From the sequence record NC_000866.4: a DNA stretch of 64,000 nucleotides; one strand, 5' to 3'. The position numbers were made by a program, and so were the translations under genes. This document shows positions 1 through 64,000 of the stretch, one piece after another. Under the pieces are notes generated by a model. The model had not been told where the DNA came from and did no database searches. It worked only from the letters and a program-made list of their open reading frames with translations. This DNA is from Escherichia phage T4. Positions within the stretch are counted from its first letter, which is position 1, and each line of letters opens with the position of its first letter.

Positions 1-41
1 CGAAAGTCGCATCTCGTTTCTAATTTTAAAGGTTAACACAA

Positions 42-1607
42 ATGACTATCAAAACTAAAGCTGAACTTTTGAACAAATGGAAGCCATTACTGGAAGGTGA
101 AGGTTTACCGGAAATTGCTAATAGCAAACAAGCGATTATCGCTAAAATCTTTGAAAACCAGGAAAAAGATTTCCAGACAGCTCCGGAATATAAAGACGAA
201 AAAATTGCTCAGGCATTCGGTTCTTTCTTAACAGAAGCTGAAATCGGTGGTGACCACGGTTACAATGCTACCAACATCGCTGCAGGTCAGACTTCTGGCG
301 CAGTAACTCAGATTGGCCCAGCTGTTATGGGTATGGTACGTCGTGCTATTCCTAACCTGATTGCTTTCGATATTTGTGGTGTTCAGCCGATGAACAGCCC
401 GACTGGCCAGGTATTCGCACTGCGCGCAGTATATGGTAAAGACCCAGTGGCTGCCGGTGCTAAAGAAGCATTCCACCCAATGTATGGTCCAGATGCAATG
501 TTCTCTGGTCAGGGTGCTGCTAAGAAATTCCCAGCTCTGGCTGCTAGCACACAAACCACAGTAGGTGATATCTATACTCACTTCTTCCAGGAAACTGGTA
601 CTGTATATCTGCAAGCTTCTGTTCAAGTAACAATCGATGCTGGTGCGACTGATGCTGCTAAATTAGATGCTGAAATTAAGAAACAAATGGAAGCTGGTGC
701 ACTGGTAGAAATCGCTGAAGGTATGGCTACTTCTATCGCTGAACTCCAGGAAGGTTTCAATGGTTCTACCGATAACCCATGGAATGAAATGGGCTTCCGT
801 ATCGATAAGCAAGTTATCGAAGCTAAATCTCGTCAGCTGAAAGCTGCTTACTCTATTGAATTAGCACAAGACCTCCGCGCTGTTCACGGTATGGATGCTG
901 ATGCTGAACTGTCTGGTATTCTGGCTACAGAAATTATGCTGGAAATCAACCGTGAAGTTGTTGATTGGATTAACTACTCAGCTCAGGTTGGTAAATCTGG
1001 TATGACCCTGACTCCGGGTTCTAAAGCTGGTGTATTTGACTTCCAGGACCCAATTGATATTCGTGGTGCTCGCTGGGCGGGTGAATCCTTTAAAGCTCTG
1101 TTGTTCCAGATTGACAAAGAAGCAGTTGAAATTGCTCGTCAGACCGGTCGTGGTGAAGGTAACTTCATTATCGCTTCCCGTAACGTAGTTAACGTTTTGG
1201 CTTCAGTTGATACCGGCATTTCTTATGCTGCACAGGGTCTGGCTACCGGCTTTAGCACTGATACTACCAAGTCAGTATTTGCTGGTGTTCTGGGTGGTAA
1301 ATACCGCGTATATATCGACCAGTATGCTAAACAGGATTATTTCACTGTAGGTTATAAAGGTCCGAACGAAATGGATGCTGGTATTTACTATGCTCCATAT
1401 GTAGCTCTGACTCCGCTGCGTGGTTCCGATCCGAAGAACTTCCAACCGGTAATGGGATTCAAAACTCGTTACGGTATCGGTATCAACCCATTTGCAGAAT
1501 CCGCTGCTCAGGCTCCGGCTTCTCGCATCCAGAGCGGTATGCCTTCTATTCTGAATAGCCTTGGTAAAAACGCTTACTTTAGACGTGTATATGTTAAAGG
1601 TATCTAA
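42..1607 (+). CDS. 23: Major capsid protein gp23 (precursor)
   Basis: 521-aa ORF, ATG at 42 verified; N-terminus MTIKTKAELLNKWKPLLEGEG and length match T4 gp23 as recalled. Confidence 0.96.
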   Translation: MTIKTKAELLNKWKPLLEGEGLPEIANSKQAIIAKIFENQEKDFQTAPEYKDEKIAQAFGSFLTEAEIGGDHGYNATNIAAGQTSGAVTQIGPAVMGMVRRAIPNLIAFDICGVQPMNSPTGQVFALRAVYGKDPVAAGAKEAFHPMYGPDAMFSGQGAAKKFPALAASTQTTVGDIYTHFFQETGTVYLQASVQVTIDAGATDAAKLDAEIKKQMEAGALVEIAEGMATSIAELQEGFNGSTDNPWNEMGFRIDKQVIEAKSRQLKAAYSIELAQDLRAVHGMDADAELSGILATEIMLEINREVVDWINYSAQVGKSGMTLTPGSKAGVFDFQDPIDIRGARWAGESFKALLFQIDKEAVEIARQTGRGEGNFIIASRNVVNVLASVDTGISYAAQGLATGFSTDTTKSVFAGVLGGKYRVYIDQYAKQDYFTVGYKGPNEMDAGIYYAPYVALTPLRGSDPKNFQPVMGFKTRYGIGINPFAESAAQAPASRIQSGMPSILNSLGKNAYFRRVYVKGI

Positions 1608-1633
1608 TCTCTAACGATAGAAACACAATTTTA

Positions 1634-1657
1634 GGGAACCTTCGGGTTCCCTTTTTT
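1634..1657 (+). terminator. Rho-independent terminator hairpin after gene 23
   Basis: GGGAACC-ttcg-GGTTCCC stem-loop followed by TTTTTT on plus strand. Confidence 0.7.
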
Positions 1658-2320
1658 CTATTTTATACGATAGCAATCAGGCATATCATCCGCATTTATC
1701 CAATTGCGAATAGTTTTAGGACTAACTTTAAAATGCTCCGCTGCGTAATCAGGATTATCAAATTTAACGCCCTTTATACATATTGGAATAAATTTTTTAA
1801 TACCACCAAGTTTTTCAGAAATAGCTTTACGATGTGAAATCGATATAGGTTTGTTTTTTCGTGGATGAACATGTGTTTTATAATATTCATTGCGCCCTTT
1901 AACTCGCTTCGCAATAGTTTCATCAGATTGCTTAACGCCTGTTTTTGCCTTTGATATTTTTCGTTTAGCTTCCACAGTCATTCCTTCTTTTGTTCGTATT
2001 GATAACATATTACGATATGAAGGATCTTGCAAATGAACTATAACTGGATTTCCTCTGCCACCAATAGCAGCATTATAGGTATCAGTTCTCATAACGAATT
2101 CCTCATTAACTAGTAAAGCTTCCATTTTATACATCTCCTCAGATGAGGAGAAAGAATAAAGAATTTCTTTTTTAAAGTTATGAATACCATATTTTTTGAT
2201 GGATTTTTTGATGTTTACGCCAGAACCCATATAACCATCGTTTTCGTCAAGAGTAGCATGAGCTCCGATGTAAATTTTTCCATTGATGATATTAGTAATT
2301 TGATATATTAAATATTTCAT
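1658..2320 (-). CDS. segD: GIY-YIG homing endonuclease (SegD-like)
   Basis: N-terminal GIY-YIG motif KYLIYQITNIINGKIYIGAH; sits between genes 23 and 24; track ORF begins at a GTG (2332), ATG at 2320 has GGAG upstream. Confidence 0.8.
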   Translation of the reverse strand: MKYLIYQITNIINGKIYIGAHATLDENDGYMGSGVNIKKSIKKYGIHNFKKEILYSFSSSEEMYKMEALLVNEEFVMRTDTYNAAIGGRGNPVIVHLQDPSYRNMLSIRTKEGMTVEAKRKISKAKTGVKQSDETIAKRVKGRNEYYKTHVHPRKNKPISISHRKAISEKLGGIKKFIPICIKGVKFDNPDYAAEHFKVSPKTIRNWINADDMPDCYRIK

Positions 2321-2384
2321 TTTAAACATCACTCCGTTTGTATATGATTATAATATCATATTACTTTGGTCTTGTAAATAACTT

Positions 2385-2392
2385 TATAAATA
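2385..2392 (+). promoter_or_regulatory. T4-type late promoter TATAAATA upstream of gene 24
   Basis: exact TATAAATA about 28 nt upstream of the gene 24 ATG. Confidence 0.6.
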
Positions 2393-2419
2393 GTATTATA
2401 TTTCAACAAGGAAAATACA

Positions 2420-3703
2420 ATGGCTAAAATCAACGAACTTCTGCGCGAATCAACCACAACGAATAGCAACTCAATCGGTCGCCCAAATCTCGTTGCTTTG
2501 ACTCGCGCTACCACTAAATTAATATATTCTGACATTGTAGCAACGCAAAGAACTAATCAACCTGTTGCTGCTTTTTATGGTATCAAATACCTTAACCCAG
2601 ACAACGAATTTACATTTAAAACTGGTGCTACTTACGCTGGCGAAGCTGGATATGTAGACCGAGAACAAATCACAGAATTAACAGAAGAGTCTAAATTAAC
2701 TCTCAATAAAGGCGATTTATTCAAATATAATAATATCGTTTATAAAGTATTAGAAGATACTCCATTTGCTACTATCGAAGAAAGTGATTTAGAATTAGCT
2801 CTTCAGATTGCAATCGTTCTTTTAAAGGTTCGTCTATTTTCTGACGCAGCGTCAACAAGCAAATTTGAAAGCTCTGATAGTGAAATTGCGGATGCTAGAT
2901 TCCAGATTAATAAATGGCAAACTGCAGTTAAATCTCGTAAACTTAAAACTGGCATCACAGTTGAATTAGCGCAAGATTTAGAAGCAAATGGATTCGATGC
3001 TCCTAATTTCTTGGAAGATTTGCTTGCAACTGAAATGGCAGATGAAATCAATAAAGACATTCTGCAGTCTTTGATTACAGTGTCAAAACGCTATAAAGTT
3101 ACAGGAATTACTGATAGTGGATTCATCGATTTGAGTTATGCATCTGCTCCTGAAGCTGGTCGTTCATTATACCGAATGGTATGTGAAATGGTTTCGCATA
3201 TCCAAAAAGAATCAACTTATACAGCAACGTTCTGTGTTGCTTCAGCTCGTGCCGCTGCGATTCTTGCTGCATCAGGCTGGTTAAAACATAAACCAGAAGA
3301 TGACAAATATCTTTCACAAAATGCCTACGGGTTCTTAGCTAATGGTTTACCGCTTTATTGCGATACTAACAGCCCATTAGATTATGTAATCGTTGGCGTA
3401 GTAGAAAATATCGGTGAAAAAGAAATTGTTGGATCAATTTTCTATGCTCCGTATACAGAAGGTCTCGACTTAGATGACCCTGAACATGTAGGTGCATTTA
3501 AAGTTGTTGTTGATCCAGAAAGCTTACAACCATCTATCGGTTTATTAGTTAGATATGCTTTATCAGCAAATCCTTATACTGTAGCAAAAGATGAAAAAGA
3601 AGCAAGAATAATTGACGGTGGAGACATGGATAAAATGGCAGGTCGTTCAGATTTGTCTGTTTTATTAGGTGTTAAGCTACCAAAAATTATCATTGATGAA
3701 TAA
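2420..3703 (+). CDS. 24: Capsid vertex protein gp24
   Basis: 427-aa ORF, ATG verified; paralogous to gp23 (shared ...VELAQDL... block); position after gene 23. Confidence 0.95.
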   Translation: MAKINELLRESTTTNSNSIGRPNLVALTRATTKLIYSDIVATQRTNQPVAAFYGIKYLNPDNEFTFKTGATYAGEAGYVDREQITELTEESKLTLNKGDLFKYNNIVYKVLEDTPFATIEESDLELALQIAIVLLKVRLFSDAASTSKFESSDSEIADARFQINKWQTAVKSRKLKTGITVELAQDLEANGFDAPNFLEDLLATEMADEINKDILQSLITVSKRYKVTGITDSGFIDLSYASAPEAGRSLYRMVCEMVSHIQKESTYTATFCVASARAAAILAASGWLKHKPEDDKYLSQNAYGFLANGLPLYCDTNSPLDYVIVGVVENIGEKEIVGSIFYAPYTEGLDLDDPEHVGAFKVVVDPESLQPSIGLLVRYALSANPYTVAKDEKEARIIDGGDMDKMAGRSDLSVLLGVKLPKIIIDE

Positions 3704-3708
3704 AACAA

Positions 3709-3730
3709 AGGGACCTTTCGGTCCCTTTTT
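3709..3730. terminator. Hairpin between convergent genes 24 and rnlB (likely bidirectional terminator)
   Basis: AGGGACC-tttc-GGTCCCT followed by T-run on plus and U-rich run on minus. Confidence 0.6.
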
Positions 3731-3732
3731 AT

Positions 3733-4737
3733 TTAACTTACCAACTCAATCCAAGCTGGACGAAGTACATCTTGTACCATTTTAACTAATTCCTTTTTAA
3801 TCAAAGAAGGATTATCTGCTTGAGTTAGAGTAATACCTTCACGAGAAGTTTCTTCCAAAATATCTTGAACAGTTAGCCCCATCACCTTTCCAAAATCCTT
3901 TGGACCAATTTCGCCAATTTTAGAAATAACGTTATTTACGCGGTTCAGTGTAACGTAACAAGCTAAAATTCCCACCAATTTGTTATCAGCTTCTGATAGC
4001 TCAACTTTAGCTTTAATAGGCTTATCAGACTTTTTCTTTTCACTAAATTTAGAGTTCTTGCATTTAATCGCTACACGATTTCCATTACGAAGCCAAGAAG
4101 GATAACAAGGTTTCAATACATATCCTTCAGCAGTAAATACTTCGCCTTTTGCTTCGGCATTCCAAACGCATTTATTTGCATCAACTAATCCAGCATGGTC
4201 TACTGTAAAATTATAATCTTGGACGACAGAATCTAAATCATTTGGCAATTTAATAAGCTCTTCAAATTTACCGCGACCTAAAAGTGGAGCCATTTTAAAT
4301 TTAAATGTATTACAGAATGATTCCATCATATAATCATCTACATAAGTCACATCACCGCTTTCTGTAGTAACAATAATGTCAAATACATAAAAATCTTTAT
4401 CACAATAATCAACATTCTTCTGAATGCCAGGTCCAGCGAATTCGCCAAAGACTTGATAAGATACAACCGCTGAGGTTTCCATAATATCTTGTACAGCTTT
4501 AATGGAATCAGCATAATTCTTCAAAATAATTTCATACCCAAAGAAATCTTCAGCAGGAAGAATCGGTCCAGTGCGTTTAGCGCAAGTCACTTTATCACGC
4601 TCAATAATCAATGAGAAATTTGTGCCGTGAATCTTTTCACGAGCTACCCACTCCCCACCAGTCAATCCCAAGCTATAAAGTTTTTCAATAAATTTAGAGT
4701 TGTAATGATTTTCAAGACTGCTATACTTTTTAAACAT
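3733..4737 (-). CDS. rnlB: RNA ligase 2 (Rnl2)
   Basis: 334-aa ORF; nucleotidyltransferase lysine motif EKIHGTN; matches T4 Rnl2 in size and position. Confidence 0.92.
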
Positions 4738-4746
4738 AATTAATCC

Positions 4747-5025
4747 TCAAAATGTAATTTCTAACCAATCACCATCACGCTGATCACTATTGACTTTAAA
4801 GCTGAATCCTTCTTTTCTCAGCCAATCACCAATTTCTTCTGTAATCAATTTATCACGAGCAATACAATAATAATTAAAATGTGTTTTACCTTGTTCAGCT
4901 GCTTTATTAGCAAGTTCTGAAAAATCTTTAATAAAACACTCTAGCTTAAACTGTTTACTTTTTAATGCTTTTTCGCGTAATTGATTAGCAAAAGATTCAT
5001 TTTCATAAAGATCATACTGTTCCAT
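4747..5025 (-). CDS. hypothetical protein (T4 24.2 position)
   Basis: 92-aa ORF tightly packed downstream of rnlB. Confidence 0.6.
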   Translation of the reverse strand: MEQYDLYENESFANQLREKALKSKQFKLECFIKDFSELANKAAEQGKTHFNYYCIARDKLITEEIGDWLRKEGFSFKVNSDQRDGDWLEITF

Positions 5026-5194
5026 TTTTCACCTTTTTATTGATATGTCTTTTTCTATAGACAACTTTTTCTCGAGCCCATAATACAGCCACTTCTTTTG
5101 CCTGTAAGTTTAATTCACGAGCAATTTCAATGAATGACTTTCCAGACTCATGAAGAGTAAACACCACAACCTCAGTTCTCATAATCAATCTCAT
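5012..5194 (-). CDS. hypothetical protein (T4 24.3 position)
   Basis: 60-aa ORF overlapping the next gene by 14 nt. Confidence 0.5.
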   Translation of the reverse strand: MRLIMRTEVVVFTLHESGKSFIEIARELNLQAKEVAVLWAREKVVYRKRHINKKVKNGTV

Positions 5195-5261
5195 GTTATC
5201 GAGTTGGTGCCATTATATACATCATTTTCTGATTGTGTTTTGTGTGCTTTCAAAATGAAGA

Positions 5262-5277
5262 AAGGGGCCGAAGCCCC
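5262..5277 (-). terminator. Hairpin after hoc
   Basis: GGGGC-cgaa-GCCCC; on minus strand followed by U-rich tract. Confidence 0.5.
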
Positions 5278-5283
5278 TTATGA

Positions 5284-6414
5284 TTATGGATAGGTATAGA
5301 TGATACCAGTTTCTAAAGCAGTTTTATGAATGATGTATCCATTACGCGATTCTTGGACATCAACTTCTGGATAGTCTTTCATCATCTTCTGGAGAGTGTA
5401 ACGATGCAGGTAATATTTACTATCTGGGTCGTCAGTTTTCCAATCTTTACCTTCTTCGGTCATTTTTTGGATTTCATCCATAACCCACCAACCGCACCAG
5501 ATGTAAGCTGAGCTACGGTGTGGAAGAGGATGAACATAAGGTAATTCACCTTCTGGTTCTGGAGCAACTTTAGCCGTGACTGTTACATTACCAGTTTTGG
5601 TAACGGTTACAGGGTTATAATCTGCAGCAGTAACAGTTGCAGTAACTTCAATAGTTTGACTTCCAACAGATGAGGTATCGACAGTATATACGTTAGTTGA
5701 CCCTTCTACAGGAGAAGAATCTTTCTTCCATGAGTAAGTAATTTGTGCTTCTTCTGGAGCACCCGTAACATTAGCCGTAAATGTAGCCGAAGCATCTTGC
5801 TGAACATTAATAGAAGGAGGAGTCAATGTAACCTGTGGATTCATTGTCTTCTTATTAACCGTTAATGATACTTCATTAGAAGTAACGCTTAGTGCATCAT
5901 AATCTGTCGCGGTTACTTGGGCTACGCATTTAATTCTTTTTACTCCACTTGTAGTTGGAGTATAGCTAAATGTAGAGTTAGTTTCTCCACCAACTTGTGA
6001 ATCATCTACATACCACTGATACGTAGCAGATGCTCCATCAGGTTGAGAAGCTAAGGCAGCAGTAAATTGAACTGGGGTTCCAATCACTCCAGCCGCAGGA
6101 CTAGCAGGAGTTACGGCTAAGGTAGTCGTCTGTGTCTTATTTTTAACTGTGATAGTTGTTGTCGCTTCAGCCGTTTCCGGGCCTCCTTCAGAAAGTGTAT
6201 TTGTTGCAACTACTTTAATAGTCTTTTGACCGGCAGGTCCTTTTAGTACATAACTAAAAGTTGCTTCAGCTCCATCTTGTGGAACATTATCTACGCTCCA
6301 AGCATATGTAATAGTTCCGCCTCCAGTTTGACCACTGGGTGTAGCAGTAAACTGCTTAGTTTCATCAATAACCCCTGTAGGTGTTTTAGGAGTTATATCA
6401 ACTGTAAAAGTCAT
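5284..6414 (-). CDS. hoc: Highly immunogenic outer capsid protein Hoc
   Basis: 376-aa ORF, ATG verified; repeated Ig-like Thr/Val-rich modules; size and position match T4 Hoc. Confidence 0.92.
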   Translation of the reverse strand: MTFTVDITPKTPTGVIDETKQFTATPSGQTGGGTITYAWSVDNVPQDGAEATFSYVLKGPAGQKTIKVVATNTLSEGGPETAEATTTITVKNKTQTTTLAVTPASPAAGVIGTPVQFTAALASQPDGASATYQWYVDDSQVGGETNSTFSYTPTTSGVKRIKCVAQVTATDYDALSVTSNEVSLTVNKKTMNPQVTLTPPSINVQQDASATFTANVTGAPEEAQITYSWKKDSSPVEGSTNVYTVDTSSVGSQTIEVTATVTAADYNPVTVTKTGNVTVTAKVAPEPEGELPYVHPLPHRSSAYIWCGWWVMDEIQKMTEEGKDWKTDDPDSKYYLHRYTLQKMMKDYPEVDVQESRNGYIIHKTALETGIIYTYP

Positions 6415-6423
6415 AAGTTATCC

Positions 6424-7104
6424 TTATTTTAATGTTACGAAAGAAGAGTTGCGTGTTTCACGAATTAAAACTGATCCATCGCGATTAATGTAATAAATTA
6501 AGCTAAATAAAGTTTGGTGTGCTGACGCATGTTCAAAACTAGTTGGGTGAGATTTCCAATCAGGAGTTTCAGCAATCCATTGATAAATCCACCAAGGAAC
6601 AGTACAGAATCCTAGATTTTTTCCAATCAGTTGAAGATTCGGACTAAAGTTTTCCGGAAGAGTAAATACAGACGGCTTTTCAGATTCAATAATCTCAGCT
6701 ACAGCCTGTTCGAATTTTTCTTCAACAAAAGGAGTATCTTCAATCAAAACATCGGTATTTTCAGGAATTTTATCCGTTTCTACTACTTCAATTTTAATGT
6801 CAGATTTAATCGGAGAATCAATCAGAAGTGCTGCTTCTGGATTGACTTCTTCATCGTCATATTTTAATCCCTCTGCGGCATCAGCAGCATCAATTAAGTC
6901 TTTAATAGATAACCCATCAGTCTCTGGCATAGGTTCACTAGCGAGCTTCTGGAGGGCTTCTTCAATATCAACAACGATATTATCAAAAGATTTATTCTTT
7001 TTGACCTTTATACCAAACTGTTCAGCATATTCAGCTAATTTAGCTTTAGCTTCTTTGTTATCATCAAGAGCCTTCAGCTCTGCAATATAATCTTTATCTA
7101 TCAT
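6424..7104 (-). CDS. inh: Inh, inhibitor of prohead protease
   Basis: 226-aa acidic ORF at the T4 inh position; ATG verified. Confidence 0.8.
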   Translation of the reverse strand: MIDKDYIAELKALDDNKEAKAKLAEYAEQFGIKVKKNKSFDNIVVDIEEALQKLASEPMPETDGLSIKDLIDAADAAEGLKYDDEEVNPEAALLIDSPIKSDIKIEVVETDKIPENTDVLIEDTPFVEEKFEQAVAEIIESEKPSVFTLPENFSPNLQLIGKNLGFCTVPWWIYQWIAETPDWKSHPTSFEHASAHQTLFSLIYYINRDGSVLIRETRNSSFVTLK

Positions 7105-7153
7105 AATATTTCCTCAGTATAAATATAGATATATTTATTACTCGGAAAATAGT

Positions 7154-7771
7154 ATGTACCACTTTGTATATGAAACAACAAATCTAATAAATGGTAAAAA
7201 GTATATAGGAAAGCACTCTACTGATGACTTGAATGATGGTTACCTTGGTTCCGGTAAGGCAATTCAGCAGGCTATAAAGAAATATGGTGAAAACAATTTC
7301 TCTAGAACAATACTAAAAGAGTTTAAAACTTCCGAAGAAGCGTACATGTATGAAGAAGAAATTATAACTCCTGAACTAATAAAAAGCAAAAATTATTATA
7401 ATATGAAACCTGGTGGAATTGGTGGAATTGTTATGACTACAGATGTTATAGCAAAGATGAAAGAATCTTCCGCTAAAAGATTTGAAAACTCACCGGGCAC
7501 GGTATTAGGTAAAACTTGTTATACTAATGGAACTAAAAATATTTTTATTAAACCTGGAGAACTTGTTCCAGAAGGATTTGTAAAAGGGATGGTTCATCCT
7601 AATAGAAAGTCCAGAAAAGGATGTAAAGTCAAACCGACTACCACAGGAACTTTTTGGGTCAATAATGGCGCAATAAATAAATTAATACAACCAGACGGTA
7701 TTATTCCCGACGGATTTATTAAAGGTCGTCTCATGAAAAGAGATTCTAAAGGCAAATTTAGTAAGGCATAA
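7154..7771 (+). CDS. segE: GIY-YIG homing endonuclease SegE
   Basis: N-terminal GIY-YIG motif HFVYETTNLINGKKYIGKH; 205 aa; immediately upstream of uvsW. Confidence 0.85.
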   Translation: MYHFVYETTNLINGKKYIGKHSTDDLNDGYLGSGKAIQQAIKKYGENNFSRTILKEFKTSEEAYMYEEEIITPELIKSKNYYNMKPGGIGGIVMTTDVIAKMKESSAKRFENSPGTVLGKTCYTNGTKNIFIKPGELVPEGFVKGMVHPNRKSRKGCKVKPTTTGTFWVNNGAINKLIQPDGIIPDGFIKGRLMKRDSKGKFSKA

Positions 7772-7773
7772 TT

Positions 7774-9537
7774 ATGGATATTAAAGTACATTTTCACGAC
7801 TTCAGTCATGTACGCATCGATTGTGAAGAGAGCACGTTCCACGAATTAAGAGATTTCTTTTCGTTTGAGGCCGATGGATATAGATTTAATCCTCGCTTCA
7901 GATATGGCAACTGGGATGGACGAATCCGTCTTTTAGATTATAATCGTCTTCTTCCATTCGGCTTAGTCGGGCAAATTAAAAAATTCTGTGATAATTTTGG
8001 CTATAAAGCCTGGATTGACCCACAAATTAACGAAAAAGAAGAATTATCAAGAAAAGATTTTGATGAATGGCTTTCTAAATTAGAAATCTATTCAGGAAAT
8101 AAAAGAATTGAACCGCACTGGTATCAAAAAGATGCAGTGTTCGAAGGATTAGTTAATCGTCGTAGAATTCTTAATCTTCCAACATCTGCAGGTAAATCTT
8201 TAATTCAAGCTTTGCTTGCGCGATATTATTTGGAAAATTATGAAGGTAAAATTCTTATCATTGTTCCAACAACTGCTCTGACAACTCAGATGGCTGATGA
8301 CTTCGTCGACTATCGTTTATTCAGCCATGCAATGATAAAGAAAATTGGTGGCGGAGCATCAAAAGATGATAAATATAAAAATGATGCACCAGTCGTTGTT
8401 GGTACATGGCAAACTGTAGTAAAACAACCGAAAGAATGGTTCTCACAGTTTGGAATGATGATGAATGATGAATGCCATCTTGCTACAGGAAAAAGTATTT
8501 CATCTATCATATCAGGTTTAAATAACTGCATGTTCAAATTCGGTTTGTCTGGTTCATTACGTGATGGCAAAGCCAATATCATGCAGTATGTTGGAATGTT
8601 TGGTGAAATATTTAAACCAGTAACGACTTCTAAATTAATGGAAGATGGACAAGTAACTGAGCTAAAAATTAATAGTATTTTTCTTCGCTATCCCGATGAG
8701 TTCACTACTAAATTAAAGGGAAAAACTTACCAAGAAGAAATAAAAATTATTACTGGGCTTAGTAAAAGAAATAAATGGATCGCTAAATTAGCTATTAAGC
8801 TTGCGCAAAAAGATGAAAACGCTTTTGTCATGTTTAAACATGTATCGCATGGTAAAGCTATTTTCGATTTAATTAAAAATGAATACGATAAAGTTTATTA
8901 CGTATCAGGGGAAGTTGATACCGAAACCCGCAATATAATGAAAACCTTAGCTGAAAATGGTAAAGGAATAATTATAGTAGCTAGTTATGGTGTATTTTCT
9001 ACTGGTATTTCAGTTAAAAATCTGCATCACGTTGTTTTAGCGCACGGTGTTAAATCAAAAATCATTGTATTACAAACAATCGGTCGTGTATTACGTAAGC
9101 ATGGTTCTAAGACAATAGCAACAGTCTGGGACCTCATAGATAGCGCAGGCGTCAAGCCAAAATCTGCTAATACGAAAAAGAAATATGTTCATTTGAACTA
9201 TCTTTTAAAACACGGCATTGATCGTATTCAGCGCTACGCAGATGAAAAATTTAATTACGTAATGAAAACAGTTAATTTAATAAGCTTCGGCCCTTTGGAG
9301 AAAAAGATGTTACTAGAATTTAAACAATTTCTTTATGAAGCTTCTATTGATGAATTTATGGGTAAAATTGCCTCTTGTCAAACATTAGAAGGTTTAGAAG
9401 AACTTGAAGCTTATTATAAGAAAAGAGTCAAAGAAACTGAATTAAAAGATACTGATGACATCTCTGTGAGAGATGCTTTGGCAGGAAAAAGAGCTGAATT
9501 AGAAGATTCAGACGATGAAGTAGAAGAAAGCTTTTAA
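7774..9537 (+). CDS. uvsW: UvsW DNA/RNA helicase (SF2)
   Basis: 587-aa ORF, ATG verified; Walker A LPTSAGKS and DECH box (MMMNDECH). Confidence 0.93.
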   Translation: MDIKVHFHDFSHVRIDCEESTFHELRDFFSFEADGYRFNPRFRYGNWDGRIRLLDYNRLLPFGLVGQIKKFCDNFGYKAWIDPQINEKEELSRKDFDEWLSKLEIYSGNKRIEPHWYQKDAVFEGLVNRRRILNLPTSAGKSLIQALLARYYLENYEGKILIIVPTTALTTQMADDFVDYRLFSHAMIKKIGGGASKDDKYKNDAPVVVGTWQTVVKQPKEWFSQFGMMMNDECHLATGKSISSIISGLNNCMFKFGLSGSLRDGKANIMQYVGMFGEIFKPVTTSKLMEDGQVTELKINSIFLRYPDEFTTKLKGKTYQEEIKIITGLSKRNKWIAKLAIKLAQKDENAFVMFKHVSHGKAIFDLIKNEYDKVYYVSGEVDTETRNIMKTLAENGKGIIIVASYGVFSTGISVKNLHHVVLAHGVKSKIIVLQTIGRVLRKHGSKTIATVWDLIDSAGVKPKSANTKKKYVHLNYLLKHGIDRIQRYADEKFNYVMKTVNLISFGPLEKKMLLEFKQFLYEASIDEFMGKIASCQTLEGLEELEAYYKKRVKETELKDTDDISVRDALAGKRAELEDSDDEVEESF

Positions 9538-9592
9538 ATTAAAAAAGGCCCAACCAAAAAGGAAGGGCCAAAACTATAGACTAAAGGTCACA

Positions 9593-9760
9593 CTATAGCA
9601 AAAGTTGTGTTTCATTTAATTGTTCTTCCGAACTTTCTGAAACTGGTAGTTCTTTAATGTAATTATAGCAAGGCCCAGGATGTACAGGACCTTTGTCTGT
9701 TTCAACAACCAATGCAGAATCGATTGGAGTTTTACAGACAACACAAATCTTATCTGACAT
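9593..9760 (-). CDS. small hypothetical protein (T4 uvsY.-2 position)
   Basis: about 55-codon ORF read by hand, MSDKICVVCKTP..., not in the supplied track. Confidence 0.45.
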   Translation of the reverse strand: MSDKICVVCKTPIDSALVVETDKGPVHPGPCYNYIKELPVSESSEEQLNETQLLL

Positions 9761-9786
9761 GATTGTCTCCTCTGAATTATATCTAT

Positions 9787-10011
9787 TTATACAACTCTCA
9801 TATGCATATCAATGCCCATATCTTTAGAATAAAAATATTCATCAAGATATCCGGCAAATTTTCCTTTAATATAAAGGACATCTTCACCACACGGGTGGTC
9901 GGCCAGGATACGAATATCCTGACGCTTAAGATTATGCTTTTTCATTAAGAATTGAATTTCCGTTTCAAATTCTTCTTCATAATTAAAAGCATCATCAATG
10001 CTATATCTCAT
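9787..10011 (-). CDS. hypothetical protein (T4 uvsY.-1 position)
   Basis: 74-aa ORF directly downstream of uvsY. Confidence 0.6.
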   Translation of the reverse strand: MRYSIDDAFNYEEEFETEIQFLMKKHNLKRQDIRILADHPCGEDVLYIKGKFAGYLDEYFYSKDMGIDMHMRVV

Positions 10012-10424
10012 TATTTTCCAGCCTCAAATGCTCGCATGTCTTGAATATGCTTAATAGCAAATCCACGTGATTTAATAGCATCAAGAGCTCCGCTACAGAA
10101 ATCTAATAAAATCCCCCAATACTGCAACGAGGTATCAACCTTTAAAACATCCTTATCCGCTGATAGAACTGTCTTCATTTCTGATTTCTCGTAACGATCC
10201 ATACTAAATTCATCACCATCTCCTCGTCCCGAGTAGTAGTCTAATCTAGCTTTAAGAGCAACTTTTTTCTGTGCTTCAATTCTAAGCATTTCCTTTTTAA
10301 TACTTGAATGCTTATTAAGCCATTTACTATATAACATCACATTATTAGCTGCTTCATACTGTAATTTAGTCGAATCTATAAACACATCTTTCTTCAATTC
10401 TTCTTGAAGATCTTCTAATCTCAT
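10011..10424 (-). CDS. uvsY: UvsY recombination mediator
   Basis: 137-aa ORF recognised as T4 UvsY. Confidence 0.93.
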   Translation of the reverse strand: MRLEDLQEELKKDVFIDSTKLQYEAANNVMLYSKWLNKHSSIKKEMLRIEAQKKVALKARLDYYSGRGDGDEFSMDRYEKSEMKTVLSADKDVLKVDTSLQYWGILLDFCSGALDAIKSRGFAIKHIQDMRAFEAGK

Positions 10425-10473
10425 ATTGTTCTCTATTCAATTGTTATTGGTTGTTATTGGATGGACTTAGATT

Positions 10474-10500
10474 CATTATACCACGTTTTAACGTGAAGCA
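10474..10500 (-). promoter_or_regulatory. MotA-dependent middle promoter upstream of uvsY
   Basis: minus strand reads TGCTTCA (MotA box), 12 nt, TATAAT. Confidence 0.6.
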
Positions 10501-10899
10501 TTATACTCTATTACTGGAAGCCAGCTGCAGTTTTATCTGCTCAATATCATCAGGATTATCGATGACCGAAAAGCGTATTTCTACTATCAGAGTATAATCG
10601 TCATAAACGGGTATCACATTAACTGCTAATTTATCAATACGTGGCTCATAGTTTCTTACTGCGCTTTCGATATTGCGTTCAACCGTGTCAGCAGTAAGAG
10701 GAGTCATATTTTCAAAAAGCTGGTCTGATAAATCACATCCAAATTCAGGGTCAAACGGTCTTGAACCTTTTCTTGTTGTAATAATTCCCAAAAGACTGTT
10801 TTTAATTGACCTTAATCCAAGCGATCTGGAAACGTCTTTGTTCCAATCCATTTTCATTTCCGGGTCAATATCAGAATAAAGCTTATTAATATTTGCCAT
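10501..10899 (-). CDS. 25: Baseplate wedge protein gp25
   Basis: 132-aa ORF recognised as T4 gp25. Confidence 0.93.
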   Translation of the reverse strand: MANINKLYSDIDPEMKMDWNKDVSRSLGLRSIKNSLLGIITTRKGSRPFDPEFGCDLSDQLFENMTPLTADTVERNIESAVRNYEPRIDKLAVNVIPVYDDYTLIVEIRFSVIDNPDDIEQIKLQLASSNRV

Positions 10900-11525
10900 T
10901 ATAGTAACTCAAAGAACTCTTTGAGGCCTCTTATTACGTGAGCATGGGTTTTTCCACACTCTGGACACTTAATTGGAACAGCCAAATAAACGGTAGGCTT
11001 TAAAAGCATATCTTTTATAGCTACAATATCTGACTCTGTGATGATAGAATATAAATCTTCTAGTTCCTTTTCATTTAAGTCTTCAACTGGAATGCTTTCC
11101 CCGTTAGCATGAATCGTTTCTATACATGATACTATCATGTGGGCTATATTTTTATCATCAAAAATTTTAGGGTATCGGAATTTAATTTTAATGTCACCTA
11201 GTGTATACCAGAGGTCTTCTGGTGCATCTATTTGTGTATGTAATAGATTTATATGGGTTGGTATTTCAGTTCCACAGGTGCACTTCCAGGAGTTTTCGTG
11301 ATTAACTTCACCGAGAGAATGTGCCCATAAATGAATCAACAATAGTTCTGATTCTTGGCGGTTTAAATCTTTTGCATTTGTGCAGTCTTTGATTAGCTTT
11401 TTAACAATTACTTCTACGGAACCATTATTTTTGGCAGTAATAAGTTCTAGATATTCTTTAAGCGTGAATGCGCGACAATTGATTATTTTAGAACCAACTC
11501 TCACATCAAATTTGTATTCATACAT
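10899..11525 (-). CDS. 26: Baseplate hub protein gp26
   Basis: 208-aa ORF, ATG verified; position between 25 and 51. Confidence 0.85.
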
Positions 11526-11548
11526 ATTTAGCTCCTTTATTTATCATA

Positions 11549-11558
11549 TTTATAAATA
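11549..11558. promoter_or_regulatory. Divergent late promoter motifs between genes 26 and 51
   Basis: TATTTATAAATA gives TATAAATA on both strands in the 50-nt divergent intergenic region. Confidence 0.5.
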
Positions 11559-11575
11559 GAATAAAAGGAGCATCT

Positions 11576-12325
11576 ATGGCAAACATTATTCGTTGTAAAT
11601 TACCAGATGGTGTTCATCGTTTTAAACCATTTACGGTAGAAGATTATCGAGATTTTTTGTTAGTTCGAAACGATATAGAACATCGGTCACCACAAGAACA
11701 AAAGCAAATAATTACTGATTTAATTGATGATTATTTTGGAGACTATCCGAAGACTTGGCAACCATTTATATTTTTGCAGGTATTTGTAGGGTCAATAGGT
11801 AAAACTAAAAGTACGGTCACATTTATATGTCCAAAATGTAAAAAAGAAAAGACAGTTCCATTTGAAATATATCAAAAAGAATTAAAGGACCTTGTTTTTG
11901 ATGTAGCTAATGTTAAAATTAAATTAAAGTTTCCTTCTGAGTTTTATGAAAATAAAGCAAAGATGATTACTGAAAATATTCATTCTGTTCAAGTAGATGA
12001 AATATGGTATGATTGGAAGGAAATTAGCGAGTCCAGTCAAATAGAACTAGTTGACGCCATCGAGATAGAAACATTAGAAAAAATTCTCGATGCAATGAAT
12101 CCTATTAATTTAACTCTACACATGTCATGCTGTAATAAGTACATTAAAAAATACACTGATATAGTAGACGTGTTTAAGCTATTAGTTAACCCAGATGAGA
12201 TATTTACTTTTTATCAAATTAATCACACACTCGTAAAAAGTAATTATAGCTTAAATTCAATAAGTAAAATGATTCCTGCCGAGCGCGGATTCGTATTAAA
12301 ACTGATTGAGAAGGATAAACAATAA
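11576..12325 (+). CDS. 51: Baseplate hub assembly protein gp51
   Basis: 249-aa ORF at T4 gene 51 position. Confidence 0.85.
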
Positions 12326-13500
12326 TGAGTATGTTGCAACGCCCCGGATATCCAAATCTCAGCGTTAAATTATTTGATAGCTACGACGCTTGGAGTAATA
12401 ATAGATTTGTTGAATTAGCTGCTACTATTACCACATTAACTATGCGGGATTCTCTTTATGGCCGAAATGAAGGAATGCTGCAGTTTTATGATTCTAAAAA
12501 CATCCATACAAAAATGGATGGAAATGAAATAATTCAGATTTCTGTAGCTAATGCAAATGATATTAATAATGTTAAAACACGAATTTATGGATGTAAGCAT
12601 TTTTCCGTGTCAGTAGATTCAAAAGGTGATAACATCATTGCTATTGAATTGGGAACTATTCATTCTATAGAAAATCTTAAATTTGGTAGACCATTTTTCC
12701 CTGATGCAGGTGAATCTATAAAAGAAATGCTTGGTGTCATTTATCAGGATCGCACATTATTAACTCCAGCAATAAATGCTATAAATGCTTATGTTCCTGA
12801 TATTCCATGGACTAGCACATTTGAAAACTATTTGTCATATGTAAGAGAAGTTGCTCTAGCTGTAGGAAGCGACAAATTTGTATTTGTATGGCAAGACATC
12901 ATGGGCGTTAACATGATGGACTATGATATGATGATAAATCAAGAACCATATCCAATGATTGTCGGTGAGCCATCTTTAATAGGTCAATTCATCCAAGAAT
13001 TAAAATATCCATTAGCATATGATTTCGTTTGGTTGACTAAATCGAATCCTCACAAACGTGACCCAATGAAAAACGCTACTATCTATGCGCATTCATTTTT
13101 AGATTCTTCAATACCAATGATTACTACAGGAAAGGGTGAAAACTCTATTGTGGTGTCAAGGTCAGGTGCTTATTCTGAAATGACTTATAGGAATGGATAT
13201 GAAGAAGCTATTCGTCTTCAAACTATGGCACAATATGACGGCTATGCTAAATGTTCTACTATCGGTAATTTTAACTTGACTCCTGGTGTTAAAATTATTT
13301 TTAATGATAGTAAAAACCAATTTAAAACAGAATTTTACGTTGATGAAGTTATCCATGAATTATCCAATAATAATTCAGTAACTCATCTATATATGTTCAC
13401 TAATGCAACGAAACTGGAAACAATAGACCCAGTTAAGGTTAAAAATGAATTTAAATCTGATACTACCACTGAAGAAAGTAGTTCTTCCAATAAGCAATAA
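12325..13500 (+). CDS. 27: Baseplate hub protein gp27
   Basis: 391-aa ORF; size and position match T4 gp27. Confidence 0.9.
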
Positions 13501-13978
13501 AGAAGTTTCTATTCCTAAAATGGGTCTTAAACATTATAACATTTTAAAAGATGTTAAAGGTCCTGATGAAAATTTAAAACTTCTCATTGATTCTATTTGT
13601 CCGAATTTATCACCGGCAGAAGTTGATTTCGTTTCTATTCATTTATTGGAATTTAATGGAAAGATTAAATCTCGTAAAGAAATAGATGGTTATACTTATG
13701 ACATTAATGATGTTTATGTATGCCAAAGATTGGAATTTCAATACCAAGGAAATACATTTTATTTTAGACCTCCTGGAAAATTTGAACAATTTTTAACGGT
13801 GAGCGATATGTTATCTAAATGCTTACTTAGGGTCAACGATGAAGTTAAAGAAATTAATTTTCTTGAGATGCCAGCATTCGTTTTAAAATGGGCAAATGAT
13901 ATTTTTACAACTTTAGCAATTCCTGGCCCTAATGGTCCAATAACTGGAATTGGCAATATTATTGGATTATTTGAATGA
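13445..13978 (+). CDS. 28: Baseplate hub distal protein gp28
   Basis: 177-aa ORF overlapping the end of gene 27 in another frame. Confidence 0.85.
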
Positions 13979-15747
13979 AAAAGCCACAAGAAATGCAAAC
14001 GATGCGTAGAAAAGTTATTTCAGATAATAAACCAACACAGGAAGCGGCTAAATCCGCTTCTAATACTTTATCTGGGCTTAATGACATATCTACGAAATTG
14101 GATGATGCTCAAGCTGCTTCTGAATTAATAGCTCAAACTGTCGAAGAAAAATCGAATGAAATAATTGGAGCAATTGACAATGTAGAAAGCGCAGTGAGTG
14201 ATACATCTGCCGGTTCTGAGTTAATTGCTGAAACTGTCGAAATTGGCAACAATATTAATAAAGAAATCGGTGAATCGCTCGGAAGCAAATTAGATAAATT
14301 AACAAGTTTACTAGAGCAAAAAATCCAGACAGCTGGAATTCAACAGACTGGAACTAGTTTAGCTACGGTTGAAAGCGCTATTCCTGTTAAAGTCGTTGAG
14401 GATGATACTGCTGAATCTGTGGGTCCTTTATTACCAGCTCCTGAAGCAGTTAATAATGATCCTGACGCTGATTTTTTCCCTACCCCTCAGCCAGTTGAGC
14501 CAAAGCAAGAATCACCAGAAGAAAAACAGAAAAAAGAAGCATTTAACTTAAAATTATCTCAAGCTTTAGATAAATTAACGAAGACTGTTGATTTTGGATT
14601 TAAAAAATCCATTTCAATTACTGATAAAATATCAAGCATGCTATTTAAGTACACCGTCAGTGCTGCTATTGAAGCTGCTAAAATGACTGCAATGATATTG
14701 GCTGTTGTTGTTGGAATAGACCTTTTGATGATTCACTTTAAATACTGGTCAGATAAATTTTCAAAAGCCTGGGATTTGTTTAGTACAGACTTTACCAAAT
14801 TCTCTAGCGAAACCGGAACTTGGGGTCCTTTATTACAGAGCATCTTTGATTCTATTGATAAAATTAAACAACTTTGGGAAGCGGGAGATTGGGGTGGATT
14901 GACAGTAGCTATTGTTGAAGGGCTTGGAAAGGTTCTTTTTAATTTAGGTGAACTTATTCAATTAGGTATGGCTAAATTATCTGCAGCAATTCTTCGAGTC
15001 ATTCCTGGTATGAAGGATACTGCTGATGAAGTAGAAGGAAGAGCATTAGAAAATTTCCAAAATTCTACTGGAGCATCTCTCAATAAAGAAGACCAAGAAA
15101 AAGTAGCAAATTATCAAGATAAACGAATGAATGGAGACCTTGGCCCAATAGCAGAAGGACTAGACAAAATCTCTAACTGGAAAACTCGTGCATCTAACTG
15201 GATTCGTGGTGTAGATAATAAAGAAGCGCTGACTACCGACGAAGAGCGTGCGGCAGAAGAAGAAAAATTAAAGCAACTTTCACCGGAAGAAAGAAAAAAT
15301 GCTTTAATGAAGGCTAATGAAGCTCGTGCTGCGATGATTCGTTTTGAAAAATATGCCGATTCAGCTGATATGAGTAAAGACTCAACGGTTAAATCAGTTG
15401 AAGCTGCCTATGAAGACCTTAAAAAACGGATGGATGACCCGGATTTAAATAATTCACCGGCAGTTAAAAAAGAACTTGCTGCTAGATTTTCTAAAATTGA
15501 TGCTACTTATCAAGAGCTCAAGAAAAATCAGCCTAATGCCAAACCTGAAACTTCTGCTAAATCACCAGAAGCGAAACAAGTCCAGGTGATTGAAAAGAAC
15601 AAAGCACAGCAAGCTCCTGTTCAACAAGCATCTCCTTCGATCAATAATACTAATAATGTTATTAAGAAAAATACTGTCGTTCATAATATGACACCTGTAA
15701 CGAGCACGACTGCTCCTGGTGTATTTGATGCGACTGGAGTTAATTAA
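13975..15747 (+). CDS. 29: Tail tube tape-measure / baseplate hub protein gp29
   Basis: 590-aa ORF, helical and Ala/Glu/Lys-rich; position match. Confidence 0.9.
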   Translation: MKKPQEMQTMRRKVISDNKPTQEAAKSASNTLSGLNDISTKLDDAQAASELIAQTVEEKSNEIIGAIDNVESAVSDTSAGSELIAETVEIGNNINKEIGESLGSKLDKLTSLLEQKIQTAGIQQTGTSLATVESAIPVKVVEDDTAESVGPLLPAPEAVNNDPDADFFPTPQPVEPKQESPEEKQKKEAFNLKLSQALDKLTKTVDFGFKKSISITDKISSMLFKYTVSAAIEAAKMTAMILAVVVGIDLLMIHFKYWSDKFSKAWDLFSTDFTKFSSETGTWGPLLQSIFDSIDKIKQLWEAGDWGGLTVAIVEGLGKVLFNLGELIQLGMAKLSAAILRVIPGMKDTADEVEGRALENFQNSTGASLNKEDQEKVANYQDKRMNGDLGPIAEGLDKISNWKTRASNWIRGVDNKEALTTDEERAAEEEKLKQLSPEERKNALMKANEARAAMIRFEKYADSADMSKDSTVKSVEAAYEDLKKRMDDPDLNNSPAVKKELAARFSKIDATYQELKKNQPNAKPETSAKSPEAKQVQVIEKNKAQQAPVQQASPSINNTNNVIKKNTVVHNMTPVTSTTAPGVFDATGVN

Positions 15748-15755
15748 GGAATAAT

Positions 15756-16850
15756 ATGGCAATTGTTAAAGAAATAACTGCTGATTTAATTAAAAAGTCC
15801 GGTGAGAAAATTTCAGCCGGACAGAGTACTAAATCAGAAGTAGGAACTAAAACATACACAGCCCAGTTTCCAACTGGGCGTGCTAGTGGTAATGACACTA
15901 CAGAGGACTTCCAGGTAACAGATCTATATAAGAATGGATTATTATTTACTGCATACAATATGTCATCTAGGGATTCTGGAAGTCTTAGATCGATGAGATC
16001 TAACTACTCTTCTTCATCTTCGAGTATTTTACGTACAGCTAGAAACACTATTAGTAGTACAGTATCAAAACTATCAAATGGATTAATATCAAATAATAAT
16101 TCAGGAACAATAAGTAAATCTCCTATCGCAAACATTCTTTTACCGAGATCTAAATCTGATGTTGATACATCATCACATAGATTTAATGATGTTCAAGAAA
16201 GCCTTATCAGTAGAGGCGGAGGTACTGCTACTGGTGTGCTAAGTAATATTGCTTCAACCGCAGTATTTGGGGCACTGGAAAGTATAACACAAGGTATAAT
16301 GGCTGATAATAATGAACAGATTTATACGACAGCCAGAAGTATGTATGGTGGTGCTGAAAATAGAACTAAAGTGTTTACATGGGATTTGACTCCACGTTCA
16401 ACAGAAGATTTAATGGCTATTATTAATATCTATCAATATTTTAACTATTTTTCTTATGGTGAAACGGGTAAATCTCAATATGCTGCTGAAATAAAGGGGT
16501 ATTTAGATGATTGGTATCGTTCTACGTTAATTGAACCTTTATCTCCGGAAGACGCAGCTAAAAATAAAACACTATTTGAGAAAATGACATCGAGTTTAAC
16601 TAACGTTCTAGTAGTTTCAAACCCGACAGTTTGGATGGTGAAAAACTTTGGCGCAACATCTAAGTTTGATGGAAAAACGGAAATATTTGGTCCATGTCAA
16701 ATACAGAGCATTAGATTTGATAAAACACCTAATGGTAACTTTAACGGATTAGCTATTGCTCCAAACCTCCCTAGTACATTTACTCTCGAGATTACTATGA
16801 GAGAAATTATCACGTTAAACCGTGCTTCTTTATATGCGGGGACTTTTTAA
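15756..16850 (+). CDS. 48: Baseplate-tail tube junction protein gp48
   Basis: 364-aa ORF; position match. Confidence 0.9.
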   Translation: MAIVKEITADLIKKSGEKISAGQSTKSEVGTKTYTAQFPTGRASGNDTTEDFQVTDLYKNGLLFTAYNMSSRDSGSLRSMRSNYSSSSSSILRTARNTISSTVSKLSNGLISNNNSGTISKSPIANILLPRSKSDVDTSSHRFNDVQESLISRGGGTATGVLSNIASTAVFGALESITQGIMADNNEQIYTTARSMYGGAENRTKVFTWDLTPRSTEDLMAIINIYQYFNYFSYGETGKSQYAAEIKGYLDDWYRSTLIEPLSPEDAAKNKTLFEKMTSSLTNVLVVSNPTVWMVKNFGATSKFDGKTEIFGPCQIQSIRFDKTPNGNFNGLAIAPNLPSTFTLEITMREIITLNRASLYAGTF

Positions 16851-17812
16851 TGTATTCTTTAGAGGAATTTAATAATCAAGCAATAAACGCAGATTTCCAA
16901 CGTAATAATATGTTTAGCTGCGTTTTTGCGACAACTCCATCAACTAAAAGCTCTTCGTTGATAAGTTCAATTAGCAACTTTTCTTATAATAACTTGGGCC
17001 TAAATTCAGATTGGTTAGGATTAACTCAAGGTGATATTAATCAGGGAATTACCACGCTAATTACAGCTGGCACACAAAAACTGATAAGAAAATCAGGAGT
17101 CAGTAAATATCTTATTGGTGCCATGAGTCAACGTACAGTTCAAAGTTTATTAGGCTCATTTACAGTTGGTACATATTTAATTGACTTCTTTAACATGGCA
17201 TATAACTCATCTGGATTGATGATATACTCTGTAAAAATGCCAGAGAATAGATTATCCTATGAAACTGACTGGAACTATAATTCTCCTAATATTCGTATAA
17301 CCGGAAGAGAATTAGACCCTTTGGTTATTTCATTTAGAATGGATTCAGAAGCTTGTAACTATCGTGCAATGCAAGACTGGGTTAACTCCGTTCAAGACCC
17401 AGTAACTGGACTGCGTGCTTTGCCACAAGATGTCGAGGCAGATATTCAGGTTAATCTTCATTCTCGCAATGGATTACCTCATACTGCGGTGATGTTCACG
17501 ATGCATTCAATATCAGTGAGCGCTCCTGAGTTATCATATGATGGAGATAACCAAATAACTACATTTGATGTTACTTTTGCGTACAGAGTGATGCAGGCTG
17601 GAGCAGTTGATAGGCAACGTGCGCTTGAATGGCTTGAATCTGCTGCTATAAATGGTATTCAAAGCGTTCTCGGAAATAGTGGAGGTGTTACTGGACTATC
17701 TAATTCGCTTTCACGACTTAGTAGATTAGGGGGAACTGCAGGAAGCATTTCAAACATTAATACTATGACAGGAATTGTCAATTCGCAGAGTAAAATATTA
17801 GGAGCAATATAA
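16850..17812 (+). CDS. 54: Baseplate-tail tube initiator gp54
   Basis: 320-aa ORF; position match. Confidence 0.9.
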   Translation: MYSLEEFNNQAINADFQRNNMFSCVFATTPSTKSSSLISSISNFSYNNLGLNSDWLGLTQGDINQGITTLITAGTQKLIRKSGVSKYLIGAMSQRTVQSLLGSFTVGTYLIDFFNMAYNSSGLMIYSVKMPENRLSYETDWNYNSPNIRITGRELDPLVISFRMDSEACNYRAMQDWVNSVQDPVTGLRALPQDVEADIQVNLHSRNGLPHTAVMFTMHSISVSAPELSYDGDNQITTFDVTFAYRVMQAGAVDRQRALEWLESAAINGIQSVLGNSGGVTGLSNSLSRLSRLGGTAGSISNINTMTGIVNSQSKILGAI

Positions 17813-17816
17813 CAAT

Positions 17817-17838
17817 GGGGACCGAAAGGTCCATATTT
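17817..17838. terminator. Hairpin terminator after gene 54 / alt.-3
   Basis: GGACC-gaaa-GGTCC followed by ATATTTTTATTT. Confidence 0.6.
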
Positions 17839-18129
17839 TTATTTACGGAATGAAATGAAAGCAGCAACTGAAGCAACTAAACTGTCTTCAATATAAACTT
17901 CAATTTTTACAGGAGCTTCTGACTCAAATTTACCTGTTACTACACCCTGAAAAATACTTTCAGTCTGTTCTGGCTTTGAAAAATTTTCAGAAGGAAAAAT
18001 TCCGAACTTTTTATCTGTTCCAAAAATTTTGATAAATTCATCGTAAACCGCTTCGTTAAAAGCATTATCAGCAGGAATAACGCCTTCAACTACAAGTTCT
18101 TGACCTAAAAAGCGTAAAGAAGATTTCAT
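17839..18129 (-). CDS. hypothetical protein (T4 alt.-3 position)
   Basis: 96-aa ORF with AGGA ribosome-binding site just upstream of the ATG. Confidence 0.65.
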   Translation of the reverse strand: MKSSLRFLGQELVVEGVIPADNAFNEAVYDEFIKIFGTDKKFGIFPSENFSKPEQTESIFQGVVTGKFESEAPVKIEVYIEDSLVASVAAFISFRK

Positions 18130-18154
18130 TTTGTGTTCCTCATGTTATGTTAGT

Positions 18155-18195
18155 AAGACTACTATAACACAACACGAGGGACTTGTAAACTACAT
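18155..18195 (-). promoter_or_regulatory. T4-type early promoter
   Basis: minus strand GTTTACA (-35), 17-nt spacer, TATAGT (-10). Confidence 0.6.
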
Positions 18196-18365
18196 TTTGA
18201 ACTTTTTAGTACGCGTAATAGGCATGCGTCGATTTTATACTGTTTCATTGTTTGAAGAGCAGTATCAAAAACAGCATTAATGACACCAATTGGATTTCCA
18301 CCCAAGTTTTTAAGCTTAACTAATGATAGTTTCTCATTAACACCTATCATTACGATATGCATCAT
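18162..18365 (-). CDS. Alt N-terminal paralogue fragment (T4 alt.-2 position)
   Basis: 67-aa ORF aligning to Alt residues about 64-120 (QTMKQYKIDACLLRVLKS vs QTMRQYKIDACMLRILKS). Confidence 0.6.
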   Translation of the reverse strand: MMHIVMIGVNEKLSLVKLKNLGGNPIGVINAVFDTALQTMKQYKIDACLLRVLKSSKCSLQVPRVVL

Positions 18366-18547
18366 TTTATCGCCTGGTTTAACGTTTTATTTGTATCACC
18401 GCCAGAGGTGTATGTACAAAATCTAAATCCAGGAAGTACACTTTCTTCACCGGCTTGAATAGCAAAAATTTGTGGTATTTTATGCTTAGGATTTAATGTA
18501 ACAACCGGCGCCGAAGCGCCGTCAAATAATTCTGTAATAAGTTCCAT
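18362..18547 (-). CDS. Alt N-terminal paralogue fragment (T4 alt.-1 position)
   Basis: 61-aa ORF aligning to Alt residues 1-60 (MELITELFD...PGFRFCTYTSGGDTN). Confidence 0.6.
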   Translation of the reverse strand: MELITELFDGASAPVVTLNPKHKIPQIFAIQAGEESVLPGFRFCTYTSGGDTNKTLNQAIK

Positions 18548-18550
18548 GAT

Positions 18551-20602
18551 TTATCCTTGAACGAACTTGTAAGGCATGTTTGCAATATCTATGCAAGACG
18601 CAATAATTCCAAGAGATGATTCTACTTTCTGTTTAACATTTGATGAAACAAATGATGCAAAGTCAACTCTATCTTCTATATCACCTGTCATTGTAACCAA
18701 TTCACCAGTTTCCATTAAATGGTCTCCGTCATAGATTACCGATTCGGTGAGTTCTTCTGTGGTCATAACTTCAGCTTGAATAAGCTTGTTGTTAGTTTTA
18801 ACTGTTCCATCATTGTAAGATGCATCGGTTATTTTATTAACTTTGACCATTAATCCACGTGGCAAAATGACTTCCATTTCATTTGAAGGCGCTAAACTTC
18901 CACCGGGTAAAACAACATTGACCTTATCAGCCCCAGTAATAACCCATCCAATTCCAACTAAATTATCGCTAGAATTTACAAGTCCTTCATCAGTTTTATC
19001 AATAGAAACGCTTAAACGCTTTTCGTCTGGTAAAACACCTATAGATGAATCAGTCATCCAAGTACCAAAAATATTTGGATATAATGATGTTGACACAAAG
19101 TTTCTAAAATAAAAAACTCGATTTTTTACCATTGCTTCGTATATTGAAGGTAACATTCGTTGTGAACGATACAAAGTAATACCTTTTGGTAATCGTTCAC
19201 CATTTTTAAAGGCTGAATCTAAATTATCAATAGCTTTTTCTATGTCAGATGCTGTCAAAATACTTGTACGCTCATCTGGATTATATAATCCCAAAAGAGC
19301 ATTATTTATGTCTACATATCCTGAACCTACGTATTCACGAATTCCGCGTTTTTGCGCTGGTGTGTATTTAGATGAATCTTTATTTTCGACTATAGGATGT
19401 AATGACCATCCAGCGGTAAGAGCATATCCACGTAATTCTCTTCGAATAATCTTTGTTTTTATTGCATTCCAAGAATTTTGTACTAACTCATTTGCAGCAT
19501 CTTGGTTTAAATGCGAATGTTTGTTAATATTTCTTTCAAACCAAGCACCCTTATATTTTTCTAAAGTATCATCGACGATAGAAGCAATAGTTTCTAAGGT
19601 TTTTATTGAAGTAATAGATTCTTTTCGTAATCTTTCTAAAGCTTTATTTTTTATTTCTGCGTTAATAATGGATTCTTTATCTTCAGGAATTATAGAAGCT
19701 TCTCTGAATGCCATCCCAGCTGTAACACTGCTAAGAGCATTCTCTAGTGCAAATCCTGAAGTAGAAATTACCGTTAATTCATTAGAATCAGAAATTAAAG
19801 GCGCGTCCGCTGGTTTATTTAATTCGGCCGCTGAAGCCTCAAATTTTTGAAACATTGGTGTTTCAAATCTAGAAGATTCCAATGACTGACTTTGCGCAAT
19901 TGCTCTACGGGAAATTTTAACTTTAACGATTACAGCTTGGTCAGAACGTTTATCATTTTCTTGCGCAATAGATGCTGCAATTGCCTCATTTTTAGTTACT
20001 TGAGCCCCAGTATCTTTATTGATATAAACATCACCGACCTTCGATTCAACTTTAGTAAAGAGCTCGGTACTAATTTCCGGAACTCCTGGAATGTCTTCTA
20101 GTGATACATTTTTGCGATGTATAAGAATATATGCATACTTTTTATCGTAATCCCAGAGTTCCTTAAGAAGGACGTATCTACCACCTGAACGACTACGGAT
20201 AAGTCTATCAGCAATAACTTGAATTTGTCGAGCTTGGCCAGCAGTTTTAGACTTAAGAATACGGAGCATACAGGCATCAATTTTATACTGGCGCATTGTT
20301 TGCATTGCAACAGTAAAAACTGAATTGATATAATTAATTGGGCTTGGACCAAGACCTTTTAATTTAGCAATTGAACCTTTAGCAGTTAATGTAAAAGGAA
20401 CAATATGCATCATTTTATCGCCCATCTTTAAATCACGATTAGTATCACCTCCAGATGTATAGGTACATAAACGAAAGCCTGGTTGTTCAATTGCATCATC
20501 AACATGAACTGAAAAAATTTGCGGTATTTTCTTCTTTGGATATAAGTTTGTAATTGGAAGAGTAGTATCTTCGTCAAATAATTCTGTAATAAGTTCCATC
20601 AT
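18551..20602 (-). CDS. alt: Alt ADP-ribosyltransferase (packaged with DNA, modifies host RNA polymerase)
   Basis: 683-aa ORF recognised as T4 Alt. Confidence 0.9.
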   Translation of the reverse strand: MMELITELFDEDTTLPITNLYPKKKIPQIFSVHVDDAIEQPGFRLCTYTSGGDTNRDLKMGDKMMHIVPFTLTAKGSIAKLKGLGPSPINYINSVFTVAMQTMRQYKIDACMLRILKSKTAGQARQIQVIADRLIRSRSGGRYVLLKELWDYDKKYAYILIHRKNVSLEDIPGVPEISTELFTKVESKVGDVYINKDTGAQVTKNEAIAASIAQENDKRSDQAVIVKVKISRRAIAQSQSLESSRFETPMFQKFEASAAELNKPADAPLISDSNELTVISTSGFALENALSSVTAGMAFREASIIPEDKESIINAEIKNKALERLRKESITSIKTLETIASIVDDTLEKYKGAWFERNINKHSHLNQDAANELVQNSWNAIKTKIIRRELRGYALTAGWSLHPIVENKDSSKYTPAQKRGIREYVGSGYVDINNALLGLYNPDERTSILTASDIEKAIDNLDSAFKNGERLPKGITLYRSQRMLPSIYEAMVKNRVFYFRNFVSTSLYPNIFGTWMTDSSIGVLPDEKRLSVSIDKTDEGLVNSSDNLVGIGWVITGADKVNVVLPGGSLAPSNEMEVILPRGLMVKVNKITDASYNDGTVKTNNKLIQAEVMTTEELTESVIYDGDHLMETGELVTMTGDIEDRVDFASFVSSNVKQKVESSLGIIASCIDIANMPYKFVQG

Positions 20603-20640
20603 ATCCTCTCTAGTGTTTATTCTATTCTATTTATAAAATT

Positions 20641-20658
20641 AAAGGCCCGAAGGCCTTT
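20641..20658 (-). terminator. Hairpin between alt.1 and alt
   Basis: AAAGGCC-cgaa-GGCCTTT. Confidence 0.45.
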
Positions 20659-20845
20659 AATAATCTATTGGTAAGAGAGTACGATATATTTCAAACTTTG
20701 GACCTTTTTCATAAGCATCAAATGTTTCTGTGAATTTATTATAAGCATATGCATCTATAAATTCAATCATGATTTGTGATACAGAAGTAGAAACATCTCC
20801 ACCTTCTTTTTGAGCCACGACAATTGTTTCTAAGTAAGCTTTCAT
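20657..20845 (-). CDS. hypothetical protein (T4 alt.1 position)
   Basis: 62-aa ORF overlapping gene 30 stop. Confidence 0.55.
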   Translation of the reverse strand: MKAYLETIVVAQKEGGDVSTSVSQIMIEFIDAYAYNKFTETFDAYEKGPKFEIYRTLLPIDY

Positions 20846-22305
20846 AGACCAGTTACCTCATGAAAATCACCAAATACATCTTCGAATGTATTAGCTTTAG
20901 TTTTATCTTCACGTAAACGAATCGCAATCGGAAGAAATAATTTAACGTAATCAGTGCGGCCATCAGATTTTAACCAACCGTTGCATTCGCACTCTAGAAT
21001 TTTTCCAATATAATAATTTTGGTTTTCCATAATGCGAGTACGGTCAAGTTCATGCGATTTTACACCGGCTTTATCTTTTAAGCCTGAACCAGCATTTACC
21101 TTAATTTTTCCACACTCTGACTCAAGAATAAATCCACCCGCTTTAGTAGGGTCTTTACGGTGAGGATAAATTCCTACAATTTTTAAATCAACATCAATTA
21201 CTTCTTTAAATTTATAAAGATTTTTTGAACGAGCATTTTCCCATAATCCATCGATATTTTTGAGAATAATACCTTCAAGACCTTGGTCAATATACTTTTT
21301 ATAAATTACCTTAGCTTCATCTAGGTTATTTACTACCTGGTTTTCAATTAAAATTACTTTATCATATCCAGATGTCATTTGTTCTAGTTTAGAAAAACGT
21401 ACATCATATTTCAAACGAAATGCAGGAAGACTGTATATTTCTACCAACGGGACATAATCCCAGACCTGAAACTTCATGCATTGTGCTTCTTTTTCAGAAA
21501 TGGTTCCCTTTAAAGATTTATTGGCGATTCCATTAGAAGCAGTACGTGATTCAGCTACTTCGGCGAATTCTTTAGCTTTACTGTTTTCAGGATAAGCATC
21601 AAAAAGAAAATCTAGGCCTTCTGGCTCCTTTTTAACTTGCTCATGGTATACCAATTCGCCATCAATCAACACACCTTCTGGATGAATCTGGCGGGCTTCA
21701 GCGGTCATTTTAATTAACTCTTCCTTAAGAAGATCTAATCCTAGATATTCATTACCAGCTCGTGATAAAAGACGAACATCATCTAATTCATCACCTCTAA
21801 CTTCAGCAAAACACCGAGCTCCATCAGCTTTTAACTGAGCAAAGGCTGGAAATTTGATATTCTTATTAATGCCTTTTTCATCATAAGAACTTGCGAGCAT
21901 TTGAGGTTGTTCAGGAATTAAACCTGGCCAAACTTTGTTTGCAATAGATACTGAAGCACCACATTCAAGGTCTCGCATCATCACTCGACGCAAAACTTCA
22001 ACATCATCTTTTTTACCATCGGTGATATATCCAGTTAATTCCTCAATTGCTGCATTTCCAGTCAATTTCCGAGTAGCTAATGTGAATTCAATGAAGTCAA
22101 GCATATCGGTAAGAGTCAACATTCCAAAACTCTGGGTAGCAATACCAGGTTTAGGCCATTTCTTGATATAATACTGTAACCCACGAGAATAAGTCAGACG
22201 ATATACTCGTTTAAGCAATTCATTATCTTTATTCTTTTCAAGAATTGCTTGCTTCTGTTTAGTTGAACCAATAGATGCTATTTCGTTCAGAATTTTAAGA
22301 ATCAT
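20842..22305 (-). CDS. 30: ATP-dependent DNA ligase gp30
   Basis: 487-aa ORF recognised as T4 DNA ligase (MILKILNEIASIGSTKQKQAILEKNKDN...). Confidence 0.95.
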   Translation of the reverse strand: MILKILNEIASIGSTKQKQAILEKNKDNELLKRVYRLTYSRGLQYYIKKWPKPGIATQSFGMLTLTDMLDFIEFTLATRKLTGNAAIEELTGYITDGKKDDVEVLRRVMMRDLECGASVSIANKVWPGLIPEQPQMLASSYDEKGINKNIKFPAFAQLKADGARCFAEVRGDELDDVRLLSRAGNEYLGLDLLKEELIKMTAEARQIHPEGVLIDGELVYHEQVKKEPEGLDFLFDAYPENSKAKEFAEVAESRTASNGIANKSLKGTISEKEAQCMKFQVWDYVPLVEIYSLPAFRLKYDVRFSKLEQMTSGYDKVILIENQVVNNLDEAKVIYKKYIDQGLEGIILKNIDGLWENARSKNLYKFKEVIDVDLKIVGIYPHRKDPTKAGGFILESECGKIKVNAGSGLKDKAGVKSHELDRTRIMENQNYYIGKILECECNGWLKSDGRTDYVKLFLPIAIRLREDKTKANTFEDVFGDFHEVTGL

Positions 22306-22571
22306 TGTTCATCCTTTAGAGTTTGGTTTACAGCTCTATTATAAATCAATTCATCATTAAGCTCAGTCAAAGACCTGTGGTACGTGGTTCTAACTTTATT
22401 TCCTTGCATCCAGTGCTTGATATAAATGAAACCTTGCTCTACACATTTTTTAAAAATTCGTTCGTCTTTTTGAGCTCGGAATTCTGGATTGCATCTAAAA
22501 AATTGATTTACGTGACCGTAATCACGTGTAGTATTACCTTCATTTTCATAAATAGTGTGAACAACAAACAT
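22302..22571 (-). CDS. hypothetical protein (T4 30.1 position)
   Basis: 89-aa ORF, overlapping stop/start with neighbours. Confidence 0.6.
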   Translation of the reverse strand: MFVVHTIYENEGNTTRDYGHVNQFFRCNPEFRAQKDERIFKKCVEQGFIYIKHWMQGNKVRTTYHRSLTELNDELIYNRAVNQTLKDEQ

Positions 22572-23407
22572 TAGAATGCTCCTTGGAAAATATTATCACC
22601 ACAAGTAGGTCTATTATACAAATACTCTATACCGCCGGGCTTAATATAGTTCCATGTCTGAAACGGATGCGTCTGATATGGATGATATGGATTATAAGGA
22701 TTAAATCCAGGAGTTCTCCAGGTAGTGTTCCAAGGAAAAGAATCGTTTTTAATCATCTTTTCAATTACATCTTTTATAGCTTTTTCACTATCAAAACTTT
22801 CTTTATTTTCCTTTGGTGAAAAAAGCTTATTCTCTACATCGTTCCATGTATAAACTCGCTGAGCAGTTTTTGGAATATTGTCACGCTCTCCTCGAGCCAT
22901 CCAATACACAGGAACACGTAATATTTCACTCGCGTGATCGCAGTGGTGAGCGAGATCGTCAATATAACAAATTACGTTATATTTCTCTTTTGCTTTTTTG
23001 AACAACTCTTCTTTTGAAGAATCATGACTACACATCAGTACTTCTGAGAAAGCACCAGGAAAAAGAGCATTCAAATTAAATTGACGATTTAATAGAGCGT
23101 CAATAGAATCACCCAATGCTGTAACAGCAACAAAATTATAATCTTCTTTTAATTTGTTAATTACACACAGAGCATCTTTATATGGAGACAAGTAACGAAT
23201 AAAATCCGAACGATTGTATTTTTCAATTAACTTGACGCCAAGTTCTTCATCACAGTTAAAGAGTTTACCAGGAGAAATAAATTTCTCATCTTGGATCATT
23301 TTTAAAATATGTTCTAACGGAAGATTATATTTCTGAGCAAAATAAGGAAGGCCTGATTGCCAGCTTAAACATACTCCATCAATATCAGTTAAAATAGTAG
23401 GCTTCAT
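22571..23407 (-). CDS. HAD-superfamily hydrolase-like protein (T4 30.2 position)
   Basis: 278-aa ORF; N-terminal ILTDIDGV resembles HAD motif I (DxDGT/V). Confidence 0.6.
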   Translation of the reverse strand: MKPTILTDIDGVCLSWQSGLPYFAQKYNLPLEHILKMIQDEKFISPGKLFNCDEELGVKLIEKYNRSDFIRYLSPYKDALCVINKLKEDYNFVAVTALGDSIDALLNRQFNLNALFPGAFSEVLMCSHDSSKEELFKKAKEKYNVICYIDDLAHHCDHASEILRVPVYWMARGERDNIPKTAQRVYTWNDVENKLFSPKENKESFDSEKAIKDVIEKMIKNDSFPWNTTWRTPGFNPYNPYHPYQTHPFQTWNYIKPGGIEYLYNRPTCGDNIFQGAF

Positions 23408-23868
23408 AGAGAGTCTCTTAATAGGTTTAACACATCAATAAATTCAGCTTCGGTTAGTATTGTATCATCTTTTGTTAGACCACTAGCAATGCTGTGCTTC
23501 AAAACTTTTCCTTTCGAGGCTTGTAATGCATCACGAAAGCCCTTGTTTTGAATCGCTGCTTCAAAATATGCATTTGTGTATAATTCTTTCCACGCCGGGG
23601 AGTATCTTGAAAACGGAACTCCAAGCCAAAAGAGGGTCCCACGGTCCTGAGCTCTAGCATAAGACCTTCCAGCTTGTTGGGCGGCAAGCCCGGATAACCC
23701 AAATATACGACGTTGTTGTTCAACATTTTTCACCTTACACCCTTGGAGGAATCCTTCAAGACCTCCAAATTGAATACCATCCATAACGAAAGGCCATTGG
23801 GCGAAATTACTTAATGCACATGATGGCCACCTAAAATTGCTTCTAATCTCTAACTCAGACATTTTCAA
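23404..23868 (-). CDS. hypothetical protein (T4 30.3 position)
   Basis: 154-aa ORF. Confidence 0.6.
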   Translation of the reverse strand: MKMSELEIRSNFRWPSCALSNFAQWPFVMDGIQFGGLEGFLQGCKVKNVEQQRRIFGLSGLAAQQAGRSYARAQDRGTLFWLGVPFSRYSPAWKELYTNAYFEAAIQNKGFRDALQASKGKVLKHSIASGLTKDDTILTEAEFIDVLNLLRDSL

Positions 23869-24061
23869 TGCTTATAATTTCAACATCAGCCCAATGACCA
23901 TAGCAAGGAAGACGAAATTCAACTGGCCAGTTAGGGTCCCTTTCTAATATAATAGACTCAACTTGTGGTTCTTCGTGTTCATCAGTATACGGATTTTTAT
24001 CTGTTACTTTATATGTGACCTTAATGTACTGAATTCCAAAAATCTTATTAATTATATTCAT
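23855..24061 (-). CDS. hypothetical protein (T4 30.3' position)
   Basis: 68-aa ORF. Confidence 0.5.
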   Translation of the reverse strand: MNIINKIFGIQYIKVTYKVTDKNPYTDEHEEPQVESIILERDPNWPVEFRLPCYGHWADVEIISIENV

Positions 24062-24255
24062 ACTAATTCCTTTAATCCGTAGATAGGAGATAATTCATCA
24101 CCCATACGAAGGTCTTCATTTCCATCTACCCAGGAAACAATATAAGCCTCTTTTATTTGAATACCACTCCATTTAAATGGAGGTAGAACCTTAGAAATTA
24201 ATCCAGGTATACCAACTCCCTTTAATTCAACAGTTTGACCTAAAAAGAATTTCAT
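24058..24255 (-). CDS. hypothetical protein (T4 30.4 position)
   Basis: 65-aa ORF. Confidence 0.5.
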   Translation of the reverse strand: MKFFLGQTVELKGVGIPGLISKVLPPFKWSGIQIKEAYIVSWVDGNEDLRMGDELSPIYGLKELV

Positions 24256-24542
24256 TAGAACCTCATCTGAAAACCGTGCGATTTAACATTACCGCCGCCA
24301 ATATCAGAAATGTTAATTTCACGCGCAATTGAAGGGTCAATGTCAATTTCACGATTGAGTTTAGTGATAGCTAAAGTATCACGCCCATTTACAGTACGGA
24401 ACTCTAAAGGACAAACCACATCAACGTAGTTTTTAATCGATTCGCTAGTAAGTTGCAAATGTGCAGGAAGGTCTTTAGGTGCCTTTGAGAAAACCACTTC
24501 ACAGAAATTTTTGCGGGTATCAAAATAAGTAGTCATAAACAT
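24255..24542 (-). CDS. hypothetical protein (T4 30.5 position)
   Basis: 95-aa ORF. Confidence 0.55.
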   Translation of the reverse strand: MFMTTYFDTRKNFCEVVFSKAPKDLPAHLQLTSESIKNYVDVVCPLEFRTVNGRDTLAITKLNREIDIDPSIAREINISDIGGGNVKSHGFQMRF

Positions 24543-24583
24543 AATATTTTCCTCAGTAAGGGGCTGAAGCCCCTCATTTTATT

Positions 24584-24949
24584 TTAAATATCAAATTCAT
24601 TAAGAACTACATCAAAGATTGCTTCAAGATGCTCAGGTTTAGCTCTGTTACTCAGAATATGACGAATCCAAGTTTTAACTAAGAGTTTACGATTAGCACC
24701 ATTCCAGCAAGGATGAGTCCCTAAATCGCGTTGGCGGAAATCATCATCCAGAGCGATTTTGAAGTTGGAACCTTTCATCGTGATTGAAACCGTGATACCG
24801 TTTTCAAATCGCATATAAACGTAGTTAGGAGTCATATACTGTTCAATTTCGCATACTGATCCATTTTGATGTTTCCAGAGGCAAATAGTATCAATAGAAC
24901 CTGCAATACCATTAGAAACATATTTACGTTCAAAGTTAATGTAGTTCAT
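24584..24949 (-). CDS. hypothetical protein (T4 30.6 position)
   Basis: 121-aa ORF. Confidence 0.55.
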   Translation of the reverse strand: MNYINFERKYVSNGIAGSIDTICLWKHQNGSVCEIEQYMTPNYVYMRFENGITVSITMKGSNFKIALDDDFRQRDLGTHPCWNGANRKLLVKTWIRHILSNRAKPEHLEAIFDVVLNEFDI

Positions 24950-25017
24950 TTTTATTCTCCGAGATGTTTAATTGCGGTACAGGTATATAATATCATATCC
25001 TGTACCAAAGTAAACAA

Positions 25018-25350
25018 TTATTTTACTACTTTCCAATGCTGCATGTCAAGTTTACCAACTTTTTTCATCTTCTCAATTAAGCGTTCTGCACGTTGGCGAG
25101 CTGTAACATAATGCCATTCGCCTAATTCATTTTGTTCAATTTTTCCAACGATTACTGTATTCAATTCATAAATCCAACCAGTAAAGAAATTATGAACTTG
25201 AATTGTAAAGGTGAAATCTGTTCCCATACCTTCTGTTGTTTCTACTTCAATAATATCACCTTCAACTGCCATTAAGAACCACATAGTTTCATCATATTTA
25301 CCATTGAAGCATTTAGTTTTAACTGCAGCGTTCAGATTAATCGTTTTCAT
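25018..25350 (-). CDS. hypothetical protein (T4 30.7 position)
   Basis: 110-aa ORF preceded by an early-promoter-like element. Confidence 0.6.
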   Translation of the reverse strand: MKTINLNAAVKTKCFNGKYDETMWFLMAVEGDIIEVETTEGMGTDFTFTIQVHNFFTGWIYELNTVIVGKIEQNELGEWHYVTARQRAERLIEKMKKVGKLDMQHWKVVK

Positions 25351-25369
25351 TTTATTCTCCTTTGTTTGT

Positions 25370-25410
25370 GTAAGATAATACTATCACAAAGGAACTATAC
25401 TGTAAACAAC
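25370..25410 (-). promoter_or_regulatory. T4-type early promoter upstream of the 30.7-position ORF
   Basis: minus strand GTTTACA, spacer, TAGTATTAT, then AAGGAG ribosome-binding site. Confidence 0.55.
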
Positions 25411-25436
25411 TTTGTGCAATCTTTGGAAAATAAAAA

Positions 25437-25456
25437 AGGACTCCCGAAGGAGTCCT
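25437..25456 (-). terminator. Rho-independent terminator after the 30.9-position ORF
   Basis: GGACTCC-cgaa-GGAGTCC followed on minus strand by UUUUUUAUUUU. Confidence 0.65.
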
Positions 25457-25460
25457 CAAC

Positions 25461-25637
25461 TTATGCTTTCTGCTTACCAAAACGAGAAGCATCATCTCGA
25501 AGAACCGCACGTGCTCGGCGCATGATCTTCTCAACAGTTTGATTGATACGAGAGTTCGACCCACGCTTGTAGCCAGCGCGTTTAGAATCACCAACTTTCT
25601 TTTCAACTGCTTTCTTTGCTTTAGCTTGTTTTGCCAT
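25461..25637 (-). CDS. small highly basic protein (T4 30.8/30.9 position)
   Basis: 58 aa from the internal ATG (MAKQAKAKKAVEKK...); track ORF extends 14 codons further upstream with no ribosome-binding site. Confidence 0.5.
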   Translation of the reverse strand: MAKQAKAKKAVEKKVGDSKRAGYKRGSNSRINQTVEKIMRRARAVLRDDASRFGKQKA

Positions 25638-25881
25638 TATAAATTCTCTTTTAAATGAAAATGCAGGACTTATTGGCATTGCCTGCGCAAGCCCTCAAGG
25701 GGAACATAGGTTTTTGGATATTTAACGACCAGGATAACCATAAACCCGTCATCATTCACATTCAAGAGGTACACCGTAAAACTGTCGGGGTCTTAAAACT
25801 ATAATGATTCGCAAATCATTAATCAGACAGTTCGACGGCTCCTCGATTTAGCTCACACTAAGGCAGTGAATCTCCAATAAA

Positions 25882-26130
25882 TTACTTCAGTGTTACCACA
25901 AAGTGACGAACTGCTTTTCGTGCAGCAGAAGCCAGAGGCTTAGCATATTTAAGTTCATCTTTTTCCTGAAGCTCAGCAGCTAATGCAGTTTGAGCAGGAT
26001 TCAGATGTTTGAAATAACGCAGGATTTCAAGAGCTTCGGCTTCAACATCAATAGATGCGCCATAGTTTTCGTGACCATTATTCCATGCGTTTCGTTGCAG
26101 TTCAAGAGCGTGTTGTAATTGTTTAATCAT
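25882..26130 (-). CDS. rIII: rIII lysis-inhibition accessory protein
   Basis: 82-aa ORF recognised as T4 RIII. Confidence 0.85.
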   Translation of the reverse strand: MIKQLQHALELQRNAWNNGHENYGASIDVEAEALEILRYFKHLNPAQTALAAELQEKDELKYAKPLASAARKAVRHFVVTLK

Positions 26131-26277
26131 TTAAAAATTCTCGTTAGAGATTAAAACTCGGTAGTCACGTTCTTCTGAATTTCATCTTCTTTCGACAGAT
26201 CTCTCAGTTGTAGACTACCACATAGAATTGTTCGGTTAACTTATTATTCCGACACCCAATTCATATTATTATTTATA

Positions 26278-26613
26278 TCACTTATAAAGACACGGAATAG
26301 CTTTATAGTGACAGGTAACGAATTTTTGTTTAATTTCTTTTGGCTGCTTAAGACCCAGAGCTACAAAAGGATGCGGAACATTTCGAATTTGACCAACTGG
26401 AAGAGAAGTCAAATCACCAACTTCGCAGAAACCTTCAGGAACATCAGGACCGACAGAGTGAACTACACACAGTTCAGGAACTTCACCTTGAACACGTTTA
26501 CCGATAATAAGTCCTGATTCTGTAACTTCTTCATCACCGGCTTGTGCAGGTTCAGAAACTAAAATAACATATTCACCGACAGCACGAATTGGTAGCTGTT
26601 GTACTTCAGACAT
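26278..26613 (-). CDS. 31: gp31 co-chaperonin (GroES-like)
   Basis: 111-aa ORF recognised as T4 gp31. Confidence 0.92.
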
Positions 26614-26669
26614 CGTTTTTCCTTTTTGTTAACAGATGAATTAATAATAACAAATAGTTCTTAAAGCAT

Positions 26670-26978
26670 TTATTTACCAATAAATTGAAGCAAATGCTCA
26701 ACTTTCATACCATTAACGGAAATCAATTTGTCAATAGAAAAACCTCGCCACGCACCAAGCTCAACATCAAATACTGGAATCATGTCAGTAGATTCTTTCC
26801 GAGTAGATTCAGTCAATTTGCCAGTTTGCATGGTTGGCATAAAGTCTGCATCACGAGTACCTTTCATAGTACGAATAGTACCATCAGACTTTTCAAAAAC
26901 TACGTTTGAAACACCCATGGACAATTTAGTTTTCAAAATTTCACGAATTGCTACTTTCTGCTCAGTTGTCAGTTTCAT
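26670..26978 (-). CDS. hypothetical protein (T4 31.1 position)
   Basis: 102-aa ORF. Confidence 0.6.
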   Translation of the reverse strand: MKLTTEQKVAIREILKTKLSMGVSNVVFEKSDGTIRTMKGTRDADFMPTMQTGKLTESTRKESTDMIPVFDVELGAWRGFSIDKLISVNGMKVEHLLQFIGK

Positions 26979-27215
26979 TTATTTACCTATTACAGTTTTA
27001 ATATGAGTTGTTCCACGTTCTTTAAGGGTGGAAAGTAATTTTTGGCATTTTTCTAAATCAGATTTCCAACTATATGGTCTATCAATACAAACCCAATTTG
27101 TCTTATAATACTGTTTCCATTTAGAGAAAAAATATTTCTTATACTCTACAGCAAATGAGATGTTCTCGTTAGAATAAGAACTAATTGCTGTGAGTTTTAC
27201 CAAACGAAATTTCAT
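26979..27215 (-). CDS. hypothetical protein (T4 31.2 position)
   Basis: 78-aa ORF. Confidence 0.55.
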   Translation of the reverse strand: MKFRLVKLTAISSYSNENISFAVEYKKYFFSKWKQYYKTNWVCIDRPYSWKSDLEKCQKLLSTLKERGTTHIKTVIGK

Positions 27216-27796
27216 TATTCACCACAGAATTCGTTGATATTTTCCCAGTTTAACTTATTCAAGTTTTTCTTAGGAACATTAAACACTTCAATACCTGCAT
27301 TTCGCAGAATATCATCCCAACCGGGTTTATTTTTGTCGTATGTTTCACAATAAACCAGCTTTTTAATACCAGATTGAGCTATCGCTTTTGCGCAATCTGG
27401 ACAAGGAGAAAGTGTTACATACATAGTAGCACCTTCAATAGAAGAACCATTTCGTGCAGCAAACAAAATTGCATTTAGTTCAGCATGAATTTCATTTTTA
27501 GATGACCATTCCGAGTGAGCACTACGATGTTCTTTCGCCAAAACAAAACGATCAGTTGAACCAAATGATACGCATTCAGGCTTATGACCTTGAATGATAG
27601 CATGTTTAGGCTTATTCAACAACCATCCTTGCTCAGCAGCATAATCACAACAGTTCACACCCCCTGCGGGTGAACCATTATACCCAGTAGAAATAATACG
27701 TCCATTCTTTTCAATTACTGCTCCTACCTTCCAGGAGCAACATTTTGATTCCTGCGATACTAAATATGCAATTTGAAGTACTGTACTCGCTTTCAT
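27215..27796 (-). CDS. cd: dCMP deaminase
   Basis: 193-aa ORF with cytidine/dCMP deaminase zinc motifs (HAE...PCxxC). Confidence 0.92.
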   Translation of the reverse strand: MKASTVLQIAYLVSQESKCCSWKVGAVIEKNGRIISTGYNGSPAGGVNCCDYAAEQGWLLNKPKHAIIQGHKPECVSFGSTDRFVLAKEHRSAHSEWSSKNEIHAELNAILFAARNGSSIEGATMYVTLSPCPDCAKAIAQSGIKKLVYCETYDKNKPGWDDILRNAGIEVFNVPKKNLNKLNWENINEFCGE

Positions 27797-28131
27797 TTCA
27801 TAATCACCAGATAAGCAGATTTAGCAGTTTCAACACGATAAATTTCGTGACGAAGTTTAGTTATACTTTTAATAACAGAACTAATTATATTCTGCCCATC
27901 TTTAAAGCGGTTTTTCTTATCAATAAAAACTGCGCCAGTCATCTTTTTGTGAAGCTCAACTGGATACTTCGTCACAATAATAGCATCATACACAGAAGGA
28001 TGAATACTATTCACCAGAGTATCATTCATTAAAGTTATTCTAATGAACTGTGCTGTTTCAGAATCAAGCGCTCTATGATCGCCAGTATCATTTTCAAGAC
28101 AATTATCAATTATATCAGTTAAATTCATCAT
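27793..28131 (-). CDS. hypothetical protein (cd.1 position)
   Basis: 112-aa ORF. Confidence 0.55.
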   Translation of the reverse strand: MMNLTDIIDNCLENDTGDHRALDSETAQFIRITLMNDTLVNSIHPSVYDAIIVTKYPVELHKKMTGAVFIDKKNRFKDGQNIISSVIKSITKLRHEIYRVETAKSAYLVIMK

Positions 28132-28358
28132 AGTACGCCATACACCCTTTGTGCTTCAACTAATCCATCAAAATCCAGTTTAAGATGCGATATTTGATCG
28201 CCATCACCTGGATTCACAATTACTAATACTGAACGAGGAGTTTCGGTAATAACACGAACCGATGTTTCAGGAAATCGTTCAGAAACCTTATTTACTAATT
28301 CCTGCGCAAATAGTTTAACTTTTTCTTGGAATTCCTTTAACAGTAATCGGTTTTTCAC
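28128..28358 (-). CDS. hypothetical protein (cd.2 position)
   Basis: 76-aa ORF. Confidence 0.5.
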   Translation of the reverse strand: MKNRLLLKEFQEKVKLFAQELVNKVSERFPETSVRVITETPRSVLVIVNPGDGDQISHLKLDFDGLVEAQRVYGVL

Positions 28359-28430
28359 TTAGCAACATTTTGTTTTCCTCATTTGTTTTGGTAGAGCTAT
28401 AATATCACAACTCTACCGTAAAGTAAACCA

Positions 28431-28706
28431 TTAAATCGCTTTGAATTCCGCAGTTTGAGATTCAAAGCGAATATCGCCTTTGATAACAAGCTCAGCATCA
28501 AGACCAAATACGACAATGATATGCGCGGAACCTGGATACAGTGTAATGGCAATAGAATCCACCTGGTCTGGAAGCAAAGTGTTCAATACATGAGTCACTT
28601 GAGCATGGATTCGAAGCTCAGCTGCGTTATCAAGTTTTTCAAACATATTATTAGCGATAATTTGGCTAAACACTACTTCTACGATTTTAGAGTAAGTCGG
28701 AAACAT
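28431..28706 (-). CDS. hypothetical protein (cd.3 position)
   Basis: 91-aa ORF. Confidence 0.5.
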   Translation of the reverse strand: MFPTYSKIVEVVFSQIIANNMFEKLDNAAELRIHAQVTHVLNTLLPDQVDSIAITLYPGSAHIIVVFGLDAELVIKGDIRFESQTAEFKAI

Positions 28707-28708
28707 AT

Positions 28709-28901
28709 TTACCTCACATAATTTTCTTCAAGCCAATCAATAACATCCAACGCATTATCAAAAGTTGAACCATCTACTCTGTCTTCTGTTTCATAATCAA
28801 GAACATCTAGGCCTACTCTTCCGTCAACAATAGGCCATAGACAAAATAGATATTTCTTTTCTTTTTCAATTTTATCACAAAGACGATAAATCTTTTCTAG
28901 G

Positions 28902-28909
<8 letters not shown>
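28709..28909 (-). CDS. hypothetical protein (cd.4 position)
   Basis: 66-aa ORF. Confidence 0.5.
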
Positions 28910-30228
<1,319 letters not shown>

Positions 30229-30232
<4 letters not shown>

Positions 30233-30528
30233 TTACATTTATCCTCTTTTAGCTCTTGACGATAATAACATATCATAGTTTTCTGGTCATGTACATATCG
30301 TTTTACATCATTAAGCCAAATACGAAATTCCTGAGAATCTTCAAATGGCATACCGACCCAGGCTTTACCATCAATAACTTTAACTTGCCAAGATAGTTTA
30401 GCTTCATCATATGACTTTATTTGCACAGGCCAATTAGGATGAACTGTTTCTTTCTTTACTTCTAGAGGCTTTGTCGAACAACCAACTAGAAGACCAATAG
30501 ATAATATTACTGCTGATAGTTTAATCAT
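30229..30528 (-). CDS. Outer-membrane lipoprotein, candidate o-spanin (pseT.2 position)
   Basis: 99 aa; signal peptide ending in lipobox LLVGC-S. Confidence 0.7.
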
Positions 30529-30878
30529 TTAGAAAGGTCCTGGATGTCTTCTGCGAACTTGTTGAAGGAGTTGTTGATTTGTTTTTCAACCAATCCTGGC
30601 TTATGAGCCACCACATCCGCCTTCTTTGCATCTTTGCGCAGTTTTTCATTTTCACGCTCAATAGCAGCAATTGCCTCACGATTTTTATTATTCATCGCAT
30701 CAATATAATTATACTGAATTCGCAAATTATTTAATGCTAAGGCGTTTTCATTGGCCGTTTTTGTAATTTCAGTAACTGATGTTTCTAATCTTTCTACCTT
30801 ATGTTTTAAAATAATAGATGTTCCGCCAAATGCTATTACAAGTAATAGCAATCCAGCTGTAAAATTACTTACATGCAT
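30525..30878 (-). CDS. Candidate i-spanin, N-terminal TM plus coiled coil (pseT.3 position)
   Basis: 117 aa; N-terminal hydrophobic helix FTAGLLLLVIAFGGTSIIL then helical heptad-rich region; overlaps the lipoprotein gene start. Confidence 0.7.
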   Translation of the reverse strand: MHVSNFTAGLLLLVIAFGGTSIILKHKVERLETSVTEITKTANENALALNNLRIQYNYIDAMNNKNREAIAAIERENEKLRKDAKKADVVAHKPGLVEKQINNSFNKFAEDIQDLSK

Positions 30879-31375
30879 AAAGTTTTAATAACCTCTACAA
30901 TATCGTCTTGAGAAAGACCGTTAATTAAAATATGATGTTCAGCTGGAGATTTAGAAATTTTAAAGCATGCCTCAACATCTTCTGCCATATCCGATGCACT
31001 ACGATTTGGATTACTAATACCAAGGCGATGTTTTCCCGTCAAAGGATTAACGATGATATAGCATTTGCAGCTATTGATATGAACATTGGGTTGAGTCTGA
31101 TTAATGAACACTTCACAATCATACTTAGCAAGTTGATTTTCTAAAAAGACTTTCATCTCTTCAACCGCATCAGGAAGCATATCACGGGCTTGCTCAAGAC
31201 GACGATTTCGATATTCTTTAATGGTCGTTTTCCGCTTGACTTGCTTAGCTAAATCTTTCTTAAGACCAGTGATATATCCAACTCGACGATTTCCTTTGAA
31301 TACAGAAATCCCATCTGTAGTATCACCGTATGCTTCAACGACCATTTCAGTAGTAATAAGTTGTAAATCCATCAT
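30869..31375 (-). CDS. alc: Alc, inhibitor of host transcription
   Basis: 168-aa ORF at T4 alc position with recognised N-terminus. Confidence 0.8.
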   Translation of the reverse strand: MMDLQLITTEMVVEAYGDTTDGISVFKGNRRVGYITGLKKDLAKQVKRKTTIKEYRNRRLEQARDMLPDAVEEMKVFLENQLAKYDCEVFINQTQPNVHINSCKCYIIVNPLTGKHRLGISNPNRSASDMAEDVEACFKISKSPAEHHILINGLSQDDIVEVIKTLCM

Positions 31376-31399
31376 AAAGTCCTCATGTTATGTCAGTAA

Positions 31400-31436
31400 G
31401 ACTACTATAACACAACACGAGGGACTTGTAAACAAC

Positions 31437-31438
<2 letters not shown>
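31400..31438 (-). promoter_or_regulatory. T4-type early promoter (duplicate of the module at 18138-18190)
   Basis: GTTTACA, spacer, TATAGT on minus strand; about 53-nt near-identical repeat. Confidence 0.55.
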
Positions 31439-33024
<1,586 letters not shown>

Positions 33025-33051
33025 AATAAAATGGGCCTTGCGGCCCACTCC

Positions 33052-33554
33052 TTAAAAGTATTTTTTAAAACTCATCATAACTTTATCATCAACATCATTA
33101 TCAATCTGTGCAACAAGGTAAGATGACAGTTCTACTTCTTGCGGCGCGGATTGAACATTATCAGAATTAAGATATTCACGAATCCAAGGATATGGATGTT
33201 TAACCGGAGCATCGGTAATTGGGCATGGAAGACCGCACTGTTTCATACGAGATACAGTTAAGTAATCAATAAAGCTCCACATGCTATTTGTATTTAATCC
33301 AGGAACATCACCATCTTTAAATAAATGAACTGCCCAGTCTTTTTCCTGGCGGTTAACTTCCATGAAAATATCAACTGCTTCTTGTTCACACTCTTGGGCA
33401 ATTTTAACCCATTCATCACCATCAGTACCGGATTGAAGTTGACGAATAATATATTGGGTGCCTTTAAGGTGAAGCTGTTCATCACGTGCAATGAACTTCA
33501 TAATCTTGGCATTACCTTCCATGATTTCCATGTTCTTATGGAAGTTAAAGGTAC
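33052..33554 (-). CDS. nrdB: Ribonucleotide reductase small subunit NrdB, exon 2
   Basis: C-terminal NrdB sequence (MEGNAKIMKFIARDEQLHL...); 3-prime splice site placed after intron-terminal G so the junction reads VSFA-C-TFNF. Confidence 0.85.
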
Positions 33555-34152
33555 CGTATGTTCGATTGAGCTCGCTAATTCTCAACCCGTTCTCTTATGA
33601 ACTGCTGCATGTTACCATGCAGTCCAGACTATATCACAATCCCGGAGGGATTCTCCCCATTTCGAGTCGCTTGACCCTACGTCCGAAGACTAGTCGTTGA
33701 ACCTTGTTTTGCAATTGTCGCCGTGCCATCGTTTATATGTTGATGGTGATAAATCTTTCTTATCACAATATGGACAATTCAATTGAATTCTATTTGGATT
33801 TAATTTACATCTGTCATTATGTTTTAGATAAAATCCAGGACCTTTACCAATGTGACCACAGAAATCACATGTGATTTCTTTTTGTGCAGGATGGGTCCCG
33901 TTCTTAACCATTTCTAATGTTTTTGCTGATGTTCTTTTCTTATGTTCTTCCATCAGAATCTTTAGGTATAGGTCCGTTAGCATCTATCCAAATTTTTCTA
34001 TAGTTCAATTGTGCATCCTCTTAAAAGTATAATCATATTTATATTATACTAATTAAAGGTGCAAGCAAAACCTTGGCTGCTAGTTTTCCATAAAGGACTT
34101 TCCAGCAATTAAAGGAGTTTTCGATAAACGTTACCGTTTAAAGGCGCATTTT
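33555..34152 (-). mobile_element. Group I self-splicing intron in nrdB (598 nt)
   Basis: in-frame stop immediately after exon 1; exon 1 ends in U and intron ends in G; core blocks shared with the td intron; contains an endonuclease-remnant ORF. Confidence 0.85.
33690..33983 (-). pseudogene. I-TevIII: Truncated intron endonuclease remnant (I-TevIII-like)
   Basis: 97-aa intron ORF with CxxC...CxxC zinc-finger-like motifs and no recognisable nuclease domain. Confidence 0.7.
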
Positions 34153-34816
34153 ACGCAAAAGATACATAAAAACGAATAGCTTCTAAGGCATTAATAACGT
34201 GCAAACAGAGGTAAAGAGATTTCATCAGATCTCGTTTAGCTCTTTGCTCAACGTCTTTATCAGCTAGAATTAGACCTTGGTCTTTATAATATTCAACCAT
34301 GTCTTTAGCATTTTCCCATTCACGGGTTTTAACCAAGACATCATCGTAATATCGCCCAATGGACTCAGCACGTTTCATAATAGCTTCATCTAATACAATC
34401 TCATCAAACACCTTCGATGGATCAGTATAAAGATTTCGCATGATATGAGTATATGAACGACTGTGAATAGTTTCACTAAAAGTCCATGTAGCAACCCATG
34501 TATCAAGGCTTGGGTCTGAAATTAATGACATAAGTACAGCAGATGGCGCACGACCCTGAATGCTATCCAAAAGTGATTGATACTTCAGGTTGTTAGTAAA
34601 AATATTTTGCTGATACTGAGGAAGCTTATTAAATTGCGCAGCATCCATCATTAAGTTTACTTCTTCAGGACGCCAAAAAAAACTGATCTGCCGCTCAATG
34701 AGTTCTTCAAATACTCGATGTCGTTGAATATCATATCGAGCTAAACCTAATCCAGAACCAAAGAACATCGGTTCATTCAAAACATCAACTGGATTTGTAT
34801 TAAAAACTGTACTCAT
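34153..34816 (-). CDS. nrdB: Ribonucleotide reductase small subunit NrdB, exon 1
   Basis: N-terminal 221 aa of NrdB, ATG verified; ends ...ALEAIRFYVSFA. Confidence 0.88.
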
Positions 34817-35064
34817 TTAGAATCCTTAAATTTACATTTATCATAATGCCATCTTAAAGCATTGCCTTTATTAACTTTCTTACCACAGTGCGGGCAAGGT
34901 GGATACTCTGCTCCTTGTTTAGTTCTCAAAGAAATCAAATCACGGGTTTCTTTAGTATGAGGAACATCTCTTGTCGGAGAAATTGTACCATACATCGGAT
35001 TAAGCACGCCGACTTTAGCAGCAGCTATATTCTTTTTAGCTTCTTCAGTTTTAGGCTTTCTCAT
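34813..35064 (-). CDS. small Zn-ribbon / NUMOD-like protein (nrdA.1-type position)
   Basis: 83-aa ORF with CPHCGKK and TKETRDLISLRTKQG motifs resembling homing-endonuclease DNA-binding modules. Confidence 0.5.
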   Translation of the reverse strand: MRKPKTEEAKKNIAAAKVGVLNPMYGTISPTRDVPHTKETRDLISLRTKQGAEYPPCPHCGKKVNKGNALRWHYDKCKFKDSK

Positions 35065-35087
35065 CTTTTTCTTAGGTTTCTTCGCTT

Positions 35088-35513
35088 TTAGCCCTTCCTT
35101 TGGTTGCCGCCGATATTTTGTGTTTGGTTTCTTCTGTTAAACGCAGACCTGTTTTCGCTTTTTGACATTTTCAGTCTCGTTTCTTCAGAAATGACCGTAC
35201 CTTTGCGAAATTGCGAATTTAACTTCTTTGCATGGGCATATATTTTAGAATGAACTTTATAATGACGTTTCTTAGTTCCTTTCATATTGCACATCATGAA
35301 AAATGCGAATATAACAGATTTTACCGGATAAATCTTTGATAAAATAGCATGCGCTATAAAATGCTCTCTAGCTGTTAATTCAACTAAATTTTCTTTATCA
35401 TCAGAACCTCCCATGCATCTAGGGATTATATGATGTGTCTCTTTATATTCGGATAAAGGTTCCCGAGCCTGAGCTCGGGAAATTAGGTCGTTATAGATTT
35501 TTTGATAATTCAT
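35088..35513 (-). CDS. mobE: HNH homing endonuclease (MobE-like)
   Basis: 141-aa ORF with HNH motif HHIIPRCMGGSDDKENLVELTAREH; lies between nrdA and nrdB. Confidence 0.8.
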   Translation of the reverse strand: MNYQKIYNDLISRAQAREPLSEYKETHHIIPRCMGGSDDKENLVELTAREHFIAHAILSKIYPVKSVIFAFFMMCNMKGTKKRHYKVHSKIYAHAKKLNSQFRKGTVISEETRLKMSKSENRSAFNRRNQTQNIGGNQRKG

Positions 35514-37777
35514 TACAATTTACACGCTGCACAATCATCGGCTTTAGGAGTTTCTATTTCATAATCATCAGTACCAGAACCATCACGGGTATTATGATAA
35601 TAGAAATTTTTAATGCCATAATACCATCCGTATAGCATGTCATCAATCATTATTGACATTGGAACCTTTCCTTTTGGAAAAATCTGCGGGTCATAATATG
35701 TATTCGCTGAAGCTGATTGACATACCCATTTCAGCATAATAGCTACCTGCGTAAGATAAGGTTTATTACCTTTCTTAGCTAATTTCCATGTATAATCATA
35801 GAGGTCTATGTTATGCTCAATATTGGGCACGACTTGATTAAAGGAACCCTCTTTTGATTCTTTAACACTTACCGGTCCACGTGGAGGCTCGTAGCCGTTT
35901 GTACTGTTAGAAACTTGGGAAGATGACTCACATGGCATAAGTGCTGATAATGTGCTATTACGGATGCCAAATAGCTTAAGGTCTTCCCGCAGCGCCGACC
36001 AGTCACAAACGTATTTTGGAGCTGCGATTTGGTCAATCTTTTTATTGTACCAGTCGATAGGTAATTCGCCTCGAGACCAACGAGTGTCTGAATAATATTC
36101 CGAAGGTCCTTTTTCTTTGGCGAGCTTAATGGATGCTTTAATGAGTCCATACTGTAATCTCTCAAATAGTTCATGTGTTAAATCGTTAGCATCTTCATAA
36201 GAAGCAAAGTTACTTGCCAGCCAAGCTGCATAGTTGGTAACACCTACACCGAGGTTACGACGCTTTTTAGCTTTTTCTGCTTCAGGAACCGGATATCCTT
36301 GGTAATCCAACAGATTATCAAGAGCACGAACTTGAACTTCTGCCAATTCATTAATTTTATCTTGGTCTTGCCAGTCAAAATTATCTAATACGAATGCAGA
36401 GAGAGTACACAATCCAATTTCAGCATCAGGGCTATTCACATCATTTGTTGGAATAGCAATTTCACAGCACAAGTTACTCTGACGAATAGGTGCCTTTTCA
36501 CGAATAAACGGAGTATAGTTATTCGTATTATCAATGAACTGCACATAAATCCTTGCTGTTCCTGAACGTTCAGTCATGAGCAATTCAAATAGTTCACGGG
36601 CTTTAATACGCTTTTTACGAATATTAGGGTCTTTTTCTGCTGCTTCGTATAATTCACGGAAACGGTCTTGGTCTTTAAAATAAGAATAATAAAGCTCGCC
36701 ACCCATTTCATGCGGACTGAACAAAGTAATGTAATCGTTTTTTCCAAAACGTTCCATCATCAAATCATTCAGTTGAACACCATAATCCATATGACGAATG
36801 CGGTTTTCTTCTACGCCTTTGTTATTTTTCAAAACGAGAAGATTTTCAACTTCCAAATGCCAAATAGGATAATAAGCAGTAGCAGCGCCGCCACGAATTC
36901 CACCCTGTGAACATGATTTAACTGCAGTCTGAAAATGTTTCCAAAAAGGAATAACACCAGTATGGCGTACTTCACCCATGCCAATCTTAGAACCTTCGGC
37001 ACGAATCATACCAACGTTAATACCAATTCCAGCGCGTTTAGAGATATATTCAACAATTGAAGCAGAAGCCTTATTGATAGACTTCAATGAATCTCCTGCC
37101 TCAATAACAACACATGAACTAAACTGTCGAGTCGGAGTACGACAACCAGCCATAATAGGAGTTGGCAATGAAATCTGTCGAGTTGATACTGCTTCATAAA
37201 AACGGATAACATGTTTTAATCTATCAACAGGTTCATCTTGATGCAGTGCCATTCCAATAGTCATAAATGCAAACTGTGGAGTTTCATAAATTTGACCAGT
37301 GGTTTTATCTTTAACTAGATATTTTTCTTTTAATTGCATTGCCCCGGAATAAGTAAATTCCATATCCCGTTCGTGCTTAATTTTTGATTCTAAAAATGTA
37401 ATTTCTTCTGCTGAATATTTTGACAATAATTCAGGGTCGTATTTACCTGCATTTACACAATAAGAAATATGGTCAATAAATGAACGTGGTTCATACTGCC
37501 CATAAACATGCTTACGAAGAGCAAACATTAAACAGCGTGCAGCTACATATTGATAATCAGGTTCTTCAACCGAAATAGAATTCGCAGCAGCCTTAATGAC
37601 AATAGTCTGAATATCATCAGTTGTCATTCCATCACGGAGATAAGATTTAATATTTTCATATAATTCATAAGGATCTACTGATGTTCCTTCAGCTGCCCAA
37701 GATAAAACTTTAATAATTTTTTGTGGGTCAAAGCTCTGAGAAACACCACTACTTTTGATAACATTAATTAATTGCAT
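35513..37777 (-). CDS. nrdA: Ribonucleotide reductase large subunit NrdA
   Basis: 754-aa ORF with ATP-cone N-terminus and class I RNR catalytic motifs; C-terminal CAACKL tail. Confidence 0.95.
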   Translation of the reverse strand: MQLINVIKSSGVSQSFDPQKIIKVLSWAAEGTSVDPYELYENIKSYLRDGMTTDDIQTIVIKAAANSISVEEPDYQYVAARCLMFALRKHVYGQYEPRSFIDHISYCVNAGKYDPELLSKYSAEEITFLESKIKHERDMEFTYSGAMQLKEKYLVKDKTTGQIYETPQFAFMTIGMALHQDEPVDRLKHVIRFYEAVSTRQISLPTPIMAGCRTPTRQFSSCVVIEAGDSLKSINKASASIVEYISKRAGIGINVGMIRAEGSKIGMGEVRHTGVIPFWKHFQTAVKSCSQGGIRGGAATAYYPIWHLEVENLLVLKNNKGVEENRIRHMDYGVQLNDLMMERFGKNDYITLFSPHEMGGELYYSYFKDQDRFRELYEAAEKDPNIRKKRIKARELFELLMTERSGTARIYVQFIDNTNNYTPFIREKAPIRQSNLCCEIAIPTNDVNSPDAEIGLCTLSAFVLDNFDWQDQDKINELAEVQVRALDNLLDYQGYPVPEAEKAKKRRNLGVGVTNYAAWLASNFASYEDANDLTHELFERLQYGLIKASIKLAKEKGPSEYYSDTRWSRGELPIDWYNKKIDQIAAPKYVCDWSALREDLKLFGIRNSTLSALMPCESSSQVSNSTNGYEPPRGPVSVKESKEGSFNQVVPNIEHNIDLYDYTWKLAKKGNKPYLTQVAIMLKWVCQSASANTYYDPQIFPKGKVPMSIMIDDMLYGWYYGIKNFYYHNTRDGSGTDDYEIETPKADDCAACKL

Positions 37778-38094
37778 AAGTCCTCAACTTGAAAATCGTC
37801 TTTAAACAATCGGTTAACTATATGAGCTATTATATCACCATGACACGGCTTTGGTTTACATGTGCATCCTAGCCTCATTCCACGTAAAGGCTCTAAATGT
37901 GCTTTAGTTATTTCTCCGGATTTAATTCGACGTATAAAATCTTTTTTGAATAATTCAATGGCAGCCTCCCGGCTGCCAGCATCTTTACCGACGTAATTTC
38001 CCCAAAATGTACCGCGGTGAATATTAACATCAAAGTCGGATTTATATTTATTCACTACCCGGCATAGACGGCCCACGCTGGAATAATTCGTCAT
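37768..38094 (-). CDS. hypothetical Cys/His-containing protein
   Basis: 108-aa ORF, ATG verified; motif [11 protein letters not shown]. Confidence 0.55.
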
Positions 38095-38311
38095 ATTGTT
38101 TTTCCGTTAAAACAGTAATATCGTAGTAACAGTCAGAAGAAGTTTTAACTGTGGAAATTTTATTATCAAAATACTCACGAGTCATTTTATGAGTATAGTA
38201 TTTTTTACCATAAATGGTAATAGGCTGTTCTGGTCCTGGAACTTCTAACTCGCTTGGGTTAGGAAGTGTAAAAAGAACTACACCAGAAGTATCTTTAAAT
38301 CGTAAAATCAT
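38048..38311 (-). CDS. hypothetical protein
   Basis: 87 aa from ATG at 38311 with GAGGA ribosome-binding site; track ORF begins at upstream TTG. Confidence 0.55.
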
Positions 38312-38331
38312 ATATCCTCGCAATAATAAAA

Positions 38332-38643
38332 TTACACCGCCATCTTTCCTTTAATAGGAGGGTGTGATACATAGTTGTTAAGAACGAAATCTTTAGGCCT
38401 AAGTTTAAGAACATATTTTAATTGTTCTTTAGTAGAAAGATATCGGAATTTATAAGGTAGACCACTTATTACCAGCTCACAAAGCTCTTTAGGTTCACGC
38501 CTCAAAATTTCTTTACATTGTTCTACGTGATTCATATAGATATGAGTATTACCACCAGAAAATATCAAATCCCCTGGAATAAGATTACACATCTTAGCTA
38601 CAATATGAACTAACGTAGCATATGACGCAATATTAAACGGTAG
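38332..38643 (-). CDS. td: Thymidylate synthase, exon 2
   Basis: C-terminal thymidylate synthase sequence [11 protein letters not shown]...; the ATG at 38644-38646 is the last 3 nt of the intron. Confidence 0.9.
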
Positions 38644-39660
38644 CATTATGTTCAGATAAGGTCGTTAATCTTACCCCGGAATTATATCCAGCTGCATGTC
38701 ACCATGCAGAGCAGACTATATCTCCAACTTGTTAAAGCAAGTTGTCTATCGTTTCGAGTCACTTGACCCTACTCCCCAAAGGGATAGTCGTTAGGCATTT
38801 ATGTAGAACCAATTCCATTTATCAGATTTTACACGATAAGTAACTAATCCAGACGAAATTTTAAAATGTCTAGCTGCATCTGCTGCACAATCAAAAATAA
38901 CCCCATCACATGAAATCTTTTTAATATTACTAGGCTTTTTACCTTTCATCTTTTCTGATATTTTAGATTTAGTTATGTCTGAATGCTTATGATTAAAGAA
39001 TGAATTATTTTCACCTGAACGATTTCTGCATTTACTACAAGTATAAGCAGAAGTTTGTATGCGAACACCGCACTTACAAAACTTATGGGTTTCTGGATTC
39101 CAACGCCCGTTTTTACTTCCGGGTTTACTGTAAAGAGCTTTCCGACCATCAGGTCCAAGTTTAAGCATCTTAGCTTTAACAGTTTCAGAACGTTTCTTAA
39201 TAATTTCTTCTTTTAATGGATGCGTAGAACATGTATCACCAAACGTTGCATCAGCAATATTGTATCCATTAATTTTAGAATTAAGCTCTTTAATCCAAAA
39301 ATTTTCTCGTTCAATAATCAAATCTTTCTCATATGGAATTTCTTCCAAAATAGAACATTCAAACACATTACCATGTTTGTTAAAAGACCTCTGAAGTTTT
39401 ATAGAAGAATGGCATCCTTTTTCTAAATCTTTAAAATGCCTCTTCCATCTCTTTTCAAAATCTTTAGCACTTCCTACATATACTTTATTGTTTAAAGTAT
39501 TTTTAATCTGATAAATTCCGCTTTTCATAAATACCTCTTTAAATATAGAAGTATTTATTAAAGGGCAAGTCCTACAATTTAGCACGGGATTGTCTACTAG
39601 AGAGGTTCCCCGTTTAGATAGATTACAAGTATAAGTCACCTTATACTCAGGCCTCAATTA
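38644..39660 (-). mobile_element. Group I self-splicing intron in td (about 1.0 kb) carrying I-TevI
   Basis: intron begins UAAUUGAGGCCUGAGUAUAAGGUGACUUAUACUUG right after exon 1 and ends ...AACAUAAUG before exon 2. Confidence 0.92.
38791..39528 (-). CDS. I-TevI: Intron-encoded GIY-YIG homing endonuclease I-TevI
   Basis: 245 aa from ATG at 39528, N-terminus MKSGIYQIKNTLNNKVYVGSAKDFEKRWKRH; track ORF extended 43 codons upstream into intron sequence. Confidence 0.93.
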   Translation of the reverse strand: MKSGIYQIKNTLNNKVYVGSAKDFEKRWKRHFKDLEKGCHSSIKLQRSFNKHGNVFECSILEEIPYEKDLIIERENFWIKELNSKINGYNIADATFGDTCSTHPLKEEIIKKRSETVKAKMLKLGPDGRKALYSKPGSKNGRWNPETHKFCKCGVRIQTSAYTCSKCRNRSGENNSFFNHKHSDITKSKISEKMKGKKPSNIKKISCDGVIFDCAADAARHFKISSGLVTYRVKSDKWNWFYINA

Positions 39661-40802
<1,142 letters not shown>

Positions 40803-40858
40803 TTAATTGAAAACGAATGCTTACTTGGATAATTTCAATGACATACATAATATTTTCC

Positions 40859-41101
40859 TCAAACAGACTTTTTCACAATTTTCCAATCAGCTTTAAACTG
40901 CTCGACGTCAGAATGGTAAATCCAAAATCCTGCGCTTTCTCCGTCTTCATAAAGAGGACATCCATCGCATTCATCTTCCCATCCCATATCACGTAAAAGA
41001 TGTTCAGCTTTTTCAACAAGTTCAGAATCTTTACCGATGATATTAAAATACCATTTACCTCTAACTTCTGAATCTTTGATGCTCTGGCGTTGTAATCTCA
41101 T
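40859..41101 (-). CDS. hypothetical protein (frd.1 position)
   Basis: 80-aa ORF. Confidence 0.55.
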   Translation of the reverse strand: MRLQRQSIKDSEVRGKWYFNIIGKDSELVEKAEHLLRDMGWEDECDGCPLYEDGESAGFWIYHSDVEQFKADWKIVKKSV

Positions 41102-41111
41102 TTTATTCTCC

Positions 41112-41180
41112 TTAGCAAGCTTTAATCAAAAGATATAAACAGACCAACATAACTGCTGCCATAATATAAGGTGCGAACAT
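41112..41180 (-). CDS. tiny hydrophobic peptide (hand-read ORF)
   Basis: MFAPYIMAAVMLVCLYLLIKAC; sits directly downstream of an early-promoter-like element. Confidence 0.3.
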   Translation of the reverse strand: MFAPYIMAAVMLVCLYLLIKAC

Positions 41181-41204
41181 TTTCTTTTCTCCATTAGTTT
41201 TGAT

Positions 41205-41245
41205 AGGGTAATAGTATCACACTACTACCCTGATGTAAACTACTT
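41205..41245 (-). promoter_or_regulatory. T4-type early promoter
   Basis: minus strand GTTTACA, spacer, GATACTAT. Confidence 0.5.
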
Positions 41246-41641
41246 TTTGAAAGTTTTTCGCAAAAGTTCAATGATTTCATCTACATTGTTTTCGTCAACA
41301 ATGCAGTGAATTTTTGTTACGCCAGAAACCTTGTCTTTGACTTCATCTTCTTCAGAAGTCGGTTCTTTATATTCGCGGAAACAATAAAACTCTTCTTCAC
41401 TAAGTTCAAAATAATCATCACCCATACCATCATCATTATAGATTTCACCATTAGCACAAATGATTTCGGTTACATAATCAAAGCCATCTAAACTTGATAT
41501 TGATTTAACTTCAAACCAACCGCCATTTTCTTGAATGATGCCGACCATACTAGCATTTGATGAACTAATATCAATGAAAGATTTAATACGATGTGGATTT
41601 AACTCGTATTTTTTGCCGATTTCCATTTTGATTTTCCTCAT
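41240..41641 (-). CDS. hypothetical protein (frd.2 position)
   Basis: 133-aa acidic ORF. Confidence 0.6.
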   Translation of the reverse strand: MRKIKMEIGKKYELNPHRIKSFIDISSSNASMVGIIQENGGWFEVKSISSLDGFDYVTEIICANGEIYNDDGMGDDYFELSEEEFYCFREYKEPTSEEDEVKDKVSGVTKIHCIVDENNVDEIIELLRKTFKK

Positions 41642-41671
41642 TTTAATAGGGGCTTGATAGCCCCTTGATAA

Positions 41672-41899
41672 TTATTGTTCAATCAGTCCCATGTAAAATT
41701 CTGCGTCTTCAGAATCCATGCCATCACAATATTCATTAGCCATAAAGCGGGTGAGGTCTTCAAGAGGACCTTCAATAACGATTTGAATACTCCAAAACTT
41801 AGAATCTTGCACGCTTGTGATACTAAGTTCAGGATAACGATTACGAATAATCTCTTCAATATATTCAAAATCAACGATGTCAATATCAACTTTAGCCAT
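41672..41899 (-). CDS. hypothetical protein (frd.3 position)
   Basis: 75-aa ORF. Confidence 0.55.
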
Positions 41900-41934
41900 A
41901 TTATTTTCCTCTTTAATTATTAGCAGTATTGCCG

Positions 41935-41995
41935 ATAGTTGTATAGTACCATAAAGCTTTATGCTTGTAAACCGTTTTGTGAAAAAATTTTTAAA
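41935..41995 (-). promoter_or_regulatory. T4-type early promoter with A/T-rich upstream element
   Basis: minus strand AAAATTTTTTCACAAAACGGTTTACA, 17 nt, TACTATAC. Confidence 0.6.
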
Positions 41996-42002
41996 ATAAA
42001 AA

Positions 42003-42021
42003 AGGGGACCTCTAGGGTCCC
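42003..42021 (-). terminator. Rho-independent terminator after gene 32
   Basis: GGGGACC-ctaga-GGTCCCC followed by UUUUUUAUUUU on minus strand. Confidence 0.7.
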
Positions 42022-42044
42022 CAATTAATTAGTAATATAATCTA

Positions 42045-42950
42045 TTAAAGGTCATTCAAAAGGTCATCCAGGTCCGTGTCATCAGCACTAGATGAACTAC
42101 CAGAGCTTGAGCTCATAAAATCATCTTCAGTTTTTGTATTGAAGTCATCAACATTGAATGCATCCAAATCATCAGCCACTTTATCAGCTTTCTTAGCAGC
42201 AGTTGCAGCAGCACCGCCCATCACAGCAGTTCCCATAACTTGACCGAATTTAGTATTAAGTTCTTCAAACGATTTGAATTTATCTTTAGAAGTCATTTCA
42301 GAAAGGTCAACCATTTGTTCGAACAGTTCTTTCTGGAAAGATTCATCGTCAATGTTTGGAATCGCAGATTGATTCAGGAATTTAGATTCATCGTAGTTAC
42401 TAAATCCAGAAACTTGTTTAACTTTCAGTACAAAGTTAGCACCTTCCCACGGACAAGTTACATCAACTGGAGTTTCACCCATTTCAACATCAACCGCAAT
42501 CATTGCATTGATTTTATCCCAGATTTTCTTACCAAAGCGGTATTTAAATACTTTACCTTCGTTTTCTGGAGCAGCTGGGTCTTTTACTACAAGAATGTTA
42601 GCCCAGTAAGAAGTTTTACGTTTAACAAGACTGTACTCTTTATTGTCAGTGTTGTATAGATCATTTTTACTGATGTATTGACATACTGGGCAAGAATCGT
42701 AATCACCATGGGTAGATGAACATGTTTCAATATACCATTTACCATTTTTCTTGAAACCGTGATTTACAAGAATTGCGAATGGTGCTTGTTCATCATTTTT
42801 AGACGGAAGAAAACGAATTACTGCTTGACCGTTACCCGCATTATCGAGTTTCAGTTTCCACTCGCCTTTATCTTCAGAAGAAAAACCTTTATTGCCATTC
42901 AGTTTAGCCATTTGTGCAGCGAGTTCAGCAGTAGATTTACGTTTAAACAT
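42045..42950 (-). CDS. 32: Single-stranded DNA-binding protein gp32
   Basis: 301-aa ORF recognised as T4 gp32 ([23 protein letters not shown]...; acidic C-terminal tail). Confidence 0.96.
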
Positions 42951-43010
42951 TTTTATTTCCTTTTTAATTTAATTTAATTAACAGTTGGTGCTATGACACT
43001 TTACCTCATA
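42951..43010 (-). promoter_or_regulatory. gene 32 translational operator (pseudoknot plus unstructured A/U-rich leader)
   Basis: minus strand GCUAUGAGGUAAAGUGUCAUAGCACCAACUGUUAAUUAAAUUAAAUUAAAAAGGAAAUAAAA-AUG. Confidence 0.75.
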
Positions 43011-43638
43011 GCTGGCATAATTCGCAATACTCTGGGTCTTCGAGAGGTATCCAACCTGAGTTGAAATACTTTACCATCGATTTAGCAGTTGTATCAGTTA
43101 TATTTATATTACCTTTAACTCTTCGCCATCCAGGAGTTTTACCGTACAGATTAGAGGATAATAATAACACATAATTCTCGTAAGCAATATGAGATAATTT
43201 CCAAGACTCTATATTAGCTCGTGATGTTTTCCAAGGTCTAAAATCGTCACGGTTCATATAATTAGCCAATCTCATATGCTCTCTAACTTCCGGGTCTTTG
43301 GCTGGATGAGTTTCACCACTCACACCAAATCCACCACCAGCATATACCAGATTAAAATAGTCTGGATTATCTCTGGCATTTACTTCAAGTTGGTATTTTC
43401 GTTCTGCTTCAATAACATCCAAGTCATCATCAATTTGAATTATTTTAACGCTCGGTTTTTGAAGCATTAGCGCATTCAAAAATCTTTTTTGTTTACATGA
43501 GCTCCAGTATTCCTTTCCGGAAGAGTCATATATTATTCCGTTCTCAAATGAGCAATTTAATTTACTACCGATATAGTAGTATGGCGGAGTCTTATTTTTG
43601 ACACGGTCTTCAAATGTAAACCAATATACTATATTCAT
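43006..43638 (-). CDS. segG: GIY-YIG-family homing endonuclease SegG
   Basis: 210-aa ORF, ATG verified, between genes 32 and 59; motif YYYIGSK. Confidence 0.7.
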   Translation of the reverse strand: MNIVYWFTFEDRVKNKTPPYYYIGSKLNCSFENGIIYDSSGKEYWSSCKQKRFLNALMLQKPSVKIIQIDDDLDVIEAERKYQLEVNARDNPDYFNLVYAGGGFGVSGETHPAKDPEVREHMRLANYMNRDDFRPWKTSRANIESWKLSHIAYENYVLLLSSNLYGKTPGWRRVKGNINITDTTAKSMVKYFNSGWIPLEDPEYCELCQL

Positions 43639-43639
43639 A

Positions 43640-44293
43640 TCAATACTTGCAAGATTTCACAGTTTCAATGAAAACATTTTTAGCTTTCTGTGAATCAATA
43701 TTTAAAATTTTTCTATAAGCCTTTAACTTTATAGAATAATTATTCCAGACTAAATTATCAGTCTGTTCATCATGTTTATCAATTATATTTAAAAACGAAT
43801 CAAGCAAGATAAACGTCTCAAACGAAATTATGTTCGATTGCAGAAGTTTAAAAATATAACTTGATTGAACTTTTGGATTATACTCAAAAATTTCTTTAAA
43901 AGCAGAAACTTCAACTTTTTTACTAAAATAATAAATGTTGCGAATATCTTCTTCAAACTTAAATTTAATTTGCTTTAAGCGTCCGATATATTCACGATAA
44001 AACACAAGTGCATCAGCGTCAGAGATGTCACCAATCCAAGCATCTTGGTTAGCAACCAAATTGCTTATAAAGATTAAAGCAAGTTCCTTTAATTTATATT
44101 TTTCTGATAACTTCTGGAAAAAATACTTATCCCTTCGCTTTTGATAAGCGGCATCAGACACCCGCATGCACCAATTATACTTAATTACATCATACTTTCC
44201 ATTCATATGTTGTTTTATCATTAAGTATAATTTATAAACTGATTTACCATCAATGTATCTTTCACCACCAGCAGGCATGCGGAGTTTAATCAT
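43640..44293 (-). CDS. 59: gp59 helicase loader
   Basis: 217-aa ORF recognised as T4 gp59. Confidence 0.92.
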   Translation of the reverse strand: MIKLRMPAGGERYIDGKSVYKLYLMIKQHMNGKYDVIKYNWCMRVSDAAYQKRRDKYFFQKLSEKYKLKELALIFISNLVANQDAWIGDISDADALVFYREYIGRLKQIKFKFEEDIRNIYYFSKKVEVSAFKEIFEYNPKVQSSYIFKLLQSNIISFETFILLDSFLNIIDKHDEQTDNLVWNNYSIKLKAYRKILNIDSQKAKNVFIETVKSCKY

Positions 44294-44628
44294 AGTAGAA
44301 AATCTAATGTATTAGTTTTTTCACAACGAACAACAGAAGGACGTAAAAGATTTTCGTCAATAGCTTCTGACTGAATTTTTTCAATTATACCCGAAGGAAT
44401 AAATTTAGCAAATTGAGTTTCAGGAATAGAATTTTCTTCTAAGAATGCTGTTGTAGCTTCAAGATAACTCATTCCAAACTCTTCTACCATTTTTTCAATA
44501 ATAAATCCATTTTCTTGGCGGTCAAGAAGCTTTGCTATTTCATCCTTTTCTTTCTTAATTGAAAGTTCTTTTTCTGAAAGACCGGTCTCATCGACCGGAC
44601 GAATATCATTTAGAGAAAACTGTGTCAT
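44290..44628 (-). CDS. 33: gp33 late transcription co-activator
   Basis: 112 aa from MTQFSLNDIRPVD...; track ORF extends 3 codons upstream. Confidence 0.85.
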   Translation of the reverse strand: MTQFSLNDIRPVDETGLSEKELSIKKEKDEIAKLLDRQENGFIIEKMVEEFGMSYLEATTAFLEENSIPETQFAKFIPSGIIEKIQSEAIDENLLRPSVVRCEKTNTLDFLL

Positions 44629-44875
44629 AAAGTTCAACTACCTCTTCAGTTTCAGCTTCAAACACATCACGGTTATCTTTATGATACAAAGCTAATAGAC
44701 GATTAAACATCTTACCATCAACGCCAAGTTCATCTTTAGCACGAATTCGAATATCTTTAATCAGTTCATTATAACCGGAAATTTTCAGTTTATGATCAGA
44801 TGCTTCTTTAATAAATTTAGCCAAGTCTTCGCCATGGATAGCTTCATCAAATTCAACCATTTCTTTTTTAGCCAT
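44606..44875 (-). CDS. dsbA: DsbA double-stranded DNA-binding protein
   Basis: 89-aa ORF at the T4 dsbA position, overlapping gene 33 start. Confidence 0.8.
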   Translation of the reverse strand: MAKKEMVEFDEAIHGEDLAKFIKEASDHKLKISGYNELIKDIRIRAKDELGVDGKMFNRLLALYHKDNRDVFEAETEEVVELYDTVFSK

Positions 44876-44883
44876 TATTCACC

Positions 44884-45801
44884 TCAAAATTCATTAATGC
44901 TATTAGTTAATTTAGAAAGACCCGCTTTTACAAAATATGAATAAATTTTGCCACGCGGTGGTAATTTATATGAATTATAGTAATTCACAATGTTTGAAGC
45001 AATATTATCAGGAATATAATCAAAATCAATTAGAACTAAATTTTCTTTATAACGATTATATTCAGATTCAGTGAGAAGCACCTTAGCTTGCTCACGGTCA
45101 TTAGCAATAGCTTCAACGATTGAAGTTTTCATTGAAGGAGTTCGTTCACCTTCAACTCTGGTAAACCAAAAGTCAGATCGTACTTTAACTGAAGCAACGT
45201 TATCCTTTTTGTCGCCTTTAAGGATTTTAGTCATACAGTCAATTTCAGCAGAACCGCTTTTAATTTTAACCCATTTCTTATGCATCGGAGACCATTGCTT
45301 AACATTTGGATATTTGTGAAGCTGAGTAAAGTCACCATCTGACGAAATGATTAAAATCTTATGTCCTTCTAAAGAGAACTTTTTAACAAGAACAGCAATG
45401 TGGTCATCTGCTTCATACTTATCAATATCCATAACAATGTATGGCATATAAGCTTTCAATTCATCTATAACTTTATGGCTGGATTCAAAATAACCTTCCC
45501 AGTCCCAAGTAGATTCTTCTCGTGCTTTTCCACGGTTTTTCTTATAATAATAAGCGAAATCACGACGCCAATATCCAGATTTCGCGTTATCAATACACAG
45601 TACAATTTTAGTGTATCCAAGCGTTTTTGCTTTTTTGACATTAAACTTAATTGAGTTCAATATCAAATGACGAACCATTGATAAATTAATTTTTTCTTTA
45701 TCTGGGAAGTTTACCAAAGCAGTTGAAAGCGCAATTTGACTAAAGTCAATTAAGCAGATTCCTTCTTTGTAATCTTCATCCAACATCATTTCTAAATCCA
45801 T
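44884..45801 (-). CDS. rnh: RNase H (5-prime to 3-prime exonuclease / flap endonuclease)
   Basis: 305 aa from MDLEMMLDEDYKEGICLIDFSQ; track ORF extends 5 codons upstream. Confidence 0.9.
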   Translation of the reverse strand: MDLEMMLDEDYKEGICLIDFSQIALSTALVNFPDKEKINLSMVRHLILNSIKFNVKKAKTLGYTKIVLCIDNAKSGYWRRDFAYYYKKNRGKAREESTWDWEGYFESSHKVIDELKAYMPYIVMDIDKYEADDHIAVLVKKFSLEGHKILIISSDGDFTQLHKYPNVKQWSPMHKKWVKIKSGSAEIDCMTKILKGDKKDNVASVKVRSDFWFTRVEGERTPSMKTSIVEAIANDREQAKVLLTESEYNRYKENLVLIDFDYIPDNIASNIVNYYNSYKLPPRGKIYSYFVKAGLSKLTNSINEF

Positions 45802-45863
45802 ATGAACCTCGTTCAATTAGTGAGATTTCTATTATATACCATCCAAATCTTAAAGTAAACAAG

Positions 45864-45871
45864 TATAAATA
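45864..45871 (+). promoter_or_regulatory. Late promoter TATAAATA upstream of gene 34
   Basis: exact TATAAATA about 35 nt upstream of the ATG. Confidence 0.6.
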
Positions 45872-45905
45872 CTTATTATTGAAAACACAATAGGAGCCCG
45901 GGAGA

Positions 45906-48900
45906 ATGGCCGAGATTAAAAGAGAATTCAGAGCAGAAGATGGTCTGGACGCAGGTGGTGATAAAATAATCAACGTAGCTTTAGCTGATCGTACCGTAGG
46001 AACTGACGGTGTTAACGTTGATTACTTAATTCAAGAAAACACAGTTCAACAGTATGATCCAACTCGTGGATATTTAAAAGATTTTGTAATCATTTATGAT
46101 AACCGCTTTTGGGCTGCTATAAATGATATTCCAAAACCAGCAGGAGCTTTTAATAGCGGACGCTGGAGAGCATTACGTACCGATGCTAACTGGATTACGG
46201 TTTCATCTGGTTCATATCAATTAAAATCTGGTGAAGCAATTTCGGTTAACACCGCAGCTGGAAATGACATCACGTTTACTTTACCATCTTCTCCAATTGA
46301 TGGTGATACTATCGTTCTCCAAGATATTGGAGGAAAACCTGGAGTTAACCAAGTTTTAATTGTAGCTCCAGTACAAAGTATTGTAAACTTTAGAGGTGAA
46401 CAGGTACGTTCAGTACTAATGACTCATCCAAAGTCACAGCTAGTTTTAATTTTTAGTAATCGTCTGTGGCAAATGTATGTTGCTGATTATAGTAGAGAAG
46501 CTATAGTTGTAACACCAGCGAATACTTATCAAGCGCAATCCAACGATTTTATCGTACGTAGATTTACTTCTGCTGCACCAATTAATGTCAAACTTCCAAG
46601 ATTTGCTAATCATGGCGATATTATTAATTTCGTCGATTTAGATAAACTAAATCCGCTTTATCATACAATTGTTACTACATACGATGAAACGACTTCAGTA
46701 CAAGAAGTTGGAACTCATTCCATTGAAGGCCGTACATCGATTGACGGTTTCTTGATGTTTGATGATAATGAGAAATTATGGAGACTGTTTGACGGGGATA
46801 GTAAAGCGCGTTTACGTATCATAACGACTAATTCAAACATTCGTCCAAATGAAGAAGTTATGGTATTTGGTGCGAATAACGGAACAACTCAAACAATTGA
46901 GCTTAAGCTTCCAACTAATATTTCTGTTGGTGATACTGTTAAAATTTCCATGAATTACATGAGAAAAGGACAAACAGTTAAAATCAAAGCTGCTGATGAA
47001 GATAAAATTGCTTCTTCAGTTCAATTGCTGCAATTCCCAAAACGCTCAGAATATCCACCTGAAGCTGAATGGGTTACAGTTCAAGAATTAGTTTTTAACG
47101 ATGAAACTAATTATGTTCCAGTTTTGGAGCTTGCTTACATAGAAGATTCTGATGGAAAATATTGGGTTGTACAGCAAAACGTTCCAACTGTAGAAAGAGT
47201 AGATTCTTTAAATGATTCTACTAGAGCAAGATTAGGCGTAATTGCTTTAGCTACACAAGCTCAAGCTAATGTCGATTTAGAAAATTCTCCACAAAAAGAA
47301 TTAGCAATTACTCCAGAAACGTTAGCTAATCGTACTGCTACAGAAACTCGCAGAGGTATTGCAAGAATAGCAACTACTGCTCAAGTGAATCAGAACACCA
47401 CATTCTCTTTTGCTGATGATATTATCATCACTCCTAAAAAGCTGAATGAAAGAACTGCTACAGAAACTCGTAGAGGTGTCGCAGAAATTGCTACGCAGCA
47501 AGAAACTAATGCAGGAACCGATGATACTACAATCATCACTCCTAAAAAGCTTCAAGCTCGTCAAGGTTCTGAATCATTATCTGGTATTGTAACCTTTGTA
47601 TCTACTGCAGGTGCTACTCCAGCTTCTAGCCGTGAATTAAATGGTACGAATGTTTATAATAAAAACACTGATAATTTAGTTGTTTCACCTAAAGCTTTGG
47701 ATCAGTATAAAGCTACTCCAACACAGCAAGGTGCAGTAATTTTAGCAGTTGAAAGTGAAGTAATTGCTGGACAAAGTCAGCAAGGATGGGCAAATGCTGT
47801 TGTAACGCCAGAAACGTTACATAAAAAGACATCAACTGATGGAAGAATTGGTTTAATTGAAATTGCTACGCAAAGTGAAGTTAATACAGGAACTGATTAT
47901 ACTCGTGCAGTCACTCCTAAAACTTTAAATGACCGTAGAGCAACTGAAAGTTTAAGTGGTATAGCTGAAATTGCTACACAAGTTGAATTCGACGCAGGCG
48001 TCGACGATACTCGTATCTCTACACCATTAAAAATTAAAACCAGATTTAATAGTACTGATCGTACTTCTGTTGTTGCTCTATCTGGATTAGTTGAATCAGG
48101 AACTCTCTGGGACCATTATACACTTAATATTCTTGAAGCAAATGAGACACAACGTGGTACACTTCGTGTAGCTACGCAGGTCGAAGCTGCTGCGGGAACA
48201 TTAGATAATGTTTTAATAACTCCTAAAAAGCTTTTAGGTACTAAATCTACTGAAGCGCAAGAGGGTGTTATTAAAGTTGCAACTCAGTCTGAAACTGTGA
48301 CTGGAACGTCAGCAAATACTGCTGTATCTCCAAAAAATTTAAAATGGATTGCGCAGAGTGAACCTACTTGGGCAGCTACTACTGCAATAAGAGGTTTTGT
48401 TAAAACTTCATCTGGTTCAATTACATTCGTTGGTAATGATACAGTCGGTTCTACCCAAGATTTAGAACTGTATGAGAAAAATAGCTATGCGGTATCACCA
48501 TATGAATTAAACCGTGTATTAGCAAATTATTTGCCACTAAAAGCAAAAGCTGCTGATACAAATTTATTGGATGGTCTAGATTCATCTCAGTTCATTCGTA
48601 GGGATATTGCACAGACGGTTAATGGTTCACTAACCTTAACCCAACAAACGAATCTGAGTGCCCCTCTTGTATCATCTAGTACTGGTGAATTTGGTGGTTC
48701 ATTGGCCGCTAATAGAACATTTACCATCCGTAATACAGGAGCCCCGACTAGTATCGTTTTCGAAAAAGGTCCTGCATCCGGGGCAAATCCTGCACAGTCA
48801 ATGAGTATTCGTGTATGGGGTAACCAATTTGGCGGCGGTAGTGATACGACCCGTTCGACAGTGTTTGAAGTTGGCGATGACACATCTCATCACTTTTATT

Positions 48901-49775
48901 CTCAACGTAATAAAGACGGTAATATAGCGTTTAACATTAATGGTACTGTAATGCCAATAAACATTAATGCTTCCGGTTTGATGAATGTGAATGGCACTGC
49001 AACATTCGGTCGTTCAGTTACAGCCAATGGTGAATTCATCAGCAAGTCTGCAAATGCTTTTAGAGCAATAAACGGTGATTACGGATTCTTTATTCGTAAT
49101 GATGCCTCTAATACCTATTTTTTGCTCACTGCAGCCGGTGATCAGACTGGTGGTTTTAATGGATTACGCCCATTATTAATTAATAATCAATCCGGTCAGA
49201 TTACAATTGGTGAAGGCTTAATCATTGCCAAAGGTGTTACTATAAATTCAGGCGGTTTAACTGTTAACTCGAGAATTCGTTCTCAGGGTACTAAAACATC
49301 TGATTTATATACCCGTGCGCCAACATCTGATACTGTAGGATTCTGGTCAATCGATATTAATGATTCAGCCACTTATAACCAGTTCCCGGGTTATTTTAAA
49401 ATGGTTGAAAAAACTAATGAAGTGACTGGGCTTCCATACTTAGAACGTGGCGAAGAAGTTAAATCTCCTGGTACACTGACTCAGTTTGGTAACACACTTG
49501 ATTCGCTTTACCAAGATTGGATTACTTATCCAACGACGCCAGAAGCGCGTACCACTCGCTGGACACGTACATGGCAGAAAACCAAAAACTCTTGGTCAAG
49601 TTTTGTTCAGGTATTTGACGGAGGTAACCCTCCTCAACCATCTGATATCGGTGCTTTACCATCTGATAATGCTACAATGGGGAATCTTACTATTCGTGAT
49701 TTCTTGCGAATTGGTAATGTTCGCATTGTTCCTGACCCAGTGAATAAAACGGTTAAATTTGAATGGGTTGAATAA
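45906..49775 (+). CDS. 34: Long tail fibre proximal subunit gp34
   Basis: 1289-aa ORF; size and position match T4 gp34; internal repeats such as TPKKL...TATETRRG. Confidence 0.95.
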   Translation: MAEIKREFRAEDGLDAGGDKIINVALADRTVGTDGVNVDYLIQENTVQQYDPTRGYLKDFVIIYDNRFWAAINDIPKPAGAFNSGRWRALRTDANWITVSSGSYQLKSGEAISVNTAAGNDITFTLPSSPIDGDTIVLQDIGGKPGVNQVLIVAPVQSIVNFRGEQVRSVLMTHPKSQLVLIFSNRLWQMYVADYSREAIVVTPANTYQAQSNDFIVRRFTSAAPINVKLPRFANHGDIINFVDLDKLNPLYHTIVTTYDETTSVQEVGTHSIEGRTSIDGFLMFDDNEKLWRLFDGDSKARLRIITTNSNIRPNEEVMVFGANNGTTQTIELKLPTNISVGDTVKISMNYMRKGQTVKIKAADEDKIASSVQLLQFPKRSEYPPEAEWVTVQELVFNDETNYVPVLELAYIEDSDGKYWVVQQNVPTVERVDSLNDSTRARLGVIALATQAQANVDLENSPQKELAITPETLANRTATETRRGIARIATTAQVNQNTTFSFADDIIITPKKLNERTATETRRGVAEIATQQETNAGTDDTTIITPKKLQARQGSESLSGIVTFVSTAGATPASSRELNGTNVYNKNTDNLVVSPKALDQYKATPTQQGAVILAVESEVIAGQSQQGWANAVVTPETLHKKTSTDGRIGLIEIATQSEVNTGTDYTRAVTPKTLNDRRATESLSGIAEIATQVEFDAGVDDTRISTPLKIKTRFNSTDRTSVVALSGLVESGTLWDHYTLNILEANETQRGTLRVATQVEAAAGTLDNVLITPKKLLGTKSTEAQEGVIKVATQSETVTGTSANTAVSPKNLKWIAQSEPTWAATTAIRGFVKTSSGSITFVGNDTVGSTQDLELYEKNSYAVSPYELNRVLANYLPLKAKAADTNLLDGLDSSQFIRRDIAQTVNGSLTLTQQTNLSAPLVSSSTGEFGGSLAANRTFTIRNTGAPTSIVFEKGPASGANPAQSMSIRVWGNQFGGGSDTTRSTVFEVGDDTSHHFYSQRNKDGNIAFNINGTVMPININASGLMNVNGTATFGRSVTANGEFISKSANAFRAINGDYGFFIRNDASNTYFLLTAAGDQTGGFNGLRPLLINNQSGQITIGEGLIIAKGVTINSGGLTVNSRIRSQGTKTSDLYTRAPTSDTVGFWSIDINDSATYNQFPGYFKMVEKTNEVTGLPYLERGEEVKSPGTLTQFGNTLDSLYQDWITYPTTPEARTTRWTRTWQKTKNSWSSFVQVFDGGNPPQPSDIGALPSDNATMGNLTIRDFLRIGNVRIVPDPVNKTVKFEWVE

Positions 49776-49783
49776 GAGGTATT

Positions 49784-50902
49784 ATGGAAAAATTTATGGC
49801 CGAGTTTGGACAAGGATATGTCCAAACGCCATTTTTATCGGAAAGTAATTCAGTAAGATATAAAATAAGTATAGCGGGTTCTTGCCCGCTTTCTACAGCA
49901 GGACCATCATATGTTAAATTTCAGGATAATCCTGTAGGAAGTCAAACATTTAGCGCAGGCCTCCATTTAAGAGTTTTTGACCCTTCCACCGGAGCATTAG
50001 TTGATAGTAAGTCATATGCCTTTTCGACTTCAAATGATACTACATCAGCTGCTTTTGTTAGTTTCATGAATTCTTTGACGAATAATCGAATTGTTGCTAT
50101 ATTAACTAGTGGAAAGGTTAATTTTCCTCCTGAAGTAGTATCTTGGTTAAGAACCGCCGGAACGTCTGCCTTTCCATCTGATTCTATATTGTCAAGATTT
50201 GACGTATCATATGCTGCTTTTTATACTTCTTCTAAAAGAGCTATCGCATTAGAGCATGTTAAACTGAGTAATAGAAAAAGCACAGATGATTATCAAACTA
50301 TTTTAGATGTTGTATTTGACAGTTTAGAAGATGTAGGGGCTACCGGGTTTCCAAGAGGAACGTATGAAAGTGTTGAGCAATTCATGTCGGCAGTTGGTGG
50401 AACTAATGACGAAATTGCGAGATTGCCAACTTCAGCTGCTATAAGTAAATTATCTGATTATAATTTAATTCCTGGAGATGTTCTTTATCTTAAAGCTCAG
50501 TTATATGCTGATGCTGATTTACTTGCTCTTGGAACTACAAATATATCTATCCGTTTTTATAATGCATCTAACGGATATATTTCTTCAACACAAGCTGAAT
50601 TTACTGGGCAAGCTGGGTCATGGGAATTAAAGGAAGATTATGTAGTTGTTCCAGAAAACGCAGTAGGATTTACGATATACGCACAGAGAACTGCACAAGC
50701 TGGCCAAGGTGGCATGAGAAATTTAAGCTTTTCTGAAGTATCAAGAAATGGCGGCATTTCGAAACCTGCTGAATTTGGCGTCAATGGTATTCGTGTTAAT
50801 TATATCTGCGAATCCGCTTCACCCCCGGATATAATGGTACTTCCTACGCAAGCATCGTCTAAAACTGGTAAAGTGTTTGGGCAAGAATTTAGAGAAGTTT
50901 AA
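49784..50902 (+). CDS. 35: Long tail fibre hinge protein gp35
   Basis: 372-aa ORF. Confidence 0.9.
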   Translation: MEKFMAEFGQGYVQTPFLSESNSVRYKISIAGSCPLSTAGPSYVKFQDNPVGSQTFSAGLHLRVFDPSTGALVDSKSYAFSTSNDTTSAAFVSFMNSLTNNRIVAILTSGKVNFPPEVVSWLRTAGTSAFPSDSILSRFDVSYAAFYTSSKRAIALEHVKLSNRKSTDDYQTILDVVFDSLEDVGATGFPRGTYESVEQFMSAVGGTNDEIARLPTSAAISKLSDYNLIPGDVLYLKAQLYADADLLALGTTNISIRFYNASNGYISSTQAEFTGQAGSWELKEDYVVVPENAVGFTIYAQRTAQAGQGGMRNLSFSEVSRNGGISKPAEFGVNGIRVNYICESASPPDIMVLPTQASSKTGKVFGQEFREV

Positions 50903-50907
50903 ATTGA

Positions 50908-50930
50908 GGGACCCTTCGGGTTCCCTTTTT
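50908..50930 (+). terminator. Hairpin terminator after gene 35
   Basis: GGGACCC-ttcg-GGTTCCC followed by TTTTT. Confidence 0.6.
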
Positions 50931-50933
50931 CTT

Positions 50934-50941
50934 TATAAATA
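50934..50941 (+). promoter_or_regulatory. Late promoter TATAAATA upstream of gene 36
   Basis: exact TATAAATA 24 nt upstream of the ATG. Confidence 0.6.
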
Positions 50942-50964
50942 CTATTCAAATAAAGGGGCATACA

Positions 50965-51630
50965 ATGGCTGATTTAAAAGTAGGTTCAACAACTGGAGGC
51001 TCTGTCATTTGGCATCAAGGAAATTTTCCATTGAATCCAGCCGGTGACGATGTACTCTATAAATCATTTAAAATATATTCAGAATATAACAAACCACAAG
51101 CTGCTGATAACGATTTCGTTTCTAAAGCTAATGGTGGTACTTATGCATCAAAGGTAACATTTAACGCTGGCATTCAAGTCCCATATGCTCCAAACATCAT
51201 GAGCCCATGCGGGATTTATGGGGGTAACGGTGATGGTGCTACTTTTGATAAAGCAAATATCGATATTGTTTCATGGTATGGCGTAGGATTTAAATCGTCA
51301 TTTGGTTCAACAGGCCGAACTGTTGTAATTAATACACGCAATGGTGATATTAACACAAAAGGTGTTGTGTCGGCAGCTGGTCAAGTAAGAAGTGGTGCGG
51401 CTGCTCCTATAGCAGCGAATGACCTTACTAGAAAGGACTATGTTGATGGAGCAATAAATACTGTTACTGCAAATGCAAACTCTAGGGTGCTACGGTCTGG
51501 TGACACCATGACAGGTAATTTAACAGCGCCAAACTTTTTCTCGCAGAATCCTGCATCTCAACCCTCACACGTTCCACGATTTGACCAAATCGTAATTAAG
51601 GATTCTGTTCAAGATTTCGGCTATTATTAA
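50965..51630 (+). CDS. 36: Long tail fibre distal connector gp36
   Basis: 221-aa ORF. Confidence 0.9.
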
Positions 51631-51638
51631 GAGGACTT

Positions 51639-54600
51639 ATGGCTACTTTAAAACAAATACAATTTAAAAGAAGCAAAATCGCAGGAACACGTCCTGCTGC
51701 TTCAGTATTAGCCGAAGGTGAATTGGCTATAAACTTAAAAGATAGAACAATTTTTACTAAAGATGATTCAGGAAATATCATCGATCTAGGTTTTGCTAAA
51801 GGCGGGCAAGTTGATGGCAACGTTACTATTAACGGACTTTTGAGATTAAATGGCGATTATGTACAAACAGGTGGAATGACTGTAAACGGACCCATTGGTT
51901 CTACTGATGGCGTCACTGGAAAAATTTTCAGATCTACACAGGGTTCATTTTATGCAAGAGCAACAAACGATACTTCAAATGCCCATTTATGGTTTGAAAA
52001 TGCCGATGGCACTGAACGTGGCGTTATATATGCTCGCCCTCAAACTACAACTGACGGTGAAATACGCCTTAGGGTTAGACAAGGAACAGGAAGCACTGCC
52101 AACAGTGAATTCTATTTCCGCTCTATAAATGGAGGCGAATTTCAGGCTAACCGTATTTTAGCATCAGATTCGTTAGTAACAAAACGCATTGCGGTTGATA
52201 CCGTTATTCATGATGCCAAAGCATTTGGACAATATGATTCTCACTCTTTGGTTAATTATGTTTATCCTGGAACCGGTGAAACAAATGGTGTAAACTATCT
52301 TCGTAAAGTTCGCGCTAAGTCCGGTGGTACAATTTATCATGAAATTGTTACTGCACAAACAGGCCTGGCTGATGAAGTTTCTTGGTGGTCTGGTGATACA
52401 CCAGTATTTAAACTATACGGTATTCGTGACGATGGCAGAATGATTATCCGTAATAGCCTTGCATTAGGTACATTCACTACAAATTTCCCGTCTAGTGATT
52501 ATGGCAACGTCGGTGTAATGGGCGATAAGTATCTTGTTCTCGGCGACACTGTAACTGGCTTGTCATACAAAAAAACTGGTGTATTTGATCTAGTTGGCGG
52601 TGGATATTCTGTTGCTTCTATTACTCCTGACAGTTTCCGTAGTACTCGTAAAGGTATATTTGGTCGTTCTGAGGACCAAGGCGCAACTTGGATAATGCCT
52701 GGTACAAATGCTGCTCTCTTGTCTGTTCAAACACAAGCTGATAATAACAATGCTGGAGACGGACAAACCCATATCGGGTACAATGCTGGCGGTAAAATGA
52801 ACCACTATTTCCGTGGTACAGGTCAGATGAATATCAATACCCAACAAGGTATGGAAATTAACCCGGGTATTTTGAAATTGGTAACTGGCTCTAATAATGT
52901 ACAATTTTACGCTGACGGAACTATTTCTTCCATTCAACCTATTAAATTAGATAACGAGATATTTTTAACTAAATCTAATAATACTGCGGGTCTTAAATTT
53001 GGAGCTCCTAGCCAAGTTGATGGCACAAGGACTATCCAATGGAACGGTGGTACTCGCGAAGGACAGAATAAAAACTATGTGATTATTAAAGCATGGGGTA
53101 ACTCATTTAATGCCACTGGTGATAGATCTCGCGAAACGGTTTTCCAAGTATCAGATAGTCAAGGATATTATTTTTATGCTCATCGTAAAGCTCCAACCGG
53201 CGACGAAACTATTGGACGTATTGAAGCTCAATTTGCTGGGGATGTTTATGCTAAAGGTATTATTGCCAACGGAAATTTTAGAGTTGTTGGGTCAAGCGCT
53301 TTAGCCGGCAATGTTACTATGTCTAACGGTTTGTTTGTCCAAGGTGGTTCTTCTATTACTGGACAAGTTAAAATTGGCGGAACAGCAAACGCACTGAGAA
53401 TTTGGAACGCTGAATATGGTGCTATTTTCCGTCGTTCGGAAAGTAACTTTTATATTATTCCAACCAATCAAAATGAAGGAGAAAGTGGAGACATTCACAG
53501 CTCTTTGAGACCTGTGAGAATAGGATTAAACGATGGCATGGTTGGGTTAGGAAGAGATTCTTTTATAGTAGATCAAAATAATGCTTTAACTACGATAAAC
53601 AGTAACTCTCGCATTAATGCCAACTTTAGAATGCAATTGGGGCAGTCGGCATACATTGATGCAGAATGTACTGATGCTGTTCGCCCGGCGGGTGCAGGTT
53701 CATTTGCTTCCCAGAATAATGAAGACGTCCGTGCGCCGTTCTATATGAATATTGATAGAACTGATGCTAGTGCATATGTTCCTATTTTGAAACAACGTTA
53801 TGTTCAAGGCAATGGCTGCTATTCATTAGGGACTTTAATTAATAATGGTAATTTCCGAGTTCATTACCATGGCGGCGGAGATAACGGTTCTACAGGTCCA
53901 CAGACTGCTGATTTTGGATGGGAATTTATTAAAAACGGTGATTTTATTTCACCTCGCGATTTAATAGCAGGCAAAGTCAGATTTGATAGAACTGGTAATA
54001 TCACTGGTGGTTCTGGTAATTTTGCTAACTTAAACAGTACAATTGAATCACTTAAAACTGATATCATGTCGAGTTACCCAATTGGTGCTCCGATTCCTTG
54101 GCCGAGTGATTCAGTTCCTGCTGGATTTGCTTTGATGGAAGGTCAGACCTTTGATAAGTCCGCATATCCAAAGTTAGCTGTTGCATATCCTAGCGGTGTT
54201 ATTCCAGATATGCGCGGGCAAACTATCAAGGGTAAACCAAGTGGTCGTGCTGTTTTGAGCGCTGAGGCAGATGGTGTTAAGGCTCATAGCCATAGTGCAT
54301 CGGCTTCAAGTACTGACTTAGGTACTAAAACCACATCAAGCTTTGACTATGGTACGAAGGGAACTAACAGTACGGGTGGACACACTCACTCTGGTAGTGG
54401 TTCTACTAGCACAAATGGTGAGCACAGCCACTACATCGAGGCATGGAATGGTACTGGTGTAGGTGGTAATAAGATGTCATCATATGCCATATCATACAGG
54501 GCGGGTGGGAGTAACACTAATGCAGCAGGGAACCACAGTCACACTTTCTCTTTTGGGACTAGCAGTGCTGGCGACCATTCCCACTCTGTAGGTATTGGTG

Positions 54601-54719
54601 CTCATACCCACACGGTAGCAATTGGATCACATGGTCATACTATCACTGTAAATAGTACAGGTAATACAGAAAACACGGTTAAAAACATTGCTTTTAACTA
54701 TATCGTTCGTTTAGCATAA
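51639..54719 (+). CDS. 37: Long tail fibre distal subunit / receptor-binding protein gp37
   Basis: 1026-aa ORF; C-terminal His-x-His repeat region (HSHS, HTHS, HSHY, HSHT, HSHS, HTHT, HGHT). Confidence 0.95.
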
Positions 54720-54723
54720 GGAG

Positions 54724-54741
54724 AGGGGCTTCGGCCCTTCT
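54724..54741 (+). other. RNA hairpin between genes 37 and 38
   Basis: GAGGGGC-ttcg-GCCCTTC. Confidence 0.4.
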
Positions 54742-54745
54742 AAAT

Positions 54746-55297
54746 ATGAAAATATATCATTATTATTTTGACACTAAAGAATTTTACAAAGAAGAAAATT
54801 ACAAACCGGTTAAAGGCCTCGGTCTTCCTGCTCATTCAACAATTAAAAAACCTTTAGAACCTAAAGAAGGATACGCGGTTGTATTTGATGAACGTACTCA
54901 GGATTGGATTTATGAAGAAGACCATCGCGGAAAACGCGCATGGACTTTTAATAAAGAAGAAATTTTTATAAGTGACATTGGAAGCCCGGTTGGTATAACT
55001 TTCGATGAGCCCGGCGAATTTGATATATGGACTGATGACGGTTGGAAAGAAGACGAAACATATAAGCGAGTTTTAATTCGTAATAGAAAAATTGAAGAAT
55101 TATATAAAGAGTTCCAAGTTTTAAATAATATGATTGAAGCTTCTGTCGCCAATAAAAAGGAAAAATTCTATTATAAAAACCTTAAGCGGTTCTTTGCTCT
55201 TTTAGAAAAGCATGAGCATTTAGGTGGTGAATTCCCTTCATGGCCTGAAAAAGAACAGAAGCCTTGGTATAAGCGTTTATTCAAGCATTACGTATAA
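54746..55297 (+). CDS. 38: gp38 tail-fibre assembly / receptor-recognition protein
   Basis: 183-aa ORF directly after gene 37. Confidence 0.88.
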   Translation: MKIYHYYFDTKEFYKEENYKPVKGLGLPAHSTIKKPLEPKEGYAVVFDERTQDWIYEEDHRGKRAWTFNKEEIFISDIGSPVGITFDEPGEFDIWTDDGWKEDETYKRVLIRNRKIEELYKEFQVLNNMIEASVANKKEKFYYKNLKRFFALLEKHEHLGGEFPSWPEKEQKPWYKRLFKHYV

Positions 55298-55300
55298 ATA
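55293..55300 (+). promoter_or_regulatory. Late promoter TATAAATA upstream of holin gene t
   Basis: exact TATAAATA then AAGGAGG ribosome-binding site. Confidence 0.6.
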
Positions 55301-55317
55301 TCTTAAAAGGAGGGTCT

Positions 55318-55974
55318 ATGGCAGCACCTAGAATATCATTTTCGCCCTCTGATATTCTATTTGGTGTTCTAGATCGCTTGTTCAAAGATAACGCTACCGG
55401 GAAGGTTCTTGCTTCCCGGGTAGCTGTCGTAATTCTTTTGTTTATAATGGCGATTGTTTGGTATAGGGGAGATAGTTTCTTTGAGTACTATAAGCAATCA
55501 AAGTATGAAACATACAGTGAAATTATTGAAAAGGAAAGAACTGCACGCTTTGAATCTGTCGCCCTGGAACAACTCCAGATAGTTCATATATCATCTGAGG
55601 CAGACTTTAGTGCGGTGTATTCTTTCCGCCCTAAAAACTTAAACTATTTTGTTGATATTATAGCATACGAAGGAAAATTACCTTCAACAATAAGTGAAAA
55701 ATCACTTGGAGGATATCCTGTTGATAAAACTATGGATGAATATACAGTTCATTTAAATGGACGTCATTATTATTCCAACTCAAAATTTGCTTTTTTACCA
55801 ACTAAAAAGCCTACTCCCGAAATAAACTACATGTACAGTTGTCCATATTTTAATTTGGATAATATCTATGCTGGAACGATAACCATGTACTGGTATAGAA
55901 ATGATCATATAAGTAATGACCGCCTTGAATCAATATGTGCTCAGGCGGCCAGAATATTAGGAAGGGCTAAATAA
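55318..55974 (+). CDS. t: Holin T
   Basis: 218-aa ORF with a single N-terminal TM segment (VAVVILLFIMAIVWY) and large periplasmic domain. Confidence 0.9.
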   Translation: MAAPRISFSPSDILFGVLDRLFKDNATGKVLASRVAVVILLFIMAIVWYRGDSFFEYYKQSKYETYSEIIEKERTARFESVALEQLQIVHISSEADFSAVYSFRPKNLNYFVDIIAYEGKLPSTISEKSLGGYPVDKTMDEYTVHLNGRHYYSNSKFAFLPTKKPTPEINYMYSCPYFNLDNIYAGTITMYWYRNDHISNDRLESICAQAARILGRAK

Positions 55975-56247
55975 TTATTTGTTCGTATACATCTCTAGAT
56001 ATCGATATACACCCTCAAAACCCTCGTTGAATTCGTCGATGAGGGTTTTCTTATCTTCTTGAGTTAATTCAGAAACAATTTTACGGAATGAATTTTGATT
56101 TAACTTTCTACCTTCATGCGTTACTCCAATCTCATTTAGAAATGCAATAAAATTAGCACGATTCTCAACAATATCTTCTCTGGAAAATTTAATCAAAATA
56201 GATGCAACAGTAATAATTTCACGAACTGTATCAATGTTTTTATTCAT
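55975..56247 (-). CDS. asiA: AsiA anti-sigma70 factor
   Basis: 90-aa ORF recognised as T4 AsiA (MNKNIDTVREIITVASILIKFSREDIVENRANFIAFLNEIG...). Confidence 0.93.
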   Translation of the reverse strand: MNKNIDTVREIITVASILIKFSREDIVENRANFIAFLNEIGVTHEGRKLNQNSFRKIVSELTQEDKKTLIDEFNEGFEGVYRYLEMYTNK

Positions 56248-56259
56248 TAACTATACCAC

Positions 56260-56412
56260 TCAATTAGTTGACTTTGTTATAATATCATCAGACGCTTGAT
56301 TTGTAAACTGGTCTGTGTAATTTTCTTCAAAAATTTTTTCTACGAATTCCTTGAACGATTCACGTTCCTGAGCTACATTATGCTCGATTACCTTTTCAAG
56401 ATTATGACTCAT
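56260..56412 (-). CDS. small acidic hypothetical protein (hand-read ORF)
   Basis: about 50-aa ORF MSHNLEKVIEHNVAQERESFKEF... between asiA and arn. Confidence 0.35.
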   Translation of the reverse strand: MSHNLEKVIEHNVAQERESFKEFVEKIFEENYTDQFTNQASDDIITKSTN

Positions 56413-56687
56413 TCGAAATAATCTTCAATTTCATAATCATGGACATAAATCATTATAGTTTTTAATACATCATCAATATTTTTTCCTGGAGCTGGAATTA
56501 CGTAAAAATACCCTGCTTTTGAGAGGTCTTTATAAGTTCCAATCAAGAAATCATTATTCTCAAGATGTAACTCTTCAACTAATTCATTGACAATTGAATG
56601 GTATAGGTTTGGCAGAAACTTATATAGCTTTTCTAGAATATCAATTTTGAATGTATATTGAACCACGGACTGAGAATCAATAATCAT
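56409..56687 (-). CDS. arn: Arn anti-restriction protein (McrBC inhibitor)
   Basis: 92-aa acidic ORF at the T4 arn position. Confidence 0.8.
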   Translation of the reverse strand: MIIDSQSVVQYTFKIDILEKLYKFLPNLYHSIVNELVEELHLENNDFLIGTYKDLSKAGYFYVIPAPGKNIDDVLKTIMIYVHDYEIEDYFE

Positions 56688-56770
56688 AGACCTTCCCCTT
56701 ATGTTTCTGTTTGCGATTAGATTCTTTAAACGCTTTCTTCTTATCCTTATGAACAGAAGCTTTATTAAAA

Positions 56771-56989
56771 TTATGCTTTGCGACTAAATTGTTCATAGTG
56801 CTGAATTACCTCTCTTAAACATTTGCATGTGAATGAAAACTTTTTAGCTACACCACATTCAAATATATGTTCTCTTAAATCGCGTGTATCGGTATATCCC
56901 ATCTCAACAATAAAATGCCGTATTAGATTTTTATCTTTATCGTTTAGAGAATTAAAATAATCAGATTTTGAATTAATTTCCCTGGCCAA
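56771..56989 (-). CDS. hypothetical protein (arn.1 position)
   Basis: 72-aa ORF with a CxxC-like cluster. Confidence 0.55.
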   Translation of the reverse strand: MAREINSKSDYFNSLNDKDKNLIRHFIVEMGYTDTRDLREHIFECGVAKKFSFTCKCLREVIQHYEQFSRKA

Positions 56990-57269
56990 ATTGAATCACC
57001 TTCAGTTGACGTTTTAACTCTTTTATCATCTCTTCGTTCATCGCAATATAAAGATCGCGTAGAGCAGGTTTTAGCATTCCATTTACTGGAGAACTAAATG
57101 GACATACATAATCTTTTCCTACGAGCTTTTTAGTGAATTCCATATCACAGAACTGAAATCCCGGCTCATTGGTATAAATTCCCCAATTAGTTGACATCAT
57201 TTTATTGGCATATTCCAGTGCCTGGATTTGATTCATAATTCCATCAATTTGAAACTTTTTAATATTCAT
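56973..57269 (-). CDS. hypothetical protein (arn.2 position)
   Basis: 98-aa ORF. Confidence 0.55.
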   Translation of the reverse strand: MNIKKFQIDGIMNQIQALEYANKMMSTNWGIYTNEPGFQFCDMEFTKKLVGKDYVCPFSSPVNGMLKPALRDLYIAMNEEMIKELKRQLKVIQFGQGN

Positions 57270-57727
57270 TAGTAAAGGTCCTCAGAGTAAAGTTCTTTTT
57301 CACTACCACGTTCAATACTTACTTGTCCAGCGTAAGTTGCAATAATCATTGCTTCTTCACGTGTCCAATAATTACTATATTGGTCAATAAACCCTTGGTC
57401 ATCATCACAAACTTGCTGAGTAACTAATTGAGGTTTAACTACATCTAAAACTTCTGCCATATCTTTAGAATAATGACGAGCACCTGGAATAATAAGAGTT
57501 CGTCCATCTTTTAATTTAAAACGGTTGGCTGCGCAAACAATTCGTCGTTGATACTTTTGGTTTTCATCCCAGTACGCAGTCTGCCAACAGATTTCAGGAA
57601 CTTCTTTCAGAATATCTTCTTCTGTGCATTTATAACCATGCGCTTTAAATTTTTCAACAAGACTTTCTGGAGTTTCACGAGATAAAGGAACATTCAGCAT
57701 TTTTAAACGATTGATAAATGGGTTCAT
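57269..57727 (-). CDS. hypothetical protein (arn.3 position)
   Basis: 152-aa ORF. Confidence 0.6.
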
Positions 57728-57930
57728 TTAAACCATCCTTTAATACGCTGCCACAAAGTTTTCTGTTGAGCTTTGTTGACGCCAATTGAGCGAATAACCG
57801 GTTGAGATTCCTGGAATTCTTTATAATCAGCAAGGTAAATTTCGTAAGCTGCATCCGTAAATGAACTTATCGCTGCCATAAAATTATTGCGAATACCTAC
57901 TGGAGCATCTTTACTTTCACGAATGATCAT
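57724..57930 (-). CDS. hypothetical protein (arn.4 position)
   Basis: 68-aa ORF. Confidence 0.5.
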
Positions 57931-58063
57931 GTATTTACCAGTCTTAATCTTTACGATAGTTCCAAGATAAGCTCCATGGTACCAAATATCCCAACCCTCT
58001 TGAGTAGGTTCTGCGCAACGACGAAGTTCATTGACAATTTCTAACTTGTTTATTATTTATTCC

Positions 58064-58699
58064 TCACAGTTCAGATGCTACAGTGATTACAGCTTCAATG
58101 TTTTCTGCCGAGCGTTTAATGTCAAGATACACATTACCGTTTTTAGCGATTTTACATGACATTCCGATGTCAGTAAATTTCTGAATATGATGTTCCATCA
58201 TTTTGTATCCAAAAATTCGCATATTTCCATTGTTATTAATTTCAAAATTACGAATTCCGTTAGTGCGTTTTTCTAAAATAGCAAGATAATTACTACGATA
58301 AATTTCAACCTTTTTAAGAACAAATCCATTTTTATCTAAAAGTTTTAACATGAGGTCTTTATCTTCTTCCATATCGGAAGTAATCTCGCGAGCTTTACGA
58401 GTTGCTCGTTTTTTCAGCAGTTCCGGAGCATTTTCCTGTGCATATAAAGTTGCTGCATTTGAAATAATATCCTGAGCTTCACCAGTAATGATTAATCCAT
58501 CACCAGATTTCTCCACCAGGCCTTTTTTAATCAATACCCCAATATTACTATTAACTACTGCGTTACCTAAATCTGGATGCACCTCACGAACTTCTGCAGC
58601 TGTAATGAAATCTTTCTTAGCAATGGTAATTAAAATCGTAGCAGTTTTTTCATTCAGAACATCGTTAGAAGCTTTGATGATGTAAGTTACTTTAGACAT
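58064..58699 (-). CDS. motA: MotA middle-promoter transcription activator
   Basis: 211-aa ORF recognised as T4 MotA. Confidence 0.92.
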   Translation of the reverse strand: MSKVTYIIKASNDVLNEKTATILITIAKKDFITAAEVREVHPDLGNAVVNSNIGVLIKKGLVEKSGDGLIITGEAQDIISNAATLYAQENAPELLKKRATRKAREITSDMEEDKDLMLKLLDKNGFVLKKVEIYRSNYLAILEKRTNGIRNFEINNNGNMRIFGYKMMEHHIQKFTDIGMSCKIAKNGNVYLDIKRSAENIEAVITVASEL

Positions 58700-58732
58700 T
58701 TTCTAATCTCCGTAATTCTGTATCAGTAGTTG

Positions 58733-58795
58733 ATAGTTGTATAGTACCACAGTATGCTTTGGTTGTAAACCGTTTTGTGAAAAAATTTTTAAAAT
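58733..58795 (-). promoter_or_regulatory. T4-type early promoter upstream of motA
   Basis: minus strand AAAATTTTTTCACAAAACGGTTTACA, 17 nt, TACTATAC; near-identical to the element at 41935-41995. Confidence 0.6.
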
Positions 58796-58800
58796 AAAAA

Positions 58801-58820
58801 AGGGAGAGCCTCGGCTCTCC
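58801..58820 (-). terminator. Rho-independent terminator downstream of gene 52 region
   Basis: GGGAGAGCC...GGCTCTCCC hairpin followed on minus strand by UUUUUUAUUUU. Confidence 0.65.
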
Positions 58821-58826
58821 CTAAAA

Positions 58827-58976
58827 TTACTGCATGACTGTGATAACTGTCATGATAACACGTTGAATTCCGAACGCAAGAAGACCTCCTGCTACGGCTG
58901 GAACAACGCCTAAACCCGCCAGTAAAATGCTACCAGATACTAATGCAGCGCTTGTAATACCAATGAATGGACTCAT
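58827..58976 (-). CDS. small hydrophobic membrane peptide (hand-read ORF)
   Basis: 49-aa ORF MSPFIGITSAALVSGSILLAGLGVVPAVAGGLLAFGIQRVIMTVITVMQ; start overlaps gene 52 stop. Confidence 0.4.
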   Translation of the reverse strand: MSPFIGITSAALVSGSILLAGLGVVPAVAGGLLAFGIQRVIMTVITVMQ

Positions 58977-60301
58977 TTGATTTCCTCTAAATCTTTGGTG
59001 TATTCAGTAACTACATCAGTAGTTTTCCAATATTCGTTTTCTTCTTTTTTAGCTTTAGCTTCTTCAGCAAGTTTCTTTGCTTCATCGGAAGTCATATGAA
59101 AAATATTCATTCCAACTAGTTTATCAACATAAGAAGAATACATATCGATTTTCGAAAGTTCTTCGGTCAGTTCTTTACGAGTTTTACCCTGTACAACAAT
59201 TTCACCTGAAATTACTTTCTTAATGAAATGTGCTTTGGCAAAGGCTAAACGAAAAGCTGACTCAGTTTCTTTAATTTTGTTATCAATTCGTTTTTGGACA
59301 TAAGTTTTACGAACTTCAACAAAGTCTTTAATTAAATCAACTACGTTATCGTAAACTTGCAGCTTTCCTTTCTCATTAATAACCGTAATATTCTGGGAAC
59401 GACGCTCAATCAGTCCGAAGTCTTTCATAATTTTTGCATGGCGTTCTTCTTCGTTATCGCTCAAAGAATATTCTTTGCGGAATTTAACTTTGAAGCCAAA
59501 ACCATGCTCACCACAAGCATCATCCCATGTAATGAAGCCTTTATTTTCAAGTGGGTCTAAGATTTTACTCACATAAGTTTCACGATCATACTTATACGGA
59601 ATCTCAGTGATATGCATTTGAGTTCGTGAAGTAAACTTATATGTTCCACGAATTTCATATTGCCCATCAATTTCAACGACTTCACCACGAAATTCTGGGA
59701 ATTCTACTTTCGGTTTAGTTACTTTCTTTCCTTGAAGAGCTTGCAGTACAGCTTTCTTGACAGAAGAAACACTATGAGGAAGAATGTAAGTTGCATAACC
59801 AGTTGCAATACCGGAAACGCCATTAAGAAGAACAGTAGGAATAATAGGCAAATAGAAAGCAGGCGGAATGTGTTCTTTATCTTGATGTACCGGAGCATAT
59901 TCAGTATCTTTATATACGTTATAGAAATTTTTACTTACACGAGCAAAAATATAACGACTTGCCGCTGCCTTTTGGACAGTACGAGAACCAAAGTTTCCTT
60001 GACCATCTAACAGAGGAAAGTTATTATTCCAAGTATTAGCCATCAAAGCACCTGCGTCTTGTGCAGAGTTTTCACCATGATGATATCCAAGGTCCGCTAC
60101 ACCACCTGCAATAGAAGCGAGTTTGTGAAACTTATCTTTATTTCCTCGTGCCAAATCAAGAGCTCGAGCAATAACAAATCGTTGAACTGGCTTAAATCCA
60201 TCAATCATATTTGGGATAGCACGATTTTCAACCGTGTACATAGCATAAGCCAATGCTTCATTATCAATGATACTTTTTAAATCGCGATTATTCAGTTGCA
60301 T
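58973..60301 (-). CDS. 52: DNA topoisomerase II medium subunit gp52
   Basis: 442-aa ORF with GyrA-like active-site region; recognised as T4 gp52. Confidence 0.93.
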   Translation of the reverse strand: MQLNNRDLKSIIDNEALAYAMYTVENRAIPNMIDGFKPVQRFVIARALDLARGNKDKFHKLASIAGGVADLGYHHGENSAQDAGALMANTWNNNFPLLDGQGNFGSRTVQKAAASRYIFARVSKNFYNVYKDTEYAPVHQDKEHIPPAFYLPIIPTVLLNGVSGIATGYATYILPHSVSSVKKAVLQALQGKKVTKPKVEFPEFRGEVVEIDGQYEIRGTYKFTSRTQMHITEIPYKYDRETYVSKILDPLENKGFITWDDACGEHGFGFKVKFRKEYSLSDNEEERHAKIMKDFGLIERRSQNITVINEKGKLQVYDNVVDLIKDFVEVRKTYVQKRIDNKIKETESAFRLAFAKAHFIKKVISGEIVVQGKTRKELTEELSKIDMYSSYVDKLVGMNIFHMTSDEAKKLAEEAKAKKEENEYWKTTDVVTEYTKDLEEIK

Positions 60302-60305
60302 AAAT

Positions 60306-60446
60306 TTACCATACTAGTGAATGTAGTGCCATAATAACATCAGAAATGAAAAGCACGACTTGAATTAATCCGAACATTACTCCGTAATATAGTGCTACCA
60401 ATAAAGCAGCAAGGGCTAATGAATAGCCCAAGATTTTCTTAATCAT
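60306..60446 (-). CDS. small hydrophobic peptide (52.1 position)
   Basis: 46-aa ORF MIKKILGYSLALAALLVALYYGVMFGLIQVVLFISDVIMALHSLVW. Confidence 0.4.
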   Translation of the reverse strand: MIKKILGYSLALAALLVALYYGVMFGLIQVVLFISDVIMALHSLVW

Positions 60447-60594
60447 TAGATAACAACACAAATGTTAAATATGCACACATACCCTGGGCTAAAGCTTGTG
60501 AAAACACACTGCTAGCATCGATACAGATAGTTAAAACACATGCTACTATCCAACAAATAAATGAAATAACTCCTAATAATTTTGCAATATTCAT
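60439..60594 (-). CDS. ac: small membrane protein, probably Ac (acridine sensitivity)
   Basis: 51-aa hydrophobic ORF MNIAKLLGVISFICWIVACVL...; size and position fit T4 ac. Confidence 0.5.
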   Translation of the reverse strand: MNIAKLLGVISFICWIVACVLTICIDASSVFSQALAQGMCAYLTFVLLSND

Positions 60595-60601
60595 ATTTTC
60601 C

Positions 60602-60682
60602 TCACTGGCGTCCGAAGACGCCTTTAGTTTTAAGATTGTTACGATAGAACTGCATCACGTGTTCGTTATGGAAATTACTCAT
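60602..60682 (-). CDS. stp: Stp peptide (suppressor of three-prime phosphatase; modulator of host EcoprrI/PrrC)
   Basis: 26-aa [29 protein letters not shown] matches the Stp peptide as recalled; ATG overlaps ndd stop by 1 nt. Confidence 0.85.
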
Positions 60683-61137
60683 TAATATGCCTGTAAAACA
60701 AATTTAAAGTTATCAGCCAACATACGGTTCATTTCTTCGAGTGTTTGATACTCAGAATGATGATTACGAGTAAACGCCAAAGCTAGCTGACCTTTTCCAA
60801 ATCCCGTCGTTAGAGGTTTCATCTTAGAAGCAGGCAGATAAAACACTGTGTATGGAACATTGTTATTTGCAATAGTACGCGCAAGTTGAGACCGGCGTTG
60901 ACGAATATGACTTAAAACCGCACTGAATCCTTGCTTAGAACGCTGATTACCTACATAAAATCGTGCAGATACGCATGGATTACTAAATGGACCACCGAGT
61001 TTACTCACTAAAAAGTAAAATCCAGGTTTAGATAAAATATCTTTATGCGGAGTTCCTAAAAACCATTCACCACCCTTGATTGTACCAATAACAGTAGCGC
61101 CTGCATCATTCAGATCAGTAACAGTCATATATTTCAT
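60682..61137 (-). CDS. ndd: Ndd nucleoid disruption protein
   Basis: 151 aa from [18 protein letters not shown]...; track ORF extends 16 codons upstream. Confidence 0.85.
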
Positions 61138-61197
61138 ATTAATTTCCTCTAAATTATTTTCTACTCCAAGGCCGCATGAATACACACGGCCATTAAA

Positions 61198-61413
61198 TTA
61201 CTCGTCGCAGTCGACGCTCAATTCCCAAAACTCTTCTACAGTATAAGTTTCAGTATCATTTTCAATACAGAAACGTTCATTACTATTATTTGCTAAAGTA
61301 GCATTAACTGTCATTTTTTCGCTAGTGCTCTTAAGAGGTGAAATACGAATTAACTGATCACCGTTATCTAAACAAAAAATTTCACCAACTTTTACATCTT
61401 TAAAACTTTTCAT
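61198..61413 (-). CDS. hypothetical protein (ndd.1 position)
   Basis: 71-aa ORF. Confidence 0.5.
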   Translation of the reverse strand: MKSFKDVKVGEIFCLDNGDQLIRISPLKSTSEKMTVNATLANNSNERFCIENDTETYTVEEFWELSVDCDE

Positions 61414-61421
61414 AATTCACC

Positions 61422-61529
61422 TCAAGGAGTATAAAATCCAAATGCAGTTGTTGACCATCCCATCCAATATGGAAAATTTACACCAATGTAAAACATAAGA
61501 ATATAAAACCAACCGCTCAGCAAATTCAT
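61422..61529 (-). CDS. small hydrophobic peptide (hand-read ORF)
   Basis: 35-aa ORF MNLLSGWFYILMFYIGVNFPYWMGW... Confidence 0.3.
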   Translation of the reverse strand: MNLLSGWFYILMFYIGVNFPYWMGWSTTAFGFYTP

Positions 61530-61732
61530 CATTTTACACCATTCCAAATTGTTTCAACCACGGATTTTAAACCATTTTGATGAATATCCATTCCTACTAC
61601 CGCCATCAAATAAATTCCAACTACAACTGAACCTAAGGCAAAAATCAGCATGAAAATGAATAAAGCCGGAAAAATATTATCGAAAAACCATTCAATAAAT
61701 GTAAAAGCACTGCGTTTACGTTCATATTTTCC

Positions 61733-61846
61733 TCACATAAATCCAAAGTAAACGTTTAATACATCAATCATTAAAACGATTGGGAATATACTCAAAACTA
61801 TTAGTATTATAACTACATTCCATATAGCTTTAATAATCTTTTTCAT
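61733..61846 (-). CDS. small membrane peptide
   Basis: 37 aa from ATG at 61846 (MKKIIKAIWNVVIILIVLSIFPIVLMIDVL...) with GGAGGA ribosome-binding site; longer track ORF would span the promoter. Confidence 0.45.
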   Translation of the reverse strand: MKKIIKAIWNVVIILIVLSIFPIVLMIDVLNVYFGFM

Positions 61847-61867
61847 TTTCTGTTCCTCCATAGTTGA

Positions 61868-61908
61868 TAGGGTAATAGTACCACGGAAGAACAGTCTTGT
61901 AAACAACT
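61868..61908 (-). promoter_or_regulatory. T4-type early promoter
   Basis: minus strand GTTTACA, spacer, TACTATTAC. Confidence 0.55.
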
Positions 61909-62147
61909 TTTTTAAAAATATTCGTAATAAATGTGAATACCAACTACTACCGCTGAAACCTGTGCAACCCACCACGCACAAGCAATAAGTACAGAATTCA
62001 AAATTTTCATAATAACCTCATTACAAAAGTAAATGTTAAACAAATTACTGGAATACTAATTAACCAAACAAAACACCACCATAATGAACTCATAGTTCAA
62101 TCTCAGCGATTTTCATTTTATTCTCCAAATCCGTATCAGTAGTTGAT

Positions 62148-62195
62148 AGTTGTATAGTACCACGGTCCTTGTGGTATGTAAACTGTTTTGTGAAA
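62148..62195 (-). promoter_or_regulatory. T4-type early promoter immediately downstream of denB
   Basis: minus strand CACAAAACAGTTTACA, spacer, TACTATAC; shares a 31-nt identical block with 58718-58748. Confidence 0.55.
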
Positions 62196-62199
62196 TTTT

Positions 62200-62757
62200 T
62201 TAAATGGAAAGATACCATCCGTTGTAGTTGCTTTTTCTTACAACTTTACGAAGGTCTTCTCTGTCACCGATGAACTTCGGAGTGTACTGGATGACACCTG
62301 GATGAATTTCTTTAGTGTTGAATATAATTATACAGTCAGCGACTTGATGATTTAGAATGGGCCCTAGATTTATTCCAGAACCATATGGATACTCTCCGCT
62401 GCATCCCGTTGTTACCGAAATCCAACGTGAGTCAGTTTGATGTGTCTTAACTTCTACACGAAGCCCGCAGTATTTTGGATGAGCCAATACATCCCATGCA
62501 TATGTGTACGGATCATCGACATCCTCTTGGCCTTTATTGACATATCCACTCAACCAATCTGCCACAAAAAACTCTGCGTACACAGCGATACGGCATCTTT
62601 CGATAACTTCTGCCTTATCTTGATTTGGGTTTTGTTTTAAAGAGTATCTTGCAGTATCAGCAATTTTGACCTTCATTTCACAGGTCAAGTCACTGTTCGA
62701 TAGGGTAAATGTCGGAATCTGAAATAGTCTCTGTAACCCAGGATTCGTTTTCTGCAT
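62200..62757 (-). CDS. denB: Endonuclease IV
   Basis: 185-aa ORF at the T4 denB position. Confidence 0.8.
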   Translation of the reverse strand: MQKTNPGLQRLFQIPTFTLSNSDLTCEMKVKIADTARYSLKQNPNQDKAEVIERCRIAVYAEFFVADWLSGYVNKGQEDVDDPYTYAWDVLAHPKYCGLRVEVKTHQTDSRWISVTTGCSGEYPYGSGINLGPILNHQVADCIIIFNTKEIHPGVIQYTPKFIGDREDLRKVVRKSNYNGWYLSI

Positions 62758-62817
62758 TTAAACTTTCCTTTATGTCGGAATCACCGATATTCATATAAAT
62801 CATAATTTCTCTTAAAA

Positions 62818-62838
62818 CAAAAGGCCGAAGCCCTTTAT
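62818..62838 (-). terminator. Hairpin with UUCG loop
   Basis: minus strand AAAGGGC-uucg-GCCUUUU. Confidence 0.45.
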
Positions 62839-62839
62839 T

Positions 62840-63034
62840 TTACTTGAATTGTGCAATTCTTTTCTCTAGACATTCAGCATAAGATTTCATTGAGATGAAC
62901 TGCGAAAGTAGCAGTTCTTGCTCAACTGCGCTAACTGTTAGAAACTTTGCGCTTTCTAAAAATTTGCTCAGTGCATTAATTTTGAGCATTAATTGATCGT
63001 ATTCTTCTTTTACTCGTGCTTGATAAGCTAACAT
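62840..63034 (-). CDS. hypothetical protein (denB.1 position)
   Basis: 64-aa helical ORF. Confidence 0.5.
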   Translation of the reverse strand: MLAYQARVKEEYDQLMLKINALSKFLESAKFLTVSAVEQELLLSQFISMKSYAECLEKRIAQFK

Positions 63035-63061
63035 AATTTTCCTTAGTTAAGGGCCGAAGCC

Positions 63062-64000
63062 TTATTTAAATTGTTCAGTAACGTCTTCAACTACTTCATA
63101 TTGGCAGGTACGCATTTTAGCATCGTTGTAATCAATCGGAATTGATACTACATCGCGAGGATGAACTTTAACTTTTACAACTCGGCTGGTTGAACTACCA
63201 AAGTGACGAATATAAGATTTAGAACACACATGCAAACCACGAGAACAAGTTTGTGTATCATCGTCATTCACACGAGTACGTGGCATTTTAACTACTTTAC
63301 CCGGACTGTTATCAAAGGTGTTTGAGTGACAGTCAAAGTAATTGCTGCGAACTACTTTCCAAGCATAGAAGTAACCATCTTCTGTAATTTCAATATCGTT
63401 TGCTACCAAGAAATCAAAGAGTCGAGATACCGCTTTTTGGCTTGGGTTTTCCAACAGATTTTCCAAGAACGGAAAATAAAATTCAAAGTTTTCGCCTTTT
63501 TCCATCGAGTCAAGAATACGATCAACCAAACCAGACCGCAATTCAATATTTTGATAGAACAAGCTTCCACCTTCAATTCGAACATCGCCGGAAATATATT
63601 TTTCAACAGCACGACGAACATTAATTTTTTGTGCCGCTTCTTCCAACTTATCCGCTACAAGCAGATTAAGAATTTCCTGGAAGTTTGAATGAGTATTAGG
63701 AGTTGCGTTATAAGTTACGCCATCAACAGTAATTGAAATGAATTTTTTAGATGCATTCCAAATAATGTCAGATTTAGCAACTGGAGCAATAACTGCATCG
63801 CTATTAACTTTAACTGTAATATCACCGCTAATAGTAACTTTAGGGCGTTTAGCTTCTTCAGCATTTTTCAAAACACGACGGATTGTGTCAACCGATACAC
63901 CTTGCCAATCAGCCAATTCCTGTTGGGTGTAATTACCACTTGAATACAGTTTAACAATTTCAGCTTGTTCGTTTTTGGTCAGGCATTTAATATTGTACAT
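63062..64000 (-). CDS. rIIB: rIIB rapid-lysis / Rex-exclusion protection protein
   Basis: 312-aa ORF recognised as T4 rIIB; its ATG is the last 3 nt of the window. Confidence 0.92.
   Translation of the reverse strand: MYNIKCLTKNEQAEIVKLYSSGNYTQQELADWQGVSVDTIRRVLKNAEEAKRPKVTISGDITVKVNSDAVIAPVAKSDIIWNASKKFISITVDGVTYNATPNTHSNFQEILNLLVADKLEEAAQKINVRRAVEKYISGDVRIEGGSLFYQNIELRSGLVDRILDSMEKGENFEFYFPFLENLLENPSQKAVSRLFDFLVANDIEITEDGYFYAWKVVRSNYFDCHSNTFDNSPGKVVKMPRTRVNDDDTQTCSRGLHVCSKSYIRHFGSSTSRVVKVKVHPRDVVSIPIDYNDAKMRTCQYEVVEDVTEQFK

What the first reader, a model, noticed from the sequence alone, without database searches (positions are those of the whole stretch)
30229..30878. Overlapping i-spanin / o-spanin-like gene pair
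The 117-aa ORF has one N-terminal TM helix followed by a long helical, charged region. The overlapping downstream 99-aa ORF starts with a signal peptide ending in a lipobox (LLVGC followed by S). This is the architecture of a two-component spanin that disrupts the outer membrane at lysis, located far from the holin gene t at 55318.
Basis: partly seen in the sequence, partly recalled or inferred. Interest (0 to 1): 0.4.

Follow-up and report, generated by a model that had tools for sequence, protein, structure and literature searches.

The report
Phage T4 spanin genes pseT.3/pseT.2

Summary
The window is phage T4: window 30100-31000 is 100% identical to T4 records.

- **The two ORFs.** Both lie on the minus strand. 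They are pseT.3 (30525..30878, 117 aa) and pseT.2 (30229..30528, 99 aa).
- **PseT.3.** It has one N-terminal transmembrane segment (residues 6-24) and is otherwise predicted helical.
- **PseT.2.** It has a lipoprotein signal with lipobox LVGC, Cys17 and Ser at +2. It also has two C-terminal cysteines, C87 and C98.
- **Conservation.** All these features are kept in ten diverged gene pairs.
- **Chance.** PseT.2 is the only lipobox ORF in the 64-kb window. No TM-then-lipobox pair arose in 100 shuffles.
- **Families.** PHROGs files both proteins as "Rz-like spanin" (E 1e-37 and 3.5e-43).
- **Published test.** Kongari et al. 2018 (PMC6139136) showed that pseT.3 plus pseT.2 complement a lambda Rz-am/Rz1-am lysis defect. 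They also showed that C87S and C98S abolish lysis.

One correction: the genes share only the 4-nt ATGA stop/start junction, and the field classes T4 as the "separated" architecture, not "overlapped".

One point of context: published omics data class both genes as early-transcribed, whereas the holin gene t sits behind a late-promoter motif.

Verdict: real, correctly interpreted, already known.

The parts
30525..30878 (-). pseT.3, the i-spanin (117 aa): an integral inner-membrane subunit with a helical periplasmic domain and no cysteines.
   Evidence: ORF. 100% identical to T4 and annotated pseT.3. phrog_739 'Rz-like spanin', E 1.3e-37, full length. AF2 predicts helices 5-85 and 94-116, mean pLDDT 82.7.
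30807..30863 (-). Codons 6-24 of pseT.3: the single N-terminal transmembrane segment (FTAGLLLLVIAFGGTSIIL). The positively charged flank KHK follows it.
   Evidence: Kyte-Doolittle 19-mer maximum of 2.24 at residues 6-24. All windows above 1.6 lie within residues 5-28. An N-terminal hydrophobic segment is present in the 10 homologues.
30591..30602 (-). Codons 93-96 of pseT.3 (K-P-G-L): a conserved break between periplasmic helices alpha1 and alpha2.
   Evidence: K93, P94 and L96 are the only invariant columns in the 10-sequence i-spanin alignment. AF2 helix breaks and a pLDDT dip fall at residues 81-100.
30525..30528 (-). ATGA junction: the pseT.2 start codon overlaps the pseT.3 stop codon. 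This suggests translational coupling (inferred).
   Evidence: Sequence CTTTCTAAATGATTAAA. The same 4-nt junction occurs in 8 of 10 diverged pairs.
30229..30528 (-). pseT.2, the o-spanin (99-aa precursor, 83-aa mature): an outer-membrane lipoprotein subunit.
   Evidence: ORF. Annotated pseT.2, 'outer membrane lipoprotein Rz1' or 'o-spanin' in T4-type records. phrog_812 'Rz-like spanin', E 3.5e-43. AF2 predicts a signal helix at 3-15, an unstructured linker, a beta hairpin at 48-59 and a helix at 62-89, mean pLDDT 81.8.
30478..30489 (-). Lipobox L14-V15-G16-C17 of pseT.2. Cys17 is the predicted acylated first residue of the mature protein. The +2 residue is Ser, not Asp, so outer-membrane sorting is expected.
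   Evidence: Regex and PROSITE-like pattern match. C17 is invariant and G16 nearly invariant. The +2 residue is S or A in all 10 homologues.
30235..30270 (-). Codons 87-98 of pseT.2, carrying Cys87 and Cys98, the two periplasmic cysteines.
   Evidence: Both are invariant in the 10-sequence alignment. C87S and C98S are each lysis-defective in published work (PMC6139136, Fig. 8).
31404..31432 (-). Sigma-70-type promoter-like site (TTTACA-17-TATAGT with a TG extension) just upstream of alc. It is the probable early promoter of the alc-pseT.3-pseT.2-pseT.1-pseT run (inferred).
   Evidence: Consensus scan, 10 of 12 matches, and the sequence itself. The scan as a whole found no more sites than shuffles did, so the site alone is weak evidence. 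Early RNA classes for alc, pseT.3 and pseT.2 in published omics data support it.
55318..55974 (+). Context only: holin gene t (218 aa), the upstream trigger of the lysis pathway. It lies 24.4 kb away on the other strand, with TATAAATA at 55293..55300.
   Evidence: ORF. Annotation of T4T. Late-promoter motif.

Best explanation
The pair is the bacteriophage T4 two-component spanin. PseT.3 is the i-spanin and PseT.2 is the o-spanin.

Shown by the sequence:
- PseT.3 has one N-terminal membrane anchor. The rest is a helical domain with a conserved KPGL break.
- PseT.2 has a signal peptidase II-type signal and lipobox. Ser at +2 predicts sorting to the outer membrane.
- A flexible linker in PseT.2 is followed by a conserved beta-hairpin and helix module carrying two invariant cysteines.

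Shown in the literature:
- Together the two genes replace lambda Rz/Rz1 in lysis.
- Both PseT.2 cysteines are needed.
- A disulfide-linked PseT.2 dimer appears only when PseT.3 is present.

Inferred from the lambda model:
- The two subunits bind through their periplasmic C-terminal parts.
- This forms a bridge from inner to outer membrane that threads the peptidoglycan mesh.
- The complexes accumulate harmlessly from early in infection.
- When holin T triggers and endolysin E removes the peptidoglycan, the complexes are freed to diffuse and change conformation.
- They then pull the two membranes together and fuse them, which destroys the outer membrane and releases the progeny.
For: - Identity: window 30100-31000 is 100% identical to several T4 records, where the ORFs are annotated pseT.3 and pseT.2.
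- Anatomy: one TM segment at residues 6-24 of PseT.3. PseT.2 has lipobox LVGC, Cys17 and Ser at +2, plus Cys87 and Cys98.
- Not chance: PseT.2 is the sole lipobox ORF in 64 kb, and 0 of 100 shuffles gave such a pair.
- Family: phrog_739 and phrog_812, both 'Rz-like spanin', at E 1.3e-37 and 3.5e-43 over the full length.
- Spread: 1240 phage records encode a PseT.2 relative.
- Conservation: in ten diverged pairs from Straboviridae genera and one T5-like phage the i-spanin gene sits directly upstream. The lipobox Cys and both C-terminal Cys are invariant. The +2 residue is never Asp.
- Structure: AF2 secondary structure is broadly similar to the published alpha1/alpha2 and beta-alpha description; the short beta2 strand is not seen in the model.
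- Experiment (PMC6139136): complementation of lambda Rz-am/Rz1-am. C87S and C98S are non-lytic. The PseT.2 dimer depends on PseT.3.
- Mechanistic model and the 'separated' class.
- Expression: pseT.2 is early RNA and early protein. pseT.3 is early RNA and middle protein (supplement of PMC9697503).
Against: - No Pfam family is matched above threshold by either protein. Homology to lambda Rz/Rz1 is therefore not demonstrated, and the pair is a functional equivalent.
- No solved structure or fold match exists.
- The functional test in the literature was done in a lambda lysogen, not in T4. I found no paper in the searchable library reporting the lysis phenotype of a T4 pseT.3 or pseT.2 knockout.
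- Lipid modification, outer-membrane location, direct PseT.3-PseT.2 binding and membrane fusion are inferred for T4 from the lambda model.
Confidence: 0.97

Rival explanations
1. The two proteins are unrelated envelope proteins that merely sit side by side. One example would be an early-expressed lipoprotein that blocks superinfection or masks a receptor (like T5 Llp or the Cor lipoproteins), next to a small membrane protein. On this reading they have no role in lysis.
For: Both genes are transcribed early, in a block of nucleic-acid-metabolism genes (alc, pseT, rnlA) and far from t. No late-promoter motif lies on their strand closer than 34036. Neither protein has a Pfam family.
Against: The pair restores lysis to lambda Rz-am/Rz1-am, and point mutants in PseT.2 abolish this (PMC6139136). 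The two genes stay adjacent and in the same order across very diverged phages, and the cysteines stay conserved. Early synthesis is compatible with the spanin model, because the complexes are inert until the peptidoglycan is removed.
Confidence: 0.02
2. The ORFs are chance open reading frames, or their starts are miscalled, so that the TM segment and the lipobox are not translated.
For: The window is AT-rich, so spurious ORFs are common. Many short overlapping ORFs are listed.
Against: Full-length family hits. Protein-level conservation down to 30-37% identity with the signal features retained. Both proteins were detected by proteomics and by antibodies in published work. 0 of 100 shuffles reproduce the arrangement.
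Confidence: 0.005

Closest known systems
Bacteriophage T4 PseT.3 / PseT.2 spanin (Summer et al. 2007, J Mol Biol 373:1098; Kongari et al. 2018, PMC6139136)
   Same: It is the same locus. The DNA is 100% identical. The lengths match (117 aa, and a 99-aa precursor giving an 83-aa mature protein). Cys87 and Cys98 match, and so does the location away from t and e.
   Different: Nothing. The NC_000866-based gene table supplied with PMC9697503 and the T4T record HM137666 still label them 'conserved hypothetical protein', 'hypothetical protein' or 'predicted membrane protein'. That is annotation lag only.
Lambda Rz / Rz1 (the prototype two-component spanin, embedded architecture)
   Same: Same topology: a type II inner-membrane protein with a helical periplasmic domain, plus an outer-membrane lipoprotein. 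Same function, shown by cross-complementation. Homotypic disulfide bonds are needed in both.
   Different: No detectable Pfam-level sequence relationship. The genes are side by side, not nested. PseT.3 has no cysteines, and only alpha1 is predicted to form a coiled coil. PseT.2 is longer, structured (beta hairpin plus helix) and not proline-rich, and needs both of its cysteines. It is expressed early and lies outside any lysis cassette.
P2 LysB / LysC (overlapped two-component spanin)
   Same: The same two-subunit logic, with the same localisation signals.
   Different: In P2 the o-spanin gene starts inside the i-spanin gene and runs beyond it. Here only the ATGA junction is shared.
T1 gp11 (unimolecular spanin)
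   Same: An outer-membrane lipoprotein signal at the N-terminus, and a role in disrupting the outer membrane.
   Different: gp11 also carries a C-terminal TM domain in the same chain. PseT.2 has no hydrophobic window outside its signal peptide, and it needs a separate inner-membrane partner.

Membership tests
Two-component spanin (functional class; criteria of Summer 2007 and Kongari 2018) | The i-spanin has a single N-terminal transmembrane domain, with the bulk of the protein periplasmic and mostly helical. | tested here: met
   KD19 maximum of 2.24 at residues 6-24, with no later hydrophobic window. AF2 predicts helices 5-85 and 94-116. N-in/C-out orientation was not tested here.
Two-component spanin (functional class; criteria of Summer 2007 and Kongari 2018) | The o-spanin has a signal peptidase II signal with a lipobox Cys, and a +2 residue compatible with outer-membrane sorting (not Asp). 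| tested here: met
   MIKLSAVILSIGLLVGC|S matches the PROSITE-like lipoprotein pattern. Cys is invariant, and +2 is S or A in 10 of 10 homologues. Actual lipidation was not tested.
Two-component spanin (functional class; criteria of Summer 2007 and Kongari 2018) | The two genes are adjacent on one strand, with the i-spanin gene first. | tested here: met
   30525..30878 followed by 30229..30528 on the minus strand. The same order occurs in all 10 diverged loci.
Two-component spanin (functional class; criteria of Summer 2007 and Kongari 2018) | At least one periplasmic cysteine allows homotypic disulfide-linked dimers. | tested here: met
   Cys87 and Cys98 of PseT.2 are present and invariant. 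Their requirement was shown experimentally in PMC6139136.
Two-component spanin (functional class; criteria of Summer 2007 and Kongari 2018) | Required for outer-membrane disruption, or able to complement a spanin-defective phage. | not testable with these tools
   Published: ppseT.3pseT.2 complements MC4100(lambda Rz-am Rz1-am) in 10 mM MgCl2 (PMC6139136, Fig. 8b). I found no report of a T4 knockout phenotype.
Two-component spanin (functional class; criteria of Summer 2007 and Kongari 2018) | The i- and o-subunits form a physical complex spanning the periplasm. | not testable with these tools
   Indirect evidence only: the PseT.2 disulfide dimer is seen only when PseT.3 is present.
T4 PseT.3 / PseT.2 sequence families (phrog_739 / phrog_812) | A significant full-length profile match. 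| tested here: met
   E 1.3e-37 (residues 1-117 on profile positions 2-122 of 122) and E 3.5e-43 (residues 1-99 on profile positions 1-97 of 102). 100% DNA identity to T4.
Lambda Rz / Rz1 sequence families (Pfam) | A Pfam match above the gathering score to an Rz or Rz1 family. | tested here: not met
   No Rz or Rz1 Pfam family was reported for either protein at E up to 0.1. The only hits are sub-threshold coiled-coil-type matches for PseT.3. Weak hits to other i-spanin PHROGs (phrog_214 at 1.9e-6, phrog_89 at 7e-4) may reflect coiled-coil composition.
'Overlapped' spanin gene architecture (P2 type) | The o-spanin reading frame starts within the i-spanin coding sequence and extends beyond it. 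| tested here: not met
   Only the 4-nt ATGA stop/start overlap is shared. The literature files T4 as 'separated'.
Unimolecular spanin (T1 gp11 type) | A lipobox signal and a C-terminal TM domain in a single polypeptide. | tested here: not met
   PseT.2 has hydrophobic windows only at residues 1-22.

The most novel reading that the evidence does not exclude
The T4 spanin subunits are made early, in an operon with alc and pseT, rather than with the late lysis genes. The early-made, periplasm-spanning complex might therefore have a second job before lysis. It could tether the envelope during infection, or contribute to lysis inhibition or to resistance against lysis from without. The plainer alternative is that early synthesis only gives time for Lol sorting and for the Dsb-dependent disulfide isomerisation. 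My evidence does not exclude a second role, but nothing points to it directly.
Probability: 0.07. Interest if true: 0.4.

Novelty: already known. Interest (0 to 1): 0.07.

Why it matters
It matters little as a discovery. The locus was identified in 2007 and tested in 2018. It is useful in two smaller ways.

First, it is a positive control for the scan. A reader with no tools correctly recognised a spanin from a TM helix plus a lipobox, in a genome where the genes lie 24 kb from the holin and outside any lysis cassette.

Second, it shows how far annotation lags. The T4T record HM137666 and the NC_000866-based gene table supplied with PMC9697503 still call these proteins 'hypothetical', 'conserved hypothetical' or 'predicted membrane protein', as do many of the T4-like records listed.

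The open questions are mechanistic. There is no structure of any spanin complex, no T4-native knockout phenotype in the searchable literature, and no explanation for the early expression.

Tried and rejected
- **Pfam scan.** No family above threshold for either spanin subunit. The sub-threshold hits for PseT.3 (crescentin rod, DUF4446, BRE1) look like coiled-coil or compositional noise, so I set them aside.
- **PDB sequence searches.** Nothing below E 0.1.
- **Foldseek of the PseT.2 model against PDB.** No match with E at or below 0.001. The fold has no solved relative. The model rests on a shallow 10-sequence alignment (pTM 0.50), so I used only its secondary structure.
- **Late-promoter search.** TATAAATA occurs 13 times against 9.2 expected, so there is no overall excess. 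None lies on the minus strand between 30878 and 34036. I therefore dropped the idea that the spanin genes have their own late promoter.
- **General sigma-70 and terminator scan of 29000-33500.** No more sites than in shuffles. Only the site upstream of alc was kept, and then only because the omics data agree with it.
- **Embedded o-spanin check.** I asked whether a second frame inside pseT.3 might encode a lambda-style embedded o-spanin. The only internal ORF is 30521..30679 on the minus strand (52 aa), and it has no lipobox. Rejected.
- **Rfam at gathering threshold and tRNA scans of the whole window.** No hits.
- **Literature searches for a T4-native spanin knockout.** These returned only the 2018 spanin survey and one unrelated preprint.

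Full report
**1. What is there**

ORF listing of window 28500-32500 shows two minus-strand ORFs at the coordinates of the finding: 30525..30878 (117 aa) and 30229..30528 (99 aa). Their neighbours are:
- Upstream on the same strand: a 168-aa ORF (30869..31375) and a 386-aa ORF.
- Downstream: a 75-aa ORF (30005..30232) and a 301-aa ORF (29099..30004).

The finding did not state a strand. Both genes are on the minus strand.

**2. Identity of the sequence**

Megablast of window 30100-31000 against the phage collection gives 100% identity over 100% of the query to many Escherichia phage T4 records. In all, 504 records match.

In T4T (HM137666) the ORFs are annotated pseT.3 ('predicted membrane protein') and pseT.2 ('hypothetical protein'). 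The local gene order is rnlA, alc, pseT.3, pseT.2, pseT.1, pseT (polynucleotide kinase). Newer T4-like records call the same genes 'i-spanin / o-spanin', 'spanin Rz / outer membrane lipoprotein Rz1' or 'Rz-like spanin'.

Coordinates in a published T4 gene table put pseT.2 at 135132..135431 and pseT.3 at 135428..135781. The window is therefore the reference T4 genome shifted by 104,903.

**3. Check of the observation**

PseT.3:
- Its strongest 19-residue hydropathy window scores 2.24 at residues 6-24 (FTAGLLLLVIAFGGTSIIL).
- All windows above 1.6 lie between residues 5 and 28.
- It has 17 K+R, 15 D+E and no cysteines.

PseT.2:
- It starts MIKLSAVILSIGLLVGC-S.
- This matches a PROSITE-style prokaryotic lipoprotein pattern and the lipobox L-[ASTVI]-[GAS]-C at residues 14-17.
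- The +2 residue is Ser. By established knowledge of Lol sorting in E. coli, where Asp at +2 retains a lipoprotein in the inner membrane, this predicts an outer-membrane location.
- The mature protein is 83 aa, with cysteines at 87 and 98.

Against chance:
- PseT.2 is the only lipoprotein-pattern match among 126 ATG-ORFs of at least 60 aa in all six frames of the window.
- The arrangement 'single N-terminal TM ORF followed within 60 nt by a lipobox ORF on the same strand' is found once in the window.
- It is found in 0 of 100 shuffled windows.

One correction concerns the overlap. The junction reads ...CTT TCT AAA TGA with ATG ATT AAA in the other frame. The genes therefore share only ATGA at 30525..30528.

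**4. Family and conservation**

PHROGs places PseT.3 in phrog_739 (E 1.3e-37) and PseT.2 in phrog_812 (E 3.5e-43). Both families are labelled 'Rz-like spanin', category lysis, and both matches are full length. Pfam has no family above threshold for either protein.

tblastn with PseT.2 finds relatives in 1240 phage records, down to about 30% identity. The hosts include Escherichia, Klebsiella, Enterobacter, Aeromonas, Serratia and Pectobacterium.

I fetched nine diverged loci and compared them with T4. They cover the genera Mosigvirus, Kanagawavirus, Gelderlandvirus, Jiaodavirus, Winklervirus, Cinqassovirus, Pseudotevenvirus and Ceceduovirus, plus the T5-like Pectobacterium phage My1.
- In every locus a 108-128-aa ORF with an N-terminal hydrophobic segment lies directly upstream of the lipoprotein gene.
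- The lipobox Cys is invariant.
- The +2 residue is S or A and never D.
- Both C-terminal cysteines of the o-spanin are invariant.
- In the i-spanin the only invariant residues are K93, P94 and L96. They belong to the motif VVAxKPGLVEKQIN between the two helices.
- The ATGA junction recurs in 8 of 10 pairs.

This is the signature of a co-evolving, co-translated pair.

**5. Predicted structure**

AlphaFold2 on the 10-sequence alignments gave these models:
- PseT.3: mean pLDDT 82.7. One long helix at 5-85 covers the TM segment plus alpha1. Short breaks and a confidence dip fall at residues 81-100. A second helix runs 94-116.
- PseT.2: mean pLDDT 81.8. It has a signal helix at 3-15, a segment with no regular structure at 17-47, a beta hairpin at 48-59 and a helix at 62-89.

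pTM values are low (0.37 and 0.50) and the alignments are shallow, so I use only the secondary structure. It is broadly similar to the published description. That description gives alpha1 and alpha2 for PseT.3. For PseT.2 it gives a flexible linker followed by beta1-alpha-beta2, conserved from W47 to R90 (PMC6139136). The short beta2 strand after the helix is not seen in the model.

Sequence search of the PDB and Foldseek of the PseT.2 model found nothing significant. No solved structure is a relative.

**6. What the literature has already shown**

Kongari et al. 2018 (BMC Bioinformatics 19:326, PMC6139136) treat T4 PseT.3/PseT.2 as one of three paradigm two-component spanins. They use it as the type example of the 'separated' gene architecture. 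They cite Summer et al. 2007 (J Mol Biol 373:1098) for the survey that established the gene architectures.

Their Fig. 8 reports the following:
- A plasmid carrying pseT.3 and pseT.2 complements the lysis defect of a lambda Rz-am/Rz1-am lysogen in 10 mM MgCl2.
- PseT.2 C87S, C98S and the double mutant are all lysis-defective.
- PseT.3 forms no SDS-stable dimer.
- About 30% of PseT.2 is in a reducible dimer, and only when PseT.3 is present.

**7. How it most likely works**

Shown by the sequence: the membrane signals of both subunits, their conservation, and the coupled gene arrangement.

Shown in the literature: functional equivalence to Rz/Rz1, and the cysteine requirement.

Inferred from the lambda model summarised in PMC6139136:
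- The i-spanin sits in the inner membrane and the lipoprotein o-spanin in the inner leaflet of the outer membrane.
- They bind through their periplasmic C-terminal regions and thread the peptidoglycan mesh, which cages them.
- After the holin triggers and the endolysin degrades the wall, the complexes diffuse laterally and change conformation.
- They then fuse the inner and outer membranes.
- Without spanins, cells end as fragile spheres bounded by the outer membrane. In shaken cultures this phenotype is seen only when divalent cations stabilise the outer membrane.

**8. Expression context**

The spanin genes are on the strand of the T4 early and middle genes. A promoter-like site lies just upstream of alc at 31432..31404 on the minus strand. 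It reads TTTACA-17-TATAGT with a TG extension, within GTTTACAAG...TGTTATAGT. From my own knowledge it resembles the T4 early-promoter consensus. The scan as a whole found no more sites than shuffles did, so this is only suggestive.

No late-promoter motif TATAAATA lies on the minus strand between the genes and 34036. One sits 18 nt upstream of the t start codon, at 55293..55300.

Published time-resolved omics data classify pseT.2 as early RNA and early protein, and pseT.3 as early RNA and middle protein (supplementary files 4 and 6 of PMC9697503). The spanin is thus made long before the holin acts. This fits a device that is inert until the wall is removed. It is the one aspect that leaves room for an unexplored second role (see the novel case).

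**9. Comparison and membership**

As a functional class, every testable defining feature of a two-component spanin is met:
- a TM-anchored helical i-subunit;
- a lipobox o-subunit with a non-Asp +2 residue;
- adjacency of the genes in the right order;
- periplasmic cysteines.

It is a member, at 100% identity, of the T4 PseT.3/PseT.2 sequence families.

It does not meet the other families I considered:
- Lambda Rz/Rz1 at the sequence level: no Pfam hit.
- The 'overlapped' architecture class: only the 4-nt ATGA junction is shared.
- The unimolecular class: PseT.2 has no C-terminal TM domain.

**10. Verdict**

Interest is low.

Noticed in passing
window 30005..30232 (-): pseT.1 (75 aa) is joined to pseT.2 by a second ATGA stop/start overlap (AAA TGT AAA TGA / ATG ATT). 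It abuts pseT with no gap, and alc overlaps the pseT.3 start by 10 nt. The genes alc, pseT.3, pseT.2, pseT.1 and pseT therefore form one tightly packed run. PseT.1 has no Pfam hit and falls in phrog_2347 (unknown function). It is absent or displaced in several diverged loci.
   Followed up: partly
L007:1109-1495, L010:1112-1489, L008:1145-1516: The i-spanins of Aeromonas phages Aeh1 and AS-sw and of the T5-like Pectobacterium phage My1 carry two cysteines near the C-terminus (for example C120 and C127). The T4 i-spanin lacks them. Their o-spanins keep the C87/C98 pair. This suggests a different disulfide arrangement within the same family.
   Followed up: no
L008 (Pectobacterium phage My1, Demerecviridae) 1145-1836: A T5-like phage encodes a PseT.2-type o-spanin (30% identity, E 6e-8). 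It is paired with an i-spanin through a 34-nt overlap instead of ATGA, and it lies next to a dNMP kinase gene. The same o-spanin family therefore occurs in two phage families, with a different gene junction.
   Followed up: partly
window 33605..33845 (-) and 38692..38922 (-): Rfam's group I intron model (RF00028) matches inside nrdB and at a second site that probably lies in td. Both matches are below the gathering score (35.7 and 40.3 bits against 50; E 2e-6 and 1e-7). A gathering-threshold scan of the whole window therefore reports nothing. T4T annotates nrdB as a two-piece join holding the I-TevIII ORF.
   Followed up: partly
window 55293..55300 (+); 26270..26277 (-): The T4 late-promoter motif TATAAATA lies 18 nt upstream of the holin t start codon. 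It also lies in the gap between gene 31 and rIII, the lysis-inhibition accessory gene, which is at about window 25883..26131 by offset from T4T. Across the window the motif is not over-represented (13 observed, 9.2 expected).
   Followed up: no
window 30229..30878 versus public records: Annotation lag. T4T (HM137666), several other T4 records and the NCBI-derived gene table used in PMC9697503 still label the two experimentally validated spanin subunits 'hypothetical', 'conserved hypothetical' or 'predicted membrane protein'.
   Followed up: yes

What the first reader, a model, noticed from the sequence alone, without database searches (positions are those of the whole stretch)
33555..34152. 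Group I intron in nrdB with a decayed homing-endonuclease ORF
A 598-nt interruption splits NrdB. Splice boundaries were inferred so that exon 1 ends in U, the intron ends in G, and the junction restores VSFA-C-TFNF, which aligns with the conserved NrdB VSFAC block. The intron ORF is only 97 aa and retains Cys-pair zinc-ribbon motifs without a nuclease domain, which suggests a truncated I-TevIII-like endonuclease and an intron that is now immobile.
Basis: partly seen in the sequence, partly recalled or inferred. Interest (0 to 1): 0.45.

Follow-up and report, generated by a model that had tools for sequence, protein, structure and literature searches.

The report
Phage T4 nrdB intron, defunct I-TevIII
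This is the well-known self-splicing group I intron in the ribonucleotide reductase small-subunit gene (nrdB) of bacteriophage T4, carrying the deletion-crippled remnant of the homing endonuclease I-TevIII; it is real, correctly placed, and already fully described in the literature.

Summary
The window is phage T4 (intron 100% identical to T4 records). nrdB lies on the minus strand: exon 1 34816-34153, a 598-nt intron 34152-33555, and exon 2 33554-33052. The intron-less nrdB of phage RB32 aligns with one clean 598-nt gap at exactly these coordinates. Splicing gives a 388-aa NrdB that aligns without a gap to E. coli R2 across VSFAC|TFNF.

The insert is a group I intron. It has a P1 U·G pair, a terminal G, and P2-P9 plus P7.1/P7.2. 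All 64 modelled pairs hold in 8 natural variants, with 3 compensatory changes. Rfam scores the T4 copy below threshold (35.7 bits), but shorter natural alleles with nearly the same core pass (57.9 and 68.6 bits).

The 97-aa ORF is a relic of I-TevIII. Relative to the 1091-nt RB3-type intron, T4 lacks 491 nt between GAAGAACA/GAAGACCA repeats. That removes the HNH nuclease and shifts the frame, leaving 22 N-terminal codons and residues 186-269 with both zinc fingers.

All this is published (1986-2009). One nuance: the intron cannot home by itself, but the neighbouring MobE endonuclease mobilises it in trans. Novelty: already known. Interest is low.

The parts
34153..34816 (-). nrdB exon 1 (664 nt; codons 1-221 plus the first base of Cys222). 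It ends in U.
   Evidence: ORF list; splice reconstruction; alignment to intron-less RB32 nrdB.
33555..34152 (-). Group I intron (subgroup IA-type), 598 nt. It starts AAAAUGCGCC and ends ...CAUACG with a terminal G.
   Evidence: Exact 598-nt gap against RB32. 100% identical to T4 records. Rfam Intron_gpI at 35.7 bits, E 2.8e-7. Shorter alleles with nearly the same core score 57.9 and 68.6 bits, above the gathering score of 50.
33052..33554 (-). nrdB exon 2 (503 nt including the stop). It starts GUACCUUUAAC and completes Cys222-Thr-Phe-Asn-Phe.
34065..34156 (-). 5' half of the ribozyme.
- P1: exon GCGU 34156-34153 pairs with intron GCGC 34147-34144, with U·G at the splice site.
- P2: 34139-34126, GUAA loop.
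- P3 5' strand: 34117-34112.
- P4: 34107-34102 with 34083-34078.
- P5: 34097-34087.
- P6 5' strand: 34076-34075.
- P6a 5' strand: 34071-34065.
   Evidence: Helices mapped by hand and checked as standard pairs. They are 100% paired in 8 variants, with 2 compensatory pairs in P2. Most hairpins are recovered by MFE folding of the ORF-less mini-intron.
34013..34062 (-). I-TevIII expression signals in the P6a loop. A hairpin pairs GCACCUUU with the Shine-Dalgarno AAGAGGA (34022-34016). The T4 late-promoter consensus TATAAATA (34043-34036) sits in its loop.
   Evidence: Fold at -14.3 kcal/mol, z = -3.2; TATAAATA match. The role in late-only translation is inferred; PMC2790892 cites Gott et al. 1988 for translational control of the three T4 intron ORFs.
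33940..34008 (-). N-terminal relic of I-TevIII: the native TTG start, 22 codons (NYRKIWIDANGPIPKDSDGRT), then a TAA created by the deletion.
   Evidence: Identical to codons 1-22 of RB5 I-TevIII. Only a sub-threshold HNH_3 fragment is detected.
33942..33944 (-). Deletion junction. Relative to the RB3/RB5-type intron, 491 nt (I-TevIII codons 23-185 plus 2 nt) are missing. The deletion lies between the imperfect direct repeats GAAGAACA and GAAGACCA, and it shifts the frame.
   Evidence: Pairwise and multiple alignments; junction analysis.
33690..33983 (-). The 97-aa ORF, known as 'defective I-TevIII' (and as 'URF aa 1-97' in the 1986 record). Residues 1-13 are out-of-frame filler. Residues 14-97 correspond to I-TevIII 186-269. 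Zinc finger 1 is at 33869-33807 and zinc finger 2 at 33776-33711. The TAG stop lies inside P7.
   Evidence: BLASTP to RB5 I-TevIII: 85/89 identical over residues 181-269. No Pfam nuclease domain. GenBank annotations.
33555..33712 (-). 3' half of the ribozyme.
- P6a' 33712-33706 and P6' 33703-33702.
- P7: 33695-33691 with 33631-33627.
- P7.1: 33690-33681. P7.2: 33677-33664.
- P3': 33658-33653.
- P8: 33652-33638.
- P9: 33622-33605, GUAA loop.
- A terminal hairpin at 33585-33566.
- Terminal G at 33555.
   Evidence: Rfam alignment of the R/S elements GUUCAACGACUA and GAUAUAGUCU. Pair counts show a compensatory G-C/A-U change in P9. This segment also matches introns in many unrelated phages.
34813..35513 (-). 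mobE, a free-standing HNH homing endonuclease gene between nrdA and nrdB. It is the trans-acting driver of nrdB-intron inheritance. In this window it appears as two ORFs (141 aa and 83 aa) because of two extra bases.
   Evidence: ORFs. Pfam HNH plus NUMOD3 on the 232-aa version. Comparison with other T4 assemblies. Function from PMC2790892.
34686..34703 (-). Polymorphic stretch of nrdB exon 1 (about nt 114-131), just upstream of the FFWRPEE codons. MobE nicks the intron-less T2 allele here. The T4 sequence differs here from alleles that lack mobE.
   Evidence: T4 vs RB32 alignment shows a divergent block at 34698-34691. Nick-site location from PMC2790892.

Best explanation
Window 33555-34152 (minus strand) is the self-splicing group I intron of the phage T4 nrdB gene.

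How it splices. The pre-mRNA folds into a group I ribozyme: P1 with a U·G pair at the 5' splice site, the P3-P8 core with the guanosine-binding P7, the P7.1/P7.2 helices typical of subgroup IA, P9, and a terminal G. Two transesterifications remove the 598 nt. This joins ...GUA UCU UUU GCG U to GU ACC UUU AAC, restoring codon Cys222 and a 388-aa NrdB (R2) protein.

The ORF. The loop of P6a once held a complete homing-endonuclease gene, I-TevIII. That protein is 269 aa, with an N-terminal HNH nuclease and a C-terminal DNA-binding and dimerisation domain with two zinc fingers. It survives intact in RB3-type phages. In T4, a 491-nt deletion between two 8-nt imperfect repeats removed codons 23-185 and shifted the frame. 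What remains is:
- the intact late promoter, the Shine-Dalgarno-masking hairpin and the TTG start;
- a 22-codon N-terminal stub;
- a 97-codon ORF whose last 84 codons are I-TevIII residues 186-269.

Consequences. The nuclease is dead, so the intron cannot home by its own enzyme. It is still inherited at high frequency in crosses with intron-less phages. The neighbouring free-standing HNH endonuclease MobE nicks the 5' part of intron-less nrdB, and repair co-converts the intron (trans homing).

Shown here: the boundaries, the structure, the deletion and the domain content. [quoted passage not shown]
For: Identity: the intron is 100% identical to T4 records. The 2.6-kb region is 99.9% identical.

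Boundaries: there is a precise 598-nt gap against intron-less RB32 nrdB. The spliced protein is 388 aa with a single Ribonuc_red_sm hit and aligns without a gap to E. coli R2 across the junction.

Ribozyme:
- Rfam Intron_gpI scores 35.7 bits, E 2.8e-7, on the window.
- It scores 57.9 bits on the 420-nt SG1 allele and 68.6 bits on the 304-nt PD112 allele, both with nearly the same core.
- 64 modelled pairs are 100% standard in 8 variants, with 3 compensatory and 3 wobble-compatible changes and none broken. Slid controls pair at 33-43%.

Endonuclease relic:
- The RB5 intron is 1091 nt with a 269-aa I-TevIII, which has HNH_3 at residues 4-48.
- The T4 ORF matches residues 181-269 only.
- No other frame shows a nuclease.

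Annotation and literature:
- HM137666.1 'truncated homing endonuclease ... group 1A intron in nrdB'.
- X04140.1 has a joined nrdB CDS and 'URF aa 1-97'.
- PMC1865063 and PMC2790892.
Against: The T4 copy does not reach Rfam's gathering score, and the whole-window gathering scan returned nothing. This is explained by the roughly 350-nt ORF-bearing insert in the P6a loop. The textbook td intron in the same window is missed entirely.

The structure was derived from the T4 sequence, and the 8 variants are close relatives, so the covariation evidence is modest (3 compensatory pairs).

Splicing and mobility were not, and cannot be, tested here.
Confidence: 0.97

Rival explanations
1. 'Gene in pieces'. 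The insert is a non-splicing remnant of a mobile endonuclease. It splits nrdB into two separately translated polypeptides that reassemble into active R2, as described for the phage Aeh1 nrdA gene split by mobE.
For: Automatic annotations of several genomes call two separate nrdB CDSs (666 nt and 480 nt), for example OZ209023.1 and OL964735.1. In-frame internal starts exist in exon 2.
Against: The insert carries a complete group I core that passes Rfam's threshold in ORF-less alleles, with compensatory changes. The boundaries fit the U/G group I rules exactly and restore a conserved codon. The 480-nt second 'CDS' starts 24 codons downstream of the junction, so conserved R2 residues would be lost. 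Curated records join the exons. PMC1865063 and PMC2790892 describe the intron as self-splicing.
Confidence: 0.01
2. The insert is an intein or contiguous coding sequence that is translated through.
For: None beyond the fact that ribonucleotide reductase genes often host inteins.
Against: The exon 1 frame hits TAA at the very junction (34153-34151). The 97-aa ORF is not in phase as a fusion, and there is no Hint or LAGLIDADG domain.
Confidence: 0.003
3. The zinc-finger remnant is not junk. It is expressed and retained for a function, such as a DNA-binding or dimerising regulator, or an inhibitor of full-length I-TevIII from co-infecting phages. This would add to the best explanation rather than exclude it.
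For: The late promoter, the Shine-Dalgarno hairpin and the TTG start are intact in T4. At least four different deletions in natural phages (T4/LH2, AV114, SG1, PD112) remove the HNH region, and three of them keep at least zinc finger 2. The AV114 deletion is in frame and yields a 101-aa HNH-less protein from the native start. Residues 194-241 mediate dimerisation (PMC1865063).
Against: - In T4 the native start now leads to a 22-aa stub. The ATG of the 97-aa ORF has no good ribosome-binding site (read directly from the sequence).
- The 194C fragment did not bind DNA and 166C was the minimal binding construct. T4 keeps only residues from 186.
- The 3' end of the ORF overlaps P6a', P6 and P7, so part of it is kept for the ribozyme.
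- ORF-less alleles exist (PD112).
- LH2, FL23 and SG1 have also lost the late promoter.
- The published view is ongoing erosion.
Confidence: 0.04

Closest known systems
Phage T4 nrdB group I intron (Sjoberg et al. 1986, GenBank X04140.1; Gott et al. 1986; subgroup IA)
   Same: It is this very element. The window matches X04140.1 100% over the one 161-nt mobE stretch compared, including two idiosyncratic bases upstream. Intron length (598 nt), the joined CDS and 'URF aa 1-97' all agree.
   Different: Nothing.
RB3-type nrdB intron with intact I-TevIII (Eddy & Gold 1991, X59078.1; Robbins et al. 2007, PMC1865063)
   Same: Same insertion site, same ribozyme core (98% identical), same promoter, Shine-Dalgarno and TTG start, and the same C-terminal 84 codons.
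   Different: [quoted passage not shown] T4 lacks 491 nt, so it has no HNH motif, a shifted frame and no autonomous homing.
T4 td intron / I-TevI and nrdD intron / I-TevII
   Same: These are sister group I introns of the same phage, in nucleotide-metabolism genes. The td intron's endonuclease ORF lies inside the intron, as seen in this window. PMC2790892 reports late-only translational control for all three intron ORFs. The td intron is in this window at about 38647-39657.
   Different: Their endonucleases are intact and the introns home autonomously (PMC1865063 introduction). I-TevI belongs to the GIY-YIG family rather than the HNH family (PMC2790892).
Trans-mobilisation of a defunct element by a neighbouring free-standing endonuclease (MobE; Wilson & Edgell 2009, PMC2790892)
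   Same: mobE is present immediately upstream of nrdB in the window (34813-35513). The polymorphic MobE target region of nrdB exon 1 is also present.
   Different: In this window mobE is interrupted by two single-base insertions. These are found otherwise only in the 1986 sequence and are absent from every T4 whole-genome record returned by the search, so they are most likely historical sequencing errors.

Membership tests
Group I intron (Rfam RF00028 Intron_gpI) | Precise interruption of a conserved gene that is absent from otherwise collinear alleles | tested here: met
   RB32 nrdB aligns with one 598-nt gap at 34152..33555. Most T4-like phages lack the insert: 877 records match the region, and only about 127 carry the intron.
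Group I intron (Rfam RF00028 Intron_gpI) | 5' exon ends in U paired with G of the internal guide sequence (P1), and the intron ends in G | tested here: met
   Exon ...GCGU pairs with intron G6-C9 (GCGC), giving U(-1)·G6. The last intron base is G at 33555.
Group I intron (Rfam RF00028 Intron_gpI) | Conserved catalytic core P3-P8 with the P7 guanosine-binding helix (R and S elements) | tested here: met
   GUUCAACGACUA and GAUAUAGUCU align to the model consensus. P3, P4, P5, P6, P7 and P8 all form standard pairs in 8 variants.
Group I intron (Rfam RF00028 Intron_gpI) | Score at or above the curated gathering threshold (50 bits) | tested here: inconclusive
   The T4 copy scores 35.7 bits (E 2.8e-7), below threshold, and the whole-window gathering scan found nothing. 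Natural alleles with nearly the same core and a shorter P6a loop score 57.9 (SG1) and 68.6 (PD112). The td intron control is missed completely, so the shortfall is a limit of the method.
Group I intron (Rfam RF00028 Intron_gpI) | Covariation supporting the helices | tested here: met
   Three pairs change on both sides (two in P2, one in P9), three change to wobble pairs, and none of 512 cells is unpaired. Slid controls pair at 33-43%. The sample is small and closely related.
Group I intron (Rfam RF00028 Intron_gpI) | Guanosine-dependent self-splicing | not testable with these tools
Subgroup IA group I introns | Extra helices P7.1 and P7.2 between P7 and P3' | tested here: met
   GUC-UUCG-GAC and GGGUC-AAGC-GACUC hairpins lie at 33690-33664. 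They appear as a 29-nt insert relative to the Rfam consensus, are predicted by MFE folding, and are invariant. GenBank calls it a 'group 1A intron'.
I-TevIII / HNH homing endonucleases | HNH (beta-beta-alpha-metal) catalytic motif | tested here: not met
   The T4 97-aa ORF has no HNH hit. Only codons 1-22 survive, in another frame. In RB5 the HNH_3 domain spans residues 4-48. The catalytic residues H26, H27, N39 and H48 (PMC1865063) lie in the deleted 491 nt. The ORF is therefore a relic of the family, not a functional member.
I-TevIII / HNH homing endonucleases | C-terminal domain with two CX2CX12-13HX3C zinc fingers | tested here: met
   C39-C42-H55-C59 and C70-C73-H87-C91 of the ORF correspond to I-TevIII C211/C214 and C242/C245. 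The match to residues 181-269 is 96% identical (PMC1865063).
I-TevIII / HNH homing endonucleases | Site-specific cleavage of the intron-less allele and autonomous homing | not testable with these tools
   Published: the T4 version is non-functional and the RB3 version is active (PMC1865063, PMC2790892).
Intein | In-frame insertion with Hint splicing domains | tested here: not met
   A stop codon lies at the junction (34153-34151), and no Hint domain is found.

The most novel reading that the evidence does not exclude
The HNH-less zinc-finger remnant of I-TevIII is expressed and kept for a function, for example a dimerising or DNA-binding factor that interferes with full-length I-TevIII or regulates the nrd region. 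In T4 the remnant is the 97-aa ORF. In AV114-type phages it is an in-frame 101-aa version translated from the native start. On this reading, the recurrent independent deletions of the nuclease half would reflect domestication rather than simple decay.
Probability: 0.04. Interest if true: 0.45.

Novelty: already known. Interest (0 to 1): 0.06.

Why it matters
As a discovery it does not matter, because this is a textbook element:
- It is one of the three phage T4 group I introns, described in 1986.
- Its ORF was shown in 1991 to be a deletion derivative of the RB3 version.
- The intact enzyme was characterised in 2007.
- The intron's MobE-dependent trans-homing was shown in 2009.

It is useful as a calibration point.
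- A reader working from raw sequence placed both splice sites exactly and inferred the right endonuclease family.
- A standard Rfam gathering scan misses both group I introns in this window that carry endonuclease ORFs (nrdB and td). A null result from such a scan should therefore not be read as absence.

Public genomes now show a complete decay series for this one intron: full-length, four different deletions flanked by short repeats, and a 304-nt ORF-less form. This is a clean natural illustration of the homing-endonuclease life cycle.

Tried and rejected
- Whole-window Rfam scan at gathering thresholds: no matches. I re-ran locally with E-value thresholds and on shorter natural alleles to resolve this.
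- td intron as a positive control for Rfam: not detected even at E <= 0.01. The null scan therefore reflects ORF-bearing loops, not absence of introns.
- Generic sigma-70 promoter and intrinsic-terminator scan of 33500-35600: matches at chance level and no terminators. It is uninformative for T4 late promoters. TATAAATA is also not enriched in the window (13 found, 9.2 expected), so the promoter assignment rests on position and the literature.
- Accession NC_000866 is not in the phage collection. Provenance was inferred from X04140.1 and other T4 records instead.
- MFE folding cannot show P3 and P7 together because they form a pseudoknot. They were checked by explicit pair counting.
- Intein, read-through and split-gene readings were considered and rejected (see the rival explanations).
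- Large protein-database searches, structure prediction and metagenome scans were not run. The identity of the element was settled without them.

Full report
**1. What the window is.** The 2.6-kb stretch around the finding is 99.9% identical to Escherichia phage T4 (OZ209023.1). The 598-nt feature itself is 100% identical to two T4 records. The gene order on the minus strand is nrdA, mobE, nrdB, denA, rnlA. The only record that matches a 161-nt mobE stretch perfectly is X04140.1, the 1986 T4 nrdB sequence. Its annotation already has a two-piece nrdB CDS and a 'URF (aa 1-97)'.

**2. The observation.** On the minus strand, exon 1 (34816-34153) ends ...GUA UCU UUU GCG U. The next three bases in frame read UAA. 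The insert runs 34152-33555, from AAAAUGCGCC to ...AACAUACG. Exon 2 (33554-33052) begins GU ACC UUU AAC UUC.

- A global alignment with the uninterrupted nrdB of phage RB32 gives one 598-nt gap at exactly 34152..33555. The bases on either side of each boundary differ, so the position is unambiguous.
- The joined exons give 1167 nt and a 388-aa protein.
- That protein has one Pfam Ribonuc_red_sm match over residues 33-331.
- It aligns to E. coli R2 (1PIY and others, about 1e-127) from residue 3 to 384, with no gap at RFYVSFAC|TFNF against RFYVSFACSFAF. The junction sits just upstream of the conserved EGNAK..ARDE.LH block.

**3. It is a group I intron.**

*Rfam.* A whole-window scan at gathering thresholds found nothing. 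A local scan gave Intron_gpI at 35.7 bits, E 2.8e-7, with the 3' core elements GUUCAACGACUA and GAUAUAGUCU correctly aligned. The shortfall is explained by the roughly 350-nt ORF-bearing insert in the P6a loop. Two results support this:

- Natural alleles with nearly the same core and a shorter loop pass the 50-bit threshold over the full model. Salmonella phage SG1 (420 nt) scores 57.9 bits. Phage PD112 (304 nt, no ORF) scores 68.6 bits, E 4.6e-17.
- The textbook td intron (with I-TevI, about 38647-39657 in this window) is not found even at E <= 0.01.

*Structure.* I mapped these helices:

- P1, with the exon's U(-1) paired to G6.
- P2, with a GUAA loop.
- P3, P4, P5, P6 and P6a.
- P7, then P7.1 and P7.2.
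- P8.
- P9, with a GUAA loop, and a terminal hairpin.

On an alignment of eight natural variants, all 64 pairs are standard in all 512 cells. Three pairs change on both sides (two in P2 of SG1, one in P9 of the RB5 group). Three change to wobble pairs, and none is broken. Slid controls pair at 33-43%. The structure was drawn from the T4 sequence and the sample is closely related, so this is supportive rather than independent proof. P7.1 and P7.2 fit subgroup IA, as GenBank also states.

**4. The ORF is a relic of I-TevIII.** Phage RB5 (species RB3) carries a 1091-nt intron at the same site, with a 269-aa I-TevIII that starts at TTG. Pfam finds HNH_3 at its residues 4-48.

- T4 is nearly identical on both sides but lacks 491 nt between the imperfect repeats GAAGAACA and GAAGACCA.
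- Because 491 is not a multiple of three, the native frame (TTG at 34008) ends after 22 codons at a new TAA (33942-33940).
- The 97-aa ORF (33983-33690) starts at an out-of-frame ATG inside those N-terminal codons. It enters the I-TevIII frame at the junction.
- Its residues 14-97 are I-TevIII 186-269. BLASTP gives 96% identity over residues 181-269.
- Both CX2CX12-13HX3C fingers are retained, corresponding to C211/C214 and C242/C245 of Robbins et al..
- The catalytic residues H26, H27, N39 and H48 fall in the deleted segment. No other frame shows a nuclease.
- The ORF's TAG stop lies within P7, so its 3' end overlaps the ribozyme core.
- Upstream, the T4 late-promoter consensus TATAAATA (34043-34036) sits in the loop of a hairpin that pairs the Shine-Dalgarno AAGAGGA with GCACCUUU (-14.3 kcal/mol, z = -3.2). 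This fits the late-only translational control that PMC2790892 reports for the three T4 intron ORFs.

**5. Mechanism and mobility.** The published picture fits everything seen here.

- The T4 nrdB intron is not mobile on its own, because the N-terminal HNH domain is deleted (PMC1865063).
- In constructs tested by Robbins et al., 166C was the smallest that bound DNA. 194C did not bind, but still bound zinc and dimerised.
- The defunct element is nevertheless inherited at high frequency in T4 x T2 crosses, and this depends on an intact mobE. MobE nicks the 5' part of intron-less nrdB (PMC2790892).
- mobE lies immediately upstream in the window (34813-35513). The divergent block of exon 1 next to the FFWRPEE codons is visible in the T4/RB32 alignment.

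So 'immobile' should be read as 'unable to home autonomously, but mobilised in trans'.

**6. Rivals.**

- An intein or read-through is excluded by the stop codon at the junction and the lack of Hint domains.
- A 'genes in pieces' arrangement is suggested only by automatic annotations that call two nrdB CDSs. It is contradicted by the complete ribozyme, the exact splice rules and the curated joined CDSs.
- The one reading not excluded is that the zinc-finger remnant has some function (see the novel case). The evidence leans against it: the native start now yields a 22-aa stub, the remnant begins at residue 186 (between the DNA-binding 166C construct and the non-binding 194C construct), and ORF-less alleles exist.

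**7. Related loci.** Of 127 phage records that match the RB5 intron, 85 carry the full-length form. The others show several distinct deletions, each flanked by a short direct repeat:

| Allele | Deleted | Flanking repeat | Notes |
|---|---|---|---|
| T4 | 491 nt | GAAGAACA / GAAGACCA | keeps the left repeat copy |
| LH2, FL23 | 491 nt | GAAGAACA / GAAGACCA | same register, keeps the right repeat copy; late promoter also lost |
| AV114 | 504 nt | AAGAACA | in frame |
| SG1 | about 664 nt | AGAT | removes zinc finger 1; late promoter also lost |
| PD112 | 785 nt | ACAATTG | removes the whole ORF |

This is the expected decay path of a homing-endonuclease gene.

**8. Verdict.** The element is already known in every respect. 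Interest is low.

Noticed in passing
window 35075 and 35159 (mobE, 34813-35513, minus strand): mobE appears as two ORFs (141 aa with the HNH motif; 83 aa with a C-terminal CxxC...H...C motif). The cause is two single extra bases, G at 35075 and T at 35159. Only the 1986 record X04140.1 shares them. T4T and OL964735.1 annotate a single 699-nt, 232-aa mobE, and every T4 whole-genome record returned lacks the two bases. This is most likely a historical sequencing error carried in this sequence, not a real pseudogene.
   Followed up: yes
window 35892-35893 and 36101-36102 (nrdA): There are two adjacent-base swaps (TA vs AT, CG vs GC) relative to the modern T4 assembly OZ209023.1. This is the typical signature of old gel-reading errors, and each would change an nrdA codon.
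   Followed up: partly
window ~38647-39657 (minus strand), between td exon ORFs 39658-40209 and 38332-38646: The classic td group I intron with the I-TevI ORF is in the window. Rfam does not detect it, neither at gathering thresholds nor at E <= 0.01 in a local scan. A null Rfam result therefore says little about phage introns that carry ORFs.
   Followed up: partly
Related loci L002/L009/L010 (full length), L007/L008, L005, L004, L011: Public T4-like genomes hold a full decay series of the nrdB intron: 1091 nt (85 of 127 records), about 590-598 nt, 420 nt, and a 304-nt ORF-less form. There are at least four separate deletions, each bounded by 4-8-nt direct repeats. The AV114-type deletion (504 nt) is in frame and leaves a 101-aa HNH-less zinc-finger ORF behind the native start.
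   Followed up: partly
window 34013-34062 (minus strand): A hairpin masks the I-TevIII Shine-Dalgarno sequence, and the late-promoter consensus TATAAATA lies in its loop. Both are fully intact in T4 although the ORF behind them is broken. The promoter is damaged in LH2, FL23 and SG1 (6-nt deletion) and altered in PD112.
   Followed up: partly
window 33555-33705 (3' ribozyme core): This 150-nt core matches, at 72-96% identity, sequences in phages of Staphylococcus, Bacillus, Pseudomonas, Vibrio, Pectobacterium, Klebsiella and others. The matches lie in or beside genes such as DNA polymerase, primase/helicase, thymidylate synthase and nrdD, often next to HNH endonuclease genes. Many are unannotated ('none'), which suggests many unannotated group I introns in public phage genomes.
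   Followed up: no
window 34154 (exon 1, position -2 from the splice site): All eight intron-bearing alleles in the alignment have GCG (Ala) here, so G(-2) pairs with C7 in P1. Intron-less RB32 has the synonymous GCA, which would mismatch. This fits co-conversion, or exon adaptation to the internal guide sequence.
   Followed up: no

What the first reader, a model, noticed from the sequence alone, without database searches (positions are those of the whole stretch)
33590..33710. Sequence blocks shared between the nrdB and td introns
Minus-strand blocks are nearly identical between the two introns. Region 33601-33700 carries GCTGCATGTTACCATGCAG, CAGACTATATC, TTTCGAGTCGCTTGACCCTAC and TAGTCGTT. 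Region 38681-38790 carries GCTGCATGTCACCATGCAG, CAGACTATATC, TTTCGAGTCACTTGACCCTAC and TAGTCGTT. These probably correspond to conserved catalytic-core pairings and are potential substrates for intron-intron recombination.
Basis: seen in the sequence. Interest (0 to 1): 0.3.

Follow-up and report, generated by a model that had tools for sequence, protein, structure and literature searches.

The report
Shared core blocks of T4 introns
The two short look-alike stretches are the conserved ribozyme-core segments of phage T4's well-studied self-splicing introns in the nrdB and td genes, a textbook case described in 1988–1989, so the finding is correct but ordinary.

Summary
The window is phage T4 (100% identity). 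All four quoted blocks occur exactly where stated, once in the nrdB intron (window 34152–33555, minus strand, 598 nt) and once in the td intron (39660–38644, 1017 nt). No single block beats chance: the longest exact match is 11 nt, against up to 13 nt in shuffles. The collinear cluster does: local alignment score 64 versus 24±2.8. A covariance model built only from 16 non-T4 phage introns finds exactly these two sites in 64 kb (99 and 97.9 bits). A 19-intron alignment with covariation maps the blocks to J6/7 + P7 5' strand, the P7.2 hairpin, J8/7 + P7 3' strand, and the P9 hairpin with its GNRA loop. The blocks are family-wide, not specific to td and nrdB: T4 sunY, Staphylococcus phage Twort and many others carry them, and 611 phage records match the nrdB core. 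As recombination substrates they are direct repeats about 5.09 kb apart but short. Published work (Hall, Liu & Shub 1989) already reports recombination between T4's self-splicing introns. None of 50,697 phage records carries the hybrid junction predicted for a crossover in the J8/7–P7' block. Verdict: observation confirmed, interpretation essentially right, already known.

The parts
33555..34152 (-). nrdB group I intron (598 nt), from the first base after exon-1 ...GCGU to the terminal G
   Evidence: Removing it gives an uninterrupted 388-aa NrdB. T4 annotation shows nrdB as a two-piece join.
38644..39660 (-). td group I intron (1017 nt in this window; 1016 nt in other T4 records)
   Evidence: Removing it gives a 286-aa thymidylate synthase. 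The extra T is near 39568.
33601..33698 (-). nrdB intron 3' core, P7 to P9, containing all four blocks
   Evidence: Model R1, built from 16 non-T4 introns, scores 97.9 bits, E 3.8e-19. Rfam Intron_gpI scores 35.7 bits, E 2e-7.
38688..38792 (-). td intron 3' core, P7 to P9, containing all four blocks
   Evidence: Model R1 scores 99 bits, E 2.2e-19. Rfam Intron_gpI scores 40.3 bits, E 1e-7.
33691..33698 (-). Block AACGACUA in nrdB: J6/7 plus P7 5' strand (GACUA)
   Evidence: P7 pairs are 100% paired in 19 introns, with one compensatory UA>CG change.
38785..38792 (-). Block AACGACUA in td: J6/7 plus P7 5' strand
   Evidence: It aligns to the Rfam consensus AaAGACUA.
33660..33680 (-). Block GUAGGGUCAAGCGACUCGAAA in nrdB: P7.2 hairpin (GGGUC/GACUC, loop AAGC) with its flanking junctions
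   Evidence: Four of the 5 P7.2 pairs show compensatory changes across the family.
38752..38772 (-). Block GUAGGGUCAAGUGACUCGAAA in td: P7.2 hairpin (loop AAGU)
   Evidence: The single td/nrdB mismatch is in the loop.
33625..33635 (-). Block GAUAUAGUCUG in nrdB: J8/7 plus P7 3' strand (UAGUC)
   Evidence: It aligns to the Rfam consensus GAUAUAGUCu.
38712..38722 (-). Block GAUAUAGUCUG in td: J8/7 plus P7 3' strand
33604..33622 (-). Block CUGCAUGGUAACAUGCAGC in nrdB: P9 hairpin, 7-bp stem, GUAA tetraloop
   Evidence: P9 is 100% paired, and 4 of 7 pairs show compensatory changes in the family.
38691..38709 (-). Block CUGCAUGGUGACAUGCAGC in td: P9 hairpin, GUGA tetraloop
   Evidence: The single mismatch to nrdB is in the loop.
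33653..33658 (-). nrdB P3 3' strand GGGGAG, which pairs with CUCCUU at 34112-34117
   Evidence: 6/6 pairs within nrdB but only 4/6 with the td 5' strand.
38745..38750 (-). td P3 3' strand GAUAGA, which pairs with UCUAUC at 39617-39622
   Evidence: 6/6 pairs within td but only 3/6 with the nrdB 5' strand.
33690..33983 (-). Truncated I-TevIII ORF (97 aa) inside the nrdB intron; its stop codon overlaps the P7 5' strand
38791..39528 (-). I-TevI ORF (245 aa) inside the td intron; its TAA stop overlaps the first 2 nt of the AACGACUA block

Best explanation
The shared blocks are the sequence-conserved parts of the ribozyme 3' half of two homologous group I (subgroup IA2-type) self-splicing introns of phage T4. 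They comprise both strands of P7 with the J6/7 and J8/7 junctions (the guanosine-binding catalytic centre), the IA-specific P7.2 hairpin, and the P9 hairpin with its GNRA loop. They stay nearly identical because selection acts on the RNA's fold and chemistry. Helices that only need to pair (P3, P7.1, P8, P9.2) have drifted apart through compensatory changes, and the loop-resident endonuclease ORFs are unrelated. At the DNA level the blocks are direct repeats about 5.09 kb apart on the same strand. A rare unequal crossover in them would delete td exon 2, nrdA.2, nrdA.1, nrdA, mobE and nrdB exon 1, leaving a hybrid intron between td exon 1 and nrdB exon 2. Shown here: positions, helix assignment, family-wide conservation and the geometry of the deletion. 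Inferred: only crossovers in the J8/7-P7'-P9 stretch would keep every helix matched. Crossovers in the AACGACUA or P7.2 blocks would pair one intron's P3 5' strand with the other's P3 3' strand and break P3.
For: The window is T4, and the annotation shows nrdB and td as two-piece joins with I-TevIII and I-TevI inside. Intron removal restores both reading frames. The blocks are exact and unique, apart from the 8-mer. Only the 3' ~145 nt align, far above shuffled controls. Rfam Intron_gpI aligns both regions with E ~1e-7 and places the blocks on J6/7-P7, J8/7-P7' and P9. In a 19-intron alignment, 87.9% of cells are paired versus 72.4% when shuffled and ~40% when slid; 25 of 36 pairs show double changes; 0 of 500 shuffles reach the observed values. 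RNAalifold independently predicts P7, P7.1, P7.2, P8 and P9. Family agreement with the td residue is 0.81-0.98 inside the blocks versus 0.45 outside. Both td/nrdB mismatches inside the blocks lie in hairpin loops. T4 sunY and Twort share the blocks; Twort I2 is 21/21 identical to td in P7.2. The nrdB core matches 611 phage records. A model trained without T4 sequences hits only these two sites. P3 strands are compatible only within each intron. The predicted deletion is 5087-5094 bp. Literature: Shub et al. [quoted passage not shown]' (reference list) and Hall, Liu & Shub 1989.
Against: Neither intron reaches Rfam's gathering score (40.3 and 35.7 versus 50). This is explained by the ORFs that split the core, since relatives with an unsplit core score 64-105 bits. 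P7 itself is almost invariant, so covariation says little about it (one compensatory case). The nrdB 3' segment folded alone does not form P7 in its minimum-energy structure. No sequenced phage carries the hybrid junction predicted for a crossover in the J8/7-P7' block. The homology is well below the ~50 bp quoted for efficient T4 recombination. The primary papers could not be read, so the published crossover points are unverified here.
Confidence: 0.93

Rival explanations
1. The near-identity reflects recent DNA exchange (gene conversion or concerted evolution) between the two T4 introns rather than selection on the RNA.
For: T4 recombines avidly, and recombination between its introns has been reported (Hall 1989). 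The three T4 introns are each 57/59 identical to one another inside the blocks.
Against: The same blocks are as well conserved in unrelated phages of Gram-positive hosts: Twort I2 matches td 8/8, 21/21 and 11/11 in three of the blocks. Identity collapses immediately outside the blocks (37/79-37/89). A conversion tract would not stop at helix boundaries or leave P3 and P8 fully diverged with compensatory changes.
Confidence: 0.04
2. The blocks are DNA-level signals, such as endonuclease recognition or regulatory sites, or are constrained by the overlapping endonuclease ORFs.
For: The I-TevIII stop codon lies inside AACGACTAG, and the I-TevI stop overlaps the first two bases of that block.
Against: Only the first block touches an ORF, and the two ORFs are unrelated proteins (GIY-YIG versus H-N-H). 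ORF-less relatives keep the same blocks. The compensatory pairing pattern is an RNA signature.
Confidence: 0.02
3. The similarity is chance similarity in AT-rich DNA.
For: Individual exact matches (11 nt or less) are no longer than the best matches in shuffled sequence. TAGTCGTT occurs three more times in the window.
Against: The collinear cluster scores 64 against a shuffle maximum of 34. An independent model finds only these two sites, with E ~1e-19.
Confidence: 0.01

Closest known systems
Phage T4 td, nrdB and nrdD (sunY) group I introns, as compared in Shub et al. [quoted passage not shown]
   Same: These are the same objects. The window is 100% identical to T4 across nrdB, and the shared elements are the ones that make the three introns 'homologous'. 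sunY carries all four blocks.
   Different: Nothing of substance differs. This window's td intron has one extra T near 39568 compared with the other T4 records.
[quoted passage not shown]
   Same: The direct-repeat geometry found here (5087-5094 bp apart, same strand) is what such a deletion requires.
   Different: The paper's text was not available, so its crossover points could not be matched to the blocks. My calculation says td exon 1 joined to nrdB exon 2 would be out of frame, giving a 201-aa product. No such junction is present among 50,697 phage records.
Staphylococcus phage Twort orf142 introns and other phage IA2-type introns (DNA polymerase, RNR, endolysin, recA, terminase and connector genes)
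   Same: They have the same P7/P7.1/P7.2/P8/P9 architecture and nearly the same block sequences. They pass Rfam Intron_gpI at 64-105 bits.
   Different: They sit in different host genes and phage families. Many lack an ORF or carry it elsewhere. P9.1 in most of them resembles nrdB rather than T4 td.

Membership tests
Group I intron (Rfam RF00028 Intron_gpI) | Score at or above Rfam's curated gathering threshold (50 bits) | tested here: inconclusive
   td scores 40.3 bits (E 1e-7) and nrdB 35.7 bits (E 2e-7), both below 50. The model cannot bridge the ~740-nt and ~300-nt ORF inserts that separate the 5' and 3' core halves. Relatives with an unsplit core score 64-105 bits.
Group I intron | P7 helix flanked by conserved J6/7 and J8/7, enclosing P3'/P8 | tested here: met
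   P7 (GACUA/UAGUC) is 100% paired in 19 introns with one compensatory change. The J8/7 sequence GAUAUAGUC is nearly invariant. RNAalifold predicts the same nesting.
Group I intron | P3 pairing that joins the 5' and 3' halves | tested here: met
   td UCUAUC/GAUAGA and nrdB CUCCUU/GGGGAG are each 6/6 paired within their own intron, and cross-combinations are mismatched. This rests on complementarity in two sequences only.
Group I intron | Exon 1 ends in U (U.G in P1), the intron ends in G, and precise excision restores the host ORF | tested here: met
   Exon 1 ends in ...GCGT (nrdB) and ...GGGT (td). The introns end in ...ATACG and ...ATAATG. The spliced ORFs give 388 aa and 286 aa. The P1 partners GCGC and GCCU were read directly from the sequence.
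Group I intron | Guanosine-initiated self-splicing | not testable with these tools
Subgroup IA (IA2-type) | Extra hairpins P7.1 and P7.2 between P7 and P3' | tested here: met
   Both hairpins are present in td and nrdB. For P7.1, 4 of 4 pairs show compensatory changes; for P7.2, 4 of 5 do. PMC3984707 lists P7.1/P7.2 among the class-defining peripheral elements.
Subgroup IA2 specifically (versus IA1 or IA3) | The full set of subgroup criteria, including features of the 5' half (P2, P4-P6) and P9 extensions | not tested
   Only the 3' half was modelled. The IA2 label for the T4 introns rests on my recollection of Michel & Westhof 1990 and on the T4T annotation's 'group 1A intron'.
Substrate for efficient homologous recombination in T4 | About 50 bp or more of homology | tested here: not met
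   The longest exact match is 11 nt. The best ungapped stretch is 31/38. There are 76 identities over the 98/105-nt core, with gaps. The ~50 bp figure comes from PMC4177764, citing Singer et al. 1982. This predicts rare events, not impossible ones.
Substrate for deletion by unequal crossover | Repeats in direct orientation on one molecule | tested here: met
   Both copies are on the minus strand, with start-to-start spacing of 5087 bp.
Substrate for deletion by unequal crossover | Recombinant junction observed in sequenced genomes | tested here: not met
   No phage record covers at least 80% of the td-5'/nrdB-3' hybrid built for a crossover in the J8/7-P7' block, in one place. The experimental demonstration exists only in the literature (Hall 1989).

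The most novel reading that the evidence does not exclude
The invariant blocks, especially the J8/7-P7'-P9 stretch, may serve in nature as crossover points at which 3' domains (P9-P9.2 plus the 3' splice site) are swapped between introns in different genes and different phages. Phage group I introns would then be mosaics rather than units that evolve as a whole. A hint is the Pseudomonas phage PspYZU05 td intron. It is td-like up to P9 (I-TevI end, P3' strand, P9 with GUGA loop), but its P9.1-P9.2 is nearly the same as T4 nrdB's.
Probability: 0.12. Interest if true: 0.3.

Novelty: already known. Interest (0 to 1): 0.07.

Why it matters
It matters little as a discovery. The homology among the three T4 introns and the recombination between them were published in 1988-1989, and they are part of the classic case that group I introns share a conserved catalytic core and can mediate exon shuffling. 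The check is still useful in two practical ways. First, a default Rfam scan reports no intron at all in this window, because the endonuclease ORFs split the cores. Short conserved blocks like these, or a core-only model, are therefore a more sensitive way to flag ORF-bearing phage introns. Second, the helix map predicts which crossover points would give a splicing-competent hybrid (J8/7-P7'-P9) and which would not (upstream of P3').

Tried and rejected
1. The Rfam gathering-threshold scan of the whole window found no hits. Relaxed scans were needed.
2. Testing each block's exact match for significance on its own failed, because 11-mers are within the shuffle range. I switched to the collinear alignment score and an independent covariance model.
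3. I tried to read Shub 1988 (PMC279724), Miller 2003 (PMC150520), Landthaler & Shub 1999 (PMC22036) and Sandegren & Sjoberg 2004. None is held. Only citations and one descriptive sentence were recovered. Bryk & Belfort 1990 (domain shuffling between T4 introns) was not found in the library and is cited from memory only.
4. I searched for a natural td/nrdB hybrid junction in 50,697 phage records and found none.
5. Single-sequence folding of the nrdB 3' segment does not form P7. I relied on the comparative structure instead.
6. I considered reading the PspYZU05 mosaic as evidence of td x nrdB exchange. I rejected it as specific evidence because the nrdB-type P9.1 is the family consensus and T4 td is the outlier.
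7. Weak Rfam matches (L20_leader, snoRNAs, rseX and others) were dismissed as chance, with E values of 1-10 and scores far below their gathering thresholds.

Full report
**Identity of the window.** The region around the finding is 100% identical to phage T4. In the T4T record the stretch carries denA, nrdB (a two-piece join with the truncated I-TevIII ORF inside), mobE, nrdA, nrdA.1, nrdA.2, td (a two-piece join with I-TevI inside) and frd, all on the minus strand. I fixed the intron boundaries by translation. Removing window 34152-33555 (598 nt) gives a 388-aa NrdB reading ...FYVSFACTFNF.... Removing 39660-38644 (1017 nt) gives a 286-aa thymidylate synthase reading ...[14 protein letters not shown].... 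Both exon 1 segments end in U and both introns end in G, as expected for group I introns.

**Check of the observation.** Every quoted string is present exactly once per intron at the stated places. The 19-mer, the 11-mer and the 21-mer occur nowhere else in the 64 kb, and 0-0.03 matches are expected by chance. The 8-mer TAGTCGTT also occurs at three unrelated sites (5 found versus 1.6 expected), so alone it is uninformative. The strings are written as the plus strand reads; the RNA sense is their reverse complement. The last td block ends at 38792, not 38790.

**Significance.** The longest exact match between the introns is only 11 nt, and mono-shuffled controls give 9.9 on average and up to 13. 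No single block is significant by length. The signal lies in the collinear cluster:
- A local alignment joins only the 3' ~145 nt of the introns, with score 64 against 24 +/- 2.8 (maximum 34) in 200 shuffles.
- Identity is 57/59 inside the blocks and 37/89 outside.
- Identity is 76 positions over the 98/105-nt P7-P9 core.
- The ORF-containing middles and the 5' ~130 nt do not align.

**What the blocks are.** A default Rfam scan of the window reports nothing. With relaxed thresholds, Intron_gpI matches td at 38692-38922 (40.3 bits, E 1e-7) and nrdB at 33605-33845 (35.7 bits, E 2e-7), both below the 50-bit gathering score. In those alignments:
- AACGACUA lies on the consensus AaAGACUA.
- GAUAUAGUCU lies on GAUAUAGUCu.
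- The 19-mer lies on the terminal hairpin with a GNRA-type loop.
- The 21-mer falls in an insertion relative to the general consensus.

The low scores come from the endonuclease ORFs that split the cores. Relatives whose cores are unsplit score far higher: T4 sunY 105 bits, the three Twort orf142 introns 64-101 bits, and others 64-104 bits.

**Helix assignment tested by comparison.** A blastn search with the nrdB 3' core found 611 phage records from Escherichia, Staphylococcus, Pseudomonas, Pectobacterium, Yersinia, Bacillus, Vibrio, Enterococcus and other hosts. I fetched 18 loci. The cores sit between the halves of split genes: DNA polymerase, td, nrdD, RNR large subunit, endolysin, recA, terminase and head-tail connector. 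I then aligned 19 cores and projected an explicit helix map from td:
- 87.9% of cells form standard pairs, against 72.4% for shuffled partners and 36-43% for slid partners.
- 25 of 36 pairs show changes on both sides, and none of 500 shuffles reaches any observed measure.
- P7.1, P7.2, P8 and P9 all carry compensatory changes.
- P7 is invariant except for one UA>CG double change.
- RNAalifold independently predicts P7, P7.1, P7.2, P8 and P9 with the same pairs.
- Folded alone, the td 3' segment reproduces P7 through P9.2.

The resulting map is:
- AACGACUA = J6/7 + P7 5' strand.
- GUAGGGUCAAGYGACUCGAAA = P7.2 hairpin with its junctions.
- GAUAUAGUCUG = J8/7 + P7 3' strand.
- CUGCAUGGURACAUGCAGC = P9 with a GUAA (nrdB) or GUGA (td) tetraloop.

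The only two td/nrdB differences inside the blocks are loop positions. P7 holds the guanosine-binding pocket, and P7.1/P7.2 are class-defining extras (PMC3984707).

**The blocks are family-wide.** Across the 16 non-T4 introns, agreement with the td residue is 0.98, 0.81, 0.95 and 0.81 in the four blocks, versus 0.45 elsewhere. T4 sunY is 57/59 identical to td in the blocks. Twort intron 2 is 8/8, 21/21 and 11/11 identical in three of them. A covariance model built only from the 16 non-T4 sequences finds exactly two hits in the whole window on both strands: 38688-38792 (99 bits, E 2e-19) and 33601-33698 (97.9 bits, E 4e-19). This argues for purifying selection on the ribozyme and against recent exchange between the two T4 copies.

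**Recombination.**
- Geometry: the copies are direct repeats 5087-5094 bp apart. Unequal crossover would delete td exon 2, nrdA.2, nrdA.1, nrdA, mobE and nrdB exon 1, and leave a 1012-1019-nt hybrid intron.
- Reading frame: td exon 1 ends in phase 0 and nrdB exon 2 starts in phase 1, so by my calculation the spliced fusion would be out of frame, giving 201 aa.
- Helix compatibility: P3 pairs across the two halves, as UCUAUC/GAUAGA in td and CUCCUU/GGGGAG in nrdB. Crossovers in the AACGACUA or P7.2 blocks would therefore create a mismatched P3, whereas crossovers in the J8/7-P7'-P9 stretch (31/38 identical) keep every helix matched. This is inference.
- Expected frequency: the homology is far shorter than the ~50 bp quoted for efficient T4 recombination (PMC4177764 citing Singer 1982), so events should be rare.
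- Database evidence: none of 50,697 phage records carries the td-5'/nrdB-3' hybrid junction built for a crossover in the J8/7-P7' block.
- Published demonstration: Hall, Liu & Shub 1989 (cited). [quoted passage not shown] I could not read the primary paper. My recollection that the hybrid was td/nrdB and splicing-proficient, and that Bryk & Belfort 1990 described domain shuffling between T4 introns, rests on memory.

**Comparison with what is known, and verdict.** These are the T4 td and nrdB introns themselves. Their homology is the subject of Shub et al. 1988 (title), and their recombination is the subject of Hall et al. 1989. Novelty: already known. Interest: low.

Noticed in passing
window ~39568 (td intron position 92/93, minus strand): This window's td intron has one extra T (GGACTTGCCC versus GGACTGCCC). 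That makes it 1017 nt, whereas T4T and the T4-like records listed in the td-intron search align to 1016 nt. The extra base lies in the P6 region upstream of the I-TevI ORF, which is intact (245 aa). It may be a strain variant or a sequencing difference.
   Followed up: partly
window 33690-33692 and 38791-38793: Both endonuclease ORFs run into the ribozyme core. The I-TevIII stop codon TAG lies inside the P7 5' strand / start of P7.1, and the I-TevI stop TAA overlaps the first two bases of the AACGACUA block.
   Followed up: yes
window 1-64000 (Rfam scan); L002, L003, L004, L013: The default Rfam gathering-threshold scan reports no group I intron in a window that contains two classic ones, because the ORF inserts split the cores. 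ORF-free relatives score 64-105 bits. This is a systematic blind spot for ORF-bearing introns.
   Followed up: yes
L011 (Pseudomonas phage PspYZU05 td intron), about 190-378: The intron is td-like at the I-TevI 3' end, the P3 3' strand and P9. Its P9.1-P9.2 is nearly the same as T4 nrdB's and the family consensus, so T4 td is the outlier for P9.1. This could reflect domain exchange or simply divergence in T4 td.
   Followed up: partly
L003 about 1195-1215 (Twort orf142 intron 3) and L019 about 275-295 (Enterococcus phage phiEF17H recA intron): A second copy of the J6/7-P7 motif (GAGUAACGACUAGGA) sits in the loop of P8 in these two introns, in addition to the real one ~110 nt upstream.
   Followed up: no
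window 18137-18193 and 31380-31436: A 57-nt direct repeat is 96% identical between the two sites. Read on the minus strand it looks like a T4 early promoter (GTTTACA ... TATAGT) followed by a Shine-Dalgarno sequence. The second copy lies in the alc-rnlA intergenic region.
   Followed up: no
window 41916-42031, 58714-58829, 62127-62206, 61864-61927, 41200-41263, 25367-25430: A family of 64-98-nt repeats (GATAGTTGTATAGTACCAC...TGTAAAC...) is 63-83% identical. Two copies are followed by GC-rich hairpins and T runs. They are probably promoter/terminator cassettes read on the minus strand and are unrelated to the introns.
   Followed up: no
window 33017-33060 (minus strand, just after the nrdB stop codon): The GC-rich hairpin GGGCCGCAAGGCCC is followed by a U-rich run and looks like a terminator after nrdB. 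It produced a spurious weak match to the Rfam L20_leader family (21.9 bits versus 58.7 needed).
   Followed up: no

What the first reader, a model, noticed from the sequence alone, without database searches (positions are those of the whole stretch)
34813..35513. HNH endonuclease gene between nrdA and nrdB followed by a separate small Zn-ribbon/NUMOD-like ORF
The 141-aa ORF carries a clear HNH motif and ends with a NUMOD-like stretch (GTVISEETRLKMSKS). The 83-aa ORF just downstream, in another frame, carries a second NUMOD-like stretch (TKETRDLISLRTKQG) and a CPHCGKK zinc-ribbon motif. Together they look like one homing endonuclease (nuclease plus DNA-binding tail) split by a frameshift, or a nuclease with a separately encoded DNA-binding partner.
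Basis: partly seen in the sequence, partly recalled or inferred. Interest (0 to 1): 0.45.

Follow-up and report, generated by a model that had tools for sequence, protein, structure and literature searches.

The report
T4 mobE split by sequence errors
The two small genes are really one already-studied phage T4 homing endonuclease gene (mobE, 232 amino acids) that looks broken only because this old reference sequence carries two extra bases that no re-sequenced T4 has.

Summary
On the minus strand between nrdA and nrdB the window has a 141-aa HNH ORF (35088-35513) and an 83-aa NUMOD3/zinc-finger ORF (34813-35064) in different frames.

The window is the last 64 kb of the compiled phage T4 reference, AF158101. 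Here it is 100% identical to the GenBank entries X04140 (1986) and J03968 (1988).

All 18 other phage records that cover this T4-type gene lack two bases present in the window. These include 13 independent T4 genomes and RB55/RB59. The extra bases are one A in an A5 run (35159-35163) and one C (35075/35076).

Deleting those two bases reproduces the annotated mobE of T4T exactly: 699 nt, 232 aa. It encodes an HNH domain, five NUMOD3-like repeats and an invariant CCHC finger. Thirty-one residues, including the best-conserved repeat, lie in a third frame that neither ORF of the window reads.

Illumina data from a 1972 T4 stock support both deletions (8011:0 and 8151:0 reads). MobE is already characterised experimentally (Wilson & Edgell 2009).

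The split itself is an artefact of the deposited sequence, not biology. The "separate DNA-binding partner" reading is rejected. Interest is low.

The parts
34813..35513 (-). mobE, the whole gene. It is 701 nt in the window and 699 nt (232 aa) in every re-sequenced T4.
   Evidence: T4T and MT984581 annotate one CDS across this interval. Removing two bases from the window reproduces the T4T CDS exactly.
35088..35513 (-). The 141-aa ORF as it reads in the window. Residues 1-118 are true MobE. The last 23 residues (SENRSAFNRRNQTQNIGGNQRKG, about 35088-35159) are out-of-frame translation.
   Evidence: common prefix of 118 aa.
34813..35064 (-). The 83-aa ORF, equal to MobE residues 150-232 (M150 to K232). 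It is not a separate gene.
   Evidence: MT984581 carries it as a leftover 'hypothetical protein' nested inside the full mobE CDS.
35159..35163 (-). Spurious base 1. The run is AAAAA on the coding strand where all other T4 records have AAAA. This equals AF158101:140061 CT>C, 'mobE c.355delA p.Ser119fs'.
   Evidence: Read support is 8151:0 in the supplement of Subedi & Barr 2021. The extra base is present in both X04140 and J03968.
35075..35076 (-). Spurious base 2. The coding strand reads AACC where all other T4 records have AAC. This equals AF158101:139977 AG>A. In the window it creates the TAA stop that ends the middle frame.
   Evidence: Read support is 8011:0. Among the historic entries it is present only in X04140.
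35077..35158 (-). Hidden middle segment of MobE, read in a third frame in the window. With the flanking codons it gives A119-K149 (AKTGLRLTEETKHKISAATKGRAKSEETKKK), which contains NUMOD3 repeats 2 and 3.
   Evidence: tblastn places the 232-aa protein on the window as aa 1-121 in frame -3, aa 115-146 in frame -1 and aa 142-232 in frame -2.
35349..35435 (-). HNH catalytic core (H27 H28 ... N42 ... H51 ... H55).
   Evidence: Pfam HNH. These residues are invariant in 42 homologues. A profile of the family hits the solved HNH nucleases McrA, a group II intron maturase and Cas8-HNH.
34912..35204 (-). Five NUMOD3-like repeats, pattern [ST]xE[TAE]xx[KLN][IM], at aa 109, 126, 143, 155 and 186. Window coordinates: r1 35150-35204, r2 35096-35149, r3 35056-35095, r4 34990-35055, r5 34912-34959.
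   Evidence: Pfam NUMOD3 gives 3 stretches at E 4.9e-12 on the restored protein. On the window's ORFs it gives one stretch (83-aa ORF) and none (141-aa ORF).
34834..34896 (-). C-terminal CCHC zinc finger (C206-x2-C209-x12-H222-x3-C226).
   Evidence: All four ligands are invariant in 42 homologues. The finger resembles the two fingers of the I-TevIII remnant and gives weak profile hits to zinc fingers and ribbons.
35460..35481 (-). Hairpin of the weak intrinsic terminator inside the 5' end of mobE (9-bp stem, 4-nt loop).
   Evidence: Predicted fold of -16.7 kcal/mol, z -4.0. It was shown experimentally to terminate 30-50% of transcripts (PMC2790892). The simple terminator scan missed it because the T run is short.
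35511..35515 (-). The nrdA stop (TAA, 35513-35515) overlaps the mobE start (ATG, 35511-35513), giving UAAUGA. No promoter lies directly upstream.
   Evidence: Sequence. Translational coupling is proposed in PMC2988022. Co-transcription with nrdA is shown in PMC2790892.
34813..34816 (-). The mobE stop (TGA, 34813-34815) overlaps the nrdB start (ATG, 34814-34816), giving ATGA. There is no intergenic spacer.
   Evidence: Sequence.
34823..34863 (-). nrdB promoter and RBS embedded in the zinc-finger codons of mobE: -35/MotA-box AATGCTT at 34857-34863, -10 TATGAT at 34840-34845, RBS at 34823-34826.
   Evidence: Feature table of X04140 converted to window coordinates. Reading AATGCTT as a MotA box rests on my own knowledge of the T4 middle-promoter consensus.

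Best explanation
The interval 34813-35513 (minus strand) is the phage T4 gene mobE. It is a single free-standing homing-endonuclease gene encoding one 232-aa protein: an N-terminal HNH nuclease domain, five short NUMOD3-type DNA-binding repeats and a C-terminal CCHC zinc finger.

In this window the gene appears as a 141-aa ORF, an unread 31-codon segment and an 83-aa ORF. The cause is two extra bases (an A in an A-run at 35159-35163 and a C at 35075/76). They come from the 1986/1988 sequence entries that were pasted into the compiled T4 reference genome. They are most probably gel-reading errors. Less probably they were mutations in the clones that were sequenced. Either way they are absent from T4 phage.

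How the real gene works:
- (Shown in the literature) mobE has no promoter of its own and is co-transcribed with nrdA.
- (Proposed in the literature, from the UAAUGA overlap seen in the sequence) It is translated by coupling to the nrdA stop.
- (Shown in the literature) It is damped by a weak terminator 27 nt into its coding region.
[quoted passage not shown] Recombinational repair from the T4 copy then copies mobE into the recipient, together with the neighbouring nrdB intron and its defunct I-TevIII.
- (Inferred) The NUMOD3 repeats and the zinc finger, that is the part the window presents as a separate ORF, form the DNA-binding tail that positions the nuclease.
For: (1) Identity of the window. 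X04140 (3058 nt) and J03968 (3359 nt) are 100% identical to window 32295-35352 and 35086-38444. The AF158101 variant positions 139977 and 140061 map onto window 35074-76 and 35158-63 with a single offset of 104,903.

(2) All 18 phage records that cover at least 80% of window 34700-35650 are 2 nt shorter there. They include 13 T4 genomes, RB55, RB59, ELT1, mogra, ECO4 and KAW3E185. Only the two historic entries share the extra bases.

(3) Deleting one A and one C from the window gives a sequence identical to the annotated 699-nt mobE of T4T.

(4) Illumina reads of the 1972 T4-Hancock stock are 8151:0 and 8011:0 for the shorter alleles (supplement of PMC8573959). Three T4 stocks differ from AF158101 at about 172 sites but from each other at 13 or fewer.

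(5) The restored protein is the family norm.
- PHROG 655 covers the two ORFs with adjoining profile segments.
- 520 phage records hold at least 80% of the 232 aa, and every such row among the 60 listed is a single tblastn piece.
- Most of the 120 listed homologues are about 200-300 aa and match 98-100% of the query.
- The HNH residues and the CCHC finger are invariant in 42 full-length homologues.
- NUMOD3 rises from one stretch to three, E 4.9e-12.
- The AlphaFold2 model of the 232-aa protein has mean pLDDT 86.5 with no segment below 50.

(6) The pattern of differences between window and T4T over 49.9 kb is 86 columns, including about 9 swaps of adjacent bases and isolated 1-nt indels. This is typical of manual gel reading, a judgement from my own knowledge.

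(7) Function: PMC2790892.
Against: Site 1 is present in two GenBank entries from different laboratories (X04140 and J03968). If the two were read independently, that argues for a base physically present in the sequenced DNA rather than a misreading. I could not establish whether the 267-nt overlap was determined twice or copied.

Wilson & Edgell report that intact mobE cannot be cloned in expression vectors. Clone-selected frameshifts are therefore a plausible alternative origin.

The DNA-binding role of the NUMOD3/zinc-finger tail is inferred from family annotation only. Whole-model fold searches gave nothing significant, and no solved structure of a close relative was found.

In the literature MobE's activity is shown in vivo only, never with purified protein.
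Confidence: 0.9

Rival explanations
1. The two extra bases were physically present in the DNA that was sequenced in the 1980s, as frameshift mutations in the plasmid/M13 clones or in that laboratory's T4 stock. They may have been selected because intact MobE is harmful to E. coli. On this reading the window records a real but lineage-specific mobE pseudogene rather than a reading error.
For: Intact mobE could not be cloned in several expression vectors (PMC2790892). Site 1 appears in both X04140 and J03968. A-runs are natural slippage sites.
Against: One frameshift would be enough to inactivate the gene, yet there are two.

X04140 begins at window 35352, inside mobE and downstream of the start codon and the first HNH histidines. 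A clone matching the extent of that entry would not have encoded an active nuclease, so there would have been nothing to select against. This assumes the clone matched the extent of the entry.

The same historic entries also differ from modern T4 by adjacent-base swaps in nrdA, which are reading errors rather than mutations.

No re-sequenced stock carries the extra bases, including a 1972 stock and the strains KJ477684-6.
Confidence: 0.08
2. This is a genuine two-protein system: a short HNH nuclease (141 aa) plus a separately translated 83-aa NUMOD3/zinc-finger DNA-binding partner.
For: The 83-aa ORF starts with ATG and carries a complete NUMOD3 repeat and a zinc finger. Some database records list an 83-aa protein on its own (P0002; nested CDS in MT984581).
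Against: The arrangement exists only in the historic sequence. In all other T4 records that ATG is the in-frame codon M150 of a continuous ORF.

The last 23 residues of the 141-aa ORF are out-of-frame. The best-conserved NUMOD3 repeat would be untranslated.

Homologues are single polypeptides.

No Shine-Dalgarno-like GGAG/AGGA lies within about 15 nt upstream of that ATG (direct reading of the sequence).
Confidence: 0.015
3. Programmed recoding: ribosomes shift frame twice to make full-length MobE from the sequence as written.
For: Site 1 is an A-rich, potentially slippery run (UCA AAA AGC).
Against: Two successive +1 shifts would be needed. The second site (AAC CUA AG) has no known shift signal (from my own knowledge).

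A programmed shift would be conserved. Instead every relative and every other T4 record has the plain in-frame sequence.
Confidence: 0.005

Closest known systems
MobE of phage T4 as annotated in re-sequenced genomes (T4T HM137666 ADJ39953.1; MT984581 QPI17457.1) and characterised by Wilson & Edgell 2009
   Same: It is the same gene. After removing two bases the window is 100% identical to the 699-nt CDS. It has the same position between nrdA and nrdB, the same internal terminator and the same overlaps with the nrdA stop and the nrdB start.
   Different: Only the two extra bases. In the window they break the reading frame into three pieces. They also produced the 141-aa 'MobE' and an orphan 83-aa ORF in the old annotation.
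MobE of T6 and many T6-like Tequatroviruses (213 aa, e.g. AXN58263.1)
   Same: Same locus and same architecture: HNH, NUMOD3 repeats and a CCHC finger. About the first 55 and the last 84 residues are nearly identical.
   Different: The central part has diverged and carries deletions, giving 72% identity overall and one repeat fewer.
Other T4 HNH 'mob' endonucleases (MobA, MobB, MobC) and I-TevIII
   Same: MobA, MobB and MobC have paralogous HNH modules: 57%, 48.5% and 38.7% amino-acid identity over the N-terminal 76-151 residues, and 77-81% DNA identity over short stretches. I-TevIII has CCHC fingers like the one in MobE.
   Different: They have different C-terminal DNA-binding regions, insertion sites and targets (PMC2988022).
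uvsW / uvsW.1 in the same compiled reference
   Same: It is another frame error of the compiled T4 reference inside this very window.
   Different: It is the mirror image. Indels at 9280-9283 fuse two genes into one 587-aa ORF instead of splitting one gene.

Membership tests
Free-standing HNH homing endonucleases of T4-like phages (MobE family, PHROG 655) | HNH (beta-beta-alpha-metal) catalytic motif | tested here: met
   Pfam HNH at E 2.6e-4 (window ORF) and 2.8e-5 (restored protein), above the cut-off. H27, H28, N42, H51 and H55 are invariant in 42 homologues. The family profile hits solved HNH nucleases.
Free-standing HNH homing endonucleases of T4-like phages (MobE family, PHROG 655) | Nuclease and DNA-binding tail (NUMOD3 repeats, zinc finger) in one polypeptide | tested here: met
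   Not met by the window as written, where the gene lies in three frames. Met by every other T4 record and by the window once the two spurious bases are removed. 520 phage records hold at least 80% of the 232 aa, and every such row among the 60 listed is a single piece.
Free-standing HNH homing endonucleases of T4-like phages (MobE family, PHROG 655) | Gene inserted between conserved host genes, with patchy distribution among close relatives | tested here: met
   The gene lies exactly between the nrdA stop and the nrdB start. Of 595 records that match the region, only 18 carry the T4-type gene at 80% coverage or more, and others carry the T6-type. T2 lacks mobE according to PMC2790892.
Free-standing HNH homing endonucleases of T4-like phages (MobE family, PHROG 655) | Site-specific nicking or cleavage of the allele that lacks the gene, and super-Mendelian inheritance | not testable with these tools
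   Reported for T4 MobE in vivo: an HNH-dependent nick in T2 nrdB and an inheritance ratio of 2.1, falling to 1.5 with the deletion of residues 33-62 (PMC2790892). There is no in vitro proof.
Two-component nuclease with a separately encoded DNA-binding subunit | The two ORFs are kept as separate genes in relatives | tested here: not met
   Relatives and all other T4 records have one continuous ORF.
Programmed ribosomal frameshift gene | The frame change is conserved among relatives and sits at a shift-prone signal | tested here: not met
   No relative has a frame change, and two shifts would be needed.
Natural pseudogene (decayed homing endonuclease, like T4 I-TevIII) | The disabling lesion is present in independent isolates or stocks of the phage | tested here: not met
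   It is absent from 13 T4 genome records, including a 1972 stock with read support of 8011:0 and 8151:0.

The most novel reading that the evidence does not exclude
In true T4 the codon that the old annotation used as the start of the 83-aa ORF is an in-frame AUG (M150). T4 is annotated with internal-start products in other genes (26', 49', 30.3' in T4T). So an internally initiated 83-aa NUMOD3/zinc-finger fragment could exist. It might compete with full-length MobE for the nrdB site and so act as a built-in damper or immunity factor.

Nothing here supports this, and nothing here excludes it. There is no convincing Shine-Dalgarno sequence, and no promoter is known between the mobE start and M150.
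Probability: 0.03. Interest if true: 0.35.

Novelty: already known. Interest (0 to 1): 0.07.

Why it matters
This matters for housekeeping rather than discovery. Anyone who uses the classical T4 reference (AF158101/NC_000866) gets a truncated 141-aa MobE with 23 nonsense residues, an orphan 83-aa 'hypothetical protein', and a false 'intergenic spacer' said to hold the nrdB middle promoter. In reality that promoter sits inside the zinc-finger codons of mobE, and the mobE stop overlaps the nrdB start.

The error has spread. MT984581 has a nested 83-aa CDS. Stand-alone 83-aa database entries exist. A review speaks of an intergenic space between mobE and nrdB.

The case also shows that genome scans of this reference will flag other frame artefacts, such as the fused uvsW in the same window.

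Tried and rejected
- phmmer of the 232-aa protein against PDB sequences found nothing below E 0.07. The family profile reached only generic HNH domains and zinc fingers. It found neither I-HmuI nor I-TevI.
- The search for homologous proteins with the 83-aa ORF returned only 4 hits, which is too few to judge architecture. The 232-aa query was informative.
- The simple terminator scan found nothing in the region, although the published hairpin is there.
- Literature searches for an explicit statement that the reference mobE contains sequencing errors found none in Wilson & Edgell 2009 or in the 2010 reviews. Sandegren et al. 2005 is not held. The two variants are listed only in the supplementary variant table of Subedi & Barr 2021.
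- I considered and rejected programmed frameshifting, a two-gene nuclease/partner system, and a natural pseudogene (see the rival explanations and the membership tests).

Full report
**What is in the window.** On the minus strand, nrdA (35513-37777) is followed by a 141-aa ORF (35088-35513), a 23-nt gap, an 83-aa ORF in another frame (34813-35064) and nrdB exon 1 (34151-34816). The neighbourhood identifies phage T4: td with its I-TevI intron, nrdA, nrdB with the truncated 97-aa I-TevIII, denA, rnlA and pseT. The 141-aa ORF matches Pfam HNH just above the cut-off and PHROG 655 'homing endonuclease' at E 6.5e-52. The 83-aa ORF matches Pfam NUMOD3 (E 1.7e-5) and the same PHROG at E 1.6e-8. The two matches occupy adjoining stretches of that one profile, positions 27-164 and 163-234.

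**The split exists only in this sequence.**
- A megablast of window 34700-35650 against 50,697 phage records found 18 records that cover at least 80% of it. In every one the matching interval is 2 nt shorter than the query (949 against 951, or 910 against 912). These records include 13 T4 genomes, the near-identical isolates RB55 and RB59, and the wild relatives ELT1, mogra, ECO4 and KAW3E185.
- A focused search with window 35040-35200 gave the same picture. All 18 genome records have 159 nt where the window has 161. Only two records are 100% identical to the window: X04140 (T4 nrdB, 1986) and J03968 (T4 nrdA, 1988).
- T4T and MT984581 annotate one 699-nt CDS, mobE, running from the nrdA stop to the nrdB start. 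T6 has a 642-nt mobE in the same place.
- Alignment shows the window has one extra A in an A-run (35159-35163) and one extra C (35075/35076). Deleting those two bases reproduces the T4T CDS exactly.
- tblastn of the 232-aa protein on the window gives aa 1-121 in frame -3, aa 115-146 in frame -1 and aa 142-232 in frame -2.
- The 141-aa ORF shares only its first 118 residues with MobE, and its last 23 are out-of-frame. The 83-aa ORF is MobE 150-232. Thirty-one residues (A119-K149) lie in a frame that neither ORF reads. They include the repeat LRLTEETKHKISAATKGR, which matches the strongest part of the family consensus.

**Where the extra bases come from.**
- X04140 (3058 nt) and J03968 (3359 nt) are 100% identical to window 32295-35352 and 35086-38444. 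In this region the window is simply those two entries joined together.
- The supplementary variant table of Subedi & Barr 2021 (PMC8573959) lists, for Illumina reads of a 1972 T4 stock mapped to AF158101, '139977 AG>A, 8011:0' and '140061 CT>C, 8151:0, mobE c.355delA p.Ser119fs'. With one offset of 104,903 these fall exactly on window 35074-76 and 35158-63. That offset places window base 64000 at 168,903, the length of AF158101. The window is therefore the last 64 kb of the compiled reference.
- That paper found about 172 differences between AF158101 and each of three T4 stocks, but 13 or fewer among the stocks. It concluded that the reference probably contains artefacts.
- Petrov et al. 2010 state that NC_000866 was compiled from data of many laboratories.
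- My own comparison of the window with T4T over 49.9 kb found 86 differing columns. These include about nine swaps of adjacent bases (for example TA/AT at 35892-3 and CG/GC at 36101-2 in nrdA) and isolated 1-nt indels. This pattern is typical of manual gel reading, which is my own judgement.
- One caveat remains. Site 1 lies in the overlap of both historic entries. Wilson & Edgell also report that intact mobE could not be cloned in expression vectors. A mutation carried by the clones cannot be excluded for that site. Either way the lesion is not in T4 phage.

**What the gene is and how it works.**
- The restored 232-aa protein has the HNH core (H27, H28, N42, H51, H55). It has five repeats of the NUMOD3 type at residues 109, 126, 143, 155 and 186, and a C-terminal CCHC finger (C206, C209, H222, C226).
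- The catalytic residues and the four zinc ligands are invariant in 42 full-length homologues of 38-76% identity.
- 1,990 database proteins match at E of 1e-5 or better. Most of the 120 listed are about 200-300 aa and match 98-100% of the query. 520 phage records hold at least 80% of the protein, and every such row among the 60 listed is a single tblastn piece.
- An AlphaFold2 model has mean pLDDT 86.5 and no disordered segment. It predicts a compact N-terminal domain followed by a chain of short helices and a small finger.
- Function is known from experiment (PMC2790892). mobE has no promoter and is co-transcribed with nrdA. A hairpin 27 nt after the AUG (window 35460-35481; -16.7 kcal/mol, z -4.0) terminates 30-50% of transcripts. 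[quoted passage not shown]
- The overlap UAAUGA with the nrdA stop suggests translational coupling (PMC2988022; sequence).
- That the NUMOD3/finger tail is the DNA-binding module is an inference from family annotation and from the authors' bipartite model. It has not been shown directly.

**Consequences of the correction.** There is no spacer between mobE and nrdB, because the mobE stop overlaps the nrdB start (ATGA, 34813-34816). The nrdB promoter annotated in X04140 (-35 at 34857-34863, -10 at 34840-34845) lies inside the codons of the zinc finger. It does not lie in an 'intergenic space' as written in a review. MT984581 still carries the 83-aa ORF as a nested 'hypothetical protein'.

**Rivals.**
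- A real lineage-specific pseudogene or clone mutation is possible for the DNA that was sequenced, but it is irrelevant to wild-type T4 (confidence 0.08).
- A two-protein nuclease/partner system is contradicted by every relative (0.015).
- Programmed frameshifting would need two shifts and would be conserved, and it is not (0.005).

**Verdict.** The thing itself is the well-known MobE, and the split is an artefact of the historic reference sequence that was already corrected in later T4 genome records. The finding is already known and of low interest, apart from being a warning about the reference.

Noticed in passing
window 7774-9537 (+); indels at 9280-9283: uvsW reads as one fused 587-aa ORF in the window. 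In T4T the same region is annotated as uvsW (9397 minus 7889 plus 1 nt; a 502-aa ORF by the ORF listing) plus a separate uvsW.1. This is the mirror image of the mobE case: small indels of the compiled reference fuse two genes.
   Followed up: partly
window after 5070 (T4T locus L005 5153-5185, gene 24.3): A 33-bp in-frame segment present in T4T is absent from the window. Its cause was not examined (deletion in one stock, repeat collapse or error).
   Followed up: no
window 9142-3, 12264-5, 14205-6, 17618-9, 18497-8, 35892-3, 36101-2, 40116-7, 40768-9: Adjacent-base swaps (AG/GA, GT/TG, AT/TA, CG/GC) relative to T4T, several of them inside nrdA. There are also 1-nt indels at 1652, 11810/11813, 17499-17507, 17830, 28334 (in cd.2) and 39567 (td intron upstream of I-TevI). 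These are probably further errors of the compiled reference.
   Followed up: partly
window 34834-34896 (mobE finger) and 33690-33983 (I-TevIII remnant): The CCHC finger of MobE (CPHCGKKVNKGNALRWHYDKC) resembles both fingers of the truncated I-TevIII encoded in the neighbouring nrdB intron (48% identity over 23 aa, pairwise E 2e-4). The two HNH endonucleases that target nrdB thus share a finger type.
   Followed up: partly
window 34813-35513 compared with T6 (L003 1613-2254): T4 and T6 MobE are mosaic. About the first 55 and the last 84 residues are nearly identical, and the DNA is also nearly identical there. The middle (residues about 56-148) has diverged and carries deletions. The conserved 3' end also carries the nrdB promoter, which may explain its conservation.
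   Followed up: no
window 35330-35450, compared with T4T 3565-3789 (mobA), 38379-38666 (mobB) and 43082-43525 (mobC): The HNH-coding part of mobE shares 77-81% DNA identity over 53-121 nt, and 39-57% protein identity, with the other T4 mob genes. This explains the 'second place' reported in T4 records by the DNA search.
   Followed up: yes
window 34823-34863 (-): The nrdB -35/MotA-like box, -10 box and RBS annotated in X04140 lie within mobE coding sequence. The 'intergenic space' between mobE and nrdB mentioned in a 2010 review does not exist in the corrected sequence.
   Followed up: yes
window 38791-39657 (-): The mechanical ORF that contains I-TevI extends to 288 aa from a TTG, whereas the annotated I-TevI is 245 aa (T4T 143708-144445). 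The upstream extension runs into td intron sequence, so this is only an ORF-listing effect.
   Followed up: no
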